Positions 1 to 64,000 of a stretch of DNA of 64,000 bases are shown here, one piece after another. Position 1 is the stretch's first letter. Every line of letters starts with the position of its first letter. The notes under the pieces were generated by a model, which ran no database searches, had not been told where the DNA came from, and worked only from the letters and a program-made list of their open reading frames with translations. Origin of the DNA: Gaiellaceae bacterium (GTDB lineage: Bacteria; Actinomycetota; Thermoleophilia; Gaiellales; Gaiellaceae). The stretch lies in contig DASREW010000032.1 in NCBI GenBank assembly GCA_035651895.1, forward strand, positions 18,584 to 82,583, read 5' to 3'. The position numbers were made by a program, and so were the translations under genes.

Positions 1-472
1 CCTTGCGGATGAAGTCCGCGGGCGGGTCGTACGACGCGCCGGAGCGCGCGAAGCGATCCGGGAAGATCTGGTAGCCGACGGACTCCGCGTGCCACGACGG
101 CGCGTCGCCGAGCGCGAGCACGAAGTCGTCCGCGCCTCCGACGTCGTAGGGATGCGCGCCCATGCCGTTCACCCAGGCGTAGCCGGCCTCGCCGCCGGCG
201 ATCAGGAAGCGGTAGCGGGTTACGGGGTTCATCACCGGGAAGCGGACGCTCCACCACGTCTCCCCGTCCGTCTCCTCGTCGACCTTTGCGGCAATCGTCG
301 TCGGCTCGCCGTCCCAGCCCGTACGCAGCAGCACCTGCGTCGCCGCGCCGCGCCGCGTGCGCAGCCGGACGACCGCCTCGCCGCCGAGCTCGTCGGGCCG
401 CTCGAGCACGTACAGCTCCGAGCCGTCGTGGTGCGGCTCCGCAAGCAGCGTCGTCTCCTCGATCGCAGCCAC
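1..472 (-). CDS. GH13 alpha-glucosidase / maltodextrin glucosidase-like enzyme, N-terminal part only (3' end lies beyond the window start)
   Basis: My own minus-strand translation from GTG 472-470 reads VAAIEETTLLAEPHHDGSELYVLER...HAESVGYQIFPDRFARSG. YQIFPDRF is a GH13 hallmark. The start overlaps the malG stop (TAGTG). It is absent from the ORF track because no stop falls in the window. Confidence 0.7.
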   Translation of the reverse strand, partial: MAAIEETTLLAEPHHDGSELYVLERPDELGGEAVVRLRTRRGAATQVLLRTGWDGEPTTIAAKVDEETDGETWWSVRFPVMNPVTRYRFLIAGGEAGYAWVNGMGAHPYDVGGADDFVLALGDAPSWHAESVGYQIFPDRFARSGASYDPPADFIRK

Positions 473-1458
473 TAGCCCTTGACCGCGCCGCCGGTGAGGC
501 CGGAGACGATCCAGCGCTGCAGGAACATGAAGAGGATCGTCACGGGCAGCGCCGCGAGCAGCGCACCGGCCGCGAACGGGCCCCAGACCTTGTCGTACTG
601 GTTGGAGATGAGCCCTTGCATACCGACCGGCAGCGTGAAGTGCCCGGTCGTCTGCAGGATGGCCGATGCGATCACGAACTCGTTCAGCGTGAAGACGAAT
701 GAGATCAGCGCGACGACGCACAGCACCGGCGCCGCAAGGGGCAGGACGACGCCCCAGAAGATCTGCGCCGCCGTGGCCCCGTCGACTCGCGCCGACTCGT
801 CCAGCTCCGAGGGAATCGTGTCGAAGAAGCCCTTCATCAGCCACGCCTGCACGCCCATCGAGCCGCCCAGGTAGACGACGATCACCGCGGCCAGCTGGTT
901 GAGGCCGATCTCCGGGAAGATGTTGCCGACGTTGTAGATGATCAGGTAGATCGCTGCGACCGCGACGAACTGCGGGAACATCTGGATCAGCAGCAGCGTC
1001 ATCATCCCGAGCCGGCGGCCCTTGAAGCGGAACCGGCTGAACGCGTACGCGGCGAGCGCGCCGAGCATCGTCGTGAAGATCGCCGTCAGGCCGGCGACGA
1101 GCATCGAGTTGACGAACCAGTGGAGGTACGGGACGTCGAGCTTGCCGCCGCTCGTTCCGACCACCTTGTTGTGGAAGAGCGCCCCGAAGTTGTGCAACGT
1201 CGTGTGGGTCGGGATCACCTGTGCGTCCTGGATCGTGTTGTCCGCGTTGAACGCCGACGACACGATGTAGACCACCGGGAACAGCGCGATCACCGCCGCG
1301 GCGATCGCGACCACGTGCCGCCACCAGGTGTCCTTGAGCTTCAGGCGCTTGCGCGGCCTGCCCACGCGCGTGTCCGCGAGCGTCGCCGTCACACGCGGCG
1401 TCGTGATCACCGTGGGTGTGAGATCCGCCTCGCTCATATCCGCTCCGGCGCCGGCCAA
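472..1458 (-). CDS. malG: Maltose/maltodextrin ABC transporter permease, MalG-like
   Basis: 328 aa, multi-TM, with the EAA loop DESARVDGATAAQIFWGVVLPLAAP. It follows the MalF-like gene in the same operon. The start could instead be the internal ATG at 1437. Confidence 0.85.
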   Translation of the reverse strand: MAGAGADMSEADLTPTVITTPRVTATLADTRVGRPRKRLKLKDTWWRHVVAIAAAVIALFPVVYIVSSAFNADNTIQDAQVIPTHTTLHNFGALFHNKVVGTSGGKLDVPYLHWFVNSMLVAGLTAIFTTMLGALAAYAFSRFRFKGRRLGMMTLLLIQMFPQFVAVAAIYLIIYNVGNIFPEIGLNQLAAVIVVYLGGSMGVQAWLMKGFFDTIPSELDESARVDGATAAQIFWGVVLPLAAPVLCVVALISFVFTLNEFVIASAILQTTGHFTLPVGMQGLISNQYDKVWGPFAAGALLAALPVTILFMFLQRWIVSGLTGGAVKG

Positions 1459-1501
1459 GCCGGCGCCTCCGCTCCTTGTGAGCCTCCGTCGAGCCTACGG
1501 T

Positions 1502-3136
<1,635 letters not shown>

Positions 3137-3203
3137 GGTGTGCGCGAGCCGAGAACAGCGAGGGTGGGCGCCCGCGACGGGCGCCCACCCTCACGGATGT
3201 TCG

Positions 3204-4433
3204 CTAGCCGATCTTGTCCGCGATCGACTTCGCTGCGCCCTCGAACGAGCGGGCCGCCGGCATCGCGCCGGCTCCCTTCGTCGAGCGCACCCAGGCGGCG
3301 CCGAGGTCGCCCCAGACGCTTGCCATCTGCGGGATGTTCGGCATCGCGACGCCGCCCTTCGATGCCGCGCCGTACTCGGCGAGGATCGGGTCGGACGCCT
3401 TCGCGTTGATGTTCGCCGGCGCGCGGCCGCCCGCAGCAGCGAGCTGCGTCTGGGCGGACGGCGTCGAGAAGTAGTTCAGGACCAGGTCCTTCGCCGCGGC
3501 GTCCACGTTGTGGACCGTCGCGTACTTGGTGACCATCACGCCGTTGATGCCGAGGAACGGCACCGCCGGGTCGACGATCTTCGGCACCTGGACGACCTTG
3601 AAGTGGATCCCGGCCTTCTCGATCACCTGGTCGTTCCACGGCCCGGTGATCCAGTACGGCGTCTGACCCTTCGTGAACGCCGCCTGGCAGGTGTCGGAGG
3701 TGACCTCGGAGCGGATCAGCCCCTCCTTGTTCCACTTGTTGATCAGCGCAGCGTTCTTGATGAACGCCTTGTTCGCCACGCCGATGTTCGACGGGTCGAG
3801 GTTGCCCGCGCTGTTCGTGCCGAAGACGTAGCCGCCGAGGCCCGAGAAGAGCGGGTACATGTGGTACGCGTCGCCGCCGGAGCCCTGCTGGACGCAGAGG
3901 CCGAAGGCGAGGTGGTTCTTCTTCTTGAACTTCAGTGCCGTCGACTCGACCTGCGCCCACGTCGTCGGGACCGGAGCCAGCTTCGTGTTGACGAGGAGGC
4001 CGATGTTCTCGACCTGCACCGGGATGCCGTACAGCTTCTTGATCGCGGTGCCGTAGGAGAAGCCGTTGAGCGTGTAGCTCGGGAACTGCTTCTTGACCGC
4101 CGCGCTCGGATAGAGCGGCTCGACGAGGCCGTTCGCCGCCAGCTGCCCGGTCCAGTCGTTCGCTGCCAGAACGACGTCGGGAGCCTGCGCTGCGGCAACG
4201 GTGCCGAGATCCGTCTCGATCGAGCCGAAGTCCTTGGTCACGACCTGGACGGTTGCGCCGTTGGCGCTCGCCCACGCGTTCGCGACCTTGGTGACGGCGG
4301 GGGCGCGGTTCGCGTCCGTCCAGATGACGAGCGTCGGACCCGCCTTGCGGGACGCACCAGCTGCGGTCGCGAGCACGGCAGCGACTGCCGCGATCACGCC
4401 GAGGAGCGCCCACATGCGCTTCACGTTGTGCAT
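3204..4433 (-). CDS. malE: Maltose/maltodextrin-binding periplasmic (lipo)protein, MalE-like
   Basis: 409 aa with a signal peptide (MWALLGVIAAVAAVLATAAGA). MalE-like blocks include DAYHMYPLFSGLGGYVF and TPYWITGPWN. GGAAGGG SD upstream. Confidence 0.85.
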   Translation of the reverse strand: MHNVKRMWALLGVIAAVAAVLATAAGASRKAGPTLVIWTDANRAPAVTKVANAWASANGATVQVVTKDFGSIETDLGTVAAAQAPDVVLAANDWTGQLAANGLVEPLYPSAAVKKQFPSYTLNGFSYGTAIKKLYGIPVQVENIGLLVNTKLAPVPTTWAQVESTALKFKKKNHLAFGLCVQQGSGGDAYHMYPLFSGLGGYVFGTNSAGNLDPSNIGVANKAFIKNAALINKWNKEGLIRSEVTSDTCQAAFTKGQTPYWITGPWNDQVIEKAGIHFKVVQVPKIVDPAVPFLGINGVMVTKYATVHNVDAAAKDLVLNYFSTPSAQTQLAAAGGRAPANINAKASDPILAEYGAASKGGVAMPNIPQMASVWGDLGAAWVRSTKGAGAMPAARSFEGAAKSIADKIG

Positions 4434-4506
4434 CAGAACCCTTCCTGCTTGGGGAACATCACGACAGGAGCCAGCTGGGGGCAGGCACCAATGGGCGCGG
4501 CCTTGC

Positions 4507-5487
4507 TCATCGCGCCCTCACTGCTCCGGTGGAGCCACGAACGACGAGCTCCGGGTGGAACAGGTACTCATGCCGGGGCAAGTTCCGCCCGGCAAGCTGG
4601 TCGAGCAGCGCGCGCAACGCAGCGCTGCACATGGCGGGGACCGCCTGCCTGAGAGTCGTCAAGGCGGGATCGGTGAACGCCATCATCGGGGAGTCGTCGT
4701 AGCCGACGACGGAAACGTCTTTCGGCACCGCGAGCCGGCGCGAGCGGCACGCCTGGATCGCGCCGAGCGCCATCAGGTCGGAGGCGCAGACGATCGCGGT
4801 CACGCCCGCGTCGAGCAGCTTGAGCGCGGCGGCGCGGCCGCCTTCGATCGAGAACAGCGAGTGCTGGACCTTGGGCTTGCGCTCGTCGACCGCTGCCTTG
4901 AACCCTTCGACCTTGCGGACGACCGGCACGTAGTGCGCGGGGCCAGCGGCCAGGCCGATCTGCTCGTGGCCGAGCTCGCGCAGGTGCGCCACGGCGAGCC
5001 GCATCGCCTCGTGGTCGTCGTCGGAGACGAAGACCGCGTCGATCTCGTCGGTGTGGCCGTTCACGAGCACGAGCGGGATGTGGCGCTCGAGCAGCCGCTG
5101 GTAGCGGGTCAGGTCGGCGTTGACGTCGGCGTGCGCGCCCGAGACGACGATCAGCCCGGCCATCTCGCGGTCGAGGAGCATCTCCACCCACTCGTCCTCG
5201 GAGATGCCGCCCACGGTCTGGGAGCAGATGACGGGGGTGTAGCCGCTCTGGGCGAGCGAGGTCGCGAACCGGTGCCCGAACGTGGCGAAGATCGGGTTGA
5301 CGAGCTCGGGCAGGACGACCCCGATCACGCGTCCGCGGGTCGCCCGGCGGTAGCCGAGGGACCGTGCGGCGGAGATGACCGCATTCCGTGTCACGTGCGA
5401 GACGCCGTCCTTGCCGTTCAGGACGCGACTCGCGGTGGCCTGGCTCACGCCAGCGTTTTCGGCGACGTCGCCGAGGGTCACCCGCAT
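4507..5487 (-). CDS. LacI family transcriptional regulator (probable regulator of the mal operon)
   Basis: N-terminal HTH MRVTLGDVAENAGVSQATASRVLNGK followed by a periplasmic-binding-fold domain. I prefer ATG 5487 over the track start 5526 because LacI proteins begin right at the HTH. Confidence 0.85.
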   Translation of the reverse strand: MRVTLGDVAENAGVSQATASRVLNGKDGVSHVTRNAVISAARSLGYRRATRGRVIGVVLPELVNPIFATFGHRFATSLAQSGYTPVICSQTVGGISEDEWVEMLLDREMAGLIVVSGAHADVNADLTRYQRLLERHIPLVLVNGHTDEIDAVFVSDDDHEAMRLAVAHLRELGHEQIGLAAGPAHYVPVVRKVEGFKAAVDERKPKVQHSLFSIEGGRAAALKLLDAGVTAIVCASDLMALGAIQACRSRRLAVPKDVSVVGYDDSPMMAFTDPALTTLRQAVPAMCSAALRALLDQLAGRNLPRHEYLFHPELVVRGSTGAVRAR

Positions 5488-5610
5488 CGCGCGCGGGAAG
5501 CTACACCTACGGCAAAGTTGTTGCAAGTTTTCGGCAATCTCGTGAAAGACGCCTGAGTAGACGGTATTCAGCTATGCAGGCCGGGTCGTCCCTGCGCTAC
5601 GCTCGAAGCT

Positions 5611-6876
5611 GTGGCTGCCACGCGCACGATCGACCTGAAGACCGCCGTTCCCGGGCCCCGCTCGCGCGAGGTGCTGGACCGGCTGGCGGCAAGCGTCGCA
5701 TCCCCGCTCGCGCTCACGTTCCCGGTCGTCGCGGCCGAAGCGCGCGGGGTCTCGATCACCGATCTTGACGGCAACACCTTCATCGACTTCGCGGGCGGCG
5801 TCGGCTGCCTGAACGTCGGTCATGCGCATCCCCATGTGGTGCAAGCCGCGCAGGAGCAGCTCGAGCGGTTCTCGCACACCGACTACACCATCGTCCCCTA
5901 CGAGGTCTACGCGACGCTCTCCGAGCGCCTGCTGGCGCTCGCGCCGTTCAGCGGGCCGGCGAAGGCGGCGTTCTTCAACTCCGGCGCCGAGGCGGTCGAG
6001 AACGCGGTCAAGTTCGCGCGGGCGTTCACGGGGCGCCGCGCGCTGATCGCGTTCGAAGGCGCCTTCCACGGCCGGACGGCGCTCGCGGTCGCCCTCACCT
6101 CGAAGTCGCACCCCTACAAGGCCGGGCTCGGGCCGTTCGCCCCCGAGGTGTACCGCGTGCCGTTCAACGACGCGGAGGCCCTGCGGCGTGCGTTCAAGGT
6201 GCAGGTTGCCCCGGAGGACGTCGCCGCGGTCGTCTTCGAGCCGGTTCAGGGCGAGGGCGGGTTCGTGCCGGCGACCCAGGATTTCGTCCAGGAGCTGCGT
6301 GCGATCTGTGACGAGCACGGGATCGTCCTCGTCTGCGACGAGGTGCAGACCGGCTACGCCCGGACCGGGCGGTTCTTCGCGATCGAGCACTTCGGCGTCG
6401 AGCCGGACCTGATCACCGTCGCGAAGTCGATCGCCATGGGCCTGCCGCTCTCCGGGGTGCTCGGCAAGGCCGAGATCATGGACGCGCCGGCGACCGGCGG
6501 CGTCGGCGGCACCTATGTCGGCAACCCGGTCGCCCAGGCCGCGGCGCTCGCCGTCCTCGACGTGGTCGAGGAGGAGGGCCTCGTCGAGCGGGCGGCGGCG
6601 ATCGGCAGGACGATGCGCGCGCGGATGGAGGCCTGGCAGGAGCGCTGGCCGGCGGTCCGCGAGGTCCGCGGCCTCGGCGCCATGCTGGCGATCCAGCTCC
6701 CGTCGGCGGAGCGCGCCTCCGACGTGGTCGCCGAGGCGCTGCAGCGGGGCCTGCTGCTGCTGAAGGCGGGCGTCGACGGCGACGCGATCCGCGTCCTCGT
6801 TCCGCTCGTGATCTCCGACGGGGAGCTCGACGAGGCGCTCACCGTCTGGGAAGAAGCGCTGCAAGCTGCGCTTTAG
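5611..6876 (+). CDS. gabT: 4-aminobutyrate aminotransferase (class III PLP aminotransferase)
   Basis: 421 aa with the motifs FNSGAEAVENAVKFAR, VFEPVQGEGGF, DEVQTGYARTG and TVAKSIAMGLP (PLP lysine). Confidence 0.85.
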   Translation: MAATRTIDLKTAVPGPRSREVLDRLAASVASPLALTFPVVAAEARGVSITDLDGNTFIDFAGGVGCLNVGHAHPHVVQAAQEQLERFSHTDYTIVPYEVYATLSERLLALAPFSGPAKAAFFNSGAEAVENAVKFARAFTGRRALIAFEGAFHGRTALAVALTSKSHPYKAGLGPFAPEVYRVPFNDAEALRRAFKVQVAPEDVAAVVFEPVQGEGGFVPATQDFVQELRAICDEHGIVLVCDEVQTGYARTGRFFAIEHFGVEPDLITVAKSIAMGLPLSGVLGKAEIMDAPATGGVGGTYVGNPVAQAAALAVLDVVEEEGLVERAAAIGRTMRARMEAWQERWPAVREVRGLGAMLAIQLPSAERASDVVAEALQRGLLLLKAGVDGDAIRVLVPLVISDGELDEALTVWEEALQAAL

Positions 6877-6905
6877 TCCCAGACGACGGGGGTAGGCTCC
6901 CCGCG

Positions 6906-8372
6906 ATGGTTGGTGAGGTTCTGGCCGACCGGTACGAGCTCGAGGAGCTCGTCGGCACCGGCGGCATGTCCAGCGTCTTTCGCGCGCACGATCGCCTGCT
7001 CGACCGCAAGGTCGCGCTGAAGATCCTGCACCAGCAGTACTCGGACGACGACGAGTACGTCGAGCGCTTCCGGCGGGAGGCCCGCGCGGTCGCGGCGCTC
7101 TCGCACCCGAACATCGTCACGGTGATCGATCGCGGCGAGCACGAGGACCGGCAGTTCATCGTCTTCGAGTACGTCGACGGCGAGAACCTGAAGCGGCTGA
7201 TCGAGCGGCGCGGCCCGGCGCCGGTCGCGACGGCGCTCGAGCTGGCGATCCAGATCGCGCGCGGCCTCTCGTTCGCGCACCAGCAGGGGCTCGTGCACCG
7301 CGACGTGAAGCCGCAGAACGTCCTCCTGAACGGCGAGCTGCGCGCGAAGGTCACCGACTTCGGGATCGCGCGCTCGCTCGACGTCCAGCACGGGATGACG
7401 CAGACCGGGACCGTGCTCGGCACGTCGGATTACATCGCGCCGGAGCAGGCCCAGGGCCAGCGCGTCGACGAGCACACCGACGTGTACTCGCTCGGCGTCG
7501 TGCTCTACGAGCTGCTGACGACCGAGGTGCCGTTCCCGGGCGAGAACTTCGTCGCCGTCGCGATGCGCCACATCAACGAGCCGCCGCCGCCCGTCCGCGA
7601 CAAGCGTCCCGACGTGTCGCCGCGCCTCGAGGCGGCGATCCAGCGCGCGATGGCGAAGCGGCCGGAAGACCGGTTCCCGACGATGGCCGCCTTCTGCGAG
7701 GAGCTCGGCGCGTGCCTCGCCGAGGCGCAGAACGCGGGCACGCAGGTCGTCCGGCCCGCGCGCGGCGCACCGGCGCCGCCCCGCCGCCGGGCGGCGCGGC
7801 GCGGCCCGTCGCCGTGGCCGGTGCTGGTCGCGATCGTGGCGCTGATCGCGATCGGCGGCGTCGTGGCGTACCTGATCCTCGACGGCTTTCCGACCACGAA
7901 GCACGGCAACGGCGGCGGCGGCAAGAACCCTCCGTTGCCCACGGGGGGCGCGATCACGCTCAAGGCGGTCGGGGTGTACGACCCACCGCCGGGCGACGGC
8001 CATGAGAACAACAACCAGATCCCGAACGCCACCGACGGCATCGCGTCCACCGCGTGGTCGACCGAGGACTATCACGACCCCCCGAGCCTGAACAAGCCGG
8101 GCGTCGGCCTCGTGCTCGAGGCCAGCCGCTCCGTCACGTTGCACCAGCTCGGGTTCTCGACCGACACGCCCGGGTTCGTCGCCGAGATCCTCGCCGGCAA
8201 CGCTCCCACCGGGCCGTTCATGAACCACATCGTCGGCGCGTCGCAGACGACGTCGAGCCGCACGCGGTACACGATCACCGGCGGGCCGTACCGCTACTAC
8301 GTCATCTGGATCACGCGGCTCGGCGGCGGCGGCATCGAGCACGCCGACGTGAACGAGGTCGCGGCGAACTAG
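6906..8372 (+). CDS. Ser/Thr protein kinase with one TM helix and a C-terminal extracellular beta-sandwich (discoidin-like) domain
   Basis: Full catalytic set: GTGGMSSV, VALK, HRDVKPQN, DFG, APE. TM helix WPVLVAIVALIAIGGVVAYLIL. The ectodomain assignment is an inference. Confidence 0.9.
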   Translation: MVGEVLADRYELEELVGTGGMSSVFRAHDRLLDRKVALKILHQQYSDDDEYVERFRREARAVAALSHPNIVTVIDRGEHEDRQFIVFEYVDGENLKRLIERRGPAPVATALELAIQIARGLSFAHQQGLVHRDVKPQNVLLNGELRAKVTDFGIARSLDVQHGMTQTGTVLGTSDYIAPEQAQGQRVDEHTDVYSLGVVLYELLTTEVPFPGENFVAVAMRHINEPPPPVRDKRPDVSPRLEAAIQRAMAKRPEDRFPTMAAFCEELGACLAEAQNAGTQVVRPARGAPAPPRRRAARRGPSPWPVLVAIVALIAIGGVVAYLILDGFPTTKHGNGGGGKNPPLPTGGAITLKAVGVYDPPPGDGHENNNQIPNATDGIASTAWSTEDYHDPPSLNKPGVGLVLEASRSVTLHQLGFSTDTPGFVAEILAGNAPTGPFMNHIVGASQTTSSRTRYTITGGPYRYYVIWITRLGGGGIEHADVNEVAAN

Positions 8373-9388
8373 AACTTCAGCGCGCGGCGGCGCTCGAAGC
8401 GCTCGACGGCGAGGTCGGCGAGGCGCTGCAGCAGCTCGCCGTACGGGATGCCCGACGCCTCGAACAGGCGTGAGTAGACGCTCGTCGCGGTGAAGCCGGG
8501 GATTGTGTTCAGCTCGTTGACGAGCACCTCCCCGTCCTCGCGCACGAACATGTCGGCGCGCGCCATTCCTTCGCAGTCGCACGCGACGAAGGCCTGGACG
8601 GCGAGCTGCTGCGCCCGCTCGATCTGCTCGTCGTCGATGCGCGCCGGCACGACGAGGTCCATCTCGCCCTCGTCGTACTTCGCCTCGAAGTCGTACCACT
8701 CGTTGTGCGTGACGACGATCTCACCGGGCAGCGACGCGAACGGCGTCAGGTTCCCGAGCACGCCGACCTCCACCTCGAGGCCCTGGACGAACCTCTCGAC
8801 GAGCACCTTCTCGTCGTGCTCGAAGGCGAGCGCGACACCGGCCCGGAGCTCGTCGTCGTCGTGGGCCTTGGTGATGCCGACGCTGGAGCCGAGCCGCGCC
8901 GGCTTGACGAAGCACGGATACCCGAACGGGTTGCGTGGCTCGTCGCCGAGCCGGAGCGTGATGTTCTCGGTGACCGGGATGCCGTGGTCGCGGAGGACCG
9001 CCTTGAAGACGTCCTTGTCCATGCACAGCGCCGACGCGAGCACGCCTGCGCCCACGTACGGGACGCCCGCGAGCTCGAGCAGGCCCTGCACCGTCCCGTC
9101 CTCGCCGAATGGCCCGTGCAGCACCGGGAACACCACGTCGACGTCGGCCAGCGTGGTCGCGACCTCCCTGGGCGGGAGGCGCATGAGCTCGGAACCCTCG
9201 GAACCTGGTTCGCTCTGCGAACCAGGTTCCAGCCTTGCGATATCCCACCGGCCGCTCTGATCGATGGCGATCGGCACCACGTCTGCTCCCTCCGCCTCGA
9301 GCGCGTCGATGACGCTGCGTGCCGATGCGACCGAGATCGGGTTCTCGCTCGAACGGCCGCCGAGGATGACGGCGATGCGGCGCCTCAC
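8369..9388 (-). CDS. ddl: D-alanine--D-alanine ligase
   Basis: 339 aa ATP-grasp protein with GEDGTVQGLLELAGVPYVGAGVLASALCMDKDVFK. The GTG start overlaps the pknB stop (GTGA). Confidence 0.92.
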   Translation of the reverse strand: MRRRIAVILGGRSSENPISVASARSVIDALEAEGADVVPIAIDQSGRWDIARLEPGSQSEPGSEGSELMRLPPREVATTLADVDVVFPVLHGPFGEDGTVQGLLELAGVPYVGAGVLASALCMDKDVFKAVLRDHGIPVTENITLRLGDEPRNPFGYPCFVKPARLGSSVGITKAHDDDELRAGVALAFEHDEKVLVERFVQGLEVEVGVLGNLTPFASLPGEIVVTHNEWYDFEAKYDEGEMDLVVPARIDDEQIERAQQLAVQAFVACDCEGMARADMFVREDGEVLVNELNTIPGFTATSVYSRLFEASGIPYGELLQRLADLAVERFERRRALKF

Positions 9389-11349
9389 GGAGTCGTGGTG
9401 GTCGTCGCCGTCGTCGTCGTACCGCTCGGCGGGCCGCCGCCCTGCTGTAACTGGCCGACCTGGATCGTCACCGTCTCGCCCTGCTTCGCCGGCGAGCCGG
9501 GCGGCGGGGTCTCGGTCTGGACGATGCCGTCCTGGCTCGGATCGGTGACGGGCACGGGGACGACGTTCGGCGTGAGCTGGTCGGCGGTCAGCGTCTGCTC
9601 GGCGTCGGACTGGTTCTCACCGGTGACGTCCGGGATCTGCGACGGCGCCGGCCCCTTGGAGACCGACAGCGTGATCGTCGTGCCGCGCGGCTCGGGCGTG
9701 CCGGGGGCCGGGTTCTCGTCCACGACCTGGTCCTGCGGCTGGTCCGAGGTGACGTCCTGCCGGCTGACGACGAAGCCCTGGCCCTGGAGCGCCGACTTGG
9801 CGTTCGCGAACGGTGCGCCGCGCTCGTCCGGCACCGGGATCGGCTTCGCGCCCTTCGACACGTTGATGTGCACGACCGAGCCCTGGTCGATCTTGTCGCC
9901 GGCGTGGGGCTGCTCGGCGGTGACGGTGTCGGCCGGCTCGCCCGAGAAGATCCGGTTCACCTTGGTCTGGAATCCCGCGCCGGCGAGCTGCTCGATCGCC
10001 GAGGTGATGTCGAGCCCGACGACCGCCGGTACCACCACCTGCGGCTTGCCGGTCGACACGGTGAGCGTGATCACCGACCCCTTCGGGTACTTTGTCCCGC
10101 CGGGTGGCGACTCGCTCGCCACGAACCCCTTGGCGACCGTTGCGTTTGCCGCGTAGGTGAACTTCGGGATGAAACCCGCCGCGCGCAGCTGGCGCGCCGC
10201 GAGCGACTTCTGCACCAGCGTCTCGTCGGGAATCCCGACCGGCTTGTTGTTGTTCAGCTGGTCCTGCACCTTCTCGTAGAGGAACCAGCCGCCCGCAGCG
10301 CCGGCGAGGATCAGCCCGAGTGCGAGCAGCCACGGCCAGACCGACCGTCCGCGCGGCGGCTCCTCGTAGTCGTAGTACGGCGTCGGGGCGCGATAGACCG
10401 GCGGTGCAGGCGGCGCGACGATCGCGGAGCGGGGCCGCTGCACCATCGTCTGCGCGCTCGTGATGCCCGCGCCGGAGAGCACCTGCGTCATCGCGTCTTC
10501 GGTCTCGCGCGACACCGCGACACCGCGCGCGACGCGCGCGAGGTCGGCGTCCATCTCCTCGGCCGATGCGTAGCGCTGCTCCGGGTCCTTCGCGAGGGCG
10601 CGCATGACGATCGCGTCGAGATCGTGAGGGACGTCGGGACGAAGCTCCGACGGCGGCGCCGGCACCTGCGAGAGATGCTTCATCGCGATCTCGACCGGCG
10701 TGTCGCCCGTGTACGGGACCTTGCCCGTCAGCATCTCGTAGAGGACGATCCCGAGCGAGTAGAGGTCGGAGCGCGGATCGACGGGCGCGCCGCGTGCCTG
10801 CTCCGGCGAGAGGTATTGCGCCGTGCCGACGATCGAGCCCGCCTCGGTCATCTGCGACGCGCCCGACCGCGCAATGCCGAAGTCCGTCACCTTGAGGCGT
10901 CCGTCGCCGCCGACGACGATGTTGTGCGGCTTGATGTCGCGGTGGACGATGCCGTTGCGATGCGCGAACGCGAGCGCCGCGAGGATCTGGCGCGCATAGT
11001 CGATCGCGATCGGGATCGGCGTCGGCCCGTTCCGGACGAGCAGCTCCTTGAGCGTGCGACCGTCCAGGTACTCCATCGCGATGTAGTAGGTGCCTTCGGC
11101 GTAGCCGCGGTCGAAGATCGAGACGATGCTCGGGTGGTTCAGGCCGGCGGCGCTCTGCGCCTCGCGGCGAAAGCGCTCGACGAACTGCTCGTCGGACGCG
11201 TGCCGGTCGTCGAGCAGCTTCAGTGCGACGCGGCGGCCGAGCTCCTGGTCCTCGGCGAGGTAGACGTCGGCCATCCCGCCCGAGCCGAGCTTGCGCTTGA
11301 TCACGTAGCGCCGGTCGAAGGTGCGGCCGATGATGGTGTCGACGCTCAT
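9385..11349 (-). CDS. pknB: Ser/Thr protein kinase PknB with four PASTA domains
   Basis: 654 aa. Kinase motifs (GSGGMADV, VALK, HRDIKPHN, DFG, SPE), one TM helix, then four ~65-aa PASTA-like repeats and a Thr-rich tail. Confidence 0.92.
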   Translation of the reverse strand: MSVDTIIGRTFDRRYVIKRKLGSGGMADVYLAEDQELGRRVALKLLDDRHASDEQFVERFRREAQSAAGLNHPSIVSIFDRGYAEGTYYIAMEYLDGRTLKELLVRNGPTPIPIAIDYARQILAALAFAHRNGIVHRDIKPHNIVVGGDGRLKVTDFGIARSGASQMTEAGSIVGTAQYLSPEQARGAPVDPRSDLYSLGIVLYEMLTGKVPYTGDTPVEIAMKHLSQVPAPPSELRPDVPHDLDAIVMRALAKDPEQRYASAEEMDADLARVARGVAVSRETEDAMTQVLSGAGITSAQTMVQRPRSAIVAPPAPPVYRAPTPYYDYEEPPRGRSVWPWLLALGLILAGAAGGWFLYEKVQDQLNNNKPVGIPDETLVQKSLAARQLRAAGFIPKFTYAANATVAKGFVASESPPGGTKYPKGSVITLTVSTGKPQVVVPAVVGLDITSAIEQLAGAGFQTKVNRIFSGEPADTVTAEQPHAGDKIDQGSVVHINVSKGAKPIPVPDERGAPFANAKSALQGQGFVVSRQDVTSDQPQDQVVDENPAPGTPEPRGTTITLSVSKGPAPSQIPDVTGENQSDAEQTLTADQLTPNVVPVPVTDPSQDGIVQTETPPPGSPAKQGETVTIQVGQLQQGGGPPSGTTTTATTTTTP

Positions 11350-11359
11350 ACGGGGCCGA

Positions 11360-12853
11360 CTAGTGCTTCGACGCGGGCGGCAGGATCGCCTGCATCAACT
11401 GCTTGGCGATCGGCGCCGAAACCGAGCCGCCGAAGCCGTTGTCCGAGTGCTCGACGACGACGGCGCCTGCGACGACGGGGTTGTCGGCCGGCGCGAAGAA
11501 GATGAACCAGGCGTCGTAGATGCGCCCGACTCCGGTCTCGGCCGTGCCGGTCTTGCCTGCCACCTTCACGCCCGGGATCTGCGCGGACGTCCCGGTGCCG
11601 CCGGTGACGACGGCCTGCATCATCGTGTTCAGGGCCGCGGCGGTGGACGGCTTCATCGCGTGCTTCCAGACCTTCGGCTTGATGTTCACGATCGTGCCGC
11701 CGCTCGGTGAGGTCACCTTCTTGATCAGGTGCGGCACCATGATCGTGCCCTTGTTCGCGACGGCGGCGGCGACGAGCGCCATCTGCAGCGGCGTCGTGAT
11801 CAGCTTGTCCTGGCCGAAGGCGAGGCGGCCCGGATCCATCAGGCCGGTGTTGTTCAGCAGCTTGTGGTTCAGGTACTCGCCGCTCGGTGCGATCGTGCTC
11901 GAGGGAAGCTCGATCGGCGGCTGCGAGTAGAAGCCGAAGTCCTTCGCCTTGTCGATCACCTTCTTCGCGCCGAGCTTCATGCCGATGTCACAGAACACGG
12001 CGTTGATCGAGTGCTCGTACGCCTGGATCATGTTCACCTCACCGTAGGCCTCGGCCGAGCCTTCCGGGTTGAGCGCGTTCGAGACCTCCTTGCCGTACTC
12101 GGTGCAGTAGCCCTTGTCGTCGAACATCGAGTTCGGCGTGTAGACGCCGTCGTCGAGCGCAGCCGCCGCGGTCACGGTCTTGAAGGTCGAGCCCGGCGGG
12201 TAGAGGCCCTGGATCGCGCGGTTGTAGAGCGCGGACGACGACCCGGGGCATGCGCTCGGCGACTTGAGGATCTGCGCGTAGCCCTTGTTCGACTCGATGT
12301 CGTTCGGGTTGTAGCCCGGCTCGGACGCCATCACGTAGACCTGGCCGGTCTTCGGGTTGAGGACGACCGCCGCGCCGCACTTCCCCTTGAGGTCGTTCTC
12401 GGCGATCTTCTGCGCGTTCACCTTGAGGTTGAGCACGAGGTTGTTGCCGGTGATCGTCGTGCCCTTCGCCGTGTCGAGCAGCTTGTTCCAGATCGTCCCG
12501 AGGTTGGCGTCGGTGGCGGTGAGGTAGCCGTTCTCCTCTTCCTCGATCCCGGCGCGCGAGCGGCCCTGCGTCGAGTAGCCGATCGTCTGGGACGCGAGGC
12601 CGTTCGACGGATAGCGGCGGAGGTACAGCGTCTGGCCGCCGGACTTCACCGCGCGGTTCGTCGCCAGCACCATGCCGTTCGACGCGAGGATCTTGCCGCG
12701 CTTGATCCGGAACTGCGCGACGCGCTGGATCGCGTTGTCCTGCTTCGCGGCGAGGCCCGGCGCCGCCCACGACTGCCAGTACGTCGTGGCGACGATCAGC
12801 GCAGCGAGCAGCAGCAGCGCGACGATCGCGAGGTGGGAGATCTGCCTATTCAC
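11360..12853 (-). CDS. pbpA: Penicillin-binding protein A (class B transpeptidase)
   Basis: 497 aa with STFK, SIN and KTGTAE motifs. It sits in the conserved position between rodA and pknB. Confidence 0.9.
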   Translation of the reverse strand: MNRQISHLAIVALLLLAALIVATTYWQSWAAPGLAAKQDNAIQRVAQFRIKRGKILASNGMVLATNRAVKSGGQTLYLRRYPSNGLASQTIGYSTQGRSRAGIEEEENGYLTATDANLGTIWNKLLDTAKGTTITGNNLVLNLKVNAQKIAENDLKGKCGAAVVLNPKTGQVYVMASEPGYNPNDIESNKGYAQILKSPSACPGSSSALYNRAIQGLYPPGSTFKTVTAAAALDDGVYTPNSMFDDKGYCTEYGKEVSNALNPEGSAEAYGEVNMIQAYEHSINAVFCDIGMKLGAKKVIDKAKDFGFYSQPPIELPSSTIAPSGEYLNHKLLNNTGLMDPGRLAFGQDKLITTPLQMALVAAAVANKGTIMVPHLIKKVTSPSGGTIVNIKPKVWKHAMKPSTAAALNTMMQAVVTGGTGTSAQIPGVKVAGKTGTAETGVGRIYDAWFIFFAPADNPVVAGAVVVEHSDNGFGGSVSAPIAKQLMQAILPPASKH

Positions 12854-14168
12854 GGACGTTCGCCCGGTTCGAGACGAGGAGCAGGCCCGCGAGCAGCAGG
12901 AAGTTCGCGACGACGGACGAGCCGCCGTACGCGACGAACGGGAACGTGATCCCCGTCAGCGGAATCAGCCGCAGGACGCCGCCGACGATGATGAACGTCT
13001 GCAGCGCGAAGCCGAACGTGAGCCCGGCGGCCAGCAGCTTCGAGAAGCCGTCGTCGGCCTGGAGCGCGATCTTCATCCCGCGCGCGACGAAGAGCATCAT
13101 GACGAGCAGGAGCGCCGCCGCCCCGATCAGCCCGAGCTCCTGCGCGAGCGCCGAATAGATGAAGTCGCTGTTGATCTCCGGTATGAGCTGATGGCCGCTC
13201 GTCGTCGTGAAGGTCCCTTTGCCGAGCCCCGCGCCGCCGAACCCGCCGTTCGCGATCGAGTAGAGCGACTTGACGAGCTGGTAGCTGTCGCAGTCCTGGC
13301 GCAGCGCCATCGTGCCCGTTTGCGCGCAGTAGACCTTCGTGGTCGTCCAAGGGTGCAGCCAGATCACCACACGCTCGCGGACGTGCGGGATCTTCTCGTA
13401 GGCGCCGGCGCCGCCGGCGATGAAGAGCGCGATGCCGACGACCACGAACGACAGGCGTGCGGTCGCGACGTAGAGCATCGACAGGAAGATCCCGTAGTAG
13501 AGGAGCGCCGAGCCGAGGTCGTTCGAAGAGACCAGCACGAGCATGCAGCCGCCCCAGATGACGAGCAGCGGCCCCATGTCCTTCAGCCGGCCTTGCGCGA
13601 GGACCTCGCGCTTCTCGCGCAGGTAGCCGGCCAGGAAGACGATCAGGAAGATCTTCGAGAACTCGCCCGGCTGCACCTGGAAGGCGCCGACGTGCACCCA
13701 GAGGCGTGCGCCGTTGACCGACTCGCCGAGCCCCGGCAGCTGCGGCAGGAAGAGCAGCGCGATCGCGCCGATGCCGAAGAGGTACTTGTAGTTCTCGAGC
13801 ACGCGGTAGTCACGCGCGAGGCCGAAGAGCGCAACCGCGAACAACGCGACGCCGATCACGATCCAGAGGCCCTGCTTGAACGCGTCGCTCGGCCCGAGCC
13901 GGTAGATCTCGGTGACACCTACCGCCGTCAGGAGCCCCGCCATCGGGAGCAGGTATGGGTCGCTCTCCGGGACGGTGAAGCGCGCGACGAGATGCGCGAC
14001 GAGGTAGAGCGCGAAGAAGAAGAGCGCGTAGCCGAGCGAGCCCCAGCTGACGAGCGACTGGCGCGCGATGTACACCGACGCGAAGCCGAGGCCGGTCAGG
14101 ACGCCGACGGCGGCGAGGTAGAAGAGCTCGCGGTTACGAGGGTTGATCGTCAGCGTGCGAGCCCCCAC
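12846..14168 (-). CDS. rodA: FtsW/RodA/SpoVE family peptidoglycan glycosyltransferase
   Basis: 440 aa polytopic SEDS-family protein. GTG start at 14168. Conserved synteny after pstP. Confidence 0.9.
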   Translation of the reverse strand: MGARTLTINPRNRELFYLAAVGVLTGLGFASVYIARQSLVSWGSLGYALFFFALYLVAHLVARFTVPESDPYLLPMAGLLTAVGVTEIYRLGPSDAFKQGLWIVIGVALFAVALFGLARDYRVLENYKYLFGIGAIALLFLPQLPGLGESVNGARLWVHVGAFQVQPGEFSKIFLIVFLAGYLREKREVLAQGRLKDMGPLLVIWGGCMLVLVSSNDLGSALLYYGIFLSMLYVATARLSFVVVGIALFIAGGAGAYEKIPHVRERVVIWLHPWTTTKVYCAQTGTMALRQDCDSYQLVKSLYSIANGGFGGAGLGKGTFTTTSGHQLIPEINSDFIYSALAQELGLIGAAALLLVMMLFVARGMKIALQADDGFSKLLAAGLTFGFALQTFIIVGGVLRLIPLTGITFPFVAYGGSSVVANFLLLAGLLLVSNRANVRE

Positions 14169-15151
14169 CAGACGAGCGCGACGATGACGACGATCAGCGC
14201 GATGATCACGAGCAGCGCGAGCAGCCGCCTACCGATGCCTGCCTGGGGGGGTGCCGGGCCGGGCTCCGCCGCGAGCGCCGCGTCGATCTCGGCGGCCGGG
14301 ACGACCATCGTGTCCGACGGGGCCGGCGGCGGCGCGATGCCCTGCTCGGGATGCAGCGTGTCCTCTTCGTCGAAGCTCGGCGCGGCGTGCTCGCGCGTGG
14401 GCTGGTCGGGATCGGCCGTCTGCGCCGGCGCGTCGTCGCCGACGATCTCGAACAGCACAGCGGTGATGTTGTCGTCGCCGCCGCTCCGGTTCGCGGCCTT
14501 CACGAGGGCTTTCGTCGCTGCGTTCAGGTCGTCGCGATGCTTGCGCAGGATCTCTTCGATCGACGAGTTGGGGATCATGTCGGAGAGCCCGTCCGAGCAG
14601 ATGAGGTAGAGGTCGCCCGCCTGCGGGCGCACGGTGAACGCGTCGACGTCGACGTCGGGATCGGTTCCGATCGCGCGTGTGATCACCGACCGCTGCGGAT
14701 GCATCTCGGCGTCGCGCGCAGAGAGCTCGCCGCGGCGGACGAGCTCCGCGACAAGAGAGTGGTCGTCGGTCAGCTGCTCGAGCTGGCCGTCGCGGAGCAC
14801 GTAGGCGCGCGAGTCTCCGACGTGGCCGAAGGTCACGTCGCCGTTCGGCTCGACGAGCGCCACGGTCATCGTCGTTCCCATGCCGCTCGTCGACGGGTCG
14901 CTCGACGCGCGCTCGTGCACGCGCCGGTTTCCCTCCTGCACGAGCTGCTTGACCAGCTCCTCGCCGCCGCCGTTCTCGGCAGGCGCCTCGTTGAGCGCGC
15001 TCGCCGCGAGCGCGGAGGCGATCTCGCCGGCGCGCGCGCCGCCCATGCCGTCGGCGATCGCGAAGAGCGGCGGCCGCACGACGAATGCGTCCTCGTTCAG
15101 CCGCCGCTTGCGCCCGGGATCGGTCGCCGATGCAAAACGTCCTACTTTCAC
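14150..15151 (-). CDS. pstP: PP2C-family Ser/Thr phosphatase with a C-terminal TM anchor (PstP)
   Basis: Only the last 333 codons of the 1273-aa track ORF look like protein: VKVGRFASATDPGRKRRLNEDAF...AIADGMGGARAGEIAS...ICSDGLSDM. GTG 15151 overlaps the fhaB stop (GTGA). Confidence 0.9.
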   Translation of the reverse strand: MKVGRFASATDPGRKRRLNEDAFVVRPPLFAIADGMGGARAGEIASALAASALNEAPAENGGGEELVKQLVQEGNRRVHERASSDPSTSGMGTTMTVALVEPNGDVTFGHVGDSRAYVLRDGQLEQLTDDHSLVAELVRRGELSARDAEMHPQRSVITRAIGTDPDVDVDAFTVRPQAGDLYLICSDGLSDMIPNSSIEEILRKHRDDLNAATKALVKAANRSGGDDNITAVLFEIVGDDAPAQTADPDQPTREHAAPSFDEEDTLHPEQGIAPPPAPSDTMVVPAAEIDAALAAEPGPAPPQAGIGRRLLALLVIIALIVVIVALVWWGLAR

Positions 15152-15645
15152 GGCTCGTACCTCAGGTCGGTCTCGCCGACGCGGACGACGTCGCCGGCGG
15201 CGAGCTTCCGCTCGCGCGTCAGCCGGATGCCGTTGACGAACGTGCCGTTCGTCGAGCCGATGTCCTCGACCCAGATGCCGTCCCGCCGCGGCTCGATGCG
15301 GGCGTGCCGCGTCGAGGCGTACTCGTCGCGCTCGAGCGGGACGTCGTTCGTCGGGCCTCGTCCGATCGTGACTGCGCGCGAGTCGAGCGTGATCACGTCG
15401 CCCTGCTCGAGCGCCGGGCTCGTCAGCACGACTAGCTGGCCGAAGTCGCGTCCCGCCGGCTGCGCGACGAGGCCGGCCGCGGCCGCCTGCTGCGGCGCGA
15501 GGATCATCGACTCCTGCGGCAGGCGCAGGTCGCGGCTCGCCGAACGGACGATGCGCCAGATGAAGATGTAGAGAAGGACGAGGAACGCGAGCTTCAGAAC
15601 GAGGAGCGTCGTCTCGACCGGGGCCGAGGCAAGGAGGTTCGCCAC
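15148..15645 (-). CDS. fhaB: FHA domain protein with an N-terminal TM helix (FhaB/FipA-like)
   Basis: 165 aa with a TM helix LLVLKLAFLVLLYIFIW and a C-terminal FHA domain (GRGPTNDV...STRHARI...GSTNGTFVNG). Confidence 0.9.
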   Translation of the reverse strand: MANLLASAPVETTLLVLKLAFLVLLYIFIWRIVRSASRDLRLPQESMILAPQQAAAAGLVAQPAGRDFGQLVVLTSPALEQGDVITLDSRAVTIGRGPTNDVPLERDEYASTRHARIEPRRDGIWVEDIGSTNGTFVNGIRLTRERKLAAGDVVRVGETDLRYEP

Positions 15646-16419
15646 CTACTGCAGCTCCCGGTTGAACGAGATCTCCGTCGAGCCGATCGTGAAGCGCGAG
15701 CCGTCCTCGAGCTTGAGCCGCTTCACGCGCTTGCCGTTCACCTCGACGCCGTTCGTCGAATCGAGGTCGACGAGCCAGTACGTCGCGCCCTCCTGCCGCA
15801 CCTCCGCGTGGCGGCGCGAGATGTTCGGGTCGGCGATCTGGATGTCGGCGTCCTTCGAGCGCCCGATCACGACACGGCGCTTGGAGATCTGGTGCCGTTT
15901 CCCGTCCCACTGGAGCGCCGCGACCTCGCGCTGGATTCCGAGCTCGACCGGTGAGGCCGCCTCGGTCGCTCCCGGCGGTGCGGCTACCGGCTTGTAGACC
16001 ATCGTCGCGTTCGGCTCCGCGTCGGTCTCCGGCCCGGGCGCACCGCCGTGCGGCTGCACCATCCGCGTCGCGATCCCGAACACGCCCACGTCGAGGTCGT
16101 CGTCGGTCTCGAGCTCCACCTTCGGCGGCGAGAGCAGGACGTAGTTCTCGCGCCGGCCGTGCTCGGCGAGGTACTCGCCGAGCTCGTCGCACAGCTGCTG
16201 CTCGTAGGACGAGAACTGCTCGCGGTCGGCCGGCGAGAGGTAGATCGTGTACTCGTTCGGGACGTAGACGCGCGACACCGACACGTTCCGGTGGTCGTCC
16301 ATCTCCTTGACGAGCTTGCGGGCGAGCTCGACCGGCTGCACGTTCGTGCGGAACGCGCGTCCGAACACGCCCTCGAAGAGCGATTCGAGCTTGGATTCGA
16401 TGCTGCGGAGGACAGGCAT
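15646..16419 (-). CDS. fhaA: FhaA: DUF3662 N-terminal domain plus C-terminal FHA domain
   Basis: 257 aa. The N-terminus MPVLRSIESKLESLFEGVFGRAF is typical of FhaA, and the C-terminal FHA reads GRSKDADIQI...SRRHAEV...STNGVEVNG. Confidence 0.9.
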   Translation of the reverse strand: MPVLRSIESKLESLFEGVFGRAFRTNVQPVELARKLVKEMDDHRNVSVSRVYVPNEYTIYLSPADREQFSSYEQQLCDELGEYLAEHGRRENYVLLSPPKVELETDDDLDVGVFGIATRMVQPHGGAPGPETDAEPNATMVYKPVAAPPGATEAASPVELGIQREVAALQWDGKRHQISKRRVVIGRSKDADIQIADPNISRRHAEVRQEGATYWLVDLDSTNGVEVNGKRVKRLKLEDGSRFTIGSTEISFNRELQ

Positions 16420-16455
16420 GGCTGCGGGCGGGGTGTTTCCCCGCGAGCGAAGAGT

Positions 16456-18057
16456 TTATGTCCGGCGGGGGACCGCGAGCGCGCACGCGGTCAGCCACGA
16501 GGCGGCGACGAGCGGCAGCACGGCCGCCGCGGGCGCGACGAGCGCCGTGGCGGCGAGGAGCGCGCCGCCGAAGAACGCGGCCGCCCACGGCCCTCGGCCG
16601 CGGGCGTACGGCAGCGCCACGGCGGCGGCGGCGAGCACGAGCGCCTCGATCGCGAGGGTCGGGTGGTCGCCGAGCTGGCGCCAGAGCGCGACGGCGACCG
16701 CCGCCGGCCGGGTCGAGCCGGTGATCCCGAGCCCGAGGGGCGGCGCCGAGCCGTCGAACGGAAGCGGCACGCGCCGCAGCCCGGCGACGAGCGCCGCGAG
16801 CAGGACGGCGGCCGCGGTCTGCACGCCGCGGCGGAGGTTCCCGCGGGCGGCCTGCGCGGCCAGGGGCACGAGCGCGAGCCCCGCGACCGGCGCGAGCAGC
16901 GGGCCGGCGGCGAGGAGCAGCCCGGCGCGCGCGTCGCGCCACGTGAGCGCAGCCCAGGCCGCGGCGAGGATCGCGTAGACGATCGCCAGGCCGAGCGAGA
17001 TGTTCGCGAGCGGGAAGAACGCGACCGCCAGCGCGAAGACGAGGCCGGCGCGCGGGGCGGCGAAGCCCGCGGCGGCGCCGGCGGCGGCGAGCCCGAGCGG
17101 CCAGCCCGCCGGATAGAACGGCAGCTCCGCCGCCACCCAGCCCGCTGCGAGCCCGGTCAGCGCGCCCGGCAGGAGCCGGTCGACGGCGACGGCCGCGTTC
17201 ACGCGCGTCGGGGCGGTGGGCTTCGAGCCCTTCTGCTTGCGCCGCCGGGGGAGCGACCTGAGCTCTTGCGCGAGCTTCTCGGCGGTCGGACGGCGCTGCG
17301 GATTGACGAGCAACGCGCTGGCGACGGTGTCGATGACGTGGCGCGGCAGGTCCGGGCGAAGCTCCTCGAGCGGCCGGGCGCCGCGCTGAATGCTGCGTGA
17401 CGTCTCGCTCAGGTCGCCGCCCCAGAACGGATGCTCGCCGGCGAGCGCCTCCCAGAGCACGACGCCGACCGCCCACACGTCCGCCGCCTGGGTCGCGGGC
17501 AGCCCTTGCAGGCGTTCCGGCGAGATGTACGCGAGCGTCCCCGGGACGTCGCCGAGCGCCGTCAGCGTGTCGAACTCCGCCATCTGCGCGAGCCCGAAAT
17601 CGAGCAACCGCACGTCGATCTCGCCGGATTCGGCCAGAAGGACGTTCGACGGCTTCACGTCGCGGTGGACGATCCCGCGCGCGTGCGCATGGGCGAGCGC
17701 CTCGGAGATCTGCGCGGCGACCTCGAGCGCGGCCCGATCGTCGAGCGCGCCGGCGCGCATCGTCTCGCGCAGCGTGCGGCCCGGCACGTACTCGTAGGAG
17801 ATGTAGACGTGCGACGGATCGTGCGCCAGCGACAGGATCCGCTGGCAGCGCGGGTGCCGCAGCGACGCCGCGGCGCGGGCCTCCCGCTCGGCGCGGTGGC
17901 CGCTCTTTCCCTCGCGGGAGATGATCTTCAGGGCGACGTCGAGGCCGCTGCGCTCGTCGCGCGCGAGCCACACATGACCCATTCCGCCGGAGCCCAGCGG
18001 GCGCACCGGCCGGTACCGGCCCAGGAAGAGATCGTGCGCGAGCGCCGGAGAGGACAC
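16456..18057 (-). CDS. Ser/Thr protein kinase fused to a C-terminal polytopic (about 8-10 TM) membrane domain
   Basis: 533 aa. The catalytic motifs are intact (GSGGMGHV, VALK, HRDVKPSN, DFG, SPE). From about residue 290 onward there are repeated Ala/Leu/Gly-rich hydrophobic segments. Confidence 0.85.
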   Translation of the reverse strand: MSSPALAHDLFLGRYRPVRPLGSGGMGHVWLARDERSGLDVALKIISREGKSGHRAEREARAAASLRHPRCQRILSLAHDPSHVYISYEYVPGRTLRETMRAGALDDRAALEVAAQISEALAHAHARGIVHRDVKPSNVLLAESGEIDVRLLDFGLAQMAEFDTLTALGDVPGTLAYISPERLQGLPATQAADVWAVGVVLWEALAGEHPFWGGDLSETSRSIQRGARPLEELRPDLPRHVIDTVASALLVNPQRRPTAEKLAQELRSLPRRRKQKGSKPTAPTRVNAAVAVDRLLPGALTGLAAGWVAAELPFYPAGWPLGLAAAGAAAGFAAPRAGLVFALAVAFFPLANISLGLAIVYAILAAAWAALTWRDARAGLLLAAGPLLAPVAGLALVPLAAQAARGNLRRGVQTAAAVLLAALVAGLRRVPLPFDGSAPPLGLGITGSTRPAAVAVALWRQLGDHPTLAIEALVLAAAAVALPYARGRGPWAAAFFGGALLAATALVAPAAAVLPLVAASWLTACALAVPRRT

Positions 18058-18139
18058 GCTGCGCTTCTACGGCCTAGCCAGGACATTTCCTCTCTGGGCC
18101 GAAGGAACGCGGTAGATTCGTCCAGGATTTCGCCTGCAA

Positions 18140-19288
18140 ATGGACACGCCCGACGACGACATCGAGTTCGACTTCTTCGAGGACGAGCCCGCCACCAGGG
18201 AGGCTCAGACTCCGGCGCAGCGCGTGCGCCTGCCTCGGCGTGGCGGAGGCGGCCCGGCGCGCCGGCGTCCCGCAGGCCCGCCGCGCGGACTGACGCCGTT
18301 CGTCCGGCTGCTCGCTGCGGTCGTGATTCTCGTCGCGGTGTTCGTCTTCTTCGGGCTTGCGATCCAGTCGTGCGCGTCGACCTCGAAGCACGACTCGTAC
18401 GCGAACTACATGGCCGCGGTCGGCAAGATCGCGAAGGCCTCGAGCGCCGACGGCACCGTGTTCGCGAACGCGCTGACGACTCCCGGGTCGAAGCCGGCCG
18501 CGCTCGTGCAGACGCTCGAGGGCGTCGTCACGACCGAGCGCCAGAACCTCGCGCAGGCCCAGAAGCTCAACCCGCCCGGCAAGCTCCGCCCCGAGAACCA
18601 GCAGGCGATCGAGGCGCTGCAGCTCCGCATCTCGGGCGTCCAGGGAATCGCGAAGACCCTCCAGACCGCCGCGAGCGCATCCTCGACGACCGGCGACGCG
18701 GCGACGCTCGCCGAGCAGGCGGCACGGCTCTCGGCCAGCGACATCGTCTGGTCGGACCTCTTCGTCGCGCCCGCGTTCCAGCAGGAGCAGGCCGACGGGG
18801 TCAAGGGCGTGCCGGTACCGAGCTCGCAGTTCGTCGTCAACTCGACGCTCGTCACCGAGCACTCGATGAGCGGCGTGCTGCAGCGGCTCAAGGGCGCCGC
18901 CACGGGCGGCACGCCGTCGGGCCTGCACGGCACGAACCTCGTCAGCGTCGTCGCGAACCCGGGCAACAACACGCTCTCGGAGACGCAGACGAACACGGTC
19001 ACGGCCACGACCGATCTCTCGTTCGCCGTCACGGTCGAGGACTCCGGTCACTTCCAAGAGGTCGGGATCAAGGTCGACCTGACGATCGAGCAGTCCCCGG
19101 TGATCAAGAAGGAGCAGACAATCCGCGTGATCAACCCGGGCCAGCAGAAGACGCTCACGTTCACCGACCTCGGGGACGTGAAGTTCGCGCGCGCGGAGCA
19201 GATGAGCGTGACGGTCGCGGCGGTCCCCGGCGAGGTGCGCCTCGACAACAACAAGGGCACCTTCCCGATCATCTTCTCGCTCGGCTAG
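18140..19288 (+). CDS. Single-pass membrane protein of unknown function (acidic N-terminus, extracytoplasmic helical region plus Ig/CARDB-like C-terminal domain)
   Basis: 382 aa: MDTPDDDIEFDFFEDEP, an Arg/Pro-rich linker, a TM helix LLAAVVILVAVFVFFGLAI, then a C-terminal beta-rich segment FAVTVEDSGHFQEVGIKVDLTI...RVINPGQQKTLTF. Codon usage is coding-like. Confidence 0.7.
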   Translation: MDTPDDDIEFDFFEDEPATREAQTPAQRVRLPRRGGGGPARRRPAGPPRGLTPFVRLLAAVVILVAVFVFFGLAIQSCASTSKHDSYANYMAAVGKIAKASSADGTVFANALTTPGSKPAALVQTLEGVVTTERQNLAQAQKLNPPGKLRPENQQAIEALQLRISGVQGIAKTLQTAASASSTTGDAATLAEQAARLSASDIVWSDLFVAPAFQQEQADGVKGVPVPSSQFVVNSTLVTEHSMSGVLQRLKGAATGGTPSGLHGTNLVSVVANPGNNTLSETQTNTVTATTDLSFAVTVEDSGHFQEVGIKVDLTIEQSPVIKKEQTIRVINPGQQKTLTFTDLGDVKFARAEQMSVTVAAVPGEVRLDNNKGTFPIIFSLG

Positions 19289-19521
19289 TTAGCCTGAGGT
19301 TGGATGGTCGATGCCACGATTGCGTGTGCGCGGCTGCGCGGCCTGGCCGCGTTCGACCGCGTGCGGTTCAGCCGCACCGGCGAAGCCGGCACGTCCGAGC
19401 CGCGCGCTTCGGCACGTCGCACCGGCTCCGATAGCGCTGCTATCGCAGCCGGCACGCCGCACCGCCCGAACACGCCCAGTCCGCCCCCCGCGACAGACGC
19501 CCTCGTGGCATCGCCCATCTG

Positions 19522-20004
19522 ATGCACGTGACGGCGACAACCGCGCTGATCGTCGCGATCGCCGGCATCGCGGTCGGCGCAATCGGGCTCGGCGTCGCAT
19601 GGTGGGCGACCGTGCGGGTGAAGCGCGTCCGCGACGCGCAGCGCTCGCTCCTCGGTGGCGGCCGGCGCGACCTGGTGGATTTCGCAGTGGGCCTGCAGGG
19701 ACGCGTGGACGACCTGCACCGCGCCGTCGACGAGGTCGCCGCGAGCCTTGCGCGGGTCGACCGCCGCGTCGATGGGACGGTGACGAACACCGCGATCGTG
19801 CGGTATGACGCATACGAGGACACGGGCGGCCACCAGTCGGCGTCGCTCGCGCTCCTCGACGCGGCCCGCACGGGGCTCGTCCTCACTGCGATCCAGGGCC
19901 GCGACTACGCGCGGATCTACATGAAGGAGCTCGACCGGGGCCGCGCCTCAGTCGCCCTGTCGCCGGAAGAGCAGGAGGCCGTCGAGCGCGCCATGGGACG
20001 GTAA
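19522..20004 (+). CDS. DUF4446 family protein
   Basis: 160 aa with an N-terminal TM helix, then VRYDAYEDTGGHQSASLALLD...GLVLTAIQGRD, which matches my recollection of DUF4446. Confidence 0.75.
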   Translation: MHVTATTALIVAIAGIAVGAIGLGVAWWATVRVKRVRDAQRSLLGGGRRDLVDFAVGLQGRVDDLHRAVDEVAASLARVDRRVDGTVTNTAIVRYDAYEDTGGHQSASLALLDAARTGLVLTAIQGRDYARIYMKELDRGRASVALSPEEQEAVERAMGR

Positions 20005-20009
20005 AGCGC

Positions 20010-20038
20010 GCGGGGGAGCACCTTCGGTTCTCCCCCGC
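20010..20038 (+). terminator. Strong hairpin 6 nt after the DUF4446 stop (GCGGGGGAG / CTCCCCCGC, 9 bp) with no clear U-tract
   Basis: Perfect 9-bp GC stem read directly. A second interrupted hairpin follows at 20073-20101 (GGCGAG-CA-CGGGC AAA GCCCG-CA-CTCGCC). Confidence 0.5.
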
Positions 20039-20186
20039 GAGCCCCCTCTCCGACCCGTTGCAGCTCGGAGTGGGCGAGCACGGGCAAAGCCCGCACTCGC
20101 CGAAACTCGCGGTGCATTAGCAACCCGTGCAAACCCGACTTCCGAGTCGTCCGGAGATCCGCTTCCTCGGGTACATTCCAGCCAAG

Positions 20187-20711
20187 GTGCAGCAAGTACT
20201 CGTCCTGAATGCGAGTTACGAGCCGCTCAACGTGTGCTCACTGCGCCGCGCCCACGTGCTCGTCTTCAAGGGCAAGGCCGAGGTGATCGAAGAGCTCGAT
20301 CGACCACTTCGCTCGGCCACCGACACGTTCAGGTGGCCACACGTGATCCGGCTCGTCCACTACGTCCGTGTGCCGCGGATGGTCCAGCGCAAGATCTCGC
20401 GCCGCGCGCTCTTCGCCCGTGACGGCTGGCGCTGCGTCTACTGCGGCACGTCGAACGGGCGGCTGACGCTCGACCACGTCATCCCGCGCTCGAAGGGCGG
20501 CGATTCGAGCTGGGAGAACGTCGTCACCTCCTGCGCGCCCTGCAATCTGCGTAAAGGGAACCGGCTGCCGCACGAGGTGCACATGGTGCTGCCGGCCAGG
20601 CCGCGTCCACCCGCGCCCGTGCTGTTCATCCGGCTCGCAACGCCGAAGATCCCGCAGCGCTGGGAGCGGTACCTCGCGCCCTACTCGACGTCGACTCCGG
20701 TCGCCGCCTAG
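20187..20711 (+). CDS. HNH endonuclease (McrA-like small HNH protein)
   Basis: Motif CVYCG...LTLDHVIPRSKGGDSSWENVVTSCAPCNLRKGN. I prefer GTG 20187 (MQQVLVLNASYEPLNV, the typical N-terminus of this family) over the track start 20127. Confidence 0.8.
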   Translation: MQQVLVLNASYEPLNVCSLRRAHVLVFKGKAEVIEELDRPLRSATDTFRWPHVIRLVHYVRVPRMVQRKISRRALFARDGWRCVYCGTSNGRLTLDHVIPRSKGGDSSWENVVTSCAPCNLRKGNRLPHEVHMVLPARPRPPAPVLFIRLATPKIPQRWERYLAPYSTSTPVAA

Positions 20712-20902
20712 TCGACCGGAGCAGGCGCGCGGCTCGTGCGGCGCGCGGGCGCCGGCGAGTGCGGCAGGCGCGTGCGCTGCTCGACCGCCCAGAGCAAGAG
20801 GGCCGCAACCGGGCCGGCGAGCCACGACCAGCCGAAGCGCCCGTACGCCACCTCGAGGGTGGTCACGAAGACGAGGACGATCAGCGGGGCGGCCCGGCGC
20901 AC
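20708..20902 (-). CDS. Small two-TM membrane protein (hypothetical), coupled to the rhodanese gene
   Basis: 64 aa. The GTG start directly abuts the rhodanese stop (TAG GTG). Two hydrophobic helices, no homology recognised. Confidence 0.4.
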   Translation of the reverse strand: MRRAAPLIVLVFVTTLEVAYGRFGWSWLAGPVAALLLWAVEQRTRLPHSPAPARRTSRAPAPVD

Positions 20903-21613
20903 CTAGTCCGAACGCTCGACCGGCAGCTCCGGATACTGCTCCCACTCGGACCATGACCCCGGGTACAGGGCTCCGTCGCGACCGGCGAGGTGGAGACGGT
21001 GCAGGACGACGCATGCGGTCACGCCGGAGCCGCAGTAGGCGACGAGCTCGCCGCCGGGCAGCTCGGGCAGGGGCTCGTTCCAGGGCGCGTTCCGTGCGCC
21101 GGGAATCCTGCCGGGGACGCGGTCGACGGGATTCGGCTCGCCGCGGAAGCGCGCCGGCAGGCGCGCATCGACGACGACCAGCTCGCCGCGGCGTGCTGCG
21201 AGCTCGTCGCGCGAGATCGTGTCGCCGGTGCGCTCGCGGACGGTGAACGTCGCCGGCTCGGCCGTCTCCTCGCCGGCGGCCAGCGGGCCGCGCCACGCGG
21301 CGAGGTCGATCACCGCGCAGGCGCCGTGCCCGAAGTGGCGTAGCAGCCACCACAGCCGCTCGGCGCCTCCGAGCGATCCGTACGCGACGACGAACGTCTC
21401 GTCGCCGATCCCCGCCCGCGCCATCGCCGCCGCGAACGCCGCGGCGGGAGGCAGTGGATGCCGGCCCTCCGGACCGGCCGGCGCCGAGAGGTCGCGCTCG
21501 AGATCGACGAAGACCGCGCCCGGGATATGGCCGCTGCGGTAGGCGTCCCGGCCCGCAGCGGGATCGTCCAGCGCCCAGCGGCAGTCGACGAAGCGGTACT
21601 CCACGTGTGACAT
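20903..21613 (-). CDS. Rhodanese-domain sulfurtransferase (thiosulfate/3-mercaptopyruvate type)
   Basis: Start taken at ATG 21613 (MSHVEYRFVDCRW...SGHIPGAV), giving 236 aa. Active-site loop YCGSGVTAC. The upstream part of the 313-aa track ORF looks non-coding. Confidence 0.85.
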   Translation of the reverse strand: MSHVEYRFVDCRWALDDPAAGRDAYRSGHIPGAVFVDLERDLSAPAGPEGRHPLPPAAAFAAAMARAGIGDETFVVAYGSLGGAERLWWLLRHFGHGACAVIDLAAWRGPLAAGEETAEPATFTVRERTGDTISRDELAARRGELVVVDARLPARFRGEPNPVDRVPGRIPGARNAPWNEPLPELPGGELVAYCGSGVTACVVLHRLHLAGRDGALYPGSWSEWEQYPELPVERSD

Positions 21614-21640
21614 GACACCACGCGGCGGCGTAGGACGGGC

Positions 21641-22357
21641 ATGAGACCCAACGCGCTCGTCCTCGTCGCACTCGCGGCCGCCGCCGCCGTCGTGGCTGCG
21701 CTCTTCGCCTTCGGCCGCCCCGCCGCCGCACACGGCGACACCGCCGCACACGGCGACACCGCCGCACCCGACTCCGTCACGACGCTCGGCGAAGGCGTCG
21801 TGACGCTCGTTCCCGACCAGGCGACGATCGACGCGGGCGTGCACACGCAGGCGACGACGGCCGCCGCGGCGCTGGCGCAGAACGCGACGGAGATGAACGC
21901 GGTCGTGCAGGCGCTGAAGGCTGCCGGCGGCCGCAACCTCCAGACCGAGGAGGTGTCGCTCTCGCCGCAGACCGATGCGAGCGGGAGCGTGACGGGCTAC
22001 ACGGCCGACGACTCGGTGTCCGCTCTCGCGGCGATCGCGGACGCGGGGAAGCTGATCGACGCGGCGGTTGCAGCGGGCGCCAACACCATCGACGGGCCGA
22101 CGCTCTCGATCTCGGACTACGCCGCGCGGTACCGGGACGCGCTCGCGAAGGCGGTCGACGACGCGCGCGCCAAGGCCGCTGCGCTCGCGAAGGAAGGCAA
22201 CTTCGCGCTCGGCGCGATCTCCTCCGTCTCGGAGCAGAGCACGTCGACCGCACCGGAGCCGCTCTTCAGGGCAGCGTCGACGCCGGCGGCAACTCCTGTC
22301 GAGCCGGGCTCACAGGACGTCACCGCCGACGTCTCGGTCACGTTTCGCATCACCTGA
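21641..22357 (+). CDS. SIMPL (DUF541) family secreted protein
   Basis: 238 aa with a signal peptide and SIMPL-like blocks: VTLVPDQATIDAGV, NATEMNAVVQALKAAG, YRDALAKAVDDARAKAAALA. Confidence 0.8.
   Translation: MRPNALVLVALAAAAAVVAALFAFGRPAAAHGDTAAHGDTAAPDSVTTLGEGVVTLVPDQATIDAGVHTQATTAAAALAQNATEMNAVVQALKAAGGRNLQTEEVSLSPQTDASGSVTGYTADDSVSALAAIADAGKLIDAAVAAGANTIDGPTLSISDYAARYRDALAKAVDDARAKAAALAKEGNFALGAISSVSEQSTSTAPEPLFRAASTPAATPVEPGSQDVTADVSVTFRIT
21728..21763 (+). repeat. Perfect 18-bp tandem duplication (GCACACGGCGACACCGCC x2, plus a partial third unit) inside the SIMPL gene
   Basis: Read directly. It encodes AHGDTA-AHGDTA just after the signal peptide. Confidence 0.9.
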
Positions 22358-22493
22358 GCGGGCGGAGCTGCAGGCGCAGCGGCCGTTCGCAGCGGGCGCA
22401 CACGCTGCGCGCCGCGCCCTTCCGTTCCGCGAGATGCACCGGCAGCGGCTTCTCGCACGTGCACCAGAGGTCTTTCACTGCGTGGTCGGACAT
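22350..22493 (-). CDS. 47-aa four-cysteine (zinc-ribbon-like) small protein
   Basis: My own translation: MSDHAVKDLWCTCEKPLPVHLAERKGAARSVCARCERPLRLQLRPLR. Strong SD (GAAGGAAGGA) lies 6 nt upstream of ATG 22493. It is below the ORF-track length cutoff. Confidence 0.55.
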   Translation of the reverse strand: MSDHAVKDLWCTCEKPLPVHLAERKGAARSVCARCERPLRLQLRPLR

Positions 22494-22678
22494 GACCCGT
22501 CCTTCCTTCTCAACGTGGATCCCGCGGTGTGGAGCTCAGCTAGCCGGCGGCGGCGGGGAGGCGAAAGCGCCGGCTAGCACACGTTGAGGCGCGCGACGAC
22601 GATCGCCTGGAAGGCGATCTGCTTGAAACCCATCGTCGTCGGCGTGGTGTGCATTGCTTCAAAAAGCGGAGTCGAAGC

Positions 22679-22715
22679 GGGCCGTGTCCCGTGGTCAGAC
22701 CACAGGACACGGCCC
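22679..22715 (-). terminator. Intrinsic terminator of glnII
   Basis: GGGCCGTGTCC...GGACACGGCCC (11 bp plus an inner 4 bp) begins 9 nt after the glnII stop. On the minus strand it is followed by GCTTCGACTCCGCTTTTTG. Confidence 0.7.
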
Positions 22716-22723
22716 GAAGAGCC

Positions 22724-23779
22724 CTAGGCGGCGACCGCCTCCTCCTCGGAGACGAGCGCCTCGTCGACCGGCACGGTCGCGATCGTCTGCAGGATGCGGC
22801 CGGCGATCTTGTACGGGTCGCCCAGCGAGTTCGGCCGGCGATCCTCGAGGTACCCGCGGTAGCCGTTGTTGACGAAGCTGTGCGGGATGCGGATCGAGGC
22901 GCCGCGGTTCGCGAGCCCGTAGGTGAACTCGTCGATCGCCGCGGTTTCGTGCAGGCCGGTCAGGCGCATGTGGTTGTCGGGCCCGTACACGGCGATGTGC
23001 TCGTCCTTCGCCGCGTCGAACGCCGCCATCAGCGCCTCGAAGTACTCCTCGCCGCCGACCTCGCGCATGTACGCGGTCGAGAAGTTCGTGTGCATGCCGG
23101 AGCCGTTCCAGTCGTGCTCGACGCCGAGCGGCTTCGGATGCCAGTTGATGTCGACGCCGTAGCGCTCGCAGAGGCGCATCATCAGGTAGCGAGCGATCCA
23201 CAGCTCGTCGGCCGCCCGCCTGGAGCCCTTGCCGAAGATCTGGAACTCCCACTGCCCCTTCGCGACCTCGGCGTTGATGCCCTCGAGCTCGATGCCGGCC
23301 TCGAGGCACAGGTCGATGTGCTCGTCGACGATCTGCCGGGCGACGTCGCCGACGTTCTTGAAGCCGACGCCGGTGTAGTACTCGCCCTGCGGCGCCGGGA
23401 AGCCGAGCGGCGGGAACCCGAGCGGCACCCCGTCCTTGTAGAAGAAGTACTCCTGCTCGAACCCGAACCAGGTGCCGGGATCGTCCGGGATGCTGGCGCG
23501 GCTGTTCGACGGGTGCGGCGTCCCGTCCGGGAGCATGACCTCGCACATCACGAGCAGCCCGTTCTTGCGCACCGGGTCGGGGAAGAGCGCGACCGGCTGC
23601 AGCAGGCAGTCCGAGTTCGAGCCCTCCGCCTGGCGGGTCGAGCTGCCGTCGAAGCCCCAGATCGGAAGCTCCTCGAGGGTGGGGACGTCCGCGAACGCGA
23701 CGACCTTCGTCTTGCTGCGCAAGTTCGGGACGGGCTCGTAACCGTCGAGCCAGATGTATTCGAGCTTGTACTTGGTCAT
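22724..23779 (-). CDS. glnII: Glutamine synthetase type II
   Basis: 351 aa from ATG 23779: MTKYKLEYIWLDG...GQWEFQI...NGSGMHTNFS. Only this C-terminal part of the 824-aa track ORF is protein-like. Confidence 0.92.
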   Translation of the reverse strand: MTKYKLEYIWLDGYEPVPNLRSKTKVVAFADVPTLEELPIWGFDGSSTRQAEGSNSDCLLQPVALFPDPVRKNGLLVMCEVMLPDGTPHPSNSRASIPDDPGTWFGFEQEYFFYKDGVPLGFPPLGFPAPQGEYYTGVGFKNVGDVARQIVDEHIDLCLEAGIELEGINAEVAKGQWEFQIFGKGSRRAADELWIARYLMMRLCERYGVDINWHPKPLGVEHDWNGSGMHTNFSTAYMREVGGEEYFEALMAAFDAAKDEHIAVYGPDNHMRLTGLHETAAIDEFTYGLANRGASIRIPHSFVNNGYRGYLEDRRPNSLGDPYKIAGRILQTIATVPVDEALVSEEEAVAA

Positions 23780-23802
23780 CGCGCGCTCCTCATTCGGTTC
23801 CA

Positions 23803-23844
23803 GAAACGACAAAAGCCCCGCCGCTCCCGAAGGAGTGACGAGGC
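23803..23844 (-). terminator. Intrinsic terminator downstream of the CDF transporter gene
   Basis: Minus strand reads GCCTCGTCACTCC-TTCG-GGAGCGGCGGGGC (13-position stem with one mismatch and two G-U pairs), followed directly by TTTTGTCGTTT. Confidence 0.6.
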
Positions 23845-23892
23845 TCCGTTGCCTCCGCGCGCGCCGCCGTGGGCGCATCGCGTGCAGGAACC

Positions 23893-24816
23893 TTAGCGGT
23901 CCTGCCGGTCGGGCGGCAAGAGCGTGATCCCCAGCAAACGGGCAGCTGTGTGCTCGACCTGGAGGGTGGTGTGGTCGAGCCCGAACCGCTCGTGGAGGAG
24001 CGTCTCGAGCTCTCGCCGGATGCGGTGGCAGTCCTCGCCGCGCTCGACGAGCACGTGGGCGGCGAGCGCCGGGAAGCCGGAGCTGATCTGCCACACGTGC
24101 AGGTCGTGGACGTCGGTGACGCCCGCGTGGCCTCGCAGCGCGGCGCCGACCTCGCTCGGGTCGATCTCTTCCGGCGCCGCCTCGAGCAGGATCTTCCCGG
24201 AGGCGACGAGGAGCGGCCAGGCGGCGAGCAGCATCGAGCCGGCGACCGCCAGCGACGCGATCGGGTCGGCGCGCTCGAACCCGGTCGCCCAGATCACCGC
24301 CCCGGCGACGACCGTCGCGGCAAACGCGTACAGGTCGGTCAGGAGGTGCCGGAAGCTGCCCTCGACGTTCAGGCTCTCCCGGTTCGCGCGGGCGACCTGC
24401 AGCAGCGCCAGCACGTTCACGACCGCGCCGGCGGCGGCGGTGCCGACGACGAGCGGCGCGTGGACGTGCGGCGGGCTCACGAGCCGGAAGCAGGCCTCGA
24501 TCACGATCAGTACGCCGAGCACGAGCAGGGTCGCGCCGTTCGCCTGCGCCGACAGGATCTCGGCCCGGCGGAACCCGAAGGTCATGCCGCCCTCGGGCGG
24601 CCGGCGTGCCAGCCGCGCCGCCCACACCGTGAGCCCGAGCGCGGCCGCGTCGACGAGCATGTGGGCAGCATCGGAGAGCAGCGCGAGCGAGTGCGCGACG
24701 ACGCCGAGCACGACCTCGGCGACGAGGAACGCGACGATCAGGCCGAGCGCGGCGACGAGCGGCCGGATCGGCGTCTCGGCGGTCGCGCCGTGGTCGTGCC
24801 CGTGGTCGTGGGCCAT
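23893..24816 (-). CDS. Cation diffusion facilitator family metal exporter (CzcD/ZitB-like)
   Basis: 307 aa from ATG 24816. His-rich N-terminus MAHDHGHDHG and TM2 motif HSLALLSDAAHMLVDAAAL. Confidence 0.88.
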   Translation of the reverse strand: MAHDHGHDHGATAETPIRPLVAALGLIVAFLVAEVVLGVVAHSLALLSDAAHMLVDAAALGLTVWAARLARRPPEGGMTFGFRRAEILSAQANGATLLVLGVLIVIEACFRLVSPPHVHAPLVVGTAAAGAVVNVLALLQVARANRESLNVEGSFRHLLTDLYAFAATVVAGAVIWATGFERADPIASLAVAGSMLLAAWPLLVASGKILLEAAPEEIDPSEVGAALRGHAGVTDVHDLHVWQISSGFPALAAHVLVERGEDCHRIRRELETLLHERFGLDHTTLQVEHTAARLLGITLLPPDRQDR

Positions 24817-24835
24817 AGGCCCTAGTGTTCCGCAC

Positions 24836-25309
24836 ATGGACGGCGTCGTGTTCGTCGAGATCCCGGCCGGATCGCGCAACAAGTACGAGTGGGACGAGGA
24901 GCTCGGCGGCATCGCGCTCGACCGGCGGCTCTTCACGTCGATGAGCTACCCGGCCGACTACGGCTTCATCGAAGGCACGCTCGCCGAGGACGGCGACCCG
25001 CTGGACGCGCTCGTGCTCGTCGGCGACCCGACGTTCCCCGGCTGCCGGATCCGTGTCCGCGCCGTCGGCGTGTTCCACATGGCCGACGAGAAGGGCCCCG
25101 ACGAGAAGGTGCTCTGCGTGCCGCTCAAGGATCCGTCCTGGAGCGAGATCTCCGACATCCACGACGTCCCCGCGCAGCTCCGGAACGAGATCGAGCACTT
25201 CTTCCAGGTCTACAAGGACCTCGAGGACAAGAAGACCGAGACGTGGGGATTCGGCAACAGATCGGAGGCACAGGCCGTGATCGAGGCGGCGCGCAGCCGC
25301 GCCTCCTGA
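24836..25309 (+). CDS. ppa: Inorganic pyrophosphatase (family I)
   Basis: 157 aa from ATG 24836: VEIPAGSRNKYEWD...YGFIEGTLAEDGDPLDALVL. Confidence 0.92.
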   Translation: MDGVVFVEIPAGSRNKYEWDEELGGIALDRRLFTSMSYPADYGFIEGTLAEDGDPLDALVLVGDPTFPGCRIRVRAVGVFHMADEKGPDEKVLCVPLKDPSWSEISDIHDVPAQLRNEIEHFFQVYKDLEDKKTETWGFGNRSEAQAVIEAARSRAS

Positions 25310-25428
25310 TAGTCTCGACGTCAGTCATGTCCGGGATCACCAACGCAGACGTCACACCGCGCCGCTTCTAGCGGCACTGGTGCGTCTTCGTTCGGTCTCG
25401 TTTTTCTCTCGATCCCAAGGAGCATGGC

Positions 25429-26247
25429 GTGTCTTCAGCAGTTGCAGCAGTCGACGTACGTGACCTGAACAAGGTCTTCAGCAGGCGCAAGGGCCTCTTC
25501 GGCCGGCGCAGCCGTGCCGCCTTGAACGGGGTCGGTTTGCGCATCGAGCGCGGCGAGTGCGTGGCCATCCTCGGCCAGAACGGCTCGGGGAAGTCGACGC
25601 TCGTCCGCCTGCTCTCGACGCTGCTCCTGCCGGACGGCGGCACCGCGAAGGTGTTCGGCTACGACGTGTTCAAGGAGCCGCGCGCGGTGCGGCGGCTCGT
25701 CAACCGCGTGTCGGTCGAAGCGAGCTTCTTCAAGAAGATGAGCGCGGCGGAGAACCTCTCGTACGCCGCGCGGTTCTACGGCATGGGGCCCGGCGAGACG
25801 CGGCGGGAGATCCCGCGCATCCTCGAGCGCGTCGGCTTCCCGGCCGCGCGGCGCAACGAGGCGATGGAGAACCTGTCCCGCGGCATGCAGCAGAAGGTCG
25901 CGCTCGCGCGTGCCCTGCTCACCTCGCCGGTCCTGCTGCTCCTCGACGAGCCGACGACGGGTCTCGATCCGCGGTCGAAGCAAGAGGTGCAGTCGTTCAT
26001 CCGCGAGATCCGCCAGCGGCACGACGCGACGATCCTGCTCTGCACGCACGACATGAAGGAGGCGGAAGAGCTTGCCGATCGCGTCGGGCTGCTCGACAAG
26101 GGAGTGCTGCTCTTCCTCGAGCCGGTGCCGCAGGTGCTCGCGCGCTACGGCGTCGCGACGCTTGAGGAGGCGTTCTTCGCCGCGACCGGGCGGACGTTCG
26201 AGGACGAGAAGACGGAAGAGGACGAGGACCGGGAGGTGTTCGCATGA
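25429..26247 (+). CDS. ABC transporter ATP-binding protein (ABC-2/DrrA-like exporter ATPase)
   Basis: Walker A GQNGSGKST, signature LSRGMQQKVALA, Walker B LLLLDEPTTGLD. AAGGAG lies 6 nt upstream of GTG 25429. Confidence 0.9.
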   Translation: MSSAVAAVDVRDLNKVFSRRKGLFGRRSRAALNGVGLRIERGECVAILGQNGSGKSTLVRLLSTLLLPDGGTAKVFGYDVFKEPRAVRRLVNRVSVEASFFKKMSAAENLSYAARFYGMGPGETRREIPRILERVGFPAARRNEAMENLSRGMQQKVALARALLTSPVLLLLDEPTTGLDPRSKQEVQSFIREIRQRHDATILLCTHDMKEAEELADRVGLLDKGVLLFLEPVPQVLARYGVATLEEAFFAATGRTFEDEKTEEDEDREVFA

Positions 26248-26316
26248 GCGTAGGCTCGACGGAGCTCATCAATAGCGGAGCCGCCGGCTTGGCCGGCGGT
26301 GGAGCGGAGTCAGTGA
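26248..26316 (+). repeat. REP-like GTAG-hairpin element, copy A (69 nt)
   Basis: GCGTAGGCTCGACGGAGCT...AGCGGAG-CCGCCGGC-TTG-GCCGGCGG-TGGAGCGGAGTCAGTGA. Tandem with copy B, differing at 3 positions. Confidence 0.85.
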
Positions 26317-26384
26317 GCGTAGGCTCGACGGAGCTCATCGATAGCGGAGCCGCCGGCTTGGACGGCGGTGGAGCGGAGTCATGA
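26317..26384 (+). repeat. REP-like GTAG-hairpin element, copy B (68 nt), ending on the permease start codon
   Basis: Same unit as copy A. Its 3' GGAGCGGAG tail sits just before ATG 26381. Confidence 0.85.
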
Positions 26385-27223
26385 CGGTCGATGTGACGCA
26401 GGCGTATACGCGGCGCCGTGTCGTGCGTGACGAGCTCGTCGGGCTCTACGGCGTCGTCGAGCGCAACCTGTATCTGACGAAGCGCTACCTGCTCTGGGAC
26501 CTCGCGTTCCTGCTCTGGACGGTCGCGAACACGCTCACGATCGTGTTCATCGCGCGCGGCGTGGGCATCTCGCCGACCGAGCGGAACGCGCTGGAGACGA
26601 AGCTGCTCGTCGGCGGCGTCATCTGGGCGTTCCTCGGGATCATCTTCGAGATCGTCACCGAGACGGTCGCCTGGGAGCGCTGGGAAGGAACGATCGAGTA
26701 CACCTTCATGGCGCCGGTGTCGCGCCCGGTCCACCTGATCGGCATGGGCGTGTATTCGGTGCTCTACGGCCTCGTGCGCGCAGGGCTCGTGTTCCTCGCG
26801 GTCGTCGCGTTCATCGGCATCCACGTGCCGCACGCGAACTACGGCGCAGCGGTGGCGCTGCTCGCGATCGCGTCGATCTCGTTCATCGGCGTCGGGATGA
26901 TGACGGCCGTGCTGCCGCTCATCTCGCCGGAGAAGGGCACGCAGCTCGGCTTCGTCGCGCAGGGGCTGATGCTCGTCGTCTCGGGCGTCTACTACCCGGT
27001 CAGCGTGCTGCCCGGCTGGATGCAGTGGGTGGCGAAGATCTCGCCGGCGACCTACGCGCTGCGCGGCAACCGCGCCTCGATCCTGTCGGGTGCCGGCGTC
27101 GCGTGGGCGGACGTCTGGCCGCTGCTCGTGATCGGCTCGATCTCGATTCCGCTCGGGCTCTTCGTCTTCAAGGCCGGAGAGCGGTACGCGAAGCAGCGCG
27201 GGAAGCTGAAGCGGTCCGGCTAG
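26381..27223 (+). CDS. ABC-2 type transporter permease
   Basis: 280 aa, six predicted TM helices, partner of the upstream ATPase. Confidence 0.85.
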   Translation: MTVDVTQAYTRRRVVRDELVGLYGVVERNLYLTKRYLLWDLAFLLWTVANTLTIVFIARGVGISPTERNALETKLLVGGVIWAFLGIIFEIVTETVAWERWEGTIEYTFMAPVSRPVHLIGMGVYSVLYGLVRAGLVFLAVVAFIGIHVPHANYGAAVALLAIASISFIGVGMMTAVLPLISPEKGTQLGFVAQGLMLVVSGVYYPVSVLPGWMQWVAKISPATYALRGNRASILSGAGVAWADVWPLLVIGSISIPLGLFVFKAGERYAKQRGKLKRSG

Positions 27224-27241
27224 ATCGGTTAGGGTCGGCGC

Positions 27242-28606
27242 ATGGGAATGATCGAGAGCAAGGACCGGGCGACCAGCGATCCCGAGGCGCGCAAGCGCGC
27301 CCTCAAGCAGATGGAGAAGGACGCGATCGAGTACGTCCTCTTCTGGTTCACGGACATCGAAGGGCACCTGAAGAGCTTCGCGATCACTCCGTCGGAGATC
27401 GAGGGCGCGCTCGACGACGGCATGGGCTTCGACGGCTCGTCGATCACGGGCTTCAACGCGATCGAAGAGTCCGACATGGTTGCGATCCCCGACCCGTCGA
27501 CCTACCGGCTGATGCCGACGCGCGACGGCGAGGCGAAGGTCGGGCGCATGATCTGCGACGTCGTCACGCCGGACGGGCAGCCCTACGAGGGCGATCCGCG
27601 CTACGTCCTTCGCCGCGCCCTCGAGCGCATGCAGTCGCTCGGCTTCGACACCTTCAACGTCGGCCCCGAGCTCGAGTACTTCCTCTTCCGCGACAAGGGC
27701 GGCACCGAGACGCTCGACGAAGGCGGGTACTTCGCGATGACCGCGCTCGACGCGGCGACCGAGCTGCGCAACGAGACGATCCGCGCGCTCGAGTCGATGG
27801 GCATCGGCATCGAGTACCACCACCACGAGGTCGCGCCGTCGCAGCACGAGATCGACATGCGCTACGCCTCGGCGCTCGACATGGCCGACCAGACGGTGAC
27901 GTACCGCCTAGTCGTCAAGGAGGTCGCCGCGAAGCACGGCGTGTACGCGACGTTCATGCCCAAGCCGCTGTTCGGCGAGAACGGCTCCGGCATGCACACC
28001 CACATGTCGCTCTTCAAGGAAGGGCGCAACCAGTTCTTCGACGGCTCCGATCCGTACCACCTGTCACCGGTCGGCAAGCAGTTCATCGCCGGCCTGCTCA
28101 AGCACGCGCGCGAGCTGTCGGGCGTCTTTGCGCAGTGGGTGAACTCGTACAAGCGGCTCGTGCCCGGCTATGAGGCGCCCGTCTACGTCGCGTGGTCGCA
28201 GCGGAACCGCTCGGCGCTGATCCGCATCCCGCTCTACAAGCCCGGGTCCGAGCAGGCGACGCGCGCCGAGATCCGTTGTCCCGATCCGGCGTGCAACCCG
28301 TACCTCACGTTCGCCGCGCTGCTGCACGCAGGCCTCGAGGGGATCGAGAAGGGCTACGAGCTGCCGGCGCCGATGGAGACGAACCTATACCACCTCACCG
28401 CGGACGAGCGGGCCGAGCGCGGGATCGTCTCGCTGCCGCACACGCTCGGCGAGGCGATCGACGAGTTCGCCGCGAGCGAGCTGATGCGGCGCGCCTTCGG
28501 CGACCACATCTTCGACAGCTACGTGAAGCTCAAGCGCGCCGAGTGGGACGACTACCGCGTCCAGCTCACCCAGTGGGAGCTCGACCGGTACCTCGGCGTG
28601 CTCTGA
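27242..28606 (+). CDS. glnA: Glutamine synthetase type I
   Basis: 454 aa with the motifs FDGSSI, NGSGMHTHMSLF and NSYKRLVPGYEAP. Confidence 0.9.
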   Translation: MGMIESKDRATSDPEARKRALKQMEKDAIEYVLFWFTDIEGHLKSFAITPSEIEGALDDGMGFDGSSITGFNAIEESDMVAIPDPSTYRLMPTRDGEAKVGRMICDVVTPDGQPYEGDPRYVLRRALERMQSLGFDTFNVGPELEYFLFRDKGGTETLDEGGYFAMTALDAATELRNETIRALESMGIGIEYHHHEVAPSQHEIDMRYASALDMADQTVTYRLVVKEVAAKHGVYATFMPKPLFGENGSGMHTHMSLFKEGRNQFFDGSDPYHLSPVGKQFIAGLLKHARELSGVFAQWVNSYKRLVPGYEAPVYVAWSQRNRSALIRIPLYKPGSEQATRAEIRCPDPACNPYLTFAALLHAGLEGIEKGYELPAPMETNLYHLTADERAERGIVSLPHTLGEAIDEFAASELMRRAFGDHIFDSYVKLKRAEWDDYRVQLTQWELDRYLGVL

Positions 28607-28618
28607 GAAGACGCCGCG

Positions 28619-28675
28619 GCGTAGGCTCGACGGAGCCGCGCAGCAAATCCGTGCCGGCTCGGCCGGTGCGGATTT
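28619..28675 (+). repeat. REP-like GTAG-hairpin element, copy C; its second hairpin (28645-28675) probably serves as a bidirectional terminator
   Basis: GCGTAGGCTCGACGGAGCC core, then AAATCCGTGCCGGC-TCG-GCCGGTGCGGATTT (14-bp stem with G-U pairs). It lies between the convergent glnA and PRC-barrel genes. Confidence 0.8.
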
Positions 28676-28928
28676 AGAGGAACGTCCGGATCGACTCGCG
28701 CTCGACGCGGAGCCCGATCACCTTGGCGCCGTTGTCGATCTGCTCGATCGAGTCGGCGGGCACGAGCCGGCGCCGGCGGGCGAAGAACCCGGAGCGCACG
28801 GAGAGCGCATCGGGACTCTCGGGGGAGGTGCCGTACATCGGGCACTCGACCTTGCCGACCACGCGGCCCCGGGCGTCAGCGACGAGGAAGCCGGCGGTGC
28901 TGCGGAGATCGATTGCGAGTGCGCTCAT
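28674..28928 (-). CDS. PRC-barrel domain protein
   Basis: 84 aa: LVADARGRVVGKVECPMYG...RRRRLVPADSIEQID, a PRC-barrel-like pattern. Confidence 0.65.
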   Translation of the reverse strand: MSALAIDLRSTAGFLVADARGRVVGKVECPMYGTSPESPDALSVRSGFFARRRRLVPADSIEQIDNGAKVIGLRVERESIRTFL

Positions 28929-28996
28929 GCGATGTCGAAGCTATTCCCCGTCTGCGAGGAAATACCTCGCCTCCCGTAAAACTTTTGTGAACCCGC

Positions 28997-29407
28997 TCAA
29001 GATCCCCATTTGCCCGACATCGCGAGCATGGCGACCGTGAGCAGCAGGAGGTAAACGCCGGAGAGCCCGGCGACGATACGGCCCGCGAGCGGCTTGCCGC
29101 TCCGTGACCACCACCAGGAGCAGAGCACGGCGGCGAGCAGGACGACGACGCCTGGCTCGAGCACGCCGTGGCCGATGCCGAGCCAGGTCGCCTTCGAGCT
29201 GCCGAGCCCTTCGTCGTGCTCGATCCAGTAGGCGCACCCGAGCGTCCAGGCCCAGGCGGGGAGCGCGACGATCAGGATTCGCACGGTCGCAGCGCGCAGC
29301 CCGGCCAGCGAGGTCACGAGTGCGGTCAGTACCGCGCCGAAGAGCGTCATCGCGCCGAGGACGTGCAGGAAGAGCGGCCAGAACGCGCGGCTGTAGGCGA
29401 GAAGCAT
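28997..29407 (-). CDS. Four-TM integral membrane protein (DUF2269-like), downstream paralog
   Basis: 136 aa from ATG 29407 (MLLAYSRAFWPLFLHVLGAMTLFGAV...). The start overlaps the upstream stop (TGATG). Confidence 0.65.
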   Translation of the reverse strand: MLLAYSRAFWPLFLHVLGAMTLFGAVLTALVTSLAGLRAATVRILIVALPAWAWTLGCAYWIEHDEGLGSSKATWLGIGHGVLEPGVVVLLAAVLCSWWWSRSGKPLAGRIVAGLSGVYLLLLTVAMLAMSGKWGS

Positions 29408-29880
29408 CACGAGCCCGGCCTCCAGATCATCAGGACGAGGATCGCGATCGTCGCGACACCGGCGAGGTAGGAGACGGCGGTGCCTTTCGGGTCGCGAAGG
29501 AGGGCGCGCAGCTCCTCGGTCGAGGCGTCTCCGGCCGCGGCGAGCTGTTCGGCGAGCTTGCGTGCCCGCTCCTGGTGACGGCCGCCGACGCTGCCCAGCC
29601 AGCCGGAGACGGCCCAGAGGGCGAGCGCGATCCAGATCCAGGCGGCGCCGATCGAGAAGTGCAGCTCGTGCCAGAGCCAGATGCCGAACACGAGCGTCCC
29701 GGCGACGCCGACGAAGATCACCGGGAGGACGCGCTGGATCAGGCGGAGCAGGGTCGCCGAGTCGCTCGGCCGCTCCGCGCGGATCGCGAGCACGTTCAGG
29801 ATGCCCGCGGCCACCGACCCGCCCACGAAACAGAACGCCGCGGCGATGTGGAGCATCAGCAGCCACTGCGTCGTGGACAC
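29407..29880 (-). CDS. Four-TM integral membrane protein (DUF2269-like)
   Basis: 157 aa from GTG 29880 (VSTTQWLLMLHIAAAFCFVGGSVAAG...). The upstream part of the 206-aa track ORF looks non-coding. Confidence 0.65.
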   Translation of the reverse strand: MSTTQWLLMLHIAAAFCFVGGSVAAGILNVLAIRAERPSDSATLLRLIQRVLPVIFVGVAGTLVFGIWLWHELHFSIGAAWIWIALALWAVSGWLGSVGGRHQERARKLAEQLAAAGDASTEELRALLRDPKGTAVSYLAGVATIAILVLMIWRPGS

Positions 29881-29905
29881 GGCGCGAGCGTACCCTTGTC
29901 CACGG

Positions 29906-31321
29906 ATGGACACGCGCGAGCGGCACCTGCGCCTGCTGACCGAGACGATCGAAGCGGTCAACTCGACACTGGACCTGCAGGAGGTGCTGTCGCTGGTCGC
30001 AACGAAAGTGCCGGACGCGCTCGGCACCGACGGCTGTTTCGTCTACCTCTACGACGAACGCGCGGACGAGCTGATCCTGCGCGCGACCCACGGGACGCCG
30101 ATCGACGCGATGAGCCGCCGGCCGCGCATGCGTCCCGGCGAGGGGATCACGGGCACCGCCGCGGCTGCGCGGGCCCCGGTGATGCTCGAGTCGCAGGCGC
30201 ACCTCGATCCGCGCTTCAAGCACTTTCCGAACCTGCCGGAGGACGAGTACGAGTCGATTCTCGCGGTGCCGATCCTGACGCGCGACGGGACGCTCGAAGG
30301 AGCGCTCAACGTGCGCACGCGCCTCCCGCGCGCGTTCGGCGAGGACGAGGTCGACCTGCTGCTCGCGATCGCGGCGCAGGTGGCGCAATCGATCGAGCAC
30401 GCGAAGCTCTACGAGGAGGCGCAGCGCCGCGTGACCGAGCTCGAGGCGCTCGCGCGGATCTCGGAGGCGGTCTCGGACTCGCTGTACCTCGAGGAGTCAC
30501 TCGAGGCGATCGTCAAGACCACGATGGACGCGCTCGAGGCGACGGGTGCGGCGCTCGTCCTCGACGACGGCCGCATCGCCTGGCCGGAGGGCGTCGCGTC
30601 GACGCATGCGATCCGGCAGCCGCTGCGGTGGCGCGGCCGCCAGATCGGAGAGCTCGTCGCCGACCGCGAGACGCCGTTCACGGACGTCGAACGCGAGCTG
30701 CTCGCATCGATCGCGACGCACGCCGCCGTTGCGCTCGAGCACGGCCGCGCGGTGATGCGCGGCGTGCTCGCGCAAGAGATCCATCACCGTGTGAAGAACA
30801 ACCTGCAGACGGTGGCGTCGCTGCTGCGTCTGCAGGCGCGGTCCGACGACGCCATCGACCCGCGCGAAGCACTCGAGCATTCGGTCAACCGGATCCTGGC
30901 GATCGCCGCCGTGCACGAGCTGCTCACCGAGCGGCGCGAGGAGGACGTCGAGCTCGCGGATCTGATCGACCGGCTGCGCGCGATGCTCGTGCAGGGCGTC
31001 GGGGGCGGCAAGGACGTCAGCGCCGAGCTCGAGGCGGTGACGCTTTCGGGCGCGCGCGCCACGGCGCTCGCGCTCGTCTTCGCCGAGCTGCTGCAGAACG
31101 CGCTCGAGCACGGCGGTGGCCGCGTACGCGTGGAGCTGCAGCGGCGGAACGGCGACATCGTGCTGGCGATCGCCGACGACGGCGTGGGTGTGCGCGAAGG
31201 CGTCGCGGCCGGTACCGGCCTGTCGATCGTGCGCGCGCTCGTGCGCGACGAGCTTCGCGGCACGCTCGACCTGACCTCAGGGCCGGGAACGCGCGCCGAG
31301 GTCGTCTTCCCGGTGACGTAG
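29906..31321 (+). CDS. pdtaS: GAF/PAS sensor histidine kinase of the PdtaS type (HisKA_2-like H-box)
   Basis: 471 aa from ATG 29906. GAF domain (LILRATHG...GEGITG), H-box AQEIHHRVKNNLQTVASLL, and an ATPase domain with LLQNALEHG, DDGVG and GTGLSIV. Confidence 0.85.
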   Translation: MDTRERHLRLLTETIEAVNSTLDLQEVLSLVATKVPDALGTDGCFVYLYDERADELILRATHGTPIDAMSRRPRMRPGEGITGTAAAARAPVMLESQAHLDPRFKHFPNLPEDEYESILAVPILTRDGTLEGALNVRTRLPRAFGEDEVDLLLAIAAQVAQSIEHAKLYEEAQRRVTELEALARISEAVSDSLYLEESLEAIVKTTMDALEATGAALVLDDGRIAWPEGVASTHAIRQPLRWRGRQIGELVADRETPFTDVERELLASIATHAAVALEHGRAVMRGVLAQEIHHRVKNNLQTVASLLRLQARSDDAIDPREALEHSVNRILAIAAVHELLTERREEDVELADLIDRLRAMLVQGVGGGKDVSAELEAVTLSGARATALALVFAELLQNALEHGGGRVRVELQRRNGDIVLAIADDGVGVREGVAAGTGLSIVRALVRDELRGTLDLTSGPGTRAEVVFPVT

Positions 31322-31816
31322 GACGCGGGCGCCGCGCGCGGTCGTGCGATAGACGGTCGACGGCGGCCGAGTCGGCCGCACCTCGCGCCGGACGAGCCGC
31401 GCGTCTTCGAGGTCGCGGAGCGCAAGCGCGAGCGCGCGCGGTGTCACGCCGGGGAGCGAGGCGCGCAGCTCGGAGAAGCGTCGCTCGTCGCGGAGCTCGG
31501 CGAGCACCGGCACCGACCATTTCCGGAGCAGCGTCTCCGCATTGCCGGCGGCGAGCACGCCGGCCGCCACCGGCGCGGCCCGCCGTCCTCGTGCGGTGAT
31601 CACGTACTCCGGTCGGAGCGGGTGGCCGTAACCGGGGTTCCGCGCAACGAGCTCGAGGTCGAGCAGCGCGTCGAGGGCGCGCCGCAGGGACTCCCGTCCG
31701 ACCCCGAGCGTGCGCTGCAGCTCGACGAAGCGGACACCCTTCCGCTCGGCGACGAGCGCCAGCGCCGGCGGCGCCCAGCGATGGTGAAAGAGGTCGATCA
31801 GCTCGCGGGTTGACAT
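31277..31816 (-). CDS. HxlR-type winged-helix regulator with two tandem HxlR-like halves
   Basis: Half 1 is HHRWAPPALALVAERKGVRFVELQRTLGV...EYVITARG and half 2 is LRKWSVPVLAELRDERRFSELRASLPGVT...VYRTTARG. I chose ATG 31816 because ATG 31846 would interlock with the divergent VOC start. Confidence 0.75.
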   Translation of the reverse strand: MSTRELIDLFHHRWAPPALALVAERKGVRFVELQRTLGVGRESLRRALDALLDLELVARNPGYGHPLRPEYVITARGRRAAPVAAGVLAAGNAETLLRKWSVPVLAELRDERRFSELRASLPGVTPRALALALRDLEDARLVRREVRPTRPPSTVYRTTARGARVLRHREDDLGARSRP

Positions 31817-31844
31817 AGAACACAACGAAGTATAAAAACGGGTC
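31817..31844. promoter_or_regulatory. AT-rich divergent promoter/operator region between the HxlR regulator and the VOC gene
   Basis: AGAACACAACGAAGTATAAAAACGGGTC is one of the very few AT-rich patches in the window. The function is inferred from position only. Confidence 0.3.
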
Positions 31845-32225
31845 ATGACGATCGACTACAACACCTCCAACTGCGTCATCTCGGTCGGCGTCTCCGACTA
31901 CGACCGGGCGCTCGCCTGGTATCGCGATTTGCTCGGCTTCACGCTCGAGTACGAGCTGTCCGAGTACGGCTGGTGCGAGCTGAAGACCCCCTTCGGCTTC
32001 AACATCGGCCTCGGCCAGACCGAGACGGTCACGCCGGGCAACATCACGCCGACGTTCGGAGTGAAGGACATCGACGCCGCCATCGCTTACCTGCGCGAGC
32101 ACGACGTGCAGGTCGAGGACTGGCACCAGGTCGGCGACATGGTGCGGCTCTCGACGTTCTACGACCCCGATGGAACCTCGTGGATGCTCGCCCAGGTGCT
32201 CGATCGGAAGGACGAGCGCGGATAG
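31845..32225 (+). CDS. Glyoxalase/bleomycin resistance/dioxygenase (VOC) family protein
   Basis: 126 aa: SVGVSDYDRALAWYRDLLGF...FYDPDGTSWML. Confidence 0.85.
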   Translation: MTIDYNTSNCVISVGVSDYDRALAWYRDLLGFTLEYELSEYGWCELKTPFGFNIGLGQTETVTPGNITPTFGVKDIDAAIAYLREHDVQVEDWHQVGDMVRLSTFYDPDGTSWMLAQVLDRKDERG

Positions 32226-32557
32226 AGCTCGAGTCGTATTCGCTCGTGCTCCTGCGGGCGGGTGTGGCGGCCGACGGCTTTGCCGACGCCGAGCTCGACC
32301 GGCTGCAGGCGGCGCACCTCGCGCATCTCGACGCCATGGCCGTGGCCGGGAAGCTGGTGGGCGCCGGGCCGTTCCGCGACCAGGCAGACGCGTCGCTGCG
32401 CGGGTTGTGCTTCTACGCGTGCGACCTCGACGAGGCGCGTGAGCTCGCCGAGCAGGATCCGGCGGTGCGCGCGGGCCGGTTGACGGTCGAGGCGATGACG
32501 TGGCTGACGCAGAAGGGCGCGGTGGCGTTCCACCCGGAAGCGCGCCGCGGGCGCTGA
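32222..32557 (+). CDS. YciI family protein (start codon unresolved)
   Basis: YciI-like sequence ELESYSLVLLRAG...AHLAHLDAMAVAGKLVGAGPF. Candidate starts are ATA 32222 (overlaps the VOC stop as ATAG, with GGAAGGA 9 nt upstream), GTG 32180, or GTG 32246. Confidence 0.7.
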   Translation: MELESYSLVLLRAGVAADGFADAELDRLQAAHLAHLDAMAVAGKLVGAGPFRDQADASLRGLCFYACDLDEARELAEQDPAVRAGRLTVEAMTWLTQKGAVAFHPEARRGR

Positions 32558-32561
32558 CGGC

Positions 32562-33116
32562 TTAGCCGGGCAGCCAGCCGTCGCGGTAGGCGACCAGACG
32601 GCTCTTGCCGAAGCGCGCGTACGCCTCCTTCGGCACGGTCGTCTCCGCAGCGACGCCTGCCCCGTGTCGAGTCGCGGCCTCGTCGACGGGGTACGCGCCC
32701 CAGTTCGGGCCGGTCGACGCTCCACGCGCACCGACCGCGAGCACGAGACAGGGCTCCGAGCCCGCCGCCACGATCGTGTGCCTGACGCCGGCGGGGCAGT
32801 GCACGAAGTCCCAGCGGCGCAGCGGCCGCTCCTCGCCCTCGATCACGAGCACGGCCTCACCGGCGAGCACGAGGAAGTCCTCCTGGTCTGCCTCCCAGTG
32901 GTACATCGACATCGGTTGGCCCGGCTCGAGCAGCGTGAGGTTCACCCCGAGCTGCTCGAACCCCGCCGCGCCCTCGATCCCGGCGCCCTCGAACTCGCAC
33001 AGCACGCCGCGTCCGGGACGCTCCCACCACTGCGTCTCGCGCGCGTTCACGACGAACCAGCCCTGCCCTTTCGGAACGAGGCCGTTCTCCGTCGGGACGA
33101 GCTCGGCCTCGGTCAG
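32562..33116 (-). CDS. Cupin domain protein (probable CTG start overlapping the upstream stop)
   Basis: Cupin core GQPMSMYHWEADQEDFLVLAGEA...VHCPAGVRHT. The frame stays open and protein-like (LTEAELVPTENGLVPKGQGWFV) upstream of the first canonical start, GTG 33050. Confidence 0.8.
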   Translation of the reverse strand: MTEAELVPTENGLVPKGQGWFVVNARETQWWERPGRGVLCEFEGAGIEGAAGFEQLGVNLTLLEPGQPMSMYHWEADQEDFLVLAGEAVLVIEGEERPLRRWDFVHCPAGVRHTIVAAGSEPCLVLAVGARGASTGPNWGAYPVDEAATRHGAGVAAETTVPKEAYARFGKSRLVAYRDGWLPG

Positions 33117-33373
33117 GCGCCCTGGTCCTCGAACGTGAAGTGGAAGTGGTCGTCGTGGGCGTGGACGCCCAGGATCTGGTCGGCGAGCACCTCCGCGGCG
33201 GCCGGGGCGAGGAACACCCGCGCGCCGTCCCGTTCGACGACTTCGTCGCCTTCATGCGGCTCGGACGCATCGTCGATCTGGAGCTCGATGCCGTCCTCGA
33301 CCTCTTCGGCCGTGACGCGCAACGGCCCGATCTGGATCAGCGCCTCCACCGCCTCATCCGCGATCTGCAGCAT
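33113..33373 (-). CDS. HesB/IscA-like small protein lacking the conserved cysteines
   Basis: 86 aa: MLQIADEAVEAL...GDEVVERDGARVFLAPAAAEVLADQIL, the family pattern as I recall it from actinobacterial HesB-like proteins. Confidence 0.6.
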   Translation of the reverse strand: MLQIADEAVEALIQIGPLRVTAEEVEDGIELQIDDASEPHEGDEVVERDGARVFLAPAAAEVLADQILGVHAHDDHFHFTFEDQGA

Positions 33374-33384
33374 CGTGCGAGTCT

Positions 33385-33957
33385 ATGTGCATGCGCATCC
33401 TGGTCGCGGAGGACGAGACGATCATCAGGCTCGATCTGCGGGACCTCCTCGAGCGCGCCGGGCACGAAGTCGCCGGTGAGGCGCGCGACGGCGAGGAGGC
33501 GGTCGCTCTCGCCCGCGAGCTCGAGCCGGACCTCGCGATCATGGACGTGAAGATGCCGCGGCTCGACGGGATCGACGCCGCGAAGCGGATCCTCGAAGAG
33601 CGGCCGCTGCCGATCGTGCTGCTCACCGCCTACGGCCAGCAGGAGCTCGTCGCGCGTGCGGTCGAGGCGGGTGTGTTCGGCTACCTCGTCAAGCCGTTTC
33701 GCGAGCAGGACCTCGTGCCGGCGATCGAGACCGCCCGGGCCCGGCACGCCGAGCTGCTCGCCGTGCGCGAGGAGGCCGACTCGCTCGCCGACGCTCTCGC
33801 AGCGCGCAAGGCGATCGAGCGCGCGAAGGGCCTGTTGATGGAGAAGGAGGGCCTGAGCGAGAAGGACGCCTTCGAGCGGCTGCGCAAGGCGAGCCAGGTG
33901 TCCGGGCGGCCGCTGAGGGTGATCGCGGAAGCCGTGATCGCTACGCTCGACCCGTGA
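33385..33957 (+). CDS. pdtaR: Response regulator with an ANTAR RNA-binding output domain (PdtaR)
   Basis: REC domain (ILVAEDE...DLAIMDVKMP...YLVKP) plus ANTAR (AIERAKGLLMEKEGLSEKDAFERLRKASQVSGRPLRVIAE). An alternative ATG lies at 33391. Confidence 0.9.
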   Translation: MCMRILVAEDETIIRLDLRDLLERAGHEVAGEARDGEEAVALARELEPDLAIMDVKMPRLDGIDAAKRILEERPLPIVLLTAYGQQELVARAVEAGVFGYLVKPFREQDLVPAIETARARHAELLAVREEADSLADALAARKAIERAKGLLMEKEGLSEKDAFERLRKASQVSGRPLRVIAEAVIATLDP

Positions 33958-34247
33958 CGCACACGATCACACCTCCGCGCGAGCGCACGCGCCGAAGCAG
34001 CGGCTCCGGCACCGGAGACGCGTGGCGCGTCGTCGTCCTGAACGACAACCACAACACGTTCGAGGGCGTCGCGTTCGCGCTCGCCCAGACCATCCCCGGC
34101 GTCGACTACGACAAGGGCATGGCGCTGGCGAACCGGATCCACACGACCGGGCAGGCGATCGTCTGGTCGGGCCATCGTGAGGCGGCCGAGCTCTACCACT
34201 CCCAGCTCGAGGGCTACGGGCTCACGCTTGCGCCGCTCGAACGCTGA
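33954..34247 (+). CDS. clpS: ATP-dependent Clp protease adaptor ClpS
   Basis: 97 aa: WRVVVLNDNHNTFEGVAFALAQTIPG...AIVWSGHREAAELY. The GTG start overlaps the pdtaR stop (GTGA). Confidence 0.88.
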   Translation: MTHTITPPRERTRRSSGSGTGDAWRVVVLNDNHNTFEGVAFALAQTIPGVDYDKGMALANRIHTTGQAIVWSGHREAAELYHSQLEGYGLTLAPLER

Positions 34248-34620
34248 GGACGGCATCCGCCGCGTCTTCGAAGCGTTCCGCGGCGGCGATCCGCGGGCGC
34301 TCTTCGACGTCATCGCCGAGGACGCGGTGTGGACGGTCAACGGCACGGTGCCGGTCGCCCAGGTGTACGAAGGACGCGCGCGGATCTTCGATCTCTTCCG
34401 CGAGACGCGTCGTCTCACCGGCGGCACCTATCTGTCGACCCTGCGCTGGTTTCTCGCCGACGGCGAGCACGCCGTCGCCGTCTACCGCGCGCAAGGTGCA
34501 CGCGAGGGGCGCGAGCTCGACATCGACCAGGTGCTCCTGATCGACCACGACGACGGCGTCTGGAAGCGCATCGTCGCCATCCCCTCCGACCCGCCGGCGT
34601 TCGAGGCGTTTTGGGCATGA
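34228..34620 (+). CDS. SnoaL-like / NTF2-superfamily protein (start uncertain)
   Basis: IRRVFEAFRGGDPRALFDVIAEDAVWTVNG... is typical SnoaL-like sequence. I chose TTG 34228; the track ATG 34177 would overlap clpS by 71 nt. Confidence 0.7.
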   Translation: MRRSNAEDGIRRVFEAFRGGDPRALFDVIAEDAVWTVNGTVPVAQVYEGRARIFDLFRETRRLTGGTYLSTLRWFLADGEHAVAVYRAQGAREGRELDIDQVLLIDHDDGVWKRIVAIPSDPPAFEAFWA

Positions 34621-34621
34621 G

Positions 34622-34684
34622 GCGTAGGCTTGACGGAGCCTCACAAAGAGCGGAGGTGCCGGCTTTGCCGGTGCCGGAGCGGAG
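34622..34684 (+). repeat. REP-like GTAG-hairpin element, copy D
   Basis: GCGTAGGCTTGACGGAGCC...AGCGGAG-GTGCCGGC-TTT-GCCGGTGCC-GGAGCGGAG. It starts just after the SnoaL-like gene stop (ATGA) and ends 1 nt before TTG 34686. Confidence 0.8.
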
Positions 34685-34685
34685 A

Positions 34686-35537
34686 TTGAAGATCGGGCTG
34701 CAGCTCCCGGAGGTGGAGCGCGACGTGCGGCGGGACGAGCTCGCTGCGATCGCGCGCGCCGGCGAGGAGCAGGGCTTCGACTCGCTCTGGGTCGGCGACC
34801 ACCTGCTCTACCGGGGCGACGGCCGCTCCGAGCGCGGCCCGTGGGACTGCTTCACCACGCTCGCGTGGCTCGCGGGGATCACGCAACGTGTCGAGCTCGG
34901 CCCGCTTGTCGCCTGCACGGCGTTCCACGAGCCGGGGATCATGGCTCGCATGTTCGCGGCGCTCGACGAGCTGTCGGGTGGCCGCGCGGTCGCCGCCGTC
35001 GGCGCCGGCTGGAACGTCACCGAGTTCGAGGCGTTCGGCATCCCCTTCGACCACCACGTGTCGCGGTTCGAGGAGGCGTTCGACATCGTGCGGCGTCTGC
35101 TTGCGGGCGAGCGCGTCACCTTTCACGGCCGCTTCCACCACGTCGAGGACGCGGTGCTGCTGCCGCCGCCTGCGCGCCGGCCGAAGCTGATGATCGGCGC
35201 GAACAACCCGCGGATGCTGTCGATCACGCTGCCGCACGTCGATGCCTGGAACACGTGGTACTCCCGCTACGGGAACACCGTCGAGGGCTTTGCCGCCGAG
35301 AACGCGCGCGTCTCCGAGGCCGCCGAGCGCGCGGGGCGCGACCCGGCCGGCATCGAGCGCAGCGCCTGCGTCTGGGTGCAGGTGAGCGACGCGGGCGAGC
35401 GGCCGCGCGACGTGCCGCCGGTTCCGGCCGACCGTCTCCGCGACCATCTCGACGGCCTCGCCGAGGCCGGGGCGGACGAGACGATCCTCGTGCTCGACCC
35501 GATCACGGAGCACGCAGTGCGTAGTCTTAGCCTGTGA
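34686..35537 (+). CDS. Luciferase-like monooxygenase (LLM class, possibly F420-dependent) oxidoreductase
   Basis: (M)KIGLQLPE...GFDSLWVGDHLLY is a typical LLM N-terminus. TTG 34686 has GGAG 6 nt upstream. In-frame alternatives are GTG 34656 and ATG 34617. Confidence 0.8.
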   Translation: MKIGLQLPEVERDVRRDELAAIARAGEEQGFDSLWVGDHLLYRGDGRSERGPWDCFTTLAWLAGITQRVELGPLVACTAFHEPGIMARMFAALDELSGGRAVAAVGAGWNVTEFEAFGIPFDHHVSRFEEAFDIVRRLLAGERVTFHGRFHHVEDAVLLPPPARRPKLMIGANNPRMLSITLPHVDAWNTWYSRYGNTVEGFAAENARVSEAAERAGRDPAGIERSACVWVQVSDAGERPRDVPPVPADRLRDHLDGLAEAGADETILVLDPITEHAVRSLSL

Positions 35538-36400
35538 TCGAGAAGGCCCCGTTCGGCTCGACCGGCCACGAGAGCACGCGCACGATCTTCGGCGCGGCTG
35601 CGCTCATGCACGACTCGACGACGCGTGCCGATGCCGACGCAGCCCTCGCGCTGCTGCTCGAGCACGGCGTGAACCACATCGACGTCGCAGCGAGCTACGG
35701 CGAAGCAGAGGTATGGATCGCGCCGTGGCTCTCGGAGCACCGCGACCGCTTCTTCCTCGCGACGAAGACCGGCGAGCGCGAGCGCGGACGCGCGCACGAC
35801 GAGATCCGGCGCTCGCTCGAGCGCATGGGCGTCGACCGCATCGACCTGATCCAGCTGCACAACCTCGTCGACCGCGGCGAGTGGGAGACGGCGATGGGTC
35901 CCGGCGGCGCGCTCGAGGCGGCCGTCGAGGCACGCGACGAGGGGCTCGTGCGGTTCATCGGCGTCACGGGCCACGGGCTCGACGTCGCCGTTCGCCACCT
36001 CGAGAGCCTCGCGGAGTTCCCGTTCGACTCGGTGCTCTTCCCCTACAACTACGGCCAGCTCGCGGACGAGCGCTACGGGGCAAGCGTCGAAGAGCTGATC
36101 GCGGCCTGCGAGGAGCGGGGTGTCGCGATCCAGACGATCAAGAGCCTCTCGCGCGGCCGCTGGCTCTCCGAGGAGCACCACGCGGCGCCCTGGTACGAGC
36201 CGCTCACCGACCCGGACGACATCCACGCTGCGGTTGCCTGGACGCTCGCGCGGCCGGGCATCTTCCTGAACACGGTGAGCGACGTCGCGCTGCTCCGGCA
36301 CGTGCTCGCCGCCGCCGAGTCGCCCGGAGCAGCCCCGAGCGACGAGCGGATGGACGAGCTCGCGATGCGGCCGCTCTTCGACGCCGCGTTCCCGGACTAA
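35534..36400 (+). CDS. Aldo/keto reductase
   Basis: 288 aa: HIDVAASYGEAE, DRIDLIQLHN, FIGVTGH. The GTG start overlaps the LLM stop (GTGA). Confidence 0.85.
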   Translation: MIEKAPFGSTGHESTRTIFGAAALMHDSTTRADADAALALLLEHGVNHIDVAASYGEAEVWIAPWLSEHRDRFFLATKTGERERGRAHDEIRRSLERMGVDRIDLIQLHNLVDRGEWETAMGPGGALEAAVEARDEGLVRFIGVTGHGLDVAVRHLESLAEFPFDSVLFPYNYGQLADERYGASVEELIAACEERGVAIQTIKSLSRGRWLSEEHHAAPWYEPLTDPDDIHAAVAWTLARPGIFLNTVSDVALLRHVLAAAESPGAAPSDERMDELAMRPLFDAAFPD

Positions 36401-36406
36401 GAGCCT

Positions 36407-38263
36407 CTACGCCGTTCCGGCGAAGAGCTCTTCCCAGCGGGCGAGCAGCGCCTCGAGCTGCGCGCGCGCCTTCGCGTGCTCGGCGACGAGCGCCGCATCC
36501 GACCAGTCGGCGGCGAGCTTCTGCTCGATCTCGGCGAGTCGCGCCTCGGCCTGCTCCACGTCGCGTTCGACGAGCTCGAGGTCGCTCGGTCCCGGCCGCG
36601 GCTCGCGCTTCGGCCGCTCGCGCTTCGGCTTCGGCGGCGGTGCAGGCTGAGCGACCGACTCCTCCGCCAGGGCACGCTGGTAGTCCGCCCAGCCGCCCGG
36701 GTAGGAGGCGATGCCGCGGTCCTCGACGGCGAGCAGCCGCCCGGCGACCGCGTCGAGCAGCGCGCGGTCGTGCGACACGAGCAGCACCGTGCCGGGGAAC
36801 GCCTCGAGCGCGGCTTCGAGCGACTCGCGCGATTCGAGGTCGAGGTGGTTCGTCGGCTCGTCGAGCACGAGGAAGTTCGCCCCCGACGCGACGACGATCG
36901 CGAGGGCGAGCCGGCGGCGCTCGCCGCCCGACAGCGAGACCACGCGCTTCTCGTGCTCGTCCCACCCGGAGAAGAGAAAGCGTCCGAGCAGCGCCTGCGC
37001 CTCCGGCCGCTTCAGGCCCGTGCCGGCCATCGCCGCTTCCAGCACCGAGCCGCGCTCGTCGAGCTCCGACTCGTGCTGGGAGAAGTACGCCGCCTCCACG
37101 CCGTGGCCGAGCCGCACCTTGCCGCTCACCGCGTCCCGGCCGCCGAGCATCGTCTCGAGCAGCGTCGTCTTCCCGGAGCCGTTCGGCCCGACGAGCGCGA
37201 CGTGCTCGCCGCGCTCGATCGCGAACGAGGCGTCCGCGAGCAGGAGCTTGTCCCCGGCCTGGACGCGCAGGCCTTCGGCGACGACGACGTCGCGACCGGA
37301 CCGCGGCGGCTTGAGGAACTCGAAGCCGAGCGTGCGCCGGCGATGGTCCGGCGCGAGCACGCGGTTCGACTCGATGCGCTTGATCTGCTTGAGCTTCGAC
37401 TGCGCCTGCCGCGCCTTCGACGCCTTGTACCGGAACCGCTCGACGAAGCGCTCGAGCCGCGCGAGCTGCTCCGCCTGCCGCTCGGCGGTCTTCGCCTGAT
37501 GCACATCGCGCGCCGCCTGCTCGCGGCGCCACACGTGCCAGGCGCCGGGGAAGTACACCGACTTCCCGCCCTCGAGCTCGAGCACGGCGGTCGTGACCGC
37601 TTCGAGGAACCAGCGGTCGTGCGCGACGAGGATCACCGCCGCATCGAGCGTGCGCAGCATCTCCTCGAGCCACTCGAGCGACTCGATGTCCAGATGGTTC
37701 GTGGGCTCGTCGAGCAGCAGCAGGTCGGGCTGCGACGCGAGTGCCCGCGCAAGCGAGGCGCGTGTCAGCTCGCCGCCCGAGAATGTCGCGAGCGGGCGGT
37801 CGAGGTCGGCTTCCGTGAAGCCGAGCCCGCGGACGAAGCCGGCCGCGCGGTCGCGCCAGTCGTAGCCGCCGGCGTGCTCGAGCCGGGCTTGCGCCTCGGC
37901 GTAGCGGCGCAGCGTGGCCGGATCGTGGTCGCCGGCGGCCATGCGCTCCTCGAGCGCGCGCAGCTCGCCTTCCACCGCAGCGAGATCGGCGGTCCCGGCG
38001 AGGACGTACTCGCGGAGCGGGGCCCGGGACTGCGCCGGCGGCCGCTGGTCGTGCAGCGCGATGCGAGCCCCCTTCTCGAAGGCGAGCTCGCCGCCCTCCA
38101 GCGACACCTCGCCGGCAAGGGCGCGCAGCAGCGTCGTCTTCCCGGCGCCGTTCGGGCCGGCGAGCGCGAGCCGGTCACGGCGCTCGACCTTGAACGAGAC
38201 GCCGTCGAAGAGCACGCCGCCGGAAAGCTCCTTCCGGAGCGAGGACGCGATGAGCACCGCCAT
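36407..38263 (-). CDS. ABC-F family ATPase (two ABC domains, no TM domain)
   Basis: 618 aa with two Walker A motifs (GPNGAGKTT, GPNGSGKTT), two LSGGE signatures, an inter-domain linker and a C-terminal coiled coil. Confidence 0.9.
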   Translation of the reverse strand: MAVLIASSLRKELSGGVLFDGVSFKVERRDRLALAGPNGAGKTTLLRALAGEVSLEGGELAFEKGARIALHDQRPPAQSRAPLREYVLAGTADLAAVEGELRALEERMAAGDHDPATLRRYAEAQARLEHAGGYDWRDRAAGFVRGLGFTEADLDRPLATFSGGELTRASLARALASQPDLLLLDEPTNHLDIESLEWLEEMLRTLDAAVILVAHDRWFLEAVTTAVLELEGGKSVYFPGAWHVWRREQAARDVHQAKTAERQAEQLARLERFVERFRYKASKARQAQSKLKQIKRIESNRVLAPDHRRRTLGFEFLKPPRSGRDVVVAEGLRVQAGDKLLLADASFAIERGEHVALVGPNGSGKTTLLETMLGGRDAVSGKVRLGHGVEAAYFSQHESELDERGSVLEAAMAGTGLKRPEAQALLGRFLFSGWDEHEKRVVSLSGGERRRLALAIVVASGANFLVLDEPTNHLDLESRESLEAALEAFPGTVLLVSHDRALLDAVAGRLLAVEDRGIASYPGGWADYQRALAEESVAQPAPPPKPKRERPKREPRPGPSDLELVERDVEQAEARLAEIEQKLAADWSDAALVAEHAKARAQLEALLARWEELFAGTA

Positions 38264-38346
38264 GCCCAGAAACTATCCTGCGTGGGATTCCGCTCCAGAT
38301 CCCGAACTACGTTCGTGACGCGCGATTCGGCCTGACGGGGCGGATC

Positions 38347-40179
38347 GTGATCGTCGGCCTCGTGCTGGCGGTCCTGTTCGTCGTCCAGCTCGTCCTGACG
38401 CTCTCGTCGTACAGCTCGATCCGCCACCACACGAAGCAGGCCGATCACGCGGAGCGCTCGATCGTCGCCGCGGTCGACATGGAGAAGACGATCCTGAACG
38501 TCTCGTCGGGAACGCGCGGCTACGTGCTCACCCACGACCCGAGCTACCACACGATGTTCCTCCAGGCGCGCGCTGCACTGCCGAAGCAGGCGCGCCTCCT
38601 CGCGTCGCTCGCCCCCGGGCCGGGCACCGCCACGATCAACGCGGCGTGGCGCTCGTACGTGGCGACGTTCGCGAGCCCGCTCGTGGCGGAGACGAAGACG
38701 GATCCGGCACGGGCCCGCGCGCGTGTGTCGAGCGTCGTCAGCCTGCGTCTGATCAGCCACATCCGCGCGCTCATCGACAACTTCATCTCCGAGCAGAACA
38801 CCCGGTCGGCGAACGACCGCCAGGCGGTCGCGGACGCGGAGCACCGCGGCAACCGGCTCGAGGTCATCGGTGCGCTCGTTCGCGTCGTGCTCTTCGCCGT
38901 GATTCTCCTCTACGTGTTCCGCGCGGTGATCGCGCCGCTGCGCCGCGCCGCCGCGGCGACCAAGCAGATCGCGGCGGGAGAGCTCGCCGTCGAGCTTCCA
39001 CCGGGCGGCGTCGGCGAGGTCGGAGACCTCGCGCGCTCGTTCAACGAGATGGCCCGCTCGCTCGAACGCGGCCGGGCGACGCTCGAAGAGCAGAACGACG
39101 ACCTCGAGCGGCTCGCGACGATGCTGCGCGCGGTGCTCGACTCGACGGTGGACGGGATCCTGCTCTCGGACTCCGACGGGAACGTGCAGCTCGCGAACCG
39201 CCCCATCGTCACGCTCACGCGCGATCTCGGCATGTCGTACGACGGTCCCGTCGTCGACCGGTTGCTTTCGGTCGAGGAGCGCATGAAGAACCCCGAGGAG
39301 TACCGCGCCGCGATGGAGCGGCTGCGCGCGAACCCGACCGAGCCGACGTTCGACGAGTTCGAGGACACGGTCAGCGGTCGCGTCTTCCAGGGCTTCACGA
39401 GCCCGGTGCGGGACGATCGCGGCACGTTCCTCGGTCGCGTGTGGACGCTGCGCGAGGTGACGCAGCAGCGCGAGCTCGACCGGCTGAAGGACGACTTCGT
39501 CGCGACGGTCTCGCACGAGCTGCGGACGCCGCTCACCTCGATGATGGGGTTCCTCGAGATGATCCGCGAAGGAGAGGCGGGGCAGCTGAACGACGAGCAG
39601 AACCGCTTCCTCGCGATCGTCTACCGCAGCTCCGAGCGGCTGCAGCGCCTCGTTGGAGACCTGCTCTTCGTTGCGCGCCTCGACGCGAACGGGCTGCAGC
39701 TCCAGTTCGCGAACGTTCGCGTCGACGAGATCGTGCACGACTGCGTCGAAGCTTCGAGCGCGCTCGCGCGTTCGCGTGACGTCGAGCTTCGCGCGGAGCT
39801 GCAGGAGGTCGAGCCCGTATGGGCCGACCGCGAGCGTCTCTCACAGCTCGTCTCGAACCTGGTGTCGAACGCGATCAAGTTCACGCCGGCCGGCGGCGCG
39901 GTCACGGCGCGCACCTTCGCCGAGAACGGCGATGCGGTCATCCAGATCGAGGACACCGGCATCGGCATTCCGAAGGGCGAGCAGGATCGGCTCTTCCAGC
40001 GGTTCTTCCGGTCCTCGACCGCGACCGAGCAGGCGATCCCCGGCACCGGCCTCGGCCTCGTCATCTCGAAGGCGATCGCCGAGGCGCACGGCGGCGGGAT
40101 CTCGGTTCGCTCGGACGCCGGCGCAGGCACGTGCTTCACCGTGCGGCTCCCGCTCGAACGCAGAGAGGCTGCCGCCTGA
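38347..40179 (+). CDS. Sensor histidine kinase (CHASE3-like sensor, HAMP, PAS, HisKA, HATPase_c)
   Basis: 610 aa with H-box FVATVSHELRTPLTS, N box NAIKFTP, and G boxes DTGIGIP and GTGLGL. No cognate response regulator is adjacent. Confidence 0.88.
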   Translation: MIVGLVLAVLFVVQLVLTLSSYSSIRHHTKQADHAERSIVAAVDMEKTILNVSSGTRGYVLTHDPSYHTMFLQARAALPKQARLLASLAPGPGTATINAAWRSYVATFASPLVAETKTDPARARARVSSVVSLRLISHIRALIDNFISEQNTRSANDRQAVADAEHRGNRLEVIGALVRVVLFAVILLYVFRAVIAPLRRAAAATKQIAAGELAVELPPGGVGEVGDLARSFNEMARSLERGRATLEEQNDDLERLATMLRAVLDSTVDGILLSDSDGNVQLANRPIVTLTRDLGMSYDGPVVDRLLSVEERMKNPEEYRAAMERLRANPTEPTFDEFEDTVSGRVFQGFTSPVRDDRGTFLGRVWTLREVTQQRELDRLKDDFVATVSHELRTPLTSMMGFLEMIREGEAGQLNDEQNRFLAIVYRSSERLQRLVGDLLFVARLDANGLQLQFANVRVDEIVHDCVEASSALARSRDVELRAELQEVEPVWADRERLSQLVSNLVSNAIKFTPAGGAVTARTFAENGDAVIQIEDTGIGIPKGEQDRLFQRFFRSSTATEQAIPGTGLGLVISKAIAEAHGGGISVRSDAGAGTCFTVRLPLERREAAA

Positions 40180-41453
40180 CGCGGATCGTCTCGCTCGACG
40201 TCGGCTCGTCGTCCGTGCGTGCCGTCGCCTACGGCGAGGACGGTGTCGCCGAGCCCGGCGACGCACACTTCGCGTACGCGTCGCACGACGCGGACGATCT
40301 CGTTGCCGCATGCCGCGCGGTGCTCGCACAGGTCGGCGAAGGCGATGCGATCGCGATCTCGTGCTTCTGGCATTCGCTGCTCCCGGTCGACGGCGACAAC
40401 CGGCCGCTGTCGCAGCTCCTCACCTGGCGCGACATCGCGGGCGACCCACCGGCGCTCGATCCCGTCGCCTACCACAGCCGCACGGGCTGCTTCCTGCATC
40501 CGTCCTTCTGGCCGGCGAAGCTCGGGCAGGTTCGCGCGACGCGCTACCTCTCGTTCGCCGACTACCTGCTGCTGCATCTGACCGGCGAGCTGCGGACGAC
40601 GGTCTCGATGGCGAGCGGCACGGGGCTCTTCGATCCGAACCGGCTCGCGTGGGACGAGGAGACGCTCGCGGCGTGCGGCATCGAGGCCGGGCAGCTCGCG
40701 CCCATCTCGGACGAGCCGGTCGCGGGCGTCTATCCGGCGCTCGGCGACGGCGCCTGCTCGAACGTCGGCAGCGGCTGCACGACCCGGGGTCGCGCGGCCG
40801 TGATGGTCGGCACGTCGGCCGCGACCCGCGTGATCTACGAAGCCGCGTCTGCCGACCCGCGGCCGGGGCTCTTTCTCTACCGCCTCGACGAGCGGCGGTT
40901 CTGCGAGGGCGGCGCGCTCTCCGACGGCGGCAACCTGCACGCATGGCTCGTGCGCACCCTGCAGGTGGCCGGCGACGAGGGCCTCGCCGAGCGGCCGCCG
41001 GCCGCGCACGGCCTCGTCTTCCTGCCGTTCCTCGGCGGCGAGCGCTCGCTCGGCTGGAACCCGGACCGGCGCGGGCTCATCGCCGGGCTGTCGTTCGCGA
41101 CCACGGCCGCCGACATCCAGCAGGCCGCGCTCGAGGGCGTCGCCTACCGGCTCGCCGACGTGCTCGCTGCGATCGGCGACCTCGACTCCGTCGTCGCCAC
41201 CGGCGGCGGACTGCTCGCGAGCCCGGCGTGGCTCCAGGTGCTCGCGGACGTGCTCGGCCGGCCGGTCGAGGTGTCGGCCGAGCCGGAGGGATCGGCGCGC
41301 GGCGCGGCCGTCGTCGCGCTCGAGCGGCTCGGGCTGCCGACGCCCCCGGCGCCTGTCGTGCGGATCGTCGAGCCGCGACTCGACCGGCTGGAGATCCATC
41401 TGCGCGCGCGCGAAGAACAACGGATACTCATGCAGGCACAGGAGGCGACATGA
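40176..41453 (+). CDS. FGGY-family carbohydrate kinase (gluconokinase-like; probable CTG start)
   Basis: (M)TRIVSLDVGSSSVRAV is the canonical FGGY N-terminus. CTG 40176 overlaps the HK stop (CTGA), with GAGAGG 7 nt upstream. The nearest canonical start, GTG 40131, adds 15 junk-like residues. Confidence 0.8.
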   Translation: MTRIVSLDVGSSSVRAVAYGEDGVAEPGDAHFAYASHDADDLVAACRAVLAQVGEGDAIAISCFWHSLLPVDGDNRPLSQLLTWRDIAGDPPALDPVAYHSRTGCFLHPSFWPAKLGQVRATRYLSFADYLLLHLTGELRTTVSMASGTGLFDPNRLAWDEETLAACGIEAGQLAPISDEPVAGVYPALGDGACSNVGSGCTTRGRAAVMVGTSAATRVIYEAASADPRPGLFLYRLDERRFCEGGALSDGGNLHAWLVRTLQVAGDEGLAERPPAAHGLVFLPFLGGERSLGWNPDRRGLIAGLSFATTAADIQQAALEGVAYRLADVLAAIGDLDSVVATGGGLLASPAWLQVLADVLGRPVEVSAEPEGSARGAAVVALERLGLPTPPAPVVRIVEPRLDRLEIHLRAREEQRILMQAQEAT

Positions 41454-42487
41454 TCGGGATCGTGGGGGGCGGCCTGGCGGCCGCGAAGCTCGTCGAGGGG
41501 TATCGCGAGGCAGGCGGTGACGACGAGATCGTCATCTGGTCGCTCGACCCGCACGGTCCGTACCACCGGCCGCCGCTCTCGAAGCGGCTGCTGCGCGGCG
41601 AGGCCGAGCCGAAGGATGCGCTGATCGCCGTGGAGGGCGCCGACGTGCGCACCGGCGAGCGGATCGAGTCGCTCGACCAGATCGAAGCGGACACGATCGT
41701 CATCGCGACGGGTGCGACGCCGCGCACCCTCCCGGGCACGCTCGAGTTCAGGACGCTCGACGACTCGCTCGGGCTGCGCGAGCGCGCCGCTTCGGCGCGG
41801 ACCGCGACGGTCATCGGCGGCGGCTTCATCGGCTGCGAGGTCACCGCCTCGCTGACGCAGCTCGGGCTGCAGGTGACGCAGATCGTGCGTGAGCCCCGCG
41901 TCTTCGCGCCCCTGGAGTGCCCGCCGCTCTCGGAGGCGCTGCACGACCTCTACCGGGCGAAGGGCGTCGACCTCCGGCTCGAGGAGTCTGAGATCCCGGA
42001 AGCAGACCTCGTCGTCGCCGGCATCGGCGTGGTGCCGAATGTCGAGCTGGCCCGGGAGGCGGGGCTCGAGGTGCGGAGCGGCGTCGTCGTCGACGAGCAG
42101 TTCCGCACCGCCCGTGACGGCGTGTACGCGATCGGCGACGTCGCCGAGTTCTACGACCCGCTCTACCGCCGCCACCGCCGCATCGAGCACTGGTCGAACG
42201 CCGCCTACCACGGGACGACGCTCGGCAAGATCCTCGCCGGCGAGGACGCCCGCTACGACATCGTCTCCTCGTTCTTCTCGGAGGAGTTCGGCAAGAGCTT
42301 CCGCAGCTACGGCGACGCCTCCGGTCACGACGGAACGCGCCTCGAAGGCGACTTCCACGGGGAGCACGCGGTCTTCCGCTTCACCCGCGGCGGCCGGACG
42401 ATCGCCGCCGTCGCCACCGGCCTCGACGACGAGGAGCAATCGGCGCTCCAGGAGGAGATCAGAGCCGGCGCGACGACCACCGCATAG
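41450..42487 (+). CDS. NAD(P)/FAD-dependent pyridine nucleotide-disulfide oxidoreductase (ferredoxin-reductase-like)
   Basis: 345 aa: [33 protein letters not shown]. The ATG overlaps the FGGY stop (ATGA). Confidence 0.85.
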
Positions 42488-42528
42488 TCGTTACGCTCGC
42501 AGGGAAGCGGACCCTGCGAGGAGGAGCG

Positions 42529-44523
42529 TTGGCGAACTCGGAGATCGAACAGCTCTCCATCGACACGATCAGGACGCTGTCGATGGACGCGGTGCAGAAG
42601 GCGAACATCGGCCACCCCGGCACGGCGATGGCGCTGGCGCCGCTCGCGTACCTCCTCTACACGGAGGTGCTGGACCACAATCCGGCGCACCCGCACTGGC
42701 CGAACCGCGACCGGTTCGTGCTCAGCGCGGGCCACGCGTGCATCCTCCAGTACTCGGCGCTCCACCTGACCGGCTACAACCTCTCGCTCGAGGAGCTGAA
42801 GCGCTTCCGGCAGTGGCAGTCGGCGACCCCCGGTCACCCCGAGTTCCGGCACACCGAGGGTGTCGAGGTCACCACCGGCCCGCTGGGTCAGGGGTTCGCG
42901 AACGGCGTCGGCATGGGCTTCGCCGAGCGCTTCCTCGCGGCGACGTTCAACCGCCCGCACCACGAGATCGTCGACCACCACGTCTACGTCATCTGCAGCG
43001 ACGGCGACCTGATGGAGGGCGTCTCCTACGAGGCGGCGTCGCTCGCCGGGACGAACGCGCTCGGGAAGCTCATCTACTTCTACGACGACAACCACATCTC
43101 GATCGACGGCACGACTGCCATCTCGTTCACCGAGGATCGCGGTGCGCGCTTCGAGGCGCTCGGCTGGCACGTCCAGCATGTGAGCGACGCGAACGACCTC
43201 GATGCGCTGCGGGCCGCGATCGCGAACGCCCAGGACGAGACGGCGAAGCCGTCGGTCATCGTCGTCCGCTCGCACATCGGCTACCCGGCCCCGCACGCGA
43301 CCGACACCGCGAAGGCGCACGGCAGCCCGCTCGGCGCAGACGAGGTGGCGGCGACGAAGAAGGTCATGGGCTGGGACCCCGACAAGTTCTTCTACGTCCC
43401 GGCCGAGGTCTACGAGCACATGAACCGCGTCGACCGCGGCATCGAGCTCGAGACGGCGTGGGAGCAGCGCTTCTCCGCCTGGTCGGAGGCGTTTCCGGAG
43501 GCGCGCGAGAAGTGGGACGCCGCCTGGGAAGGACGGATCGGCGCGTGGGACCTGCCCGAGTTCGAGGCGGGCGAGGAGCTCGCGACGCGCGACGCCGGCA
43601 AGGCGGTGATGCAGGCGTTCAAGGATGCGGTGCCGACGATGATCGGCGGTGCCGCCGACCTCGTCGAGTCGACGAAGACCGAGTTCGTGGGCGGCGGCCT
43701 CTTCTCCGACAAGTGGGCCGGCCGCAACATCGCCTTCGGCATTCGGGAGCATGCGATGGGCTCGATCGTCAACGGCATCGCGGTGCATGGAGGTTGCGTG
43801 TCGCCCTACGGGTCGACGTTCCTGATCTTCAGCGACTACATGCGTCCCGCTGTGCGGTTGTCGGCGCTGATGGGGCTCCCCGTCGTGTGGGCGTGGTCGC
43901 ACGACTCGGTCGGGCTCGGCGAGGACGGACCGACCCACCAGCCGATCGAGACGTACGCGGCGCTGCGCGCGATCCCGAACTTCTGGTTCATGCGGCCGGC
44001 CGACGCCAACGAGACCGCGTATGCGTGGAAGGTCGCGCTCGAGCGCACGGACGGCCCGGTCGGCCTATCCTTCTCGCGACAGAAGGTGCCGACGCTCGAC
44101 CGGTCCGACCTGGCGCCGGCGTCGATGCTGGAACGCGGCGCGTACACGCTGTGGGAGTCCGGCTCGCCCGATCTGATCCTGATCGCGACCGGCGCCGAGG
44201 TCGGGCTCGCGCTCGAAGCGGGACGCAAGCTCGCCGCCGACGGCACCGCGGTCCGCGTCGTCTCGATGCCGTGCTGGGAGCTCTTCGAGGAGCAGCCGGC
44301 CGAGTACCGGGACGAGGTGCTGCCGCCGGAGGTCAAGGCCCGGCTGTCGATCGAGCCGGGCGTCGCCCAGGGCTGGTCGCGCTGGGTCGGCGACCGCGGT
44401 GCGTCGATCTCGATCGAGCACTTCGGCGCCTCGGCCCCGGGCACGACGGTCCTGGAGCAGTTCGGCTACAACCTGGACAACGTCGTGGCGCGCGCATCGG
44501 CGCTCCTGGAGCGTGTCTCGTGA
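42529..44523 (+). CDS. tkt: Transketolase
   Basis: 664 aa: [37 protein letters not shown] start preceded by GGAGGAG. Confidence 0.93.
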
Positions 44524-44726
44524 GTGAGGCGGATGCGGTGAGGACGTTCCTGTCGCTCGTGTCTCCCGGCTTCTGCATGGAGGGCGAGCTGCCGGCCGTG
44601 CACCTCGAAGGGATCGAGGTGCGGCACGACGGGCACGCGGTGGCCATGGTGCAGGCGGATGGGCGCACGCTGCCGCTCCGCTTCACCTTCGACGAAGGTC
44701 GCATCGCACGCGTCGAGGTGCTGTAG
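44520..44726 (+). CDS. 68-aa hypothetical protein wedged between tkt and rpiB
   Basis: [68 protein letters not shown]. The GTG overlaps the tkt stop (GTGA) and its stop TAG directly abuts the rpiB GTG. Confidence 0.5.
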
Positions 44727-45194
44727 GTGCGTGTAGCGGCCGCCTTCGACCACCGGGGCGTGCATCTCAGGGAGGCCGTGCTCGAAGTGCTGGCCGAGCA
44801 CGAGGTCATCGACTTCGGCACCGACACCGATGCGGTGCGCATCGACTATCCCGACAAGGCGCGCGAGGTCGGCGAGGCGATCCAGCGCGGCGACGCCGAG
44901 CGGGCTGTGCTCGTGTGCGGCTCGGGTGTCGGCGCTGCGGTGGCCGCCTGCAAGATGACCGGGATCCGCGCTGCGATCTGCCATGACTCCTACAGCGCGC
45001 ATCAGGGCGTGGAGCACGACGACATGAACGTGCTCTGCCTCGGCTCCGAGATCGTCGGCCCATCGTTGGCACGCGAGCTCGTAGCGGCGTTTTTGAACGC
45101 GACCTTCATCGGGACCGGCCGGTATGCCGAGCGCCTGGTCAAGGTCGCCGAGATGGAAAGGACGATGAAGAATGGCGAAGTCACGCCTGCATGA
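44727..45194 (+). CDS. rpiB: Ribose-5-phosphate isomerase B
   Basis: 155 aa: VLVCGSGVGAAVAACKMTGIRAAICHDSYSA. Confidence 0.9.
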   Translation: MRVAAAFDHRGVHLREAVLEVLAEHEVIDFGTDTDAVRIDYPDKAREVGEAIQRGDAERAVLVCGSGVGAAVAACKMTGIRAAICHDSYSAHQGVEHDDMNVLCLGSEIVGPSLARELVAAFLNATFIGTGRYAERLVKVAEMERTMKNGEVTPA

Positions 45195-46278
45195 GCTCGC
45201 CGCGCGCGGGCAGTCGGTCTGGTTCGACACGCTCTCGCGCGAGCTCGTCAAGTCCGGCGAGCTGAAGCGGATGATGAAGGACGACGCCGTGACCGGCGTC
45301 ACGTCGAACCCGACGATCTTCCAGAAGGCGCTGTCGTCGGGCGACGCCTACGACGAAGACATGAAGAAGCTGCTCGAGGAGACGGACGATCCCGCCGAGA
45401 TCTTCTTCTCGCTCGCGCTGCAGGACATCCGCGATGCGTGCGACACGCTCAAGCCCGCGTACGACGCGTCGAACGGCGCCGACGGCTACGTGTCGATGGA
45501 GGTTCTGCCGGGCCTCGCGTACGACACCGAAGGGACGTTCGACCAGGTGCGGTACATCGCGAAGGAGGTCGAGCGGCCGAACCTGATGATCAAGATCCCG
45601 GCGACGGTGCCCGGGTTGCCGGCGATTGAGGACGCGATCGCGCACGGCACCTCGATCAACATCACGCTGATCTTCTCGCTCGACCGCTACAAGGCGGTCG
45701 TCGAGGCCTACATCCGCGGGCTCGAACGGCTCGTCGCCGGCGGCGGCGATCCTTCGAAGATCGCGTCGGTCGCATCGTTCTTCGTGTCGCGCGTCGACAC
45801 CGAGGCGGACAAGCGGCTCGAAGCGCTCGGCAAGCCGAAGCTCGAGGGGAAGCTCGCGATCGCGAACGCGAAGCTCGCGTACGAGCACTACCTCGAGGCG
45901 TTCTCGGGCCCGCGCTGGGAGTTCCTCGAAGGCAAGGGCGCGACGAAGCAGCGGTGCCTGTGGGCGTCGACGTCGACGAAGAACCCGAACTACCGCGACG
46001 TGATCTACGTCGAGGAGTTGATCGGCCCGGAGACGGTGAACACGATGCCGCTCGAGACGATCGAGGCGTTCCAGGATCACGGCGAGGTCCGCGGCGACAC
46101 CGTGCTCGAGCGCGTCGACGAGGCGCACAAGCTGCTCGGCGAGCTCGCGAAGGCCGGCGTCGACTACGACGACGTGACCGACACGCTCGAGGCCGAAGGC
46201 GTGCAGAAGTTCGCCGACTCGTTCGACGAGATCGTCGAGTCGATCCGCGCGAAGCGCGGCTCGCTGGCGGCTGCTTGA
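45172..46278 (+). CDS. tal: Transaldolase
   Basis: 368 aa: QSVWFDTLSR, VTSNPTIFQKA, KIPAT. Confidence 0.92.
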   Translation: MAKSRLHELAARGQSVWFDTLSRELVKSGELKRMMKDDAVTGVTSNPTIFQKALSSGDAYDEDMKKLLEETDDPAEIFFSLALQDIRDACDTLKPAYDASNGADGYVSMEVLPGLAYDTEGTFDQVRYIAKEVERPNLMIKIPATVPGLPAIEDAIAHGTSINITLIFSLDRYKAVVEAYIRGLERLVAGGGDPSKIASVASFFVSRVDTEADKRLEALGKPKLEGKLAIANAKLAYEHYLEAFSGPRWEFLEGKGATKQRCLWASTSTKNPNYRDVIYVEELIGPETVNTMPLETIEAFQDHGEVRGDTVLERVDEAHKLLGELAKAGVDYDDVTDTLEAEGVQKFADSFDEIVESIRAKRGSLAAA

Positions 46279-47636
46279 TGGGCGGGACCGCGCCTGCGGA
46301 GATTGTCGAGCGCGTCTGGGCGCGCGACGCGACGCTGTGGACGGGCGCCGACGAGGCGAAGTGGCTCGGCTGGCTCGACGAGCCGTGGCGCATGCGCGAG
46401 GACGTCGATCTGCTGCTGCAGTTCGCGGACTCGATGGTCGACCGCATCGACGCGGTCGTGCTCTTCGGCATGGGCGGCTCGTCGCTCGCCCCGGAGGTGC
46501 TCAAGCGGACGTTCCGGCAGGAGACGTTCCACGTGCTCGACACGACCCACCCCGAGGCGATCCGCGAGCTCGAACGAAAGGTCGACGTCGAGCGCACGCT
46601 GTTCATCTCGGCGTCGAAGTCGGGAACGACGCTCGAGACGCGCTCGCACACCGACTACTTCCATGCGAAGGGCGGGCTGTGGGCGGCGATCACGGACCCC
46701 GGATCGGAGCTCGAGCAGTTCGCGCGCGCCAACGAGTTCGAGGCGGTGTTCGCCGGCGAGCCGACGATCGGCGGGCGCTACTCCGCGCTCTCGCCGTTCG
46801 GGATGGTGCCGGCTGCGCTGATGGGCATCGACGTCACGGGCTTGCTCGGGCGGGCGCAGGAGATGGCCGAGGCCTGCCGCCTCGCCGAGGGCAACCCGGG
46901 CCTCGAGCTCGGCCTGTCGATGGGCGAGAACTGGCAGGACGGACGCGACAAGGTGTGCTTCCCGGAGAGCGAGGCCGGCTTCGGTCTGTGGGCCGAGCAG
47001 CTGATCGCCGAGTCGACAGGCAAGCAGGGCAAGGGGCTCATTCCGGCCCCCGGCGAATCGCCGGACGGCCCGGACCGGCAGGCGCAGGACGTGCGGCTCT
47101 CCGGCGAGTACGAGCTCGGCCAGGAGTTCTTCCGCTGGGAGTTCGCGGTCGCGGTCGCCGGCTCGATCCTCGGCATCAACGCGTTCGACCAGCCGGACGT
47201 GCAGGCGGGCAAGGACAAGACGCGGCAGATCCTGGCCTCCGGCGAGGAGCCGGACGTCTCGCCGAAGAGCTCGCCGGAAGAGCTGTACGCGCAGGCGCGG
47301 GAGGGCGACTACGTCTGCATTCAGGCGTTCGTGAATCCCACTGCGGCGAACGAGGAGAAGGTGCTCGCGCTCGCGGCGCAGGCGCGCGAGGCGACCGGGT
47401 GCATCGTGACGCACGGTTTCGGCCCGCGCTTCCAGCACTCGACCGGCCAGCTGCACAAGGGCGGCCCGCCGACGGGGCTCTACCTGCAGGTGGTCGACGA
47501 CACGGGCGACGAGCTGCCGATCCCGAACCAGCCGTTCGGGTTCGCCAAGCTCATCCGCGCGCAGGCCGCGGGCGACTATGCACTGCTCGAGGAGCGCGGC
47601 CGGCGGCTCGCGAGGATCCGATTGGAGGATGTGTAG
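46278..47636 (+). CDS. pgi: Glucose-6-phosphate isomerase (short actinobacterial/Tal-associated type)
   Basis: 452 aa from ATG 46278 (1-nt overlap with the tal stop): GMGGSSLAPEV, FISASKSGTTLET, GGRYSALS. Confidence 0.85.
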   Translation: MGGTAPAEIVERVWARDATLWTGADEAKWLGWLDEPWRMREDVDLLLQFADSMVDRIDAVVLFGMGGSSLAPEVLKRTFRQETFHVLDTTHPEAIRELERKVDVERTLFISASKSGTTLETRSHTDYFHAKGGLWAAITDPGSELEQFARANEFEAVFAGEPTIGGRYSALSPFGMVPAALMGIDVTGLLGRAQEMAEACRLAEGNPGLELGLSMGENWQDGRDKVCFPESEAGFGLWAEQLIAESTGKQGKGLIPAPGESPDGPDRQAQDVRLSGEYELGQEFFRWEFAVAVAGSILGINAFDQPDVQAGKDKTRQILASGEEPDVSPKSSPEELYAQAREGDYVCIQAFVNPTAANEEKVLALAAQAREATGCIVTHGFGPRFQHSTGQLHKGGPPTGLYLQVVDDTGDELPIPNQPFGFAKLIRAQAAGDYALLEERGRRLARIRLEDV

Positions 47637-48542
47637 ATGCAACTCGGCATGATCGGGCTCGGCCGCATGGGCGGCAACATGGCGAAGCGCCTCGAGGAGC
47701 ACGGCCACGAGGTGAAGACCTACGACCCGGGCGTCGAGTCGACCGCGAAGACGCTCGAGGAGCTCCGCGACCAGCTCGCTGCGCCGCGGACGTTCTGGAT
47801 GATGGTGCCGGCGGGGAAGGTCACCGAGGACACCTTCGACACGCTGCTCGGGCTCGCCGAGCCGGGGGACGTGATCGTCGACGGCGGCAACTCGAACTTC
47901 CGCGACTCGCAGCGGCGGTACGCGGCGGCGAAGGAGAAGGGCATCGGCTTCTGCGACTGCGGCACCTCCGGCGGCGTCTGGGGCCTCGAGGTCGGCTACT
48001 GCCTGATGGTCGGCGGTGACGACGGCCCGATCGCGCAGGCCGAGCCGGCCTTCCGCGCCCTCGCGCCCGAGGACGGCTACGCACACGTCGGCGGCGCCGG
48101 CGCCGGCCACTTCGTGAAGATGGTCCACAACGGCATCGAGTACGGGCTGATGCAGGCCTACGCCGAGGGCTTCGAGGTGATGAGCGCATCGGAGTTCGAC
48201 CTCGACCTGCACGAGATCGCAGGCATCTGGCGCTACGGATCCGTCGTCCGGTCGTGGCTGCTCGAGCTGCTGCACGCGGCCTTCGAGAAGGAGGGCTCGC
48301 ACCTCGAGAAGATCGAGGGCTACGTCGAGGACTCGGGTGAAGGGCGCTGGACGATTGCCGAGGCGATCGCCGAGGACGTCCCGGTGCCGGTCATCACCGC
48401 GGCGCTGTTCGCGCGGTTCGCCTCGCGCCAGAAGGAGTCGTTCGCTGCGAAGGTGAACGCGGCGCTCCGCAACCAGTTCGGCGGCCACGCCGTGAAGGCC
48501 GTCGAGACGGCGCAGGCGCAGACGCAGGATCCGCGGGCGTGA
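47637..48542 (+). CDS. gnd: 6-phosphogluconate dehydrogenase, decarboxylating (short form)
   Basis: 301 aa: MQLGMIGLGRMGGNMAKRL, GAGHFVKMVHNGIEYG. Confidence 0.88.
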   Translation: MQLGMIGLGRMGGNMAKRLEEHGHEVKTYDPGVESTAKTLEELRDQLAAPRTFWMMVPAGKVTEDTFDTLLGLAEPGDVIVDGGNSNFRDSQRRYAAAKEKGIGFCDCGTSGGVWGLEVGYCLMVGGDDGPIAQAEPAFRALAPEDGYAHVGGAGAGHFVKMVHNGIEYGLMQAYAEGFEVMSASEFDLDLHEIAGIWRYGSVVRSWLLELLHAAFEKEGSHLEKIEGYVEDSGEGRWTIAEAIAEDVPVPVITAALFARFASRQKESFAAKVNAALRNQFGGHAVKAVETAQAQTQDPRA

Positions 48543-50050
48543 GTACGGCGGCGACCGAGAATCCGCTCGCCGAAGGCCTCCGGCTTCGCCGCCGGCCGGA
48601 CCCGTGCATCCTCGTCATCTTCGGCGCGTCGGGCGATCTCACCTCGAAGAAGCTCCTGCCGGCGCTGTACGCGCTCGCCGTGCGCGGTCTGCTGCCGGAG
48701 AAGTTCGGCATCGTCGGCGCCGCGCGCACCGAGGAGACCGACGACGAGTTTCGCGAACGGATGAAGCAGGCGGTCAAGGACCACGCGCGCGATCAGTTCG
48801 ACGAGGAGACCTGGGACAAGCTCGCGACGGGGATGCGCTACGTCACGCTCGACTTCGCCGACGACAAGGGCGAGGACGAGCTGCGGGACGCGCTGACGAA
48901 GCTCGACGAGGAGCAGGGCACCGGCGGCAACCGGATGTACTACTTCGCGGTCCCGCCGAGCGCGATCGGCACGCTCGTCGAGGAGATCGCCGAGCGCCGG
49001 AACGCCGAGGGCTGGGTCAGGCTGATCATCGAGAAGCCGTTCGGGCACGACCTCGCGTCGGCCGAGGCGCTCAACGCCGAGATCAAGGAGCACTTCGCGG
49101 AGAACGAGGTCTTCCGCATCGACCACTATCTCGGCAAGGAGACGGTGCAGAACATGCTGGCGCTGCGCTTCGCGAACGGCATCTTCGAGCCGATCTGGAA
49201 CCGTCAGTTCATCGACCACGTGCAGATCACGGTCGCCGAGTCGATCGGGATCGAGAACCGTGCCGGCTACTACGAGCAGGCGGGCGCGATCCGCGACATC
49301 TTCCAGAACCACCTGCTGCAGCTCGTCGCGATCACGGCGATGGAGCCGCCGATCGACTTCACCGCCGACTCGGTGCGCAACGAGAAGGTGAAGGTGCTGA
49401 AGTCGATGCACACGCCCGGGCCGAAGCACGTCGTGCGCGGCCAGTACGGGCCGGGGTTCGTCGAGGGCGAGGAGGTGCGCGGCTACCGCGAGGAGGAGGG
49501 CGTCGCACCGGGCTCGATGACGGAGACGTTCGTCGCGGCGAAGCTCTTCGTCGACAACTGGCGCTGGGCGGACACGCCGTTCTACGTGCGCATGGGCAAG
49601 CGGCTTGCGCGGCGAGAGACGACGATCGCGATTCAGTTCAAGCGTGCGCCGCATCCGCCGTTCGAGGACGGCGCGGCGGAAGGGTTGCGGCCGAACGTGC
49701 TCCTCATTCACGTACAGCCGAACGAGGGCATCTCGCTCGCGATCGGGGCGAAGGTGCCGGGGCAGGGGATGACGATCCGCACCGTGCACATGGACTTTCT
49801 CTACGGCGGTGCGTTCCGCGAAGGCCTCCCGGACGCGTACGAGCGGCTGATCCTCGACGCGATGCTCGGCGACGCGACGCTGTTCACGCGCTCGGACGAG
49901 ATCGAGGAGCAGTGGGCGCTCGTCGACGCGATCGTCGCGTTCTGGCAGCGCGACCGTCCGTCGTTCCCGAACTACGCCGCGGGGACGTGGGGGCCGGCAG
50001 CGGCGGATGACCTCCTGCACCGGGACGGACGGTCGTGGCGCCGACACTGA
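48539..50050 (+). CDS. zwf: Glucose-6-phosphate 1-dehydrogenase
   Basis: 503 aa: FGASGDLTSKKL, RIDHYLGKETVQN. The GTG overlaps the gnd stop. Confidence 0.93.
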   Translation: MSTAATENPLAEGLRLRRRPDPCILVIFGASGDLTSKKLLPALYALAVRGLLPEKFGIVGAARTEETDDEFRERMKQAVKDHARDQFDEETWDKLATGMRYVTLDFADDKGEDELRDALTKLDEEQGTGGNRMYYFAVPPSAIGTLVEEIAERRNAEGWVRLIIEKPFGHDLASAEALNAEIKEHFAENEVFRIDHYLGKETVQNMLALRFANGIFEPIWNRQFIDHVQITVAESIGIENRAGYYEQAGAIRDIFQNHLLQLVAITAMEPPIDFTADSVRNEKVKVLKSMHTPGPKHVVRGQYGPGFVEGEEVRGYREEEGVAPGSMTETFVAAKLFVDNWRWADTPFYVRMGKRLARRETTIAIQFKRAPHPPFEDGAAEGLRPNVLLIHVQPNEGISLAIGAKVPGQGMTIRTVHMDFLYGGAFREGLPDAYERLILDAMLGDATLFTRSDEIEEQWALVDAIVAFWQRDRPSFPNYAAGTWGPAAADDLLHRDGRSWRRH

Positions 50051-50919
50051 TCGAAGACTCGTGGACCGGCGAGGACACGACGGTCGCAGAGATCGAGCGC
50101 GAGCTCGCCCGCCTGCGCTACGAGTCGTCGAGCGAAGGCTCGCAGCCGAATCTGCGCACGTCGGTGATGACGCACATCGCGTGGGTGCCGCCGCAGTGGC
50201 AGGTCGCCGCGGAGGAGACGCTCTCCGGGATGGCGGAGCGGCATCCGTCGCGCACGCTGCTGCTCGTGCCGAAGCCGGACGAGCCCGACGGGCTCGACGC
50301 GCTGGTCTCGATCCGCTGCTTCCCGGTCGGCGACCGGGCGATCTGCGGCGAGGTGGTCGAGCTCACGTTGCGCGGGACGCGAGCAGCGGCACCGGCGTCG
50401 ATCGTGCTGCCGCTCTTGATCTCGGACCTGCCGGTGTTCTGCCGCTGGCGCGGCGAGCCCGACTGGGACTCGGCGGAGCTCGACCAGCTGATCGGGGTCA
50501 TCGACCGGCTGATCGTCGACTCGACGGAGTGGGAGAAGCTGCCGGTGCCCTATGAACGGCTGGTGCAGCTCTTCGACCACGTCGTCGTGTCGGACATTGC
50601 GTGGGACCGCACCGAGCGGTGGCGCACGCTGCTCGCGTCGTTGTGGCCGGAGATCGGCTCGGTCGAGCGCGTGCGCGTCCACGGCACGGCCGCGCAGGCG
50701 TACCTGCTCGCCGGCTGGCTGCGTTCGCGCCTCGGTCACGACCTGGAGGTGGAGATCGACGAGCACGAGACGCTCGAAGGCGTCGACCTCGACGGCAAGC
50801 CGGCGAAGTTCCCTCCCGGCAGACCGCCCGGCGCGAGCGATGTCCTCTCCGCGCAGCTCGACCGCTTCGCCCGCGACCGCGTCTACGAGGACGCGGTGCG
50901 CGCTGCCGTCGGCGTCTGA
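50035..50919 (+). CDS. opcA: Glucose-6-phosphate dehydrogenase assembly protein OpcA
   Basis: 294 aa, immediately after zwf and overlapping it by 16 nt. OpcA-like sequence LRTSVMTHIAW...LPVFCRWRGEP. Confidence 0.85.
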   Translation: MAPTLIEDSWTGEDTTVAEIERELARLRYESSSEGSQPNLRTSVMTHIAWVPPQWQVAAEETLSGMAERHPSRTLLLVPKPDEPDGLDALVSIRCFPVGDRAICGEVVELTLRGTRAAAPASIVLPLLISDLPVFCRWRGEPDWDSAELDQLIGVIDRLIVDSTEWEKLPVPYERLVQLFDHVVVSDIAWDRTERWRTLLASLWPEIGSVERVRVHGTAAQAYLLAGWLRSRLGHDLEVEIDEHETLEGVDLDGKPAKFPPGRPPGASDVLSAQLDRFARDRVYEDAVRAAVGV

Positions 50920-51610
50920 CAGCAGTCAGACACCTGTCTGACACACGCGACCGTGTCTTCTCTGCGCCGATTGTGTGAACGCGCTCGACGCGACCGCCGG
51001 GCTCCGGCACCGTGGCGGGATGGCTCCGCCTCGACTCGAGATCCCCGGCGCGATCTATCACATCAACAGCAAGGCAGTGCACGGAGCGAAGTTGTTCGTC
51101 GACGACAGCGACCGTTTCCTCTTTCTTCGGTTGTTGAAGCGTGAGGCGATCCGAAGTGACTGGTGCGTCCTCACGTACTCGCTGATGACCACGCACTTCC
51201 ATCTCCTATTGCGCCTCGAGAAAGCGTCCCTGAGCAGCGGCTTCCACGCTCTCAACTCGCACTACGCGCGGCTGTACAACCGCCGGCACGACCGGCGCGG
51301 CGCTCTGTGGCAGCGCCGCTACTTCGACTCCATCGTCGAGACCGAGCGACATCTCTTCGAGGCGGTGCGCTACATCGCACTGAATGCACCACGGGCCAGG
51401 ATCTGCAGTGACGCGCACGAGTGGCCATGGTGTAGCTACGGCGCTGCGGTCGGTCTCGCGCCGGCCGATCCGATCGTCAACGAGCGAGAGCTCCTGCGCC
51501 TCTTCGGGACACGTCCACGTGACGCACGACGGGCGTTGCGCAGGTGGGTCGAGAGTGCCGATCCGCGCTTCACTCCGAGTCAGACACGAACCTGACAGCT
51601 GTCAGACGCC
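50911..51610 (+). mobile_element. IS200/IS605-like or RAYT cassette: Y1 transposase gene bracketed by 29-nt imperfect inverted repeats built from GTCTGAC/GTCAGAC heptamers
   Basis: Left repeat 50914-50942 is GTCTGACAGCAGTCAGACACCTGTCTGAC. The reverse complement of the right repeat 51579-51607 is GTCTGACAGCTGTCAGGTTCGTGTCTGAC (24/29 identical). The outermost 13 nt, GGCGTCTGACAGC, are a perfect inverted repeat (50911-50923 / 51598-51610). Confidence 0.75.
51020..51595 (+). CDS. Y1 (HUH) transposase, IS200-like / REP-associated tyrosine transposase (RAYT)
   Basis: MAPPRLEIPGAIYHINSKAVHG. HUH motif in TTHFHLLLR and catalytic Tyr region AVRYIALNAPRA. I prefer ATG 51020 over the track GTG 50975. 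Confidence 0.8.
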   Translation: MAPPRLEIPGAIYHINSKAVHGAKLFVDDSDRFLFLRLLKREAIRSDWCVLTYSLMTTHFHLLLRLEKASLSSGFHALNSHYARLYNRRHDRRGALWQRRYFDSIVETERHLFEAVRYIALNAPRARICSDAHEWPWCSYGAAVGLAPADPIVNERELLRLFGTRPRDARRALRRWVESADPRFTPSQTRT

Positions 51611-52351
51611 GAGAAGTGAGACCACCTCGTCGTGGAGGAGGGAGTTCGTGGCGGCGAAGCTCTCGCCGGGCGCCGGAGCTGCGCCGGTGAAGGTCGTGCA
51701 GCGGCCGCCGGCCTCCTCGACGATCAGCGCGATCGCGGCGTAGTCCCACAGGTTCAGATCCGGATCGACCGCGACGTCGACCGCGCCCTCCGCGACGAGG
51801 CAGTACTGCCAGAAGTCGCTCAGCCCGCGCGTTGCCCAGGCCCGCGCCACCACGTCCGACCAGCCGGACGGCAGCTCGCGCGGGCTCGTCGTCGAGACGA
51901 ACGCGTCCTCGATGCGCGCCACCGACGACACGCGGCACGGAGACCCGTCGGCGAACGCGCCCTCGTCGCGCGCAGCCCACCAGCGACGCCCGAGCGCCGG
52001 CGCCGACACGAGCCCGGCCACGACGACACCCTCGCGCTCGAGTGCGAGCAGCGTCGCCCACACCGGCACGCCGCGCACGTAGTTCTTCGTCCCGTCGATC
52101 GGGTCGACGATCCACCGCGCGTCGCCGCCGTCGTCGCCGAACTCCTCGCCGAGCACGCGCTCGCCGCGCCCCGACGAGGCGACGAGCTCCCGCAGCGCCT
52201 CCTCGGCACCACGATCCGCCTCGGAGACCGGAGTGAGATCCGGCTTCGTCTCCACGCGAAGGTCGGCCGCGCGGAACCGCGCCAGCGTGATCGCGTCCGC
52301 CGCGTCGGCAAGCCGATGCGCAAACGCCAGATCCGCCGACACACCGCTCAC
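51602..52351 (-). CDS. hisN: Inositol monophosphatase family protein, histidinol-phosphatase HisN-like
   Basis: 249 aa: KPDLTPVSEADR, WIVDPIDGTKNYVRGVPVWATLLAL, LWDYAA. Confidence 0.8.
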   Translation of the reverse strand: MSGVSADLAFAHRLADAADAITLARFRAADLRVETKPDLTPVSEADRGAEEALRELVASSGRGERVLGEEFGDDGGDARWIVDPIDGTKNYVRGVPVWATLLALEREGVVVAGLVSAPALGRRWWAARDEGAFADGSPCRVSSVARIEDAFVSTTSPRELPSGWSDVVARAWATRGLSDFWQYCLVAEGAVDVAVDPDLNLWDYAAIALIVEEAGGRCTTFTGAAPAPGESFAATNSLLHDEVVSLLGV

Positions 52352-52361
52352 GCGGCTGACG

Positions 52362-54176
52362 CTACTTGACGACGACGAAGCTGTCGCCCGAGATGCGCAG
52401 GCGCACCGGCGTCGACCAGCTCATCTCCTGCGCGCCCGCGGGCAGCGCCGGATCGATCCCGCGCACGCGATACCACCACGTCCCGGTGTCAGTCTTCGAC
52501 AGCGGCAGGACGATCGAGGTCGCCGCGGTCGTCGTCGACCACGTCGAGTTCCACGGGTAGAGCTTGCGTGAGACCTGAATCTCGTACTCGGTCGCGCCCA
52601 CCGCCGGCAGCCACGCGACGAGCGGCGAGTCGTGCACGACCGGGTTCTTCGAGGCCGACGCGATCACACGCCCGTTGCTCGAGAGCCCCGACACGAACGG
52701 CGTTCCCTGCTCCGTCACGACCGGCTGCGAGACCTTGCCGAAGCTCATCCCGTCGCCTGCCTCGCACTGATCCTGCGGCACCGCCGTGTCGTGGTACTCG
52801 ATCGGCACGCCAGACGTCTGGGTCTCCGTCGCTGTGGTCACGCCGTACGGCTGGATCTCGACCGGGACGACCGTCCAGTAGTACCGGCCGTTCGGCCAGC
52901 CCGAGTCCCACAGGTCGACCTCCGCAGGTTCGGCGCCGGACGCGCTGCCCGATGCCGACGTCACCGTCGTCGAGCTACCGGACGAGGTGCCCGTGCTGAC
53001 CTGTGCACCGGGGGTCTCGTTCGGGGTCACGGTCTCGCCGGTCGCGTCGTAGGAGTGGCCCTCCGGCCCCGTCTGGAACGGCCAGGCGAAGCTCTCCCAG
53101 GTCGCGAGCGTCGTCGTGTCCTGCGGCAGCTCGAGCGGGCCGCCGACCGTCCGCGGCGCGAAGGCCGGCGAGCCGACGACCGATCCGGCGAACACCTGGT
53201 TGACGCAGTGATCGTCCGTGAAGATGTAGACGCGGTAGAGCGCCGGGAGCTTCGACGTGTAGGTCGAGAGGAAGGGGTCGTTGACCGGCAAGGATGCGGT
53301 CCAGGCGAAGCCCGGAGTGAGGTCGTGCGCCGACGGCGACTTGATGCTCTTGTCCCACGTGTCGGAGATCGTCGCGTCCGGCTCCGGTGTCGCGGTCGGC
53401 GAAAGCGACGTCGGGCAGCTGTACGTCGACGAAGGAAGCGTCGCGGACATCGTGCAGCTCGTGAACAGCTGGCTCCACGGCCCGAACGACTCGCGCGGCA
53501 TCCCGTTCTTCAGCAGATCCTTGTCGTCGATGTAGCGCACTGCGCGCACGCGCCAGGTGATCGACGCCGGCGGCGTGCGGAACGTCCAGAACTCGCGCTC
53601 GTCCGCGACGTTCGTCGTCGTCTCGAACGCGGTCGAGCCGGAAAGCTGCGGGTAGAGCACCTCGTACGAGGTCGCGCCCTCGACCGGCTTCCAGCGGATG
53701 AGCCCCGGAGGAGCGGATTCCTGCTGCGGGTAGTCCTGATCCGTCCAGCGCATGTTGAAGCCGAAGGGCTGGCTCCACGGTGTGACGATCTTCCCGTTCG
53801 CCGACTCCCAGCGCACGTGCGCCCACAGCGCGTACGGCACGCCCGTCATCCAGGGCAGCTGGTGCGCGATCGCGACGGCCGGGATGGTCAGCTTCGTGTA
53901 GCTGAAGAGCACGGACTCGTCGCTGAACGAGCGCGAGTCGGCGAGCTCGAAGTCGTACGTGCCGCCCTTCGCCGACACCGGGTTCCACGAGAACGACGGT
54001 GTCCGCGGGTAGTACTGCTGCGCCGGCTCGTTCGGGTCGAGCAGGAACGCGTGCAGCCCGGTCGGTGCCGCGGTTGCGGCGTGGTACGGCGCCGGGCCAC
54101 CGCTGCCCTCGACCGTCGCGAGGGAGCCGGGGACGAACACGAGCGCCGCCAGGAAGCAGGCAACGAGAACCTTCAC
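52362..54176 (-). CDS. Secreted protein of unknown function with FN3-like modules
   Basis: 604 aa with signal peptide MKVLVACFLAALVFVPGSLA. The W-x-P-V-x-GA-T-x-YE motif recurs (IRWKPVEGATSYEV, VAWLPAVGATEYEI, FSWNPVSAKGGTYDFE). Confidence 0.7.
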   Translation of the reverse strand: MKVLVACFLAALVFVPGSLATVEGSGGPAPYHAATAAPTGLHAFLLDPNEPAQQYYPRTPSFSWNPVSAKGGTYDFELADSRSFSDESVLFSYTKLTIPAVAIAHQLPWMTGVPYALWAHVRWESANGKIVTPWSQPFGFNMRWTDQDYPQQESAPPGLIRWKPVEGATSYEVLYPQLSGSTAFETTTNVADEREFWTFRTPPASITWRVRAVRYIDDKDLLKNGMPRESFGPWSQLFTSCTMSATLPSSTYSCPTSLSPTATPEPDATISDTWDKSIKSPSAHDLTPGFAWTASLPVNDPFLSTYTSKLPALYRVYIFTDDHCVNQVFAGSVVGSPAFAPRTVGGPLELPQDTTTLATWESFAWPFQTGPEGHSYDATGETVTPNETPGAQVSTGTSSGSSTTVTSASGSASGAEPAEVDLWDSGWPNGRYYWTVVPVEIQPYGVTTATETQTSGVPIEYHDTAVPQDQCEAGDGMSFGKVSQPVVTEQGTPFVSGLSSNGRVIASASKNPVVHDSPLVAWLPAVGATEYEIQVSRKLYPWNSTWSTTTAATSIVLPLSKTDTGTWWYRVRGIDPALPAGAQEMSWSTPVRLRISGDSFVVVK

Positions 54177-54200
54177 GCTTTCTCTGTCGGCAGGCGGCCG

Positions 54201-55208
54201 CTAGGCCTTGAGCGCTTCGAACGCCAGTCCGGCGCCCAAAACGAGTGCGTCGGCCCCTGCGCGCCCCGCGATCTGCGTGTTTCCAAGCGCCAGCGCGGGC
54301 CAGCCGAGCGCGTTGAACGGGAACGTGTAGAGCGTCATCGCCGCCCGAACCTCGACCTCGACGGCATCGACCGGTGGTACGGGGCAGGACAGGACCGGGG
54401 TGACGAGCAGGTCGAATCCCGCCAGCGCCTCCTCGGCGCGTTCGCGCAGCTCCGCGCGGGCCCGCACGGCGGCGTCGTACTCGCCGTCGTCGACCGCCAG
54501 GCATCGTTCGATCTTGCCGCGGATGTTCTCGCCGTAGAGCTCCGCGTGTTCGAGATACAGCTCGCGGTGCACGTCCGCGACCTCGCGCATGAACGCGCGC
54601 ACGACGGGCTCGGCGGTCGGGAAGTCGATCGTCGCGTCGTCGCTCCACGCGCGTGCGATCGCCAGGTCGTCGAGCGACACCTCCGGCACGTCGAGGTCGA
54701 GGAGCTCGATGCAGCCGGCGACGTCGCGAGCCATCGGGCCGGCGTGGTCGAAGCTCGGGGCGAGCGGGAAGATGCCGTCCGTCGGCCACAGGCCGTAGGT
54801 GGGCTTGAAGCCGGCGAGGTCGCAGCAGGCGGCGGGGATGCGAATCGAGCCGCCGGTGTCGGTGCCGAGCGCGACGTCCGCCTCGTCGAGCACGAGCGCC
54901 GCAGCCGAGCCGCCGGACGAGCCGCCCGCGGTGAGCGCGGGATGGCGCGGGTTGGGGACGACGCCGTAGTGGAGGTTCTGCGACGTGACCCCGTACGCGA
55001 ACTCGTGTAGGTTCGTCTTGCCGACGTTGACGTAGCCGCGCGTCTCGAGCGCCGCGACGACGGGCGCGGTCTGCGCCGGCACGTGGTCGCCGAACACCGC
55101 CGAGCCGTAGGTCGTGCGGATCCCGGCGGTGTCGAAGAGATCCTTGACGGCGAGGCGGCGACCGCGCGTGCCGTCGGCGAGCTTCGTGATCCAGACGCCG
55201 TCCGTCAT
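54201..55208 (-). CDS. Amidase-signature family amidase (compact, 335 aa)
   Basis: Catalytic Lys in LAVKDLFD and Ser-cisSer in GGSSGGSAAAL...GTDTGGSIRIPA. The ATG overlaps the NUDIX stop (ATGA). Confidence 0.85.
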   Translation of the reverse strand: MTDGVWITKLADGTRGRRLAVKDLFDTAGIRTTYGSAVFGDHVPAQTAPVVAALETRGYVNVGKTNLHEFAYGVTSQNLHYGVVPNPRHPALTAGGSSGGSAAALVLDEADVALGTDTGGSIRIPAACCDLAGFKPTYGLWPTDGIFPLAPSFDHAGPMARDVAGCIELLDLDVPEVSLDDLAIARAWSDDATIDFPTAEPVVRAFMREVADVHRELYLEHAELYGENIRGKIERCLAVDDGEYDAAVRARAELRERAEEALAGFDLLVTPVLSCPVPPVDAVEVEVRAAMTLYTFPFNALGWPALALGNTQIAGRAGADALVLGAGLAFEALKA

Positions 55209-55831
55209 TCGAACACCGTCGGCAGCGACGGCTCTCTCGCGTGCTCGAAGCAGATGCGCAGCTGCTCGGCCGAGCTGCGCACTGAGAGCTCCGGCAGCTC
55301 GTCGGCGCCGAAGAACCCGACGTCGTCGACCTCGATCGCGTGAAGCTCGCCCGTCGCTTCGTCTGCGAGCTCACAGAGGAACGCGAGCTTCCAGCCGTAG
55401 AACGGCCAGCGCGGGCGATCGCGCGAATCCTGCTCCCAGATGCCGACGAGCTTCGTCGCGCGCCCGGTGTACCCGGACTCCTCGCGCAGCTCCTTCTCCG
55501 CACTCGTGCGCGGCGACTCGCCCGTCTCCGCCCAGCCGCCGGGGAGCGACCAGCGCGCGTCGTCGACGTTGCGCACGAGCAGCACCTTGCCGTCACGGAA
55601 GGCGGCTGCGCGGACGTCGATCTTCGGGCAGGCGTGCCCGGTCTGCGCGGCGAAGGTCTCGACCAGCGACTCGAGCGGTTCGAGCTCCGACGCCGCCAGC
55701 TCGGCGGCGATCGCGCGCACGGCCTCGTAGCGCTCGTGCTCGAAGGGGCTGCCGGAGTAGTGCAGCCCGTTCTGCGCGATCGCCTGCAGGCGCCGCGCGA
55801 GATCGAGCCGCGGTCCGTCTAGCTCAGCCAG
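55205..55831 (-). CDS. NUDIX hydrolase with an N-terminal Nudix_N_2-like domain (start codon unresolved)
   Basis: Nudix box GGWAETGESPRTSAEKELREESG and N-domain LARRLQAIAQNGLHYS...ERYEAV. The only start-like codon near the domain start is CTG 55831. The canonical ATG lies about 30 codons upstream, inside the preceding small gene. Confidence 0.75.
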   Translation of the reverse strand: MAELDGPRLDLARRLQAIAQNGLHYSGSPFEHERYEAVRAIAAELAASELEPLESLVETFAAQTGHACPKIDVRAAAFRDGKVLLVRNVDDARWSLPGGWAETGESPRTSAEKELREESGYTGRATKLVGIWEQDSRDRPRWPFYGWKLAFLCELADEATGELHAIEVDDVGFFGADELPELSVRSSAEQLRICFEHAREPSLPTVFE

Positions 55832-55995
55832 AGGTAGACGAACGCGACGCCGAACGTGCCGCCGAACAGCACGCAGAACAGCACGAAGAGGCCCCACGCC
55901 CATTGGAGGTTCTTGCGTGCGAGCTCGCGCTCGAGCGCATCGGGTGCATCGACGAACGTCTCCGGAGGCAGGGGCTCGTGCACAGGCTCGGTCAT
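55819..55995 (-). CDS. 58-aa single-TM protein following ctaB (possible small oxidase-associated subunit)
   Basis: My own translation: MTEPVHEPLPPETFVDAPDALERELARKNLQWAWGLFVLFCVLFGGTFGVAFVYLWLS. The ATG directly abuts the ctaB stop. It is below the ORF-track cutoff. Confidence 0.5.
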   Translation of the reverse strand: MTEPVHEPLPPETFVDAPDALERELARKNLQWAWGLFVLFCVLFGGTFGVAFVYLWLS

Positions 55996-57168
55996 CTAGA
56001 GCACCACCGTGTCGATCGCCATCGCGACGAAGAGGAGCGCGAGGTACAGCAGCGAGTAGTGGAACAGGCGCACCGCCGCGACGCGCTCCATCGTCCGGCG
56101 GAGCTCGAAGGCGAGCCATACGAACACAGCGCCGAGCAGGAGCGCGGCGATGCCGTACACGAGCCCGAACGTGCCGAAGCCGACGGGCAGCAGCGTGACC
56201 GCCACCAGCACAATCGAGTAGCGCACGATCTGCCGCGCGGTCTCGCGGTCGCCGCGCGTCACCGGAAGCATCGGGACGCCTGCGCGCGCGTAGTGCTCCT
56301 TGATCATGAGCGCGAGCGCCCAGAAGTGGGGCGGCGTCCAGACGAACACGATCGCGAACATCACGAGCGCCGCCCACCCGAGATGGCCGGATGCGCCGGC
56401 GAACCCGACGAGCGGCGGCACGGCGCCCGCGGCACCGCCGATGACGATGTTCTGCGCGGTCGAGCGCTTGAGGTAGCGCGTGTAGACGACGACGTAGAAG
56501 AGGTTGCCGGCGAGTGCGAGGAGCGCGGTCGGCAGGTTCACGAGCGAGTCGAGCAGCACGAACGAGAAGGCCGACAGCGCGAGCCCGAACTCGAGCGCGC
56601 GCGGCGCAGGCACACGGCCGGAAGCGACGGGCCGCTTCTCGGTGCGTGACCCCATCAGCTGGTCGATGTCGCGGTCGAGATAGTGGTTGAGCGCCGACGC
56701 GCCGCCGCACGCCAGGGCGAGCCCCAGCATCGTCAGCACGAATGTCGACGCGGACGGGACGCCCTGCGCGCCGACGAACACGCCGGCGCCGCCGGTCAGC
56801 AGGAGCAACGACATGATGCGCGGCTTGGTCAGCGTGACGTAGTCCCGCCACGGCCCCTGCTCGGCGTGACCGCGGAATGCGACCACCGCGACGTAGGCGG
56901 TCGCCGCGAGCGCCAGCCCGGCGAAGAGGAGGTGCACGTCACGCCCGGTGAGGAGCGCTGCGAGCCCGAAGAGGACGAGCGCCGTGAGCGCAGGCCCGAG
57001 GAGCCGGCGCGCACCGACCCACGCCGTCGCGACGAGCGCGGCCAGGGGCGGCAGTGCGAGCGCCGCGAGCACGCGGTGCGCGGTGTCCCAGCCCGCAGCG
57101 CCGGAGACGACGGCGAGCCCGGTTCCGACGACGGCGAGCAGGGCGGTGAGACGCGCGAAGACCCCCAT
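55996..57168 (-). CDS. ctaB: Protoheme IX farnesyltransferase (heme O synthase) with an extra N-terminal segment of about 100 aa and 3 TM helices
   Basis: 390 aa from ATG 57168 (overlaps the ctaD stop, TGATG). The UbiA motif NHYLDRDID and the core begin at WRDYVTLTKPRIM. Confidence 0.88.
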   Translation of the reverse strand: MGVFARLTALLAVVGTGLAVVSGAAGWDTAHRVLAALALPPLAALVATAWVGARRLLGPALTALVLFGLAALLTGRDVHLLFAGLALAATAYVAVVAFRGHAEQGPWRDYVTLTKPRIMSLLLLTGGAGVFVGAQGVPSASTFVLTMLGLALACGGASALNHYLDRDIDQLMGSRTEKRPVASGRVPAPRALEFGLALSAFSFVLLDSLVNLPTALLALAGNLFYVVVYTRYLKRSTAQNIVIGGAAGAVPPLVGFAGASGHLGWAALVMFAIVFVWTPPHFWALALMIKEHYARAGVPMLPVTRGDRETARQIVRYSIVLVAVTLLPVGFGTFGLVYGIAALLLGAVFVWLAFELRRTMERVAAVRLFHYSLLYLALLFVAMAIDTVVL

Positions 57169-58811
57169 CAGAAGCCGCGCGTCTCCGCCAGGCGGCGGCG
57201 CAGATCGCGCAGCGGCCGTGCGCTCGTCACGTACGGGACCTTGTCGAAGTTCCAGTCGGGCGGGGGCGAGGTCGTGTACCACTCGAGCGTGTCCGCCTGC
57301 CACGGGTCGTTGCCGGCGCGCGGCCCCGTGCGGAACGTCTTGATCACGTTCCAGACGAAGACGAGCGAGCCGAGCAGCAGGACGCCCGAGCCGATCGACG
57401 AGATCATGTTGTAGACCTCCCAGAGCCCGCCGTTCGAGTACGTGTAGACGCGGCGCGGCATGCCGAGCAGTCCGAGCATGTGCTGCGGGAAGAACGTCAG
57501 GTTGAACCCGACGAGCCACAGCCAGAAGTGCGCCTTGCCGAGGTTCTCGTCGAGGATCCGCCCGAAGATCTTCGGCCACCAGTAGTAGATGCCGCCGAAG
57601 ATGCCGAAGATCGAGCCGCCGAAGAGCACGTAGTGCAGATGCGCGACGACGAAGTACGTGTCGGTGACGTCCCAGTCGATCGGGAACGCGGCCAGGAAGA
57701 TGCCCGAGAGCCCGCCGATCGTGAACACGCCGATGAAGCCCAGGCAGAACAGCATCGGCGTCGAGAAGCTGATGTTGCCGCGCCAGATCGTCGCGAGCCA
57801 GTTGAAGATCTTCACGCCCGTCGGGATCGCGATGATCATCGAGCTGATCATGAAGAAGACGTCGAGCCCCACCGGCAGCCCGACCGCGAACATGTGGTGC
57901 GCCCAGACGAGCAGCGAGTAGAACGCGATGCCCGCGGTCGAGATCGCGACCGCCTTGTAACCGAAGATCGGTTTGCGCGAGAAGACCGGAAGGATCTCCG
58001 AGACCATCCCCATCGCGGGCAGGATCATGATGTAGACCTCGGGGTGCCCGAAGAACCAGAAGACGTGCTGGAAGAGCAGCGCGCTTCCGCCGTGCGCCGG
58101 GTCGAAGAAGTGCGTTCCCGCCTGCCGGTCGAGCAGCATCATCGTCAGCCCGGCCGAGAAGACCGGTAGCACGATGATCAGCAGCCACGCGTAGGTGACG
58201 ATCGCCCACACGAAGAGCGGGATGCGCATCCACGACATGCCGGCGGTGCGCATGTTGTGCACCGTCACGACGAGGTTGATCGCGCCGACGAGCGACGAGA
58301 TCGAAAGGATGTGCAGCGAGAGGATCCACAGGTCGGTGCCGTTGCCCGGCTCGTGCAGCGTCGACAGCGGCACGTACTCCGTCCAGCCGGCCGCCGCCGT
58401 GCCGCCCTTGCAGAAGAAGCTGAGCCACATCACGACGCCGCCCAGCAGGTACAGCCAGTACGAGAGCGCGTTCAGCTTCGGGAACGCCATGTCGCGCGCG
58501 CCGATCATCAGCGGTACGAGGTAGTTGCCGAAGCCCGCGAGGATCGGGACGATGACGAGGAAGATCATCGTCGTGCCGTGGATCGTGACCACCTGGTTGT
58601 ACGACTGCTTGGTGAGGAAGTGCTCGTCCGGTGTGGCGAGCTGCGCGCGGATGAGCAGCGCGAGGATCCCGCCGGCGGCGAAGAACATGAGCGCCGTCCA
58701 GATGTAGAGGATCCCGATCCGCTTGTGGTCGACGGTCGTGAGCCACGACGTCAGCCGGCCGCGCCGCCAGTCGGCGCGGTAGGGCTGGACGGATTCGACG
58801 TTGACGGCCAC
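57168..58811 (-). CDS. ctaD: Cytochrome c oxidase subunit I
   Basis: 547 aa: WLTTVDHKRIGILY, HVFWFFGHPEVYIMILPAMG. Confidence 0.95.
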   Translation of the reverse strand: MAVNVESVQPYRADWRRGRLTSWLTTVDHKRIGILYIWTALMFFAAGGILALLIRAQLATPDEHFLTKQSYNQVVTIHGTTMIFLVIVPILAGFGNYLVPLMIGARDMAFPKLNALSYWLYLLGGVVMWLSFFCKGGTAAAGWTEYVPLSTLHEPGNGTDLWILSLHILSISSLVGAINLVVTVHNMRTAGMSWMRIPLFVWAIVTYAWLLIIVLPVFSAGLTMMLLDRQAGTHFFDPAHGGSALLFQHVFWFFGHPEVYIMILPAMGMVSEILPVFSRKPIFGYKAVAISTAGIAFYSLLVWAHHMFAVGLPVGLDVFFMISSMIIAIPTGVKIFNWLATIWRGNISFSTPMLFCLGFIGVFTIGGLSGIFLAAFPIDWDVTDTYFVVAHLHYVLFGGSIFGIFGGIYYWWPKIFGRILDENLGKAHFWLWLVGFNLTFFPQHMLGLLGMPRRVYTYSNGGLWEVYNMISSIGSGVLLLGSLVFVWNVIKTFRTGPRAGNDPWQADTLEWYTTSPPPDWNFDKVPYVTSARPLRDLRRRLAETRGF

Positions 58812-59795
58812 TTACTTCGGAAGGGTCTTCGTGTAGGCGATCAGGGCGTCGATCTGGTGGCCGGTCCAGTTCTTGCCGACGGCGGGCATGACTCCGATGC
58901 TGCCACTTTCACCGTTGCGGAGCAGCGACTCGAGACCGGTCCGGTTCGTGAGCAGCGAGTTGCCGCCGATCGCCGGGCCGATGTATTGGTGGTCGAGGCG
59001 GTGGCACTTCTCGCAGACGCCCTGCCACTCCTCCTTGCCGAGCGCCATCGTGCCGGCGGCGCTCGCCCGGTTCGAGATGAACGTCTTGTACTGCGCGCGC
59101 GGCACGACCTTCACGGTCCCGTCCATCAGCGCGTGCTGGATGCCGCACAGCTCCGCGCAGCGGGCGACGTAGCTCCCCACGGGCGCATCGAACCACGTCT
59201 TGTTCGTCTTGCCGGGGATGGCGTCGTACTTGCCGCCGAGCTCGGGGACCCACCACGAGTGGTTCACGTCGTACGGCAGACCGACGATGTCCTCGTGCAC
59301 GACTTCGTGCGCCGGCGCAACCATCGTGTTGATCGAGATCGCGCCGTTCGGGTAGCGGAAGAGCCAGTAGAACTGGTGGCCTTCGATGGTGATCGTCGTC
59401 TCGTTCGCGGCGGACGCCTTCGGGGCGTCGGTGATGCCGGGCAGCTTGTAGAAGACGAACGTCCCGATCGCGGCGAGGATCAGCACCGGGATGACCGTCC
59501 AGATGATCTCGAGGCGCGTCGCACCGTGGATCTGCGGTCCTTCGGCGGTCGCCGCGCGCTTGCCGCGGCGGTACTTGACGACGAACAGGATCAGCGCGCC
59601 TTCGACGAGCAGGAAGATCGCGCCCGTGAAGCCCGCCACGAAGATGAACGCGTCCGTGACGCGGTGCGCGTTCGGCGAATGGGGCGACGCGGGCAGGAAT
59701 CCGGCGTTCCCGGCGAGCGCGACTGCGGCAAGGGACAGCGCCGCGACGCTCGTGACGAGGATGGCAAGGGCGATGCGACGCACTGCGAATGGCAT
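58812..59795 (-). CDS. ctaC: Cytochrome c oxidase subunit II with a fused C-terminal cytochrome c domain (caa3 type)
   Basis: 327 aa with CuA site CAELCGIQHALM and heme c site CEKCH. Confidence 0.92.
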   Translation of the reverse strand: MPFAVRRIALAILVTSVAALSLAAVALAGNAGFLPASPHSPNAHRVTDAFIFVAGFTGAIFLLVEGALILFVVKYRRGKRAATAEGPQIHGATRLEIIWTVIPVLILAAIGTFVFYKLPGITDAPKASAANETTITIEGHQFYWLFRYPNGAISINTMVAPAHEVVHEDIVGLPYDVNHSWWVPELGGKYDAIPGKTNKTWFDAPVGSYVARCAELCGIQHALMDGTVKVVPRAQYKTFISNRASAAGTMALGKEEWQGVCEKCHRLDHQYIGPAIGGNSLLTNRTGLESLLRNGESGSIGVMPAVGKNWTGHQIDALIAYTKTLPK

Positions 59796-59805
59796 CGTAT
59801 AGAGC

Positions 59806-60108
59806 GTGGATTCAGGGAGTCAGGTAGAGCTGCCCCTCGGTGTCACGCCCCCGTTCGAGGTGTTCGTGAACGGCGTCCCGAAGCGCCCGGGCGTCGACTT
59901 CGAGCAGCGCGGCCGGACGCTTCTCTTCACCGAGCAGCTGACGCAGGAAGGCCGCCTCGGCTTCTGGCGCTGGCTCTCGCTCTTCCTCGGCGTCGCCGGG
60001 ACCTACCGGCGCGACGACAAGGTGGACGTCATCTACCAGTCGGGCGGCCGCCGGACGGTCGTCACGCTGACGCCGGTGGCTCAGGCGGCCGGCGACGCCG
60101 GCTCCTGA
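59806..60108 (+). CDS. Hypothetical 100-aa protein
   Basis: Coding-like composition (FEVFVNGVPKRPGVDFEQRGRTLLF...). However, it starts only 10 nt from the divergent ctaC start, and its last 47 nt overlap the convergent surface-protein gene. Confidence 0.45.
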   Translation: MDSGSQVELPLGVTPPFEVFVNGVPKRPGVDFEQRGRTLLFTEQLTQEGRLGFWRWLSLFLGVAGTYRRDDKVDVIYQSGGRRTVVTLTPVAQAAGDAGS

Positions 60109-62713
60109 GGACGACTGCCCCCGCAAGCGCGAGCGCGGCGGCGAGCAGGACGATCAGCAGCAGCCAGGACCGGCTCCCGCTCGAGCCCGGGCTCGGGCTC
60201 TTGCCTGCGGTTGTCCGCCGCAGCGCGAAGTGCGAGACCGGCTGCGCCTGCGGCGCCGGGCTCGGGTCTGCGGGCTCCGTCGCGTTCGTGGCGGGATGGG
60301 GCGGCGTTCCGGTCTCGGTCGGGCCCGTACGCAGTGACGCGAGCGACGTCACCGGGTCGCCCGCTGCGTCGCGTCCGGCGACGGCGACGGCGTGCAGGCC
60401 GCGGGCCGTTCCGGCGGGCACCGTGAATCGAACGGCCGCGACGCCGTGCGCATTCGCCTCGCCCTTCGCGACCGTCGTGCCGTCGAGGCTGACCGAGACC
60501 GAAGAGCCCGGTGCATAGCCGACGCCGGCGGCGGCCCAGGGCCGTCCTGCGGCTGCCGTTCCGCTCGAGCCCAGCGCGGGGTCGACCTTCACGACGACGG
60601 GGAAGGAGCTCACCGTCTGACGGTCGGCGCCGTCGGTCGCGCTGCACGAAACCGGCGTCCAGCCGGGTGCGAGCCCCGTCGACGGCCCCGGGTTGCACGC
60701 AACGGGCAGCGACTCGCCGAGATCGTCGTGCGCGGTCGGGCTCGGGTACGAGCTCGCGCCGCCCGCGAGCGGGCCGCTCGAGGCGACGAGCACGGTGGCG
60801 CGCTTCGGCACGACGATCACCGGCGCGTTCCCCGCTGCCGGTGCGGCGCGGTCGACGTCGACGGTGAACGGCCCGGCGGTGACGCACGTGCCGGCTTTGC
60901 TGCACACGGCGCGAGAGCTCGTCTGCGCGCGCGAGTCCGCCCGGCCCGCTGCCACAGCAGTCGCGAGCGCGAACGAGCTGTCGGCCGCGTTGCGCAGACC
61001 CGAGCCCGTGTCGGAGGCGGTGCACGCGACGCGCACATTCAGGTCGACCTTCCCGGTAGGGGCCGGCGCGCACGCGATGTGCGGCTTGGTCGTGTCGATG
61101 TGGATGCCCGTGATCGGCCCAGCGGTCGCGCACACGCCGACCTTCGAGCAGACCTGACGCGTCCCCGTCCGCGCGTCGGCAGTCGACCCGTCCACGGGCG
61201 CTCTCGCGACGAGGCTGAAGGATCCGTCGCTCGCGTGTGCGAGCCCGGACGCGGTGTCGTAGGCGCTGCACCGCACGGTGACCGAGGTGTTCGCCCAGCC
61301 GGCGGGCGGCTTGCTACACGCGACGGACGGCGGCTTCGCGTCGATCTGCACCGCCACAGGTCCGGCGACGGCGCAGTTCCCGACGGCGTCGCACACCTTG
61401 CGCGTGCCGGTCGTGTTCTTCGGCGCCCTTCCGACGAGCGAGAACGTCGCGCCGGTCCCGCGTGCGAGTCCCGCGCCGTCGTCGCGCGCCACGCAAGGCA
61501 CGGACACAGGGCCGCGGCTCCAGCCGGACGGCGGAACGCACGAGACGGTCGGAGGCGCGAGATCGACCTCGAGCCCCTTCACGGGGCCGACGGTCACGCA
61601 CGTCTGGACGACGCTGCACACGCGCGCACTGCCGGTCGAAGCCGCGTCGCTCACTGCACCGTTGCCGACGGTCGTCGTCAGCTTCACGGTCGACTGCGTC
61701 GGGTCGGCGAGCCCGGACCCGGCGTCGGTTACATGGCACAGGATGGTCGCCTGGCGGCCGACCCAGCCGGACGGGCGCGGCCCGCACGTGGCCACCGGCG
61801 TGCTCTTGTCGATCTCGATCGGGCCGAACGGTCCGACGGTCGAGCAGTTACCCGCGGCGTCGCAGACCTTCTCGGCCGGCAGGGTCACCCGGCCCGCCTG
61901 GCCCGCGGGCACGCTTGCCGTGAAGGTGAGCGACGACTGCGACGGTTGCGCGAGCCCCGAGCCTCCGTCCTCGGCGACGCAGTGGATCGTCACGTCGGCG
62001 GCCTGCCAGTCATCGGGGACGGGATCGCACGCCGTTGTCGGCGGGCGGCGGTCGAGAGCGATGCCGTCGACCGGGCCCGCGATCGAGCATGCTCCGTCGA
62101 CGTCGCAGACCGTCCGCGCCGTCGTAGCGACGTCGTTCGACTCCGCGCCGTCGGGGAGCGTGGCGCTCAGGTCGAAGTGCGCGTCGCTTGGATCCTGCAG
62201 GCCGACGGTCGAGCTCGCCGTGCAGGCGATGGTGACGGTCGTCGTGCTCCAGCCCGACGGCGCGGGGCTGCACGAGACGGCAGGCCCGTCGTCGGCCTTC
62301 TGCTGCGCCTTCGCGGCCTGCACCGACGCGCCGCCTGCCGCGACGAGCAGCAGCCGGTACGGCTGCTTCGCATCCGACGGCGCCACCTGCAGCTCGTAGG
62401 TGCGGCCGGCGCGCGCGCGGAACGACGCGGGTGCCGTGCGTGCGGCGGCGCCGCCGGCAGACGACGCGACCTGCTGCCGCGCGGTCGTGCCGCGATAGAC
62501 ACGCACCGCCGGCGCGGGTCCAGCGGCGGCCGGCGCGACGGTGATGCGTTCGTTCGCCCGCGCCGTCCACGTGAACAGCTGCGTCCCCGTTCCGGTGACG
62601 AGGTCGTGACGTACGACGGTCGGCGCTGCCGTGTGCGACGACGGCCGCACGATCACGGCGACGACGACCACTGCAGTGGCGACGGCGAGCCCGGCTGCGA
62701 GCAGGCGTCTCAT
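60062..62713 (-). CDS. Large cell-surface protein: signal/TM, PPC-like domain, six Cys4 Ig-like repeats, HYR-like and Ig-like modules, C-terminal TM anchor
   Basis: 883 aa from ATG 62713 (ATGA overlap with the upstream gene). Six ~81-aa repeats match C-x-P-x-P-x-GW...V-x-C-x-A-x-D-x-x-SGL...VC-x-x-x-G-x-C-x-x-x-GP. The C-terminus is WLLLIVLLAAALALAGAVVLRSRRRR. Confidence 0.8.
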   Translation of the reverse strand: MRRLLAAGLAVATAVVVVAVIVRPSSHTAAPTVVRHDLVTGTGTQLFTWTARANERITVAPAAAGPAPAVRVYRGTTARQQVASSAGGAAARTAPASFRARAGRTYELQVAPSDAKQPYRLLLVAAGGASVQAAKAQQKADDGPAVSCSPAPSGWSTTTVTIACTASSTVGLQDPSDAHFDLSATLPDGAESNDVATTARTVCDVDGACSIAGPVDGIALDRRPPTTACDPVPDDWQAADVTIHCVAEDGGSGLAQPSQSSLTFTASVPAGQAGRVTLPAEKVCDAAGNCSTVGPFGPIEIDKSTPVATCGPRPSGWVGRQATILCHVTDAGSGLADPTQSTVKLTTTVGNGAVSDAASTGSARVCSVVQTCVTVGPVKGLEVDLAPPTVSCVPPSGWSRGPVSVPCVARDDGAGLARGTGATFSLVGRAPKNTTGTRKVCDAVGNCAVAGPVAVQIDAKPPSVACSKPPAGWANTSVTVRCSAYDTASGLAHASDGSFSLVARAPVDGSTADARTGTRQVCSKVGVCATAGPITGIHIDTTKPHIACAPAPTGKVDLNVRVACTASDTGSGLRNAADSSFALATAVAAGRADSRAQTSSRAVCSKAGTCVTAGPFTVDVDRAAPAAGNAPVIVVPKRATVLVASSGPLAGGASSYPSPTAHDDLGESLPVACNPGPSTGLAPGWTPVSCSATDGADRQTVSSFPVVVKVDPALGSSGTAAAGRPWAAAGVGYAPGSSVSVSLDGTTVAKGEANAHGVAAVRFTVPAGTARGLHAVAVAGRDAAGDPVTSLASLRTGPTETGTPPHPATNATEPADPSPAPQAQPVSHFALRRTTAGKSPSPGSSGSRSWLLLIVLLAAALALAGAVVLRSRRRRPPEPPASA

Positions 62714-64000
62714 GCGCAGATGTTGGGCTTCGGGACGGTGACGATGCCGGCGATGCTGCCGCTCAGGCACACCTGGTCGTTGCTGTAGGTCACGCCGATG
62801 CTCCCAAGCGTGTTCGGATCGCTCCAGCCGGTCGAGACCCCCGACCAGCTGATGCTGATCGTCGGCGTCTCGTACCAGGCGCTGACGTTGACGTTCGAGT
62901 CGCCGAGGTGGAACCCGTTCTGGTCGATCGTTCCGGTGACGTCGTAGCTGAGCGTGCCGCCGACGAGCACCAGGTCGAGCGCGTTCACCGGTCCGAGCGT
63001 GCCGCCCTGGTTGTCGAGGCTCGCCGTGAGCGAGAAGCTGCTCGGGCTGGTGAAGCTGCCGCTCACGGTGACGGTTCCGACTCCCGACACGCTCGCGTTC
63101 GCGTCGAACCAGACACCGGTGCTCACGCCCGCATCCGCCGAGCAGTAGTTGCCGGCGCAGAGGCCGACGGTGCCGTTGACGGTGCTGCCGAAGAGGCTGA
63201 AGCCGGTCGTGAGCGACGCGGCGAGCGTCCCGTCGGCGTAGACGCCGCCGTTGACCGTCACGTTGCCGACGCCGAGCGGGAAGTTGTACGAGCCGCTCAA
63301 CGTGAAGCCGCCGTTGCTGAGCACGGCGGATCCGTTCACCTGGCCGCCGAAGAACGACAGGTTCGAGACCTTGGCGTAGAAGCAGAACGCGGTGCCGCCG
63401 CCGAACGCGTAGCCGGCGTCGCCGTTCGGGTCGACCGTGTAGCTGACCGAATCCGGGATCGAAGACGTGAAGCTGCACGACGCCGAGAGCTGCCCTGACC
63501 CGACGGCAATCGTGCCCGCGGCGTCGATGCTCGTGCCGCCGATCGTCACGCGCCCGGCCAGTGCGAATCGCTGCGGCGTGAGGCTCGCGGCGACTTCCGA
63601 GACGGTGTAGCCGTCGAGCACGACCTTGCCGGCTGCGTCGAGCTCGTAGGTGAGCGATCCGCCGGTATCGCTCGCCTCGAGCAGCCCGTACAGCTGCGCG
63701 CCGTTCGTCTGCGAGCCGACGCTGAGCGAGCCGTCGCCGTGCAGGTACAGCGACCCACCGACGGAACCGGCGCCGAACGAGCCCGTGAATGCGACGCCGC
63801 CGAGTGTCATGTTCGACGCGGCGCTCATCGAGAGGTACCAGTCGCCCTGCTGCGCTTGCTGCTCCTGCCAGCCGTGCTTGCACGTCTGGAAGGCGGTCGT
63901 GCACTGGTCGTCGTCGACGACGAGCTGGCCCTGGGCGGGCGTCCCCCAGTAGAACGCGCCCGAGACGTTGACCTTCGTGTTCGCGATGCGGCTGAGGTCG
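62710..64000 (-). CDS. Gly/Ser/Thr/Val-rich beta-strand protein of unknown function, 5'-partial (continues beyond the window end)
   Basis: The frame is open to the window edge: DLSRIANTKVNVSGAFYWGTPAQGQLVVDDDQCTTAFQTCKHGWQEQ... precedes the track Met at 63828. It is translationally coupled to the repeat protein. Confidence 0.65.
   Translation of the reverse strand, partial: DLSRIANTKVNVSGAFYWGTPAQGQLVVDDDQCTTAFQTCKHGWQEQQAQQGDWYLSMSAASNMTLGGVAFTGSFGAGSVGGSLYLHGDGSLSVGSQTNGAQLYGLLEASDTGGSLTYELDAAGKVVLDGYTVSEVAASLTPQRFALAGRVTIGGTSIDAAGTIAVGSGQLSASCSFTSSIPDSVSYTVDPNGDAGYAFGGGTAFCFYAKVSNLSFFGGQVNGSAVLSNGGFTLSGSYNFPLGVGNVTVNGGVYADGTLAASLTTGFSLFGSTVNGTVGLCAGNYCSADAGVSTGVWFDANASVSGVGTVTVSGSFTSPSSFSLTASLDNQGGTLGPVNALDLVLVGGTLSYDVTGTIDQNGFHLGDSNVNVSAWYETPTISISWSGVSTGWSDPNTLGSIGVTYSNDQVCLSGSIAGIVTVPKPNICA

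Follow-up and report, generated by a model that had tools for sequence, protein, structure and literature searches.

A dispersed repeat at an ABC transporter gene junction in Gaiellaceae that probably relays translation across itself

The 137-nt segment between an ABC transporter ATPase gene and an ABC-2 type permease gene in a Gaiellaceae contig is probably an array of two units of a Gaiellales-specific repeat, small, dispersed, and non-autonomous, that relays translation across itself. We base this reading on sequence comparisons within the analyzed stretch of 64 kb (hereafter the window), at orthologous junctions, and among related loci elsewhere. Comparison of empty and filled orthologous sites shows, at the level of sequence, that a unit inserted into the ATGA overlap of the two genes and was then duplicated in tandem.

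The array at 26245-26381 was by far the strongest tandem repeat that TRF detected in the window (period 69, 2.0 copies, 97% matches, score 260), and queries made from either half of the unit found 2 matches in the window, where 100 shuffles gave an expectation of 0.00. The flanking genes, the parts of the array, and the other copies in the window are listed in Table 1. The ATPase matched PF00005 (1.5e-30) and TIGR01188 (1.7e-65, under the family cutoff), and its orthologue at the related locus L001 was also called as a 272-aa gene. The permease had thousands of homologues, the nearest of which were named Gaiellaceae. An earlier note on this DNA had described a 46-codon ORF joined to its neighbors by an ATGA overlap at each end, and the ORF list agreed: the codon walk ran from the ATPase stop to an ATG at -4, through 46 codons to a second ATG at -4, and on through 280 codons. 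The three differences that it had counted between the units proved to be two sites within the units, one A/G (26271/26340) and one C/A (26293/26362), and the junction base, and the CATGA that it had placed on both sides was found at 26243-26247 and 26380-26384. Its CAGTGA indeed joins the units at 26311-26316. This sequence, which the note had likened to a target duplication, is better read as the canonical inter-unit CATGA with one additional base, and it is this base that turns two 23-codon relay ORFs into a single one of 46 codons.

Table 1. Positions of the genes, repeat units, and unit parts in the window
Feature	Position	Strand	Basis and remarks
Single unit	1436..1504	-	nhmmer E 5e-18; between two ABC permease genes (BPD_transp_1)
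ABC transporter ATP-binding protein gene (drrA-like)	25429..26247	+	ORF list, 272 aa; stop TGA 26245-26247
Native Shine-Dalgarno (SD)-like GGGAGGTG	26231..26238	+	5 nt 5' of ATG 26244; putative function
Relay (bridge) ORF, 46 codons, ATG	26244..26384	+	ORF list; ATGA shared with ATPase stop and permease start
Repeat unit 1, 69 nt	26245..26313	+	TRF; family HMM match 26244-26309, E 3e-15
Unit 1 hairpin 1	26245..26268	+	Arm covariation across 147 units
Unit 1 hairpin 2, CCGCCGGC TTG GCCGGCGG, 8-9 bp, GC-rich	26281..26299	+	Present in all single-unit folds
Unit 1 SD-like tail GGAGCGGAG	26301..26309	+	Conserved in family alignment; putative function
Repeat unit 2, 68 nt	26314..26381	+	TRF; HMM match 26314-26378, E 4e-13; weaker fold
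Unit 2 hairpin 1	26314-26337	+	
Unit 2 hairpin 2	26350-26368	+	
Unit 2 SD-like tail	26370-26378	+	
ABC-2 type transporter permease gene	26381..27223	+	ORF list, 280 aa, ATG; PF01061 2.9e-18
Variant unit after glnA stop, convergent genes	28617..28674	+	nhmmer E 5e-9
Single unit	34618..34686	+	nhmmer E 7e-20; between SnoaL-like gene and luciferase-like monooxygenase gene

At five orthologous junctions (L002, L003, L123, L124, and L125) the two genes overlapped directly, reading ...GTGTTCGC ATGA GTACCGTCGAC, and the junction at L122 read TAATGA and carried no unit. The permeases of these six unit-free loci were 88-96% identical to the window permease. At L001 the junction held exactly one unit, which differed by one base from unit 1. 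Copy number at the ATPase-permease junction among relatives was 0, 1, or 2 units, and because relatives show a plain overlap or a single unit, the focal array is a copy-number-variable insertion. The earlier note's proposals of a former ATGA junction and a recent duplication gained support from these loci: the simple overlap is present in relatives, which show no conserved peptide gene there, the L001 unit is close to unit 1, and unit 2 bears two derived changes. ATGA flanked the focal insert on both sides and occurred as a single copy in the empty sites, and NTGA also stands at both ends of the family consensus. The GGGAGGTG motif preceded the permease start in the empty sites (...GGGAGGTGTTCGCATGA) and the relay ORF at the focal site.

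Four sites with 5 units of the repeat family were found in the window, three of them besides the focal array. These three, which the earlier note did not see, are diverged copies found by a profile search with nhmmer; a search for exact or near-exact matches (<=3 mismatches) in the window returned no additional copies. The unit at 1436..1504 had ATGA at both ends and a 23-codon relay ORF, MNRRLDGGSQGAEAPAWPAPERI, read from another frame of the element. At 34618..34686, the stop of the SnoaL-like gene lay in the ATGA at 34617-34620, and the relay frame was continuous with the downstream monooxygenase gene, with an alternative start TTG at 34686. The variant after glnA retained an intact hairpin 1 (CGCGGC/GCCGCG), had hairpin 2 lengthened to 14 bp (AAATCCGTGCCGGC/GCCGGTGCGGATTT), carried no SD-like tail, and folded at -45.5 kcal/mol (z -2.4).

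A scan with a family pattern found at least 118 loci, all of those listed being in Gaiellaceae, Thermoleophilia, or Actinomycetota metagenome-assembled genomes (MAGs). The pattern matches listed were from Gaiellales or unclassified Actinomycetota MAGs, with no mycobacterial record among them. The family features described below were drawn from about 160 units, which were 65-75 nt long; arrays elsewhere contained 2-6 units. The focal subfamily occurred in six metagenome contigs, including a gatC-gatA junction, a site upstream of rpsC, and a 3-unit array. The bridged genes were functionally linked within each pair, and the pathways were unrelated between sites. At co-directional gene pairs, 86 arrays were in sense orientation and 3 in antisense, and all 32 adjacent unit pairs were head-to-tail. 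Among the loci fetched by pattern there were no opposite-strand (inverted) unit pairs, and matches on both strands occurred only in the window (distant copies) and at L001 (one weak match). A BLAST search of a 4-unit array against the PLSDB plasmids gave no match, and our literature search for a described Gaiella or Thermoleophilia repeat found no papers.

The dispersed copies bear on whether any mobile family needs to be invoked. Adjacent, near-identical units with CATGA microhomology at their ends would also arise by purely local slipped-strand duplication of a native 69-nt spacer. We give scarcely any credence to this origin, which is refuted as a full explanation by the diverged copies at three more window sites and at least 118 loci elsewhere, together with the orthologous junctions without any spacer. 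Only the step from one to two units may have been a local duplication.

The in-frame bridge and chained overlaps that the earlier note had described at this junction proved to be shared by the whole repeat family. All-overlap chains, in which each stop is overlapped at -4 or -1 by the next start through to the downstream gene, were found in 64 of the 86 co-directional arrays, and the chains of the other 22 were imperfect. Among the 48 single units that had NTGA on either side, 41 showed a start-to-start distance of 65, 68, 71, or 74 nt; these are frame-keeping lengths (binomial p of 1.3e-13 against 1/3, with related copies counted that are not independent events). Five different combinations of segment lengths summed to 68. 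Among the 32 adjacent pairs, 11 combined a period of 68 with an NTGA junction, 17 lacked this junction and had a period divisible by 3 (27, 33, 63, 66, 69, or 72 nt), and three or four were exceptions. Frame 0 was used for the core in 52 units and frame 1 in 54; the frame containing TAG was used in none. The two core frames give unrelated peptides (MSVGSTEL... and MSRRLDGG...), and more frame switches occurred in the second half. In 19 one-hop cases, the unit either extended the upstream protein at its C-terminus or was read in frame with the downstream protein. The variation in frame and hairpins across copies provides comparative evidence that frame continuity and the two hairpins are kept, and not the peptide.

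These frame data weigh against the 46-codon ORF or the 23-codon unit being a true small-protein gene, for example one for an accessory subunit of the transporter. The open frame, the good SD GGGAGGTG located 5 nt before the ATG, and the coupling to both neighbors would suit such a gene. We nevertheless regard it as highly improbable, given that the ORF is missing from six orthologous loci, that the L001 unit was not called as a gene, that one DNA unit is read about equally in two frames with unrelated products, and that the unit is found in unrelated operons. Consistent with this, the relay ORF at 26244..26384 had no Pfam or NCBIfam match.

The predicted RNA structure of the unit comprises two hairpins. 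In unit 1, the 5' arm of hairpin 1 is TGAGC (26245-26249), which spans the ATPase stop codon together with 2 nt of the ATG; the loop is GTAGGCTCGACGGA (26250-26263), and the 3' arm is GCTCA (26264-26268). Across the family, this nearly invariant 14-nt loop is presented on a covarying stem that holds the TGA/ATG overlap. Hairpin 2 is GC-rich, with 98% of cells paired in the family, and was predicted in each single-unit fold; in unit 2, the C>A change at 26362 breaks one pair of it. Covariation supported both hairpins: 96.6% of cells were paired, as compared with 85% in shuffles and 24-54% with the partner slid. We observed 17 distinct fully paired 4-bp arm combinations, and one subfamily (GAGCC/GGCGA) had mismatched arms. 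The covariation among family copies is partly inherited subfamily structure. The thermodynamic z-scores of the folds ranged from -0.5 to -2.7 and are too weak as stand-alone evidence. The unit ends in a conserved, SD-like tail, GGAGCGG(G/A); in the family alignment, this tail precedes the following start codon by 5-8 nt.

Some minimum-energy folds paired the 3' arm with the TGAGC of the next unit. We considered and rejected an RNA switch based on alternate pairing of the 3' arm with the upstream and downstream TGAGC, as the downstream flank showed no covariation with the arm. An intrinsic terminator was also rejected, since hairpin 2 is followed by TGGAGCGGAG and not by a T run; a promoter/terminator pattern scan of 25300-28800 found no terminator-like site. 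An Rfam cmscan of 25000-27500 at E <= 10 returned only snoTBR5 (16 bits against a gathering threshold of 44) and CC0196 (15 against 35).

A nearly invariant loop across many MAG species on a stem with 17 arm types looks like a binding site presented on a helix. Together with the strict sense orientation and the predicted alternative pairing of the 3' arm with the downstream TGAGC, it could point to a cis-acting structured RNA (a protein-binding or RNase motif, or a translational switch) that was recruited at many junctions, with its spread being secondary. We consider this very unlikely. Presence/absence and copy-number polymorphism between close relatives and the occurrence in functionally unrelated operons speak against it, the two Rfam matches were at chance level, and the alternative pairing with the downstream start lacked covariation. 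Furthermore, a recognition site for a mobilizing enzyme would explain the invariant loop equally well.

As seen in the sequences, each unit carries a start overlapping the stop before it, about 23 open codons, an SD-like GGAGCGG tail, and a stop overlapping the start that follows. According to the relay explanation that we favor, a ribosome ending the ATPase would reinitiate on the relay ORF, whose start is held in hairpin 1 and may for that reason be open mostly to ribosomes that come from upstream. The ribosome would then translate across both hairpins, terminate on the permease ATG, and reinitiate there. A ribosome relayed in this manner would make the insertion 'translationally transparent'. 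At the focal site, the CAGTGA merges the two relay ORFs and leaves the chain unbroken. The peptide would be a by-product, and selection would act on frame continuity and on both hairpins. From the sequence we infer that the relay ORF is translated and that reinitiation occurs, and the GC hairpins may also alter mRNA decay or processing and hence the subunit ratio.

REPs have a possible role in mRNA stability, as in the malE-malF spacer. By analogy with that case, on which the earlier note had drawn, the array could be a classical REP/BIME moved by a RAYT. It would set the ATPase:permease ratio mainly as a barrier to 3'-5' mRNA decay or as a site of processing. This is unlikely in our view, although several observations would fit: the intercistronic position, the stable GC hairpin 2 in each fold, the invariant GTAG in the core, and the resemblance of the variant at 28617-28674 after glnA to a 3'-end hairpin. 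REPs, too, are mostly found 3' of ORFs where the neighboring genes are unidirectional or convergent (PMC3733652), and the REP/BIME and RAYT systems of E. coli, Pseudomonas, and Stenotrophomonas (PMC3733652, PMC2817692) share with the present family high-copy short GC-rich hairpins between genes, unidirectional or convergent gene pairs, transcription with the operon, and a conserved GTAG. However, REPs are defined as single imperfect palindromes, 20-40 bp long, with GTAG (or CGTC) at one terminus (PMC3733652), as opposed to the 68-nt unit with two different hairpins and GTAG within the loop of hairpin 1. REPs often form inverted pairs, usually outside ORFs and without a relay ORF, whereas the arrays here are all head-to-tail with zero inverted pairs. 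GTAG REPs have been reported from Proteobacteria, Cyanobacteria, Chloroflexi, and PVC, and not from Actinobacteria (PMC3733652). The 'REP-like' label of the earlier note is therefore apt only loosely: a two-hairpin composite that is always head-to-tail and sense, with GTAG in a loop, lacks the features that define REP/BIME. In addition, a decay barrier would leave the sense orientation, overlapping codons, and frame-keeping lengths unexplained, and the region 25300-28800 yielded no terminator-like site. A decay-barrier effect is compatible with the relay explanation as an added effect.

In organization, the closest known kind is the MIRU and not the classical REP. MIRUs have been used as typing markers for decades; to our knowledge, their mobilizing enzyme, their movement, and the reason for their overlapping mini-ORFs are still unsettled. 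As the pattern matches listed were all from Gaiellales or unclassified Actinomycetota MAGs, the family is classed as MIRU-like by how it works and not by descent. The earlier note had missed MIRU as the nearer precedent (PMC12548453, PMC3184786). According to these sources, MIRUs insert at start codons and carry an ORF that is coupled at -4 nt (PMC12548453, citing Supply 1997; PMC3184786). MIRUs are units of 40-100 bp (65-75 nt here) scattered through intercistronic regions of operons in the same orientation as the flanking genes. They also occur in tandem, in numbers that differ from strain to strain, as with the 0, 1, or 2 units at the orthologous junction here, and each unit contains a small ORF that overlaps the neighboring stop and start (-4 nt). 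Filled MIRU sites differ from empty ones by tetranucleotide direct repeats; the ATGA on both sides of the focal insert may correspond to these or may be an element-borne NTGA. Both kinds have GC-rich internal inverted repeats. The two differ in host, which here is Thermoleophilia/Gaiellales, another class of Actinomycetota, seen from MAGs alone. The apparent density is also much higher, at 5 units in the 64-kb window, compared with about 40-50 MIRUs in a mycobacterial genome (PMC3184786). Three features seen here are not reported for MIRU in PMC12548453 and PMC3184786: an invariant 14-nt loop on a covarying stem around the stop/start overlap, an SD-like tail borne by the element, and frame-keeping lengths with non-conserved peptides.

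Less close likenesses exist to two further kinds of element. IS200/IS605 elements move as single-stranded DNA by 'peel and paste' with guide-directed target choice, and minimal elements derived from them (PMC6006769) resemble the present family in having two subterminal hairpins, no inverted terminal repeats, and strand-specific insertion beside a short specific target. In addition, the internal GCTCA is complementary to the flanking, target-like TGAGC. Conversely, NTGA lies on both sides here while IS200/IS605 make no duplication, no Y1 transposase gene or full-length element was found in 0.94 Mb of loci, and the arm-target complementarity fails in one subfamily; we treat the likeness as a lead only. 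Rickettsia palindromic elements (RPEs) are likewise small palindromic repeats tolerated in frames by frame-keeping (PMC3733652), but they are longer, lie within genes, and form part of functional proteins, whereas the family described here is located at stop/start junctions, mostly as a separate mini-ORF.

The IS200/IS605 lead suggests how units might choose their targets. The family might be a new mobile element that homes to NTGA overlaps via arm-target pairing, with the loop GTAGGCTCGACGGA read by an enzyme and with its own relay ORF and SD, a possibility that we rate as quite unlikely. The GCTCA arm and its variants would pair with a TGAGC target, as in guide-directed ssDNA transposition, and mutations in the arm would reprogram the target choice of a translationally transparent transposon. 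Leads for this reading are the gatC-gatA copy, with TGATC on both flanks and a GATCA arm, and the copy upstream of rpsC, with TAATG at both ends; the mismatched GAGCC/GGCGA subfamily counts against it. The 0.94 Mb of fetched loci contained no transposase or autonomous element and no hairpin-2-only sites, and a search of them for an autonomous parent (hairpins 1 and 2 parted by a gene) or orphan cores yielded no more than four cores, truncated or due to chance. When the 5' and 3' flanks were compared position by position against shuffled pairs, target-site duplication showed no excess past NTGA. The first flanking base agreed weakly (0.68 against 0.58 in shuffled pairs), and duplication of NTGA itself is not separable from an element-borne motif. 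A DDE-transposase-derived MITE, which would have terminal inverted repeats of 15-30 bp and a target-site duplication of fixed length, was rejected, as the unit ends (TGAGC GTAGG... and ...GGAGCGGGNA) do not form an inverted repeat and no duplication is detectable beyond NTGA.

With at least 118 loci in many species of an uncultured soil lineage, the family provides an independent and much larger example of the MIRU-like kind. For study, it offers natural alleles with 0, 1, or 2 copies, several variants of arm and frame, and arrays that differ in period. For annotation, the 23- and 46-codon ORFs of this family would be relay ORFs and not genes, and coupled genes may stay coupled across 70-400 nt of repeat. 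The unit may also serve as a compact natural 'bicistronic relay' cassette, a candidate for use in Actinobacteria. These data support the idea that some selfish repeats may persist in operons by relaying ribosomes over themselves.

The ATPase ORF in the window ended in ...GTGTTCGC ATGA, and the permease opened with GTC ATGA CGGTC 3' of the second of two near-identical units, which were joined by CAGTGA (sequence of 26100-26520). With a period of 69, 2.0 copies, 97% identity and a score of 260, positions 26245-26381 were the top-scoring tandem repeat of the window in TRF by a wide margin, and each unit half occurred twice in the window, versus 0 expected from shuffles. Pfam and NCBIfam identified the flanking genes as a drrA-like ABC ATPase and an ABC-2 permease, and the 46-aa product had no match in either database. 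The ORF coordinates place 4-nt overlaps at both of its junctions, with the ATPase and with the permease. TRF, the ORF list and the sequence thus bore out the earlier note, which had described tandem units spanned by an in-frame 46-codon bridge. A perfect 18-nt tandem repeat, CCGCCGCACACGGCGACA x2.5 (TRF score 90), was also found at 21723-21767; it is probably in-frame coding because its length is a multiple of 3.

Coordinates of the ORFs at the focal junction and of further repeat units in the window
Feature	Coordinates	Strand	Location	Basis
ATPase ORF	25429..26247			ORF list
46-aa ORF, ATG start	26244..26384			ORF list
Permease ORF	26381..27223			ORF list
Unit	1504..1436	minus	between two BPD_transp_1 ABC permease genes	profile match, Pfam
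Unit	34618..34686	+	between SnoaL-like gene and luciferase-like monooxygenase gene	profile match, Pfam
Variant unit	28617..28674	+	3' of glnA stop, between convergent genes	profile match

Permease homologues with 86-96% identity were abundant in soil metagenomes, those with names were Gaiellaceae, and their contigs shared the gene order cation-efflux(-)/ppa/ATPase/permease/glnA. Among the loci fetched from relatives and metagenomes, the junction was empty in L002, L003, L123, L124 and L125 (...GGGAGGTGTTCGC ATGA GTACCGTCGAC) and in L122 (...GCGTA ATGA CCGTCGAC), and it held one unit in L001 (...GCGTG ATGA GCGTAGG...GGAGTC ATGA CCGTCGAC); the window represents the two-unit state. The L001 unit was identical to window unit 1 but for one base, and unit 2 carried two derived changes, one of which disrupts a pair in its second hairpin. 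Judged from these sequences, the three states and the unit comparisons indicate that the focal insert was gained at a former stop/start overlap and afterwards duplicated in tandem, recently. Both events had been proposed in the earlier note, and both proposals held; the relatives showed the simple overlap and no conserved peptide gene. In L123 (1193-1804), L124 (2096-3162) and the P0005 contig, an opposite-strand alpha/beta-hydrolase gene with small ORFs separated the permease from glnA, which lay directly 3' of the permease in the window, L002 and L122. L001 also showed a weak antisense match to the family profile (908-991, minus strand) in the divergent spacer between cation-efflux and ppa. 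The pyrophosphatase domain of a 461-aa ORF in the window (23924-25309, plus strand) was confined to the final 150 residues, and ppa was called at 159-178 aa in relatives; high GC has artefactually lengthened the ORF, and the true ppa is about its last third.

An alignment of 147 distinct family units showed a variable 5' arm, mostly (A/G)TGAGC(C), followed by a near-invariant GTAGGCTCGACGGA and the complementary 3' arm. The spacer 3' of this first hairpin contained AAGGAGCGGAGG, the second hairpin was a 9-bp GC hairpin (GGYGCCGGC TTT GCCGGCRCC), and the unit ended in CGGAGCGGG, a single N and the next start codon, mostly ATGA; the SD-like tail lay 5-8 nt 5' of that start. Paired cells amounted to 96.6%, versus 85.0% in column shuffles (0/500 reached the observed value), and dropped to 24-54% when the 3' partner was slid. 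The arms of hairpin 1 covaried heavily: at pair 7-28, 50 units had CG, 45 had GC and 30 had AU, and 124/147 units carried one of 17 different 4-bp arm combinations with every pair formed. Folding of single units gave hairpin 2 in all and hairpin 1 in some; the z-scores were modest, and the case for structure therefore rests on the covariation, which points to two conserved hairpins per unit among copies that share ancestry. Five loci (L014, L022, L062, L086 and L095) combined a 5' ATGAGCC with a 3' arm GGCGA, leaving the hairpin-1 arms mismatched (3/5 pairs). This subfamily looks as if a GTCGCC/GGCGAC-type 3' arm had been joined to the canonical ATGAGCC left end.

When the pattern GTAGGCTYGACGGAG-N10-26-CCGGCNNNGCCGG was run against GTDB species, each represented by one genome, at least 118 stretches matched; among the matches listed, all were from Gaiellaceae, Gaiella, Thermoleophilia or unclassified Actinomycetota/Actinomycetes MAGs. 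The metagenome scan found the focal-subfamily hairpin on six contigs, namely that of L001 itself, one with a 3-unit array of period 68, one with a unit between gatC-like and gatA-like genes, one with a unit directly 5' of rpsC, and two near-identical contigs with a unit upstream of a methyltransferase-like gene. The longest arrays observed had six (L079), four (L013) and four (L043) units, and that of L079, with a period of 69 and no junction start/stop codons, formed one long repeat-encoded ORF. Downstream of a 3-unit array in L116 (5168-5380, minus strand), the next gene started ATGAGCGAC GTGTTGACGGGCGAGTCGC, which looks like a decayed fourth unit now coding a protein N-terminus. Besides further ABC ATPase/ABC-2 permease pairs, units bridged hydantoinase B and A, aldehyde dehydrogenase and aminotransferase, siroheme synthase domain and methylase, DUF1800 and DUF1501, gatC and gatA, and rpsC and the gene upstream of it. 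Because these pathways are unrelated, a pathway-specific regulator is argued against.

With the coding strand and frame of the flanks called by GC3 periodicity, 86 arrays between co-directional genes were sense and 3 antisense, while 9 arrays lay between divergent and 7 between convergent genes. Walking from the upstream gene's stop to an overlapping start and on to the next stop, repeatedly, gave unbroken -4/-1 overlap chains reaching the downstream gene in 64/86 co-directional sense arrays. Separate relay ORFs, short frames across the units, were present in 45 of the 64; the other 19 were single-hop, the unit forming the upstream protein's tail or being in frame with the downstream gene. Of 48 single units with an NTGA at either end, 41 spanned 65, 68 (29 cases), 71 or 74 nt from start to start (binomial p 1.3e-13 vs 1/3, for copies that share ancestry), and a total of 68 arose in five ways from differing lengths of arm, body and tail. 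Adjacent pairs had a period of 68 with an NTGA junction in 11/32, giving each unit its own 23-codon ORF, or a period divisible by 3 and no stop/start at the junction in 17/32, giving one continuous ORF (15 full-length pairs at 63, 66, 69 or 72 nt, plus two with truncated units, at 27 and 33 nt). The frame rule was broken by three or four of the 32. The window array falls into the second class, since an additional G in CAGTGA gives it a period of 69 and fuses two relay ORFs. Of the frames of the conserved core, frame 0 was used by 52 units, frame 1 by 54 and the TAG-containing frame by none, and the second halves of the units changed frame once more. Since the core is read in two frames and the second halves switch, length and frame are what is conserved in the units, not the peptide. 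A conserved small-protein gene was ruled out by the two frames of the core and by its absence at the empty junctions.

In the relay that we propose, a ribosome terminating on the ATPase would reinitiate at ATG 26244, with the native SD GGGAGGTG (26231-26238) now serving this start. Hairpin 1 would otherwise sequester ATG 26244 and would be melted by the arriving ribosome, which would read 46 codons across both units, terminate at TGA 26382-26384 and reinitiate on the permease ATG 26381, aided by the element-borne GGAGCGGAG at 26370-26378. The element may be tolerated because ribosomes are relayed across it. The same explanation is offered for MIRUs in PMC12548453, citing Supply 1997. The hairpins may in addition influence mRNA stability or processing, an effect on expression that the earlier note had put forward. 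An intrinsic terminator was ruled out, as a scan of 25300-28800 found no terminator-like pattern.

A profile from three units found diverged copies in the window. The minus-strand unit at 1504..1436 had ATGA at each end and a 23-codon ORF in another frame of the element; its operon is the window's second transporter operon with a repeat at a subunit junction. The variant unit 3' of glnA, possibly a 3'-end or terminator-type form of the family, kept hairpin 1, had a 14-bp hairpin 2 with AAA/TTT flanks and lacked the SD-like 3' tail. For the unit preceding the monooxygenase gene, ATGA was present at the 5' end and the reading frame continued into that gene (34617-34700, plus strand). Two starts are therefore candidates for the protein: TTG 34686, and ATG 34617, which would add 23 aa encoded by the repeat. 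Genes entered in frame by units in this way will be ambiguous to annotate.

The unit ends were not inverted repeats, which rules out a TIR-type MITE. Comparison of 5' and 3' flanks detected no duplication longer than NTGA, a search of 0.94 Mb of loci turned up neither orphan hairpins nor inverted pairs nor a full-length parent, and a 4-unit array BLASTed against PLSDB gave no plasmid match to the unit. One metagenome copy had TGATC at both flanks and a GATCA arm, and another had TAATG at both ends; both are suggestive of a flanking repeat that follows the local target. Guide-directed targeting of the element would fit them and is improbable. A strict arm-target rule is spoken against by the mismatched arms of the GAGCC/GGCGA subfamily; these arms are also relevant to the question of whether the element or the target supplies the 5' arm.

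A scan of 25000-27500 placed the repeat in no Rfam family. The "REP-like" of the earlier note proved loose: the repeats are real, but a REP/BIME is a single palindrome of 20-40 bp with GTAG at its end and frequently occurs in inverted pairs (PMC3733652), whereas the family unit is not such a palindrome and forms no inverted pairs. The family works like MIRUs and resembles them in structural and contextual features (also PMC3184786). A literature search with partial journal coverage found no paper on repeats in Gaiella or Thermoleophilia, and the focal site is, as far as we found, one locus of a previously undescribed MIRU-like Gaiellales family. Although the MIRU kind is already known, the size and natural variation of this family make the relay hypothesis and the mechanism of mobility far more testable here than in mycobacteria.

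Follow-up and report, generated by a model that had tools for sequence, protein, structure and literature searches.

The window analysed here, i.e., the whole 64-kb stretch of DNA, contains five copies of one short element (A to E). The 19-nt core GCGTAGGCTYGACGGAGCY matches exactly at 26248, 26317, 28619 and 34622, all on the + strand, as the sequence-only reading had reported; its total of four was too low, since it missed the minus-strand copy E (1482-1500, with 2 mismatches to the 19-nt core). Five core matches compare with 0.43 expected by chance, and this number was reached in 0/100 shuffles. A covariance-model scan of the window (filters off) gives exactly five copies and one solo P2-like hairpin at 19373-19397. 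The orientation of the window copies tracks the gene strand, with no GC-skew flip. The order within the unit (65-69 nt) is: 5' arm, 16-nt core, complementary 3' arm (hairpin P1), linker AGCGGAGG, a 9-bp GC hairpin (P2), GGAGCGG, a 5-6 nt spacer and the start codon. The stem P1 (4-5 bp) closes a conserved loop, the 16-nt core CGTAGGCTCGACGGAG; the arms of this stem vary yet covary strongly. P1 usually includes the stop codon of the upstream gene.

Copy E is a complete unit (1434..1505, minus strand, 83.6 bits with the covariance model) localized between MalF-like and MalG-like ABC permease genes. Its 16-nt core, i.e., the P1 loop (1484..1499), is flanked by the P1 arms TGAAC and GCTCA (4/5 positions paired); P2 (1447-1467) and the SD-like tail GGAGCGGAT (1438-1446) are on the same minus strand. 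Its mini-ORF has 23 codons (MNRRLDGGSQGAEAPAWPAPERI, then the stop). This mini-ORF overlaps both neighbouring genes: its ATG (1505-1503) shares nucleotides with the stop TGA (1504-1502) upstream, and its TGA (1436-1434) with the ATG (1437-1435) downstream.

Copies A and B form a head-to-tail pair with a 69-nt period (26244..26384, + strand) between an ABC ATPase gene (ending at 26247) and an ABC-2 permease gene (ATG 26381). A single 46-codon mini-ORF passes through both units: it starts with ATG at 26244, in overlap with the TGA of the upstream gene, and stops with TGA at 26382-26384, in overlap with the ATG of the downstream gene. Copy A has its core at 26249..26264, the P1 arms TGAG (26245-26248) and CTCA (26265-26268), P2 at 26280-26300 and the tail GGAGCGGAG at 26301-26309. 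In copy B the core is at 26318..26333, P2 at 26349-26369 (one mismatch) and the tail GGAGCGGAG at 26370-26378, placed as Shine-Dalgarno for ATG 26381.

Copy D (34617..34688, + strand, 85.7 bits) separates a SnoaL-like gene (stop 34618-34620) from a luciferase-like monooxygenase gene (TTG 34686). Its core (34623-34638) lies between the P1 arms TGAGG (34618-34622) and CCTCA (34639-34643), with P2 at 34655-34675 and the SD tail at 34676-34684, and its minimum-free-energy fold yields both P1 and P2. ATG 34617 overlaps the upstream TGA; since the unit has 69 nt, the mini-ORF is in frame into the downstream gene. The tail GGAGCGGAG thus occurs at 26301, 26370 and 34676. The suggestion that the element supplies the ribosome-binding site holds for ATG 26381 (gap of 2 nt) and TTG 34686 (1 nt), but not for the site at 26301, which stands before unit B and not before a gene.

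Copy C (28607..28673, + strand, 49 bits) is a «C-type» variant. It makes up the entire gap from the glnA stop (28604-28606) to the stop (28674-28676) of a convergent 84-aa ORF. Its core (28620-28635) is enclosed by the P1 arms CGCGG and CCGCG, and its P2 is lengthened to 14 bp (28645-28658 pairs with 28662-28675). It has neither SD tail nor mini-ORF.

The covariation score of P1 is 0.653, vs. 0.193 when shuffled and at most 0.126 when slid, and was equalled in 0/500 shuffles. Pairing is kept at each of its four inner pairs in 83-95% of the 145 distinct copies, with 5-6 standard pair types each. The claim of a second, downstream GC hairpin with a varying but paired stem is borne out family-wide by P2: 97% of cells are paired, two-sided changes occur in 25 cells vs. 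3.7 in shuffles, and the basal pairs covary. Owing to G.U pairs, the pairing of P2 is more complete in the sense strand, at 97.1% vs. 88.7% in the antisense strand. The invariance of the core and of the P2 apex is partly imposed by the search pattern used. The hairpin GGCTY-GACG-GAGCC, proposed previously, does form in the window copies; family-wide, however, 35% of copies lack its outer pair, without two-sided changes, and the covarying helix is that of the 4-5 nt flanking the 16-nt core. The inner palindrome CUC-GACG-GAG, directly 3' of GTAG, has 3 invariant bp, and in 24 copies a C is replaced by U and the position stays paired as G.U. Rfam 15, searched with the whole window, gave zero matches at gathering thresholds; the best permissive match had E = 0.38 and 14.8 bits vs. 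a 35-bit cutoff.

In a one-genome-per-species collection, the same element was found at at least 119 loci from at least ~92 assemblies. All hosts found are Gaiellaceae/Thermoleophilia MAGs, i.e., soil Gaiellales-type actinobacteria. Clustered copies are all head-to-tail or nested (unit within unit), on one strand; the arrays have a period of 68 nt in 9 cases and 69 nt in 11, with up to 6 copies per array. Degenerate relics are rare; this rarity and the strong conservation of the core could also mean a host-level function.

Among 102 arrays, with gene context assigned by a GC3/ORF heuristic and not from annotation, 75 are localized between two genes on the strand of the element and 4 are antisense. 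The sequence-only reading had staked its case on further copies, conserved pairing and non-random orientation: further copies, covarying pairing and a sense bias were all found, and the picture of a dispersed family, conserved in nucleotides and structure, at gene junctions and oriented with transcription, is upheld. The start codon overlaps the upstream stop as NTGA in 57 of the 75 co-oriented arrays, and such overlaps occur at both ends of the mini-ORF in 38; the perfect double-overlap design is thus present in only about half of them. It is not used by copy C, other C-type copies and 5'-UTR copies. The modal mini-ORF has 23 codons, the usual 68-nt period making it end on a TGA that overlaps the downstream ATG, and there are 7 in-frame fusions. 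Judging from this layout, separated operon genes would stay translationally linked via the mini-ORF and the ribosome-binding site of the element; we infer translation of the mini-ORF followed by re-initiation.

The core can be read through in two open frames, with nearly equal usage (35 and 31 times); the third holds TAG, which serves as stop for some upstream genes. The two frames noted previously (SVGSTE vs. RRRLDG) are both present, and conservation does follow pairing, as expected at nucleotide or RNA level. Could the element be a repeated peptide-coding module, i.e., a short protein-tail motif conserved at protein level? The 11 upstream ORFs running into it and the in-frame copies in a permease N-terminus (see below) go in this direction. 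Nevertheless, such a module is extremely improbable: it is already contradicted by the split frame usage, which gives unrelated peptides (SVGSTE, RRLDG), conservation follows base pairing and not codons, and most copies are intergenic.

Comparison of orthologous junctions reveals empty and filled sites. The ATPase-to-permease junction holding copies A and B is empty in 73/77 orthologues (e.g., L130, GGCATGACGACGGTCGAC, vs. GCATGA[2x69 nt]..TCATGACGGTCGAT in the window). At the same junction, four relatives (L142, L164, L165, L188) have a copy of a different subfamily, in frame within the permease N-terminus. At the site of copy C, L121 has overlapping stops and no element. Conversely, the site upstream of ppa is filled in L092, L016 and L049 and empty in the window and 10 relatives; the empty target in the window is ATGG (24836..24839, + strand), the start codon of a pyrophosphatase-like gene (MDGVVFVEIP...). 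The L092 insert has ATGG on both sides and the A/B insert reads ATGA...ATGA, i.e., insertion leaves ATGN on either side. These sites were compared across species (70-92% identity) and not between strains, so that precise loss may have occurred at any of them. No terminal inverted repeats were seen on inspecting the unit ends (e.g., 5' GCCGTAGGCTC vs. the reverse complement of the 3' end, GCCCGCTCCCG); insertion sites have a 4-nt duplication yet the unit lacks such repeats, and it does not qualify as a MITE. No transposase or other mobilisation machinery was identified.

One candidate for such machinery is a RAYT (Y1 HUH transposase) copying a GTAG-tagged REP. A RAYT-type gene had been placed at 51020-51595, beside a different palindrome; the ORF is indeed present (50975-51595; NCBIfam REP_Tyr_transpos 72.3 bits, Pfam Y1_Tnp 1.4e-8), flanked on both sides by the palindrome GTCTGACAGCWGTCAGAC, which occurs only there. 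Besides this gene, an invariant GTAG that immediately precedes a short invariant palindrome, with its G.U-preserving change, speaks for a REP. Strand-specific hairpins and insertion beside a fixed tetranucleotide also recall, by analogy, the single-strand HUH transposition known from IS200/IS605 elements. However, the ORF scores under its curated 80-bit cutoff, its flanking palindrome is unrelated to the element, about 16 kb separate the ORF from the nearest copy of the element, and no Y1 homologue was found in 199 related loci (about 1.2 Mb).

The REP/RAYT explanation is thus improbable, and the element does not have the architecture of a classical REP, contrary to what had been proposed. REPs, as defined in PMC3733652, are single imperfect palindromes of 20-40 bp, the stem having about 6-9 bp. 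GTAG-tagged REPs and REPtrons share with the Gaiellales element a GTAG beside a short palindrome, a GC-rich and extragenic nature, a position mostly between unidirectional or convergent genes and occasional intragenic copies; G.T pairs suggest an RNA-level role for REPs (PMC3733652), and likewise here. On the other hand, the Gaiellales element has twice the length (65-69 nt) and two hairpins, its inner stem having 3 bp. Its GTAG does lie 5' of the short inner palindrome but is enclosed by the covarying P1, and would thus be internal and not terminal. It forms head-to-tail arrays instead of inverted dimers, has a coupled mini-ORF and SD, and does not flank the RAYT-like gene.

The element is probably a non-autonomous mobile repeat (about 64 nt, to which a duplicated target of 4 nt is added), specific to Gaiellales/Thermoleophilia, which inserts at start codons and is built for translation to pass through it. 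The typical target would be an ATGA in which the stop and start codons of two operon genes overlap. After insertion, the upstream ATG, on the stop of the upstream gene, opens the mini-ORF of ~23 codons. Ribosomes ending the upstream gene may re-initiate on it, unfold both hairpins, stop at the 3' ATGA and restart on the downstream gene, aided by the Shine-Dalgarno of the element (spacing to the start peaking at 5-6 nt). Because translation would re-initiate through the element, insertion may be nearly neutral, with only sense copies surviving. A trans-acting factor is presumed to recognise the core displayed by P1 and to move the element. Units do multiply locally into head-to-tail arrays, and they can nest or become part of protein tails in frame.

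Part of these data would also suit a host-selected cis-acting RNA module, the 16-nt loop binding a cellular RNA-binding protein, RNase or ribosome and tuning intercistronic expression or mRNA stability; copies would then be retained for function and not persist as selfish DNA. Such a module would explain the strong covariation of P1 and P2, the overwhelmingly sense orientation, the better pairing of P2 on the sense strand, the few decayed copies and the well-spaced SD, and the C-type variant, a 14-bp hairpin between convergent genes, resembles a terminator or stabiliser. It is nonetheless unlikely: (i) the neighbouring genes are functionally unrelated; (ii) the element is absent from most orthologous sites, and independent gains occurred at the same junction; (iii) units amplify in tandem and nest; (iv) copy density varies strongly among close lineages (4 in 300 kb of related DNA vs. 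5 in the 64-kb window); (v) there is no Rfam match; (vi) a selfish insert under purifying selection, or one recognised as single-stranded DNA, would likewise show sense bias and pairing.

With a mobile repeat as the preferred explanation, the fifth copy, P1, the NTGA mini-ORF and the empty and filled sites make MIRU-like elements the closest known kind. According to the sections on MIRUs in PMC12548453 and PMC3184786, which attribute them to Supply et al. 1997, these measure 40-100 bp, are frequently arranged head-to-tail and occur between operon genes, in the same orientation as these. The same sections describe a small ORF the two ends of which overlap the neighbouring stop and start codons (-4 spacing), as well as sites both with and without an insert, marked by direct repeats of four nucleotides. 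The units have an internal dyad symmetry rich in GC, and a transposase is not known for them. The Gaiellaceae units agree in length, in arrays (period 68-69 nt), in position between co-oriented operon genes (75/102 arrays), in mini-ORF overlaps (57/75 at the 5' end, 38/75 at both ends; copies A+B and E fit exactly) and in empty/filled sites with ATGA...ATGA or ATGG...ATGG repeats. They are likened by the architecture described and not by sequence, and since all hosts found are Gaiellaceae/Thermoleophilia MAGs and not Mycobacterium, they are not MIRUs in the taxonomic sense. Beyond the features listed above for MIRUs, they show a stem-closed 16-nt loop with a freely covarying stem, a built-in SD tail and conservation over ~92 assemblies. 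The element probably represents a new family within an uncommon type of repeat, for which mycobacteria have so far been the known hosts.

A more speculative reading, to which we give little credence, is that a trans-acting factor recognises the stem-displayed loop and that the family goes beyond selfish DNA, as a portable «translational coupling cassette» with which Gaiellales join or re-tune operon genes. It would combine stop codon, mini-ORF, SD and restart signal in one unit, and its spread might be strand-specific (single-stranded DNA or RNA-mediated), with the start codon itself as target. If true, this would mean a new mechanism of mobilisation and target selection, would amount to a natural experiment in the modular engineering of operons, and could help explain how the long-unexplained MIRUs move.

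Two other types of repeats can be compared. Rickettsia palindromic elements (RPEs) are, as reportedly described by Ogata et al. in 2000, palindromic mobile repeats found in frame within genes and translated as an extra peptide. They are about 100-150 bp long and mainly intragenic. Some Gaiellales copies are likewise in frame within proteins, but the element is mainly intercistronic and its in-frame copies are limited to protein tails. Correia/NEMIS and ERIC are small non-autonomous repeats, co-transcribed with flanking genes, which form RNA hairpins and can change the expression of neighbours; they have terminal inverted repeats and TA or other target duplications and, to our knowledge, no coupled mini-ORF. 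The Gaiellales element is also small, non-autonomous and hairpin-forming, but it lacks terminal inverted repeats and its target is ATGN at start codons.

The 19-nt core of the element is found on the plus strand of the window at 26248, 26317, 28619 and 34622, and a fifth match is localized on the minus strand at 1482-1500 (pattern search, whole window). The sequence-only reading had listed four copies, all of which are present at their positions, and had overlooked the minus-strand one. Five core matches are to be compared with 0.43 expected, and in no shuffle is the number as high as five; the G+C content of the window is 69.9%. With filters off over the whole window, the covariance model gives these five copies and no others, at 44-86 bits, and in addition a solo hairpin resembling P2, CGGACGTGCCGGCTTCGCCGGTGCG, at 19373-19397 on the minus strand. 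The latter corresponds to the P2 part of the element model only (20.9 bits, E = 0.005) and could be a copy remnant or a chance GC hairpin. No Rfam family is detected in the window at gathering or permissive thresholds, and the tRNA/tmRNA scan of the window gives none.

Copies A and B (26244-26384, plus strand) follow each other head to tail with a 69-nt period; the gene upstream encodes an ABC ATPase and the one downstream an ABC-2 permease. Together the two copies are a single 46-codon ORF, the ATG of which overlaps the upstream TGA (ATGA) and the TGA of which overlaps the downstream ATG (ATGA). The same two overlaps are found in copy E (1434-1505, minus strand), a 23-codon ORF that separates a MalF-like from a MalG-like permease gene. 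Copy D (34617-34688, plus strand) has a SnoaL-like gene upstream and a luciferase-like monooxygenase gene downstream. It shows the ATGA overlap at its start and is 69 nt long instead of 68, thus the frame opened by its ATG (34617) is that of the monooxygenase gene and continues to the downstream TTG start. Copy C (28607-28673, plus strand) occupies the entire gap from the glnA stop to the stop of a convergent 84-aa ORF. All five window copies are sense to the neighbouring gene(s). Replication direction is ruled out as the cause of this orientation: the cumulative GC skew shows a monotonic rise over the whole window, without a skew flip from copy E to the four copies on the plus strand, thus the orientation follows transcription.

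The whole-unit MAFFT alignment put gaps into the 3' arm of the first helix (P1) and was replaced by a gapless core-anchored alignment. In the latter, the 4-5 nt flanking the core are complementary and freely variable (e.g., TGAG/CTCA, GAGC/GCTC, GCGG/CCGC, CCGG/CCGG, GCGC/GCGC, GCGA/TCGC, CCAG/CTGG). Of 157 copies among the matches listed, 118 have an uninterrupted run of four or more pairs, versus 3 after a 2-nt shift of the partner. Among 145 distinct copies, each of the four inner positions of the stem is paired in 83-95% and shows 5-6 standard pair types. The covariation score is 0.653 versus 0.193 when shuffled (none of 500 shuffles attains 0.653) and no more than 0.126 with slid partners; covariation comes partly from amplified subfamilies, yet there are more than 15 stem types, all staying paired. 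Since the arms on either side covary, they make a variable stem, P1, and the conserved 16-nt CGUAGGCUCGACGGAG is the loop or bulge that it closes. This stem replaces the hairpin GGCTY-GACG-GAGCC, first proposed as the first helix and rejected on covariation (no two-sided changes; pair 14-25 fails in 35% of copies). Of that hairpin, only the inner CUC/GAG triplet (3 bp) may form inside the loop; it is invariant and hence gives no covariation signal.

The second helix (P2) is a 9-bp GC helix, 97% paired among the matches listed, and its four basal pairs covary (25 double-change cells versus 3.7 in shuffles), in agreement with the proposal of a second GC-rich hairpin that stays paired despite sequence changes. 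P2 pairing reaches 97.1% on the sense strand versus 88.7% on the antisense strand, the difference being due to G.U pairs. The conservation of the core and of the P2 apex is inflated by the search pattern, which requires both, thus a part of the apex invariance is ascertainment. Single-sequence folds have z = -2.2 to -3.5 for four window units and -0.8 for the related locus L013; in some subfamilies they contain a competing short hairpin of the 5' arm with the GGCUC of the core. Directly 3' of P2 stands GGAGCGG(G/A), and its GGAG is most often 5-6 nt away from the next start codon, a canonical Shine-Dalgarno (SD) distance. This is consistent with the suggestion that the element would supply the downstream ribosome-binding site. 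No terminal inverted repeats are seen on inspection of the unit ends.

The family scan (one genome per species; pattern: core plus P2 apex) gives at least 119 loci in at least ~92 assemblies, and the matches listed plus the window contain at least 163 core matches. Among the matches listed, the hosts are Gaiellaceae, Gaiella, Gaiellales, Thermoleophilia or unclassified Actinomycetota MAGs, with one exception (L099, contig JBLMYA010000042.1) labelled as a Verrucomicrobiota MAG. Probably this contig was mis-binned, and horizontal spread is the less likely reading. Tandem arrays are common among the matches listed, with a period of 68 nt (9 cases) or 69 nt (11 cases) and up to 6 units. It must be noted that one array (L057:1407-1579) has a period shortened to 60 nt and a truncated final unit of only 27 bits. 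Copies with a long P2 (C-type) represent only 3 of 158 among the matches listed, copy C of the window included. In L066 (minus strand, 1537-1725), a 113-nt tandem duplication comprises a C-type copy, with a 13-bp P2 and without SD tail, and the 3' end of an opposite-strand gene. The viral contigs and plasmids scanned contain no copies of the element. The core string was found in no paper of the literature search, and among the papers listed for Gaiella plus repeat terms none names «Gaiella».

The coding strand of the neighbours was called from ORF openness and GC3 periodicity, i.e., by a heuristic and not by annotation. On this basis, 75 of the 102 assessable arrays among the matches listed are localized between two genes on the strand of the element, 7 in a divergent gap upstream of a sense gene, 5 in a convergent gap downstream of a sense gene, and only 4 are antisense to both neighbours. 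The orientation with transcription at gene junctions, first noticed in the window, thus extends to the family. The upstream stop codon is mostly 5 or 4 nt 5' of the core, as a part of the 5' arm of P1; five arrays among the matches listed have the TAG of the core itself as this stop. Among the same matches, 57 of the 75 co-directional arrays have an NTGA overlap (start codon on upstream stop). In 38 a second NTGA overlap joins the end of the mini-ORF, typically 23 codons long, to the downstream start. An in-frame run into the downstream gene is found in 7 co-directional arrays among the matches listed, and the upstream ORF reads into the element in 11. Of the two open frames through the core, one is used in 35 and the other in 31 cases among these matches, thus it is not the peptide that is conserved; conservation at the peptide level, already discounted in the sequence-only reading, is rejected.

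Empty and filled sites were compared between species. At the A/B junction, 73 of 77 orthologous ATPase-to-permease junctions from metagenomes are without element. The closest empty ones have a plain 4-nt overlap (e.g., L130, GTGTTGGCATGACGACGGTCGAC), and the filled junction of the window reads GTGTTCGCATGA[2x69 nt]...GTCATGACGGTCGAT, with ATGA at both ends. Four other relatives have there a single copy of a different subfamily, read in frame within the permease N-terminal tail (MTAT-GVGSTEPARSAGTGFAGAGA-RTRATLRQ; empty form of the same N-terminus: MTAIGASAGARRRATVRQ); this copy is an independent gain. At the copy C site, the convergent stops of L121 overlap directly without element (GTGCTCTAGAGAAACG), and the window has an insert of ~72 nt that starts with TGAG and gives glnA a new stop codon. 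A target duplication of ~10 nt was considered for copy C and not called, the match being too poor. The site upstream of ppa (start of a pyrophosphatase-like gene) is empty in the window and ten relatives (...ATGGACGGC) and filled in L092, L016 and L049, with ATGG on both sides of the insert in L092. In three composites (L029:5724, L048(-):926 and L102(-):3710) the arrangement is P1-[P1-P2]-P2, the inner unit being a complete unit of the CCGG-stem subfamily within the linker of the other, i.e., one element is inserted inside another. The density varies sharply among related lineages, with 4 copies in 300 kb of orthologous loci versus 5 in the 64-kb window, and decayed copies are rare. Start codons are where the element inserts: it targets ATGN there and leaves this ATGN duplicated. 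With it come a stop-compatible 5' end, an open mini-ORF of a length that closes on the downstream start, and an SD of its own. Besides, in three metagenomic relatives (L160, L186 and L195) the same ATPase-to-permease junction contains inserts of 59-148 nt unrelated to the element, with GGGAAACC...GGTTTCCC-type palindromes in L160; small elements thus seem to land repeatedly at this junction.

As judged from this organisation, ribosomes would be carried by termination-reinitiation from the upstream gene to the mini-ORF, then on to the gene that follows. For -4 overlaps such coupling is well documented (PMC12548453). If ribosomes do pass through the mini-ORF, an insertion would be almost neutral, and the survivors would be the sense copies alone. 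A putative trans-acting factor would recognise the core presented on P1.

It had been proposed that the element is a REP tied to the RAYT-type gene at 51020-51595. A RAYT-like Y1 transposase ORF is indeed present (50975-51595; Pfam Y1_Tnp 1.4e-8, HFH motif), with 72.3 bits against NCBIfam REP_Tyr_transpos, i.e., below the 80-bit cutoff. As already noticed, its flanking palindrome is a different one: GTCTGACAGCWGTCAGAC, unlike the element, lies on both sides (GGCGTCTGACAGCAGTCAGAC at 50911-50942 and CCTGACAGCTGTCAGACGCC at 51590-51610) and nowhere else in the window. This palindrome begins with CGTC, as do the CGTC-tagged REPs of PMC3733652. No Y1 homologue is found in 199 related loci. On these two grounds the link between the element and the RAYT is rejected; a Y1 enzyme may still act on the element in trans. 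Compared with the REP definition (PMC3733652), the element departs from it in length, hairpin number, stem length, dimer organisation and RAYT flanking.

By architecture, the closest known kind is the mycobacterial interspersed repetitive unit (MIRU). MIRUs, as described in PMC3184786 (section 9) and PMC12548453 (section 11), both citing Supply 1997, are: (i) 40-100 bp long, often tandem, intercistronic and co-oriented; (ii) provided with an internal ORF coupled at -4 to the neighbours; (iii) bordered by tetranucleotide direct repeats, with empty and filled sites. Each architectural feature described was tested in the element and found there. The host lineage differs, and a covarying stem with a conserved loop and a built-in SD set the element apart from MIRUs as known here by description. 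Since the lineage differs and the likeness is one of architecture, the element is classed as a new member of a MIRU-like kind rather than as a MIRU; it represents a probably independent family. In the literature searched, MIRUs are the sole example of start-codon insertion with a translationally coupled mini-ORF bridging the gap.

The element thus represents the MIRU design in a distant, largely uncultured actinobacterial order, with a clean anatomy (covarying stems, conserved loop, built-in SD, ATGN duplications). The same design in such a family suggests that it is a general solution to near-neutral insertion into operons. MIRUs have been used for decades in tuberculosis strain typing; to our knowledge, their movement and role are still unsettled. 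The hundreds of copies of the element, in at least ~92 assemblies, are comparative material for the mobilising factor and for termination-reinitiation coupling, and the arrays are potential VNTR markers for Gaiellales populations. Gene callers are expected to be confused by the copies (spurious N-terminal extensions, fused ORFs, 23-aa «hypothetical proteins»). For copy D, the mini-ORF of which is in frame with the monooxygenase gene, they may thus annotate an element-derived N-terminal extension of 23 aa, MRRRLDGASQRAEVPALPVPERR.

Follow-up and report, generated by a model that had tools for sequence, protein, structure and literature searches.

A probable RAYT/TIRYT-type Y1 endonuclease gene in a Gaiellaceae genome, bracketed by inverted heptamer arrays that hold the stop codons of opcA and hisN

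Introduction

The reference for REPtrons is the E. coli-type TnpA-REP (RAYT) with its flanking REPs, whose structure is available as PDB: 4ER8 (Bertels 2017, PMC5581495; Quentin 2018, PMC6006769). TIRtrons are RAYT-like genes (TIRYT) located between terminal inverted repeats in which the motif GGGGWSAS is found (Di Nocera 2013, PMC3733652), and correspond to subclass 2.1 of Quentin 2018 (PMC6006769). REP termini that give stop codons to flanking ORFs have been published, as have transposase genes overlapped by a repeat at their 3' ends (Di Nocera 2013, PMC3733652). The class 2 tyrosine motif is defined as Y---NP (PMC6006769) and the IS200 motif as Y---Q (Table 1 of PMC6006769). Here, we analyze a Y1 transposase gene located between the convergent genes opcA and hisN of a Gaiellaceae bacterium, and compare it with these systems and with insertion sequences of the IS200/IS605 family.

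Results

Organization of the opcA-hisN region

The window, i.e., the whole stretch of DNA that was analyzed, has 64,000 nucleotides, and all positions without contig name refer to it. The features of the region are:

50035..50919, plus strand: opcA, G6PD assembly protein (ORF; Pfam OpcA_G6PD_assem 3.6e-21, OpcA_G6PD_C 1.2e-12)
50911..50955, no strand: left repeat array (GGC 50911-13, GTCTGAC 50914-20, GTCAGAC 50925-31, GTCTGAC 50936-42, then ACACACG...)
51020..51595, plus strand: Y1/HUH tyrosine endonuclease gene, probably of RAYT/TIRYT type (191 aa; Pfam Y1_Tnp 1.4e-8)
51579..51610, no strand: right repeat array (GTCAGAC 51579-85, degenerate ACCTGAC 51590-96, GTCAGAC 51601-07, GCC 51608-10)
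51602..52351, minus strand: hisN-like histidinol-phosphatase gene, inositol monophosphatase family (Pfam Inositol_P 6.9e-44; TIGR02067 HisN 268 bits, narrowly missing the cut-off of 275)

The arrays that bracket the Y1 gene are inverted, the right one being an inverted copy of the left one, and each contains three GTCWGAC heptamers with a period of 11 nt. The outer 13 nt of the cassette (GGCGTCTGACAGC) are perfectly inverted between the ends, the 29-nt cores are identical at 23 of 29 positions, and a repeat search extends the inverted arms to 53 nt at 74% identity. The pattern GTCTGAC-N4-GTCAGAC occurs once in the window, and 0.02 occurrences are expected by chance. A gene placed between long inverted repeats that bear no relation to GTAG REPs is also the arrangement of TIRtrons (PMC3733652); however, the focal outer repeat GGCGTCTG matches GGGGWSAS at 6 of 8 positions only and lacks the motif as such. 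Canonical REPs with a 5' GT[AG]G foot were not found either: in contrast to REPtrons there is no GTAG at the cassette ends, and modular 11-nt arrays (GTCWGAC plus 4 nt) take the place of one imperfect palindrome of 20-40 nt. These 11-nt modules with the GTCWGAC heptamer as core are the putative cognate repeat of the enzyme.

Both opcA and hisN end in GGC-GTC-TGA inside the outermost heptamers. The last codon and stop of opcA (GTC TGA, 50914-50919; stop TGA 50917-19) lie in the outermost left heptamer, with ...AAVGV as protein tail, and those of hisN (GTC TGA on the minus strand, 51602-51607; stop complementary to 51602-04) in the outermost right heptamer, with ...SLLGV as protein tail. The stop of the Y1 gene, TGA 51593-95, falls in the degenerate middle heptamer of the right array, and an overlap of the repeat with the transposase 3' end is also known from TIRtrons. 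The inverted GTCTGAC/GTCAGAC arrays with perfect outer 13 nt, the two gene ends (...AVGV and ...LLGV) and the transposase stop inside the right repeat had been described in the sequence-only reading, and all of them are read directly at these coordinates. As in the published REP termini (PMC3733652), terminal bases of the repeat form the stop of the adjacent gene, although here it is the TGA within GTCTGAC instead of the TAG of GTAG, and a single cassette, through its two inverted ends, provides for both convergent neighbours at once. A consensus scan of 50600-51900 found neither a sigma-70-like promoter nor an intrinsic terminator; the latter result gives no support to a classical bidirectional terminator. 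No tnpB adjoins the Y1 gene among the ORFs of the locus.

Motifs, sequence affinity and fold of the Y1 protein

The ATG at 51020 (191 aa) was preferred as start codon over the GTG at 50975 because 20 orthologues begin there in the alignment. In this alignment, the HUH residues H59/H61 and the catalytic tyrosine Y118, within RYIALNAP, are invariant across the 20 orthologues, which together with the Pfam Y1_Tnp match upholds the identification as a Y1 HUH transposase. Positions +4, +5 and +6 of the focal tyrosine motif YIALNAP are N, A and P, and exact YxxxNP is found in 4 of the 20 orthologues. Both catalytic motifs, T-H-[FY]-H for HUH and YIxLN[AP] for Y, are similar to the patterns of TIRYT subclass 2.1 (PMC6006769). 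A C-terminal HTH domain was not detected with Pfam, where Y1_Tnp is the only match and no HTH family matched; short helices are present at 140-178 of the AF2 model. In contrast to TIRYTs, which have a median of 238 aa, the focal protein and its orthologues are shorter (191-200 aa). The tail of the focal protein is shortened.

The NCBIfam model NF047646 (REP_Tyr_transpos) was matched by all 20 orthologues, with a best E of 8e-25, while the focal protein scored 72.6 bits, under the curated equivalog cut-off of 80 and in this respect unlike REPtron proteins. The transpos_IS200 HMM gave a weak match (E 0.002) in one of the 20 orthologues only. The single focal protein had no match at E<=1 when searched with phmmer against PDB sequences, and the orthologue profile had 4ER8 (E. 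coli TnpA-REP) as sole match (E 1.3e-3). Furthermore, the AF2 model (pLDDT 91.7) had 4er8_A as its top Foldseek match (E 1.3e-7, 158 columns), ranked ahead of IS608, IS200 and ISDra2. The HMM, profile and fold searches all have TnpA-REP as nearest match, as for REPtrons, and the choice between RAYT and IS200 that had been left to a phylogenetic placement points to the former.

Copy number and dispersed repeats in the focal genome

No second copy of the cassette was found by tblastn and blastn in the 36-contig, 2.79-Mb assembly (G000), which is about 80% complete. Multiple identical full-length copies had been named beforehand as the mark of an ordinary insertion sequence; the searches returned only four Y1 paralogues with 25-32% identity. 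A separate palindrome flanks each paralogue and is dispersed as a small family of its own. REPtron genomes likewise contain several diverged paralogues with one repeat family each, and moderately abundant or small families are described for TIRtrons.

The assembly contains 64 GTCTGAC and 57 GTCAGAC, compared with about 140 each estimated from base composition. There is no over-representation of single heptamers; the informative signal is limited to phased arrays. There are seven phased pairs, the cassette's own included, and about 4-6 array sites beyond the cassette. The REP/REPIN population, for which a genome-wide palindrome count had been proposed, exists as a dispersed family, like the REPs dispersed in intergenic DNA around REPtrons, but it is very small here: a handful of sites, and about 10-20 arrays in congeners, against hundreds in REPtron genomes. 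With so few arrays, and with a degenerate middle unit on the right, the system may be only weakly active in this genome. A solo copy of the left array at C13:353825-353869, 84% identical over 45 nt, contains the outer GGYGTCYGACAG / GGTGTCCGACAG, and because of this copy the outer GGYGTCYGACAG is assigned to the repeat family itself.

Distribution and inheritance in congeners

Searching 80 congeners at a threshold of E<=1e-40 gave 31 matches in 29 genomes. Among the matches, 27 adjoin opcA, and the opcA-Y1-hisN slot is common to most congeners with an orthologue. The dN/dS of Y1 ranges between 0.07 and 0.34, which resembles the values of opcA and hisN for the same pairs of genomes, and its dS is similar to or somewhat above theirs. 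Judged by this synteny and divergence, the Y1 gene is vertically inherited, housekeeping-like and under purifying selection, as is the single-copy Y1/HUH gene of REPtrons (PMC5581495, PMC6006769). In the opcA tree, occupied slots are found on either side of the midpoint root and empty slots are scattered and nested among occupied ones; because of this nesting, the empty slots are more simply explained as losses, and look like secondary losses of the cassette. The empty slot of G095 holds a single hairpin, CTCTGAG-cagg-CTCAGAC, which still provides the hisN stop and is the expected remnant of a deletion between direct heptamer units.

That the gene is an ordinary autonomous insertion sequence of the IS200/IS605 family, present once by chance, is extremely improbable, although this family (IS608, ISDra2) shares with it the Y1/HUH catalytic core matched by Pfam Y1_Tnp and subterminal palindromes, here found at both cassette ends. 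Furthermore, the closest orthologue (65%), in G001, has the same T-A-T / A-T-A ends but is located elsewhere, following a GCS2 gene, so the whole unit moved at least once. IS200/IS605 elements have several highly similar copies per genome, carry the Y---Q motif (PMC6006769), are often accompanied by tnpB and are non-syntenic between species, and none of this applies here: no second copy is present in the focal assembly, the motif is YIALNAP, tnpB is not adjacent, the slot is syntenic across the genus with a divergence parallel to that of the neighbouring genes, and the IS200 HMM is essentially unmatched.

The number of phased heptamer pairs per genome has a median of 20 in congeners with an orthologue and 0 in those without, and at least four pairs are present in 26 of 29 genomes with an orthologue against 10 of 51 without, both being counts that ignore phylogeny. 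The reversed-pattern control gave 0-2 pairs in published genomes and 13 in the unpublished G078. Ten orthologue-lacking genomes still hold 9-18 pairs, and in two of them there are Y1 pseudogenes in the slot. This array family, which tracks the gene across the 80 congeners, together with the single copy, the REP_Tyr_transpos match and 4ER8 as nearest structure, bears out the proposal of a RAYT. Two dispersed arrays, G000:C23:20359 and G009:C1:856088, are positional orthologues, yet the heptamer variant of each is that of its own genome, GTCTGAC in the former and GTCTGAG/CTCTGAG in the latter. Some flanking palindromes of congeners, GGGGTCAGACCCGGGTCTGACCCC, fit the TIRtron motif GGGGWSAS, which is present in the congener loci L065 and L070 and in the more distant homologue L075.

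Hairpin potential of the arrays

The left end folds as ssDNA into a hairpin of 7-10 bp, with -8.3 and -10.5 kcal/mol (z -0.5 and -1.1), while the right end folds weakly, with -3.8 and -5.6 kcal/mol. Across both ends and both strands, the energies are no better than those of shuffled sequence. The earlier claim that each end is able to fold into hairpins stands for the left end, though not beyond shuffles, but not for the right one. Relatives show an intact middle right unit, e.g., GTCAGAC-acga-GTCTGAC-tcga-GTCAGAC in L049, and between relatives GTCTGAG/CTCAGAC replaces GTCTGAC/GTCAGAC, a compensatory change that preserves the hairpin pairing. Dispersed arrays typically include an inversion point that gives long hairpins, as at G009:C3:157517-157578. 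The argument for hairpins is founded on covariation in relatives rather than on thermodynamics.

The unremarkable energies also fit arrays that are phased dsDNA binding sites, iteron- or operator-like, for another protein, with the Y1 gene as a decaying relic among them. The period of 11 nt would be about one helical turn of duplex DNA, the right array of many orthologues consists of three direct units without an obvious hairpin partner, arrays persist in some orthologue-lacking genomes, and the focal genome has both a degenerate right middle unit and a shortened Y1 tail. We regard this as very unlikely: the invariant catalytic residues and low dN/dS argue that the gene is not decaying, array abundance follows the presence of Y1, the compensatory changes keep the pairing, and the inversion points of the dispersed arrays lead to long hairpins.

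Origin of the shared gene ends

In many congeners, opcA has its own TAA or TAG as stop, which precedes the first heptamer by 5-40 nt, with a protein that ends in ...RAAAA, and in others it reads into the TGA of the heptamer. Among the 35 loci with opcA and Y1, 22 have their own opcA stop (TAA/TAG/TGA) upstream of the array and 13 read into GTC-TGA; nine of the 35 duplicate the stretch of another row, and after collapsing them the counts are 17 of 26 and nine. Within the focal Y1 clade, the GTC-TGA ending of opcA is confined to G000 and its sister G061. The corresponding ending of hisN is also found in 18 distinct orthologous loci among those tabulated. None of five dispersed arrays checked in G009 donates a stop, so that capture as a gene end is not something that the arrays undergo in general.

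Two scenarios had been proposed for these ends. In one, the cassette landed in the loop of an earlier bidirectional palindrome formed by the native gene ends, the GGCGTCTGAC arms being host sequence. Palindromes with the same arms do occur without Y1, as at G000:C14:17839 (GGCGTCTGACACCC..GGGTGTCAGACGCC), between convergent ORFs. Similarly, the end of the GCS2 gene in G000 (C12:~78010-78031) lies within GCGTCAGTCGACTGACGC, and its G001 orthologue has the relocated cassette at that gene end; taken as a before/after pair, these two sites have tails too diverged to give the target site. The single hairpin of G095, which still gives the hisN stop, also agrees with host arms, but it is explicable by deletion, and the nested empty slots are simpler as losses. 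Against host arms there are also the outer unit, which is part of a dispersed repeat as the solo 45-nt copy includes GGTGTCCGACAG, and the relatives in which opcA keeps a native stop ahead of the first heptamer. The original insertion is older than the genus radiation and beyond reconstruction. We consider this scenario improbable, and its version with a classical bidirectional terminator is not supported, since no intrinsic terminator was found in 50600-51900.

The other scenario, in which element ends replaced the native C-termini, is better supported, by the upstream native stops that many relatives keep, by the outer unit in the repeat family and by the nested empty slots.

Discussion

The cassette is, in our view, quite likely a REPtron/TIRtron: a single-copy, host-retained Y1 (HUH) gene of the RAYT/TIRYT class, with its cognate repeat in inverted arrays on both sides, that has held its slot since the early genus radiation by vertical inheritance, and into whose outermost heptamers the neighbouring gene ends have since run. 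The cassette would have occupied the convergent opcA/hisN intergenic slot since the early radiation of this Gaiellaceae genus. Small deletions or the loss of native stops would then have extended the 3' ends of opcA and hisN into the outermost heptamers, where they can terminate because each heptamer, read inward, contains TGA, and the element would now provide the Val-stop of both neighbours. By analogy with E. coli TnpA-REP and its REPs, the enzyme may bind and cleave single-stranded hairpins of inverted heptamer pairs, an activity that would spread or homogenise the dispersed arrays.

It is rather unlikely that the 11-nt heptamer modules go further and form, in Thermoleophilia, a distinct and so far undescribed type of REP architecture, in co-evolution with the RAYT and repeatedly captured as gene termini. 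Co-evolution is suggested since arrays at orthologous loci differ between genomes, each having the heptamer variant of its own genome, and repeated capture is possible because every module has a TGA that reads inward. The basic C-terminal tail of the Y1 enzyme is encoded by its own, putative recognition repeats, and overlaps convergently with the hisN 3' end in most congeners; such an overlap could couple the expression of the RAYT to the neighbour. Liang, Rudd and Deutscher (2015) reportedly found that REPs near stop codons lead to ribosome stalling.

The element is of a known kind; the locus illustrates it clearly but is otherwise ordinary, and does not overturn current understanding. It extends the REPtron/TIRtron picture to an actinobacterial host among uncultured soil Gaiellaceae (Actinomycetota), unlike the REPtron reference. 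For annotation, it is relevant that opcA and hisN both have a 3' end derived from repeats, and the "transposase" should not be labelled as an insertion sequence. One conserved slot offers a natural series, i.e., occupied, with a Y1 pseudogene, empty and with its occupant replaced, which shows the long persistence of a host-retained Y1 endonuclease and its repeats, gene loss that leaves a single hairpin, and neighbours that adopt repeat bases as stops.

Architecture of the cassette

The sequence-only reading of the focal cassette was borne out for the coordinates and sequences of both ends, for the GGC GTC TGA termini of the two convergent neighbours and for the transposase stop codon within the right repeat.

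Features of the focal cassette and its neighbours
50035-50919, + strand: opcA, terminating GGC GTC TGA
50911-13 GGC; 50914-20 GTCTGAC; AGCA; 50925-31 GTCAGAC; ACCT; 50936-42 GTCTGAC: left array
51593-95: stop codon of the Y1 gene, within the middle unit of the right array
51579-85 GTCAGAC; ACGA; 51590-96 degenerate ACCTGAC; AGCT; 51601-07 GTCAGAC; GCC: right array
51602-52351, - strand: hisN, terminating GGC GTC TGA on the strand opposite to opcA

The outermost 13 nt of the two ends are perfectly inverted copies of each other, 23 of the 29 positions of the cores are identical, and the GTCTGAC-N4-GTCAGAC palindrome has an expectation of 0.02 per window. According to the N-termini of orthologues, the Y1 gene starts at ATG 51020 and encodes 191 amino acid residues. 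The hairpin proposed for each end is respectable as ssDNA at the left, yet no better than that of shuffled sequence, and was not upheld at the right. No consensus promoter or terminator was found at the cassette. Many orthologues (L006-L010, L021, L061) show a conserved GGACACTGGCG about 20-40 nt before the Y1 start, a candidate promoter or regulatory element that is missing from the focal copy.

Family and fold of the Y1 protein

The focal protein matches Pfam Y1_Tnp, and its sole NCBIfam match is REP_Tyr_transpos, at 72.6 bits, below the 80-bit cut-off; this model was matched by all 20 orthologues analyzed, and transpos_IS200 weakly by one of the 20. A PDB search with the orthologue profile matched a single sequence, E. 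coli TnpA-REP (4ER8). The AF2 model is confident (pLDDT 91.7) and its best structural match is also 4er8_A, with an alignment of 158 columns that takes in the region past the catalytic helix; IS608, IS200 and ISDra2 rank after it, with only the core of about 100-130 residues aligned. Between RAYT (REP-associated tyrosine transposase) and IS200, these matches favour the RAYT side. The HUH residues H59 and H61 and the tyrosine Y118 are invariant in the orthologue alignment, and the focal tyrosine motif, YIALNAP, resembles the class 2 signature Y---NP, unlike the IS200 signature Y---Q (PMC6006769). The focal motifs are similar to those of subclass 2.1/TIRYT, although the focal terminal inverted repeat departs at two positions from the GGGGWSAS motif reported for TIRYT (PMC3733652). 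No HTH tail was detected in the focal protein.

Occupancy of the opcA-hisN slot in relatives

Among 80 congeners (Gaiellaceae/Gaiellales MAGs), 29 showed a protein match at E<=1e-40, giving 31 matches with 42-71% identity. Of these matches, 27 directly adjoin opcA, most in the order opcA-Y1-hisN. Y1 dN/dS ranges between 0.07 and 0.34; for the same genome pairs, opcA and hisN give similar values, and Y1 dS is similar to, or somewhat above, theirs. In the midpoint-rooted opcA tree, both sides of the root include occupied slots, and those lacking Y1 are scattered and nested (the L039 'noY1' row being a contig-end artefact); its starred branches force at least seven changes. Two slots contain Y1 pseudogenes, in G076 and in G061, the sister of the focal genome. 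The simplest reading is that the cassette is an old resident which has been lost repeatedly. The empty slot of G095, sister to the occupied G009 and G058, retains one hairpin, CTCTGAG-cagg-CTCAGAC, which still supplies the hisN stop; we infer that a deletion between direct heptamer units, from the left array to the right, would leave exactly this.

Other Y1 lineages were observed in the opcA slots of L041 (genome G001; 37% identical, palindromes GGGACAGG..CCTGTCCC) and L036 (G011; 48% identical, palindrome GGGGCCAGGTACGTACCAGGCCCC). The slot seems to be a hot spot in which occupant and repeats are exchanged together. The gaps of L015 (G006) and L022 (G084), which have no Y1, show GTAACCCTTGCTTGGGAACGG and GGGGTCAGACCC-CGACCTGTC, respectively, each twice as direct repeats around a non-coding stretch of 100-130 nt; other elements may have left these behind.

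Captured stop codons

It had been proposed that the cassette either landed in a pre-existing terminator loop or replaced the native C-termini of opcA and hisN with its own ends. Comparison with relatives showed native opcA stops before the array in most, and hisN fusion to be common. At 22 of the 35 loci with opcA and Y1, opcA has its own stop (TAA, TAG or TGA) 5-40 nt ahead of the first heptamer, and at 13 it runs into the heptamer GTC-TGA; nine loci duplicate another row's stretch (e.g., L056, L003), and collapsing them gives 17 of 26 and nine. The 22 include L052, from the unpublished genome G078, on which no conclusion hangs. Homologous spacers show the transition (L005, ...CGC TAA CCC CGG CGT CTG AC; L010, ...GCG ACC CCC GGC GTC TGA). 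The clade whose Y1 proteins are closest has arrays that read T-A-T at the left and A-T-A at the right as in the focal cassette (T, GTCTGAC-type; A, GTCAGAC-type). Within it, opcA takes its stop from the heptamer in the focal genome and G061 alone, and this use is therefore derived. The fusion of hisN to the heptamer is older and widespread, with the GTC-TGA end in the outermost right heptamer at 18 distinct tabulated loci, the deep-branching L054 among them.

An independent case is found in G001, where a different locus carries the closest orthologue (65%) with the same ends, and the GCS2 gene upstream of it stops at the outer-heptamer TGA. In the focal genome, a GCS2-family gene and its convergent neighbour (C12:78000-78031) seem to share about 30 nt, in or beside an 18-nt perfect palindrome, GCGTCAGTCGACTGACGC, that includes the GCS2 stop. 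None of the five dispersed arrays checked in G009 donates a stop.

In most orthologues the Y1 frame itself crosses the right array (CGT CAG ACG, R-Q-T), with a tail ...DPRxRRRQTLLRRRSDAEQ and a convergent overlap of about 17-90 nt with the hisN 3' end; the focal frame ends early, 6 nt short of hisN.

Heptamer repeats across the genus

At orthologous loci each end is an array of three to five heptamers with an 11-nt period, of the form GTCWGAC or, as variants, GTCTGAG, CTCAGAG and CTCAGAC. Where GTCTGAC/GTCAGAC has become GTCTGAG/CTCAGAC, the two changes compensate each other and the 7-bp stem is kept. In another clade both ends are the palindrome GGGGTCAGACCCGGGTCTGACCCC, which fits the TIRYT motif.

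STCWGAS-N4-STCWGAS occurs 0-90 times per genome, and its reversed-pattern control 0-2 times in published genomes and 13 times in G078. Genomes that have the orthologue show a median of 20 and those that lack it a median of 0, and at least four pairs occur in 26 of 29 and 10 of 51, respectively (Mann-Whitney p ~1e-9, phylogeny ignored); 2-5 of the pairs come from the cassette itself. G078 was included in the match tally, pair counts and association, and the association was also recomputed without it.

A dispersed GTCWGAC family exists in the focal genome, where it is small.

Dispersed GTCWGAC sites in the focal genome
C13:353825-353869: 45-nt copy of the left end, 84% identical, outer GGTGTCCGACAG included
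C23:20359-20387: three direct units
C13:124817-124839: GTCAGAC..GTCTGAC hairpin about 12 nt past tRNA-Tyr (124723-124804)
C14:17839: perfect 30-nt palindrome GGCGTCTGACACC..GGTGTCAGACGCC between convergent ORFs

G009 contains about ten dispersed arrays, each with 3-6 units; several include an inversion point, giving long hairpins. A dispersed G009 array (L110, G009:C1:856088-856127) is the positional orthologue of the C23:20359 array, so that two species share this intergenic site, with collinear flanks 75% identical over 2.1 kb. In both, the heptamers are of the variant seen in the cassette of the same genome, which is evidence that arrays are homogenised within genomes and looks like concerted evolution.

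Paralogues and their palindromes

No second copy of the cassette was found in the focal assembly (2.79 Mb, 36 contigs, 69.8% GC, about 80% complete). This genome contains four RAYT-like Y1 paralogues, 25-32% identical to the focal protein: C4:26598-27104, C35:33688-34200, C27:113004-113435 and C32:174858-175376 (outside the window). Both flanks of each gene show its own hairpin (CGGTGCCNGGCACCG; CCCTTCCCWGGGAAGGG; GGAACTTAGTTCG..CGAACTAAGTTCC; CGWCGCCAAACGACG), and each hairpin has a small family dispersed over 4 to about 11 loci. This is exactly the pattern published for REPtrons, in which every tnpA-REP has its own REP family (PMC6006769). Three of these different hairpin families have in common a conserved tail beside the stem, GT(G/T)AC(A/C)(A/G)AAGTG (C1:80865, C1:33349, C10:18963, C2:188298, C2:66431, C13:114596 and others). 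The tail may act as a shared module for cleavage or guidance, combined with a variable hairpin.

Relation to described elements

Several of these features have already been published: RAYTs that are present in one copy and inherited vertically (PMC5581495); REPtrons in which each paralogue has REPs of its own (PMC6006769); and, in one paper (PMC3733652), TIRtrons whose repeat families are small, repeats that extend over the 3' end of the transposase gene, and REP termini that give flanking ORFs their stop codons. The focal cassette is one more case of these RAYT-type elements; particular to it are its architecture of modular 11-nt heptamer units, its host lineage and the way in which two convergent genes make symmetrical use of its inverted ends.
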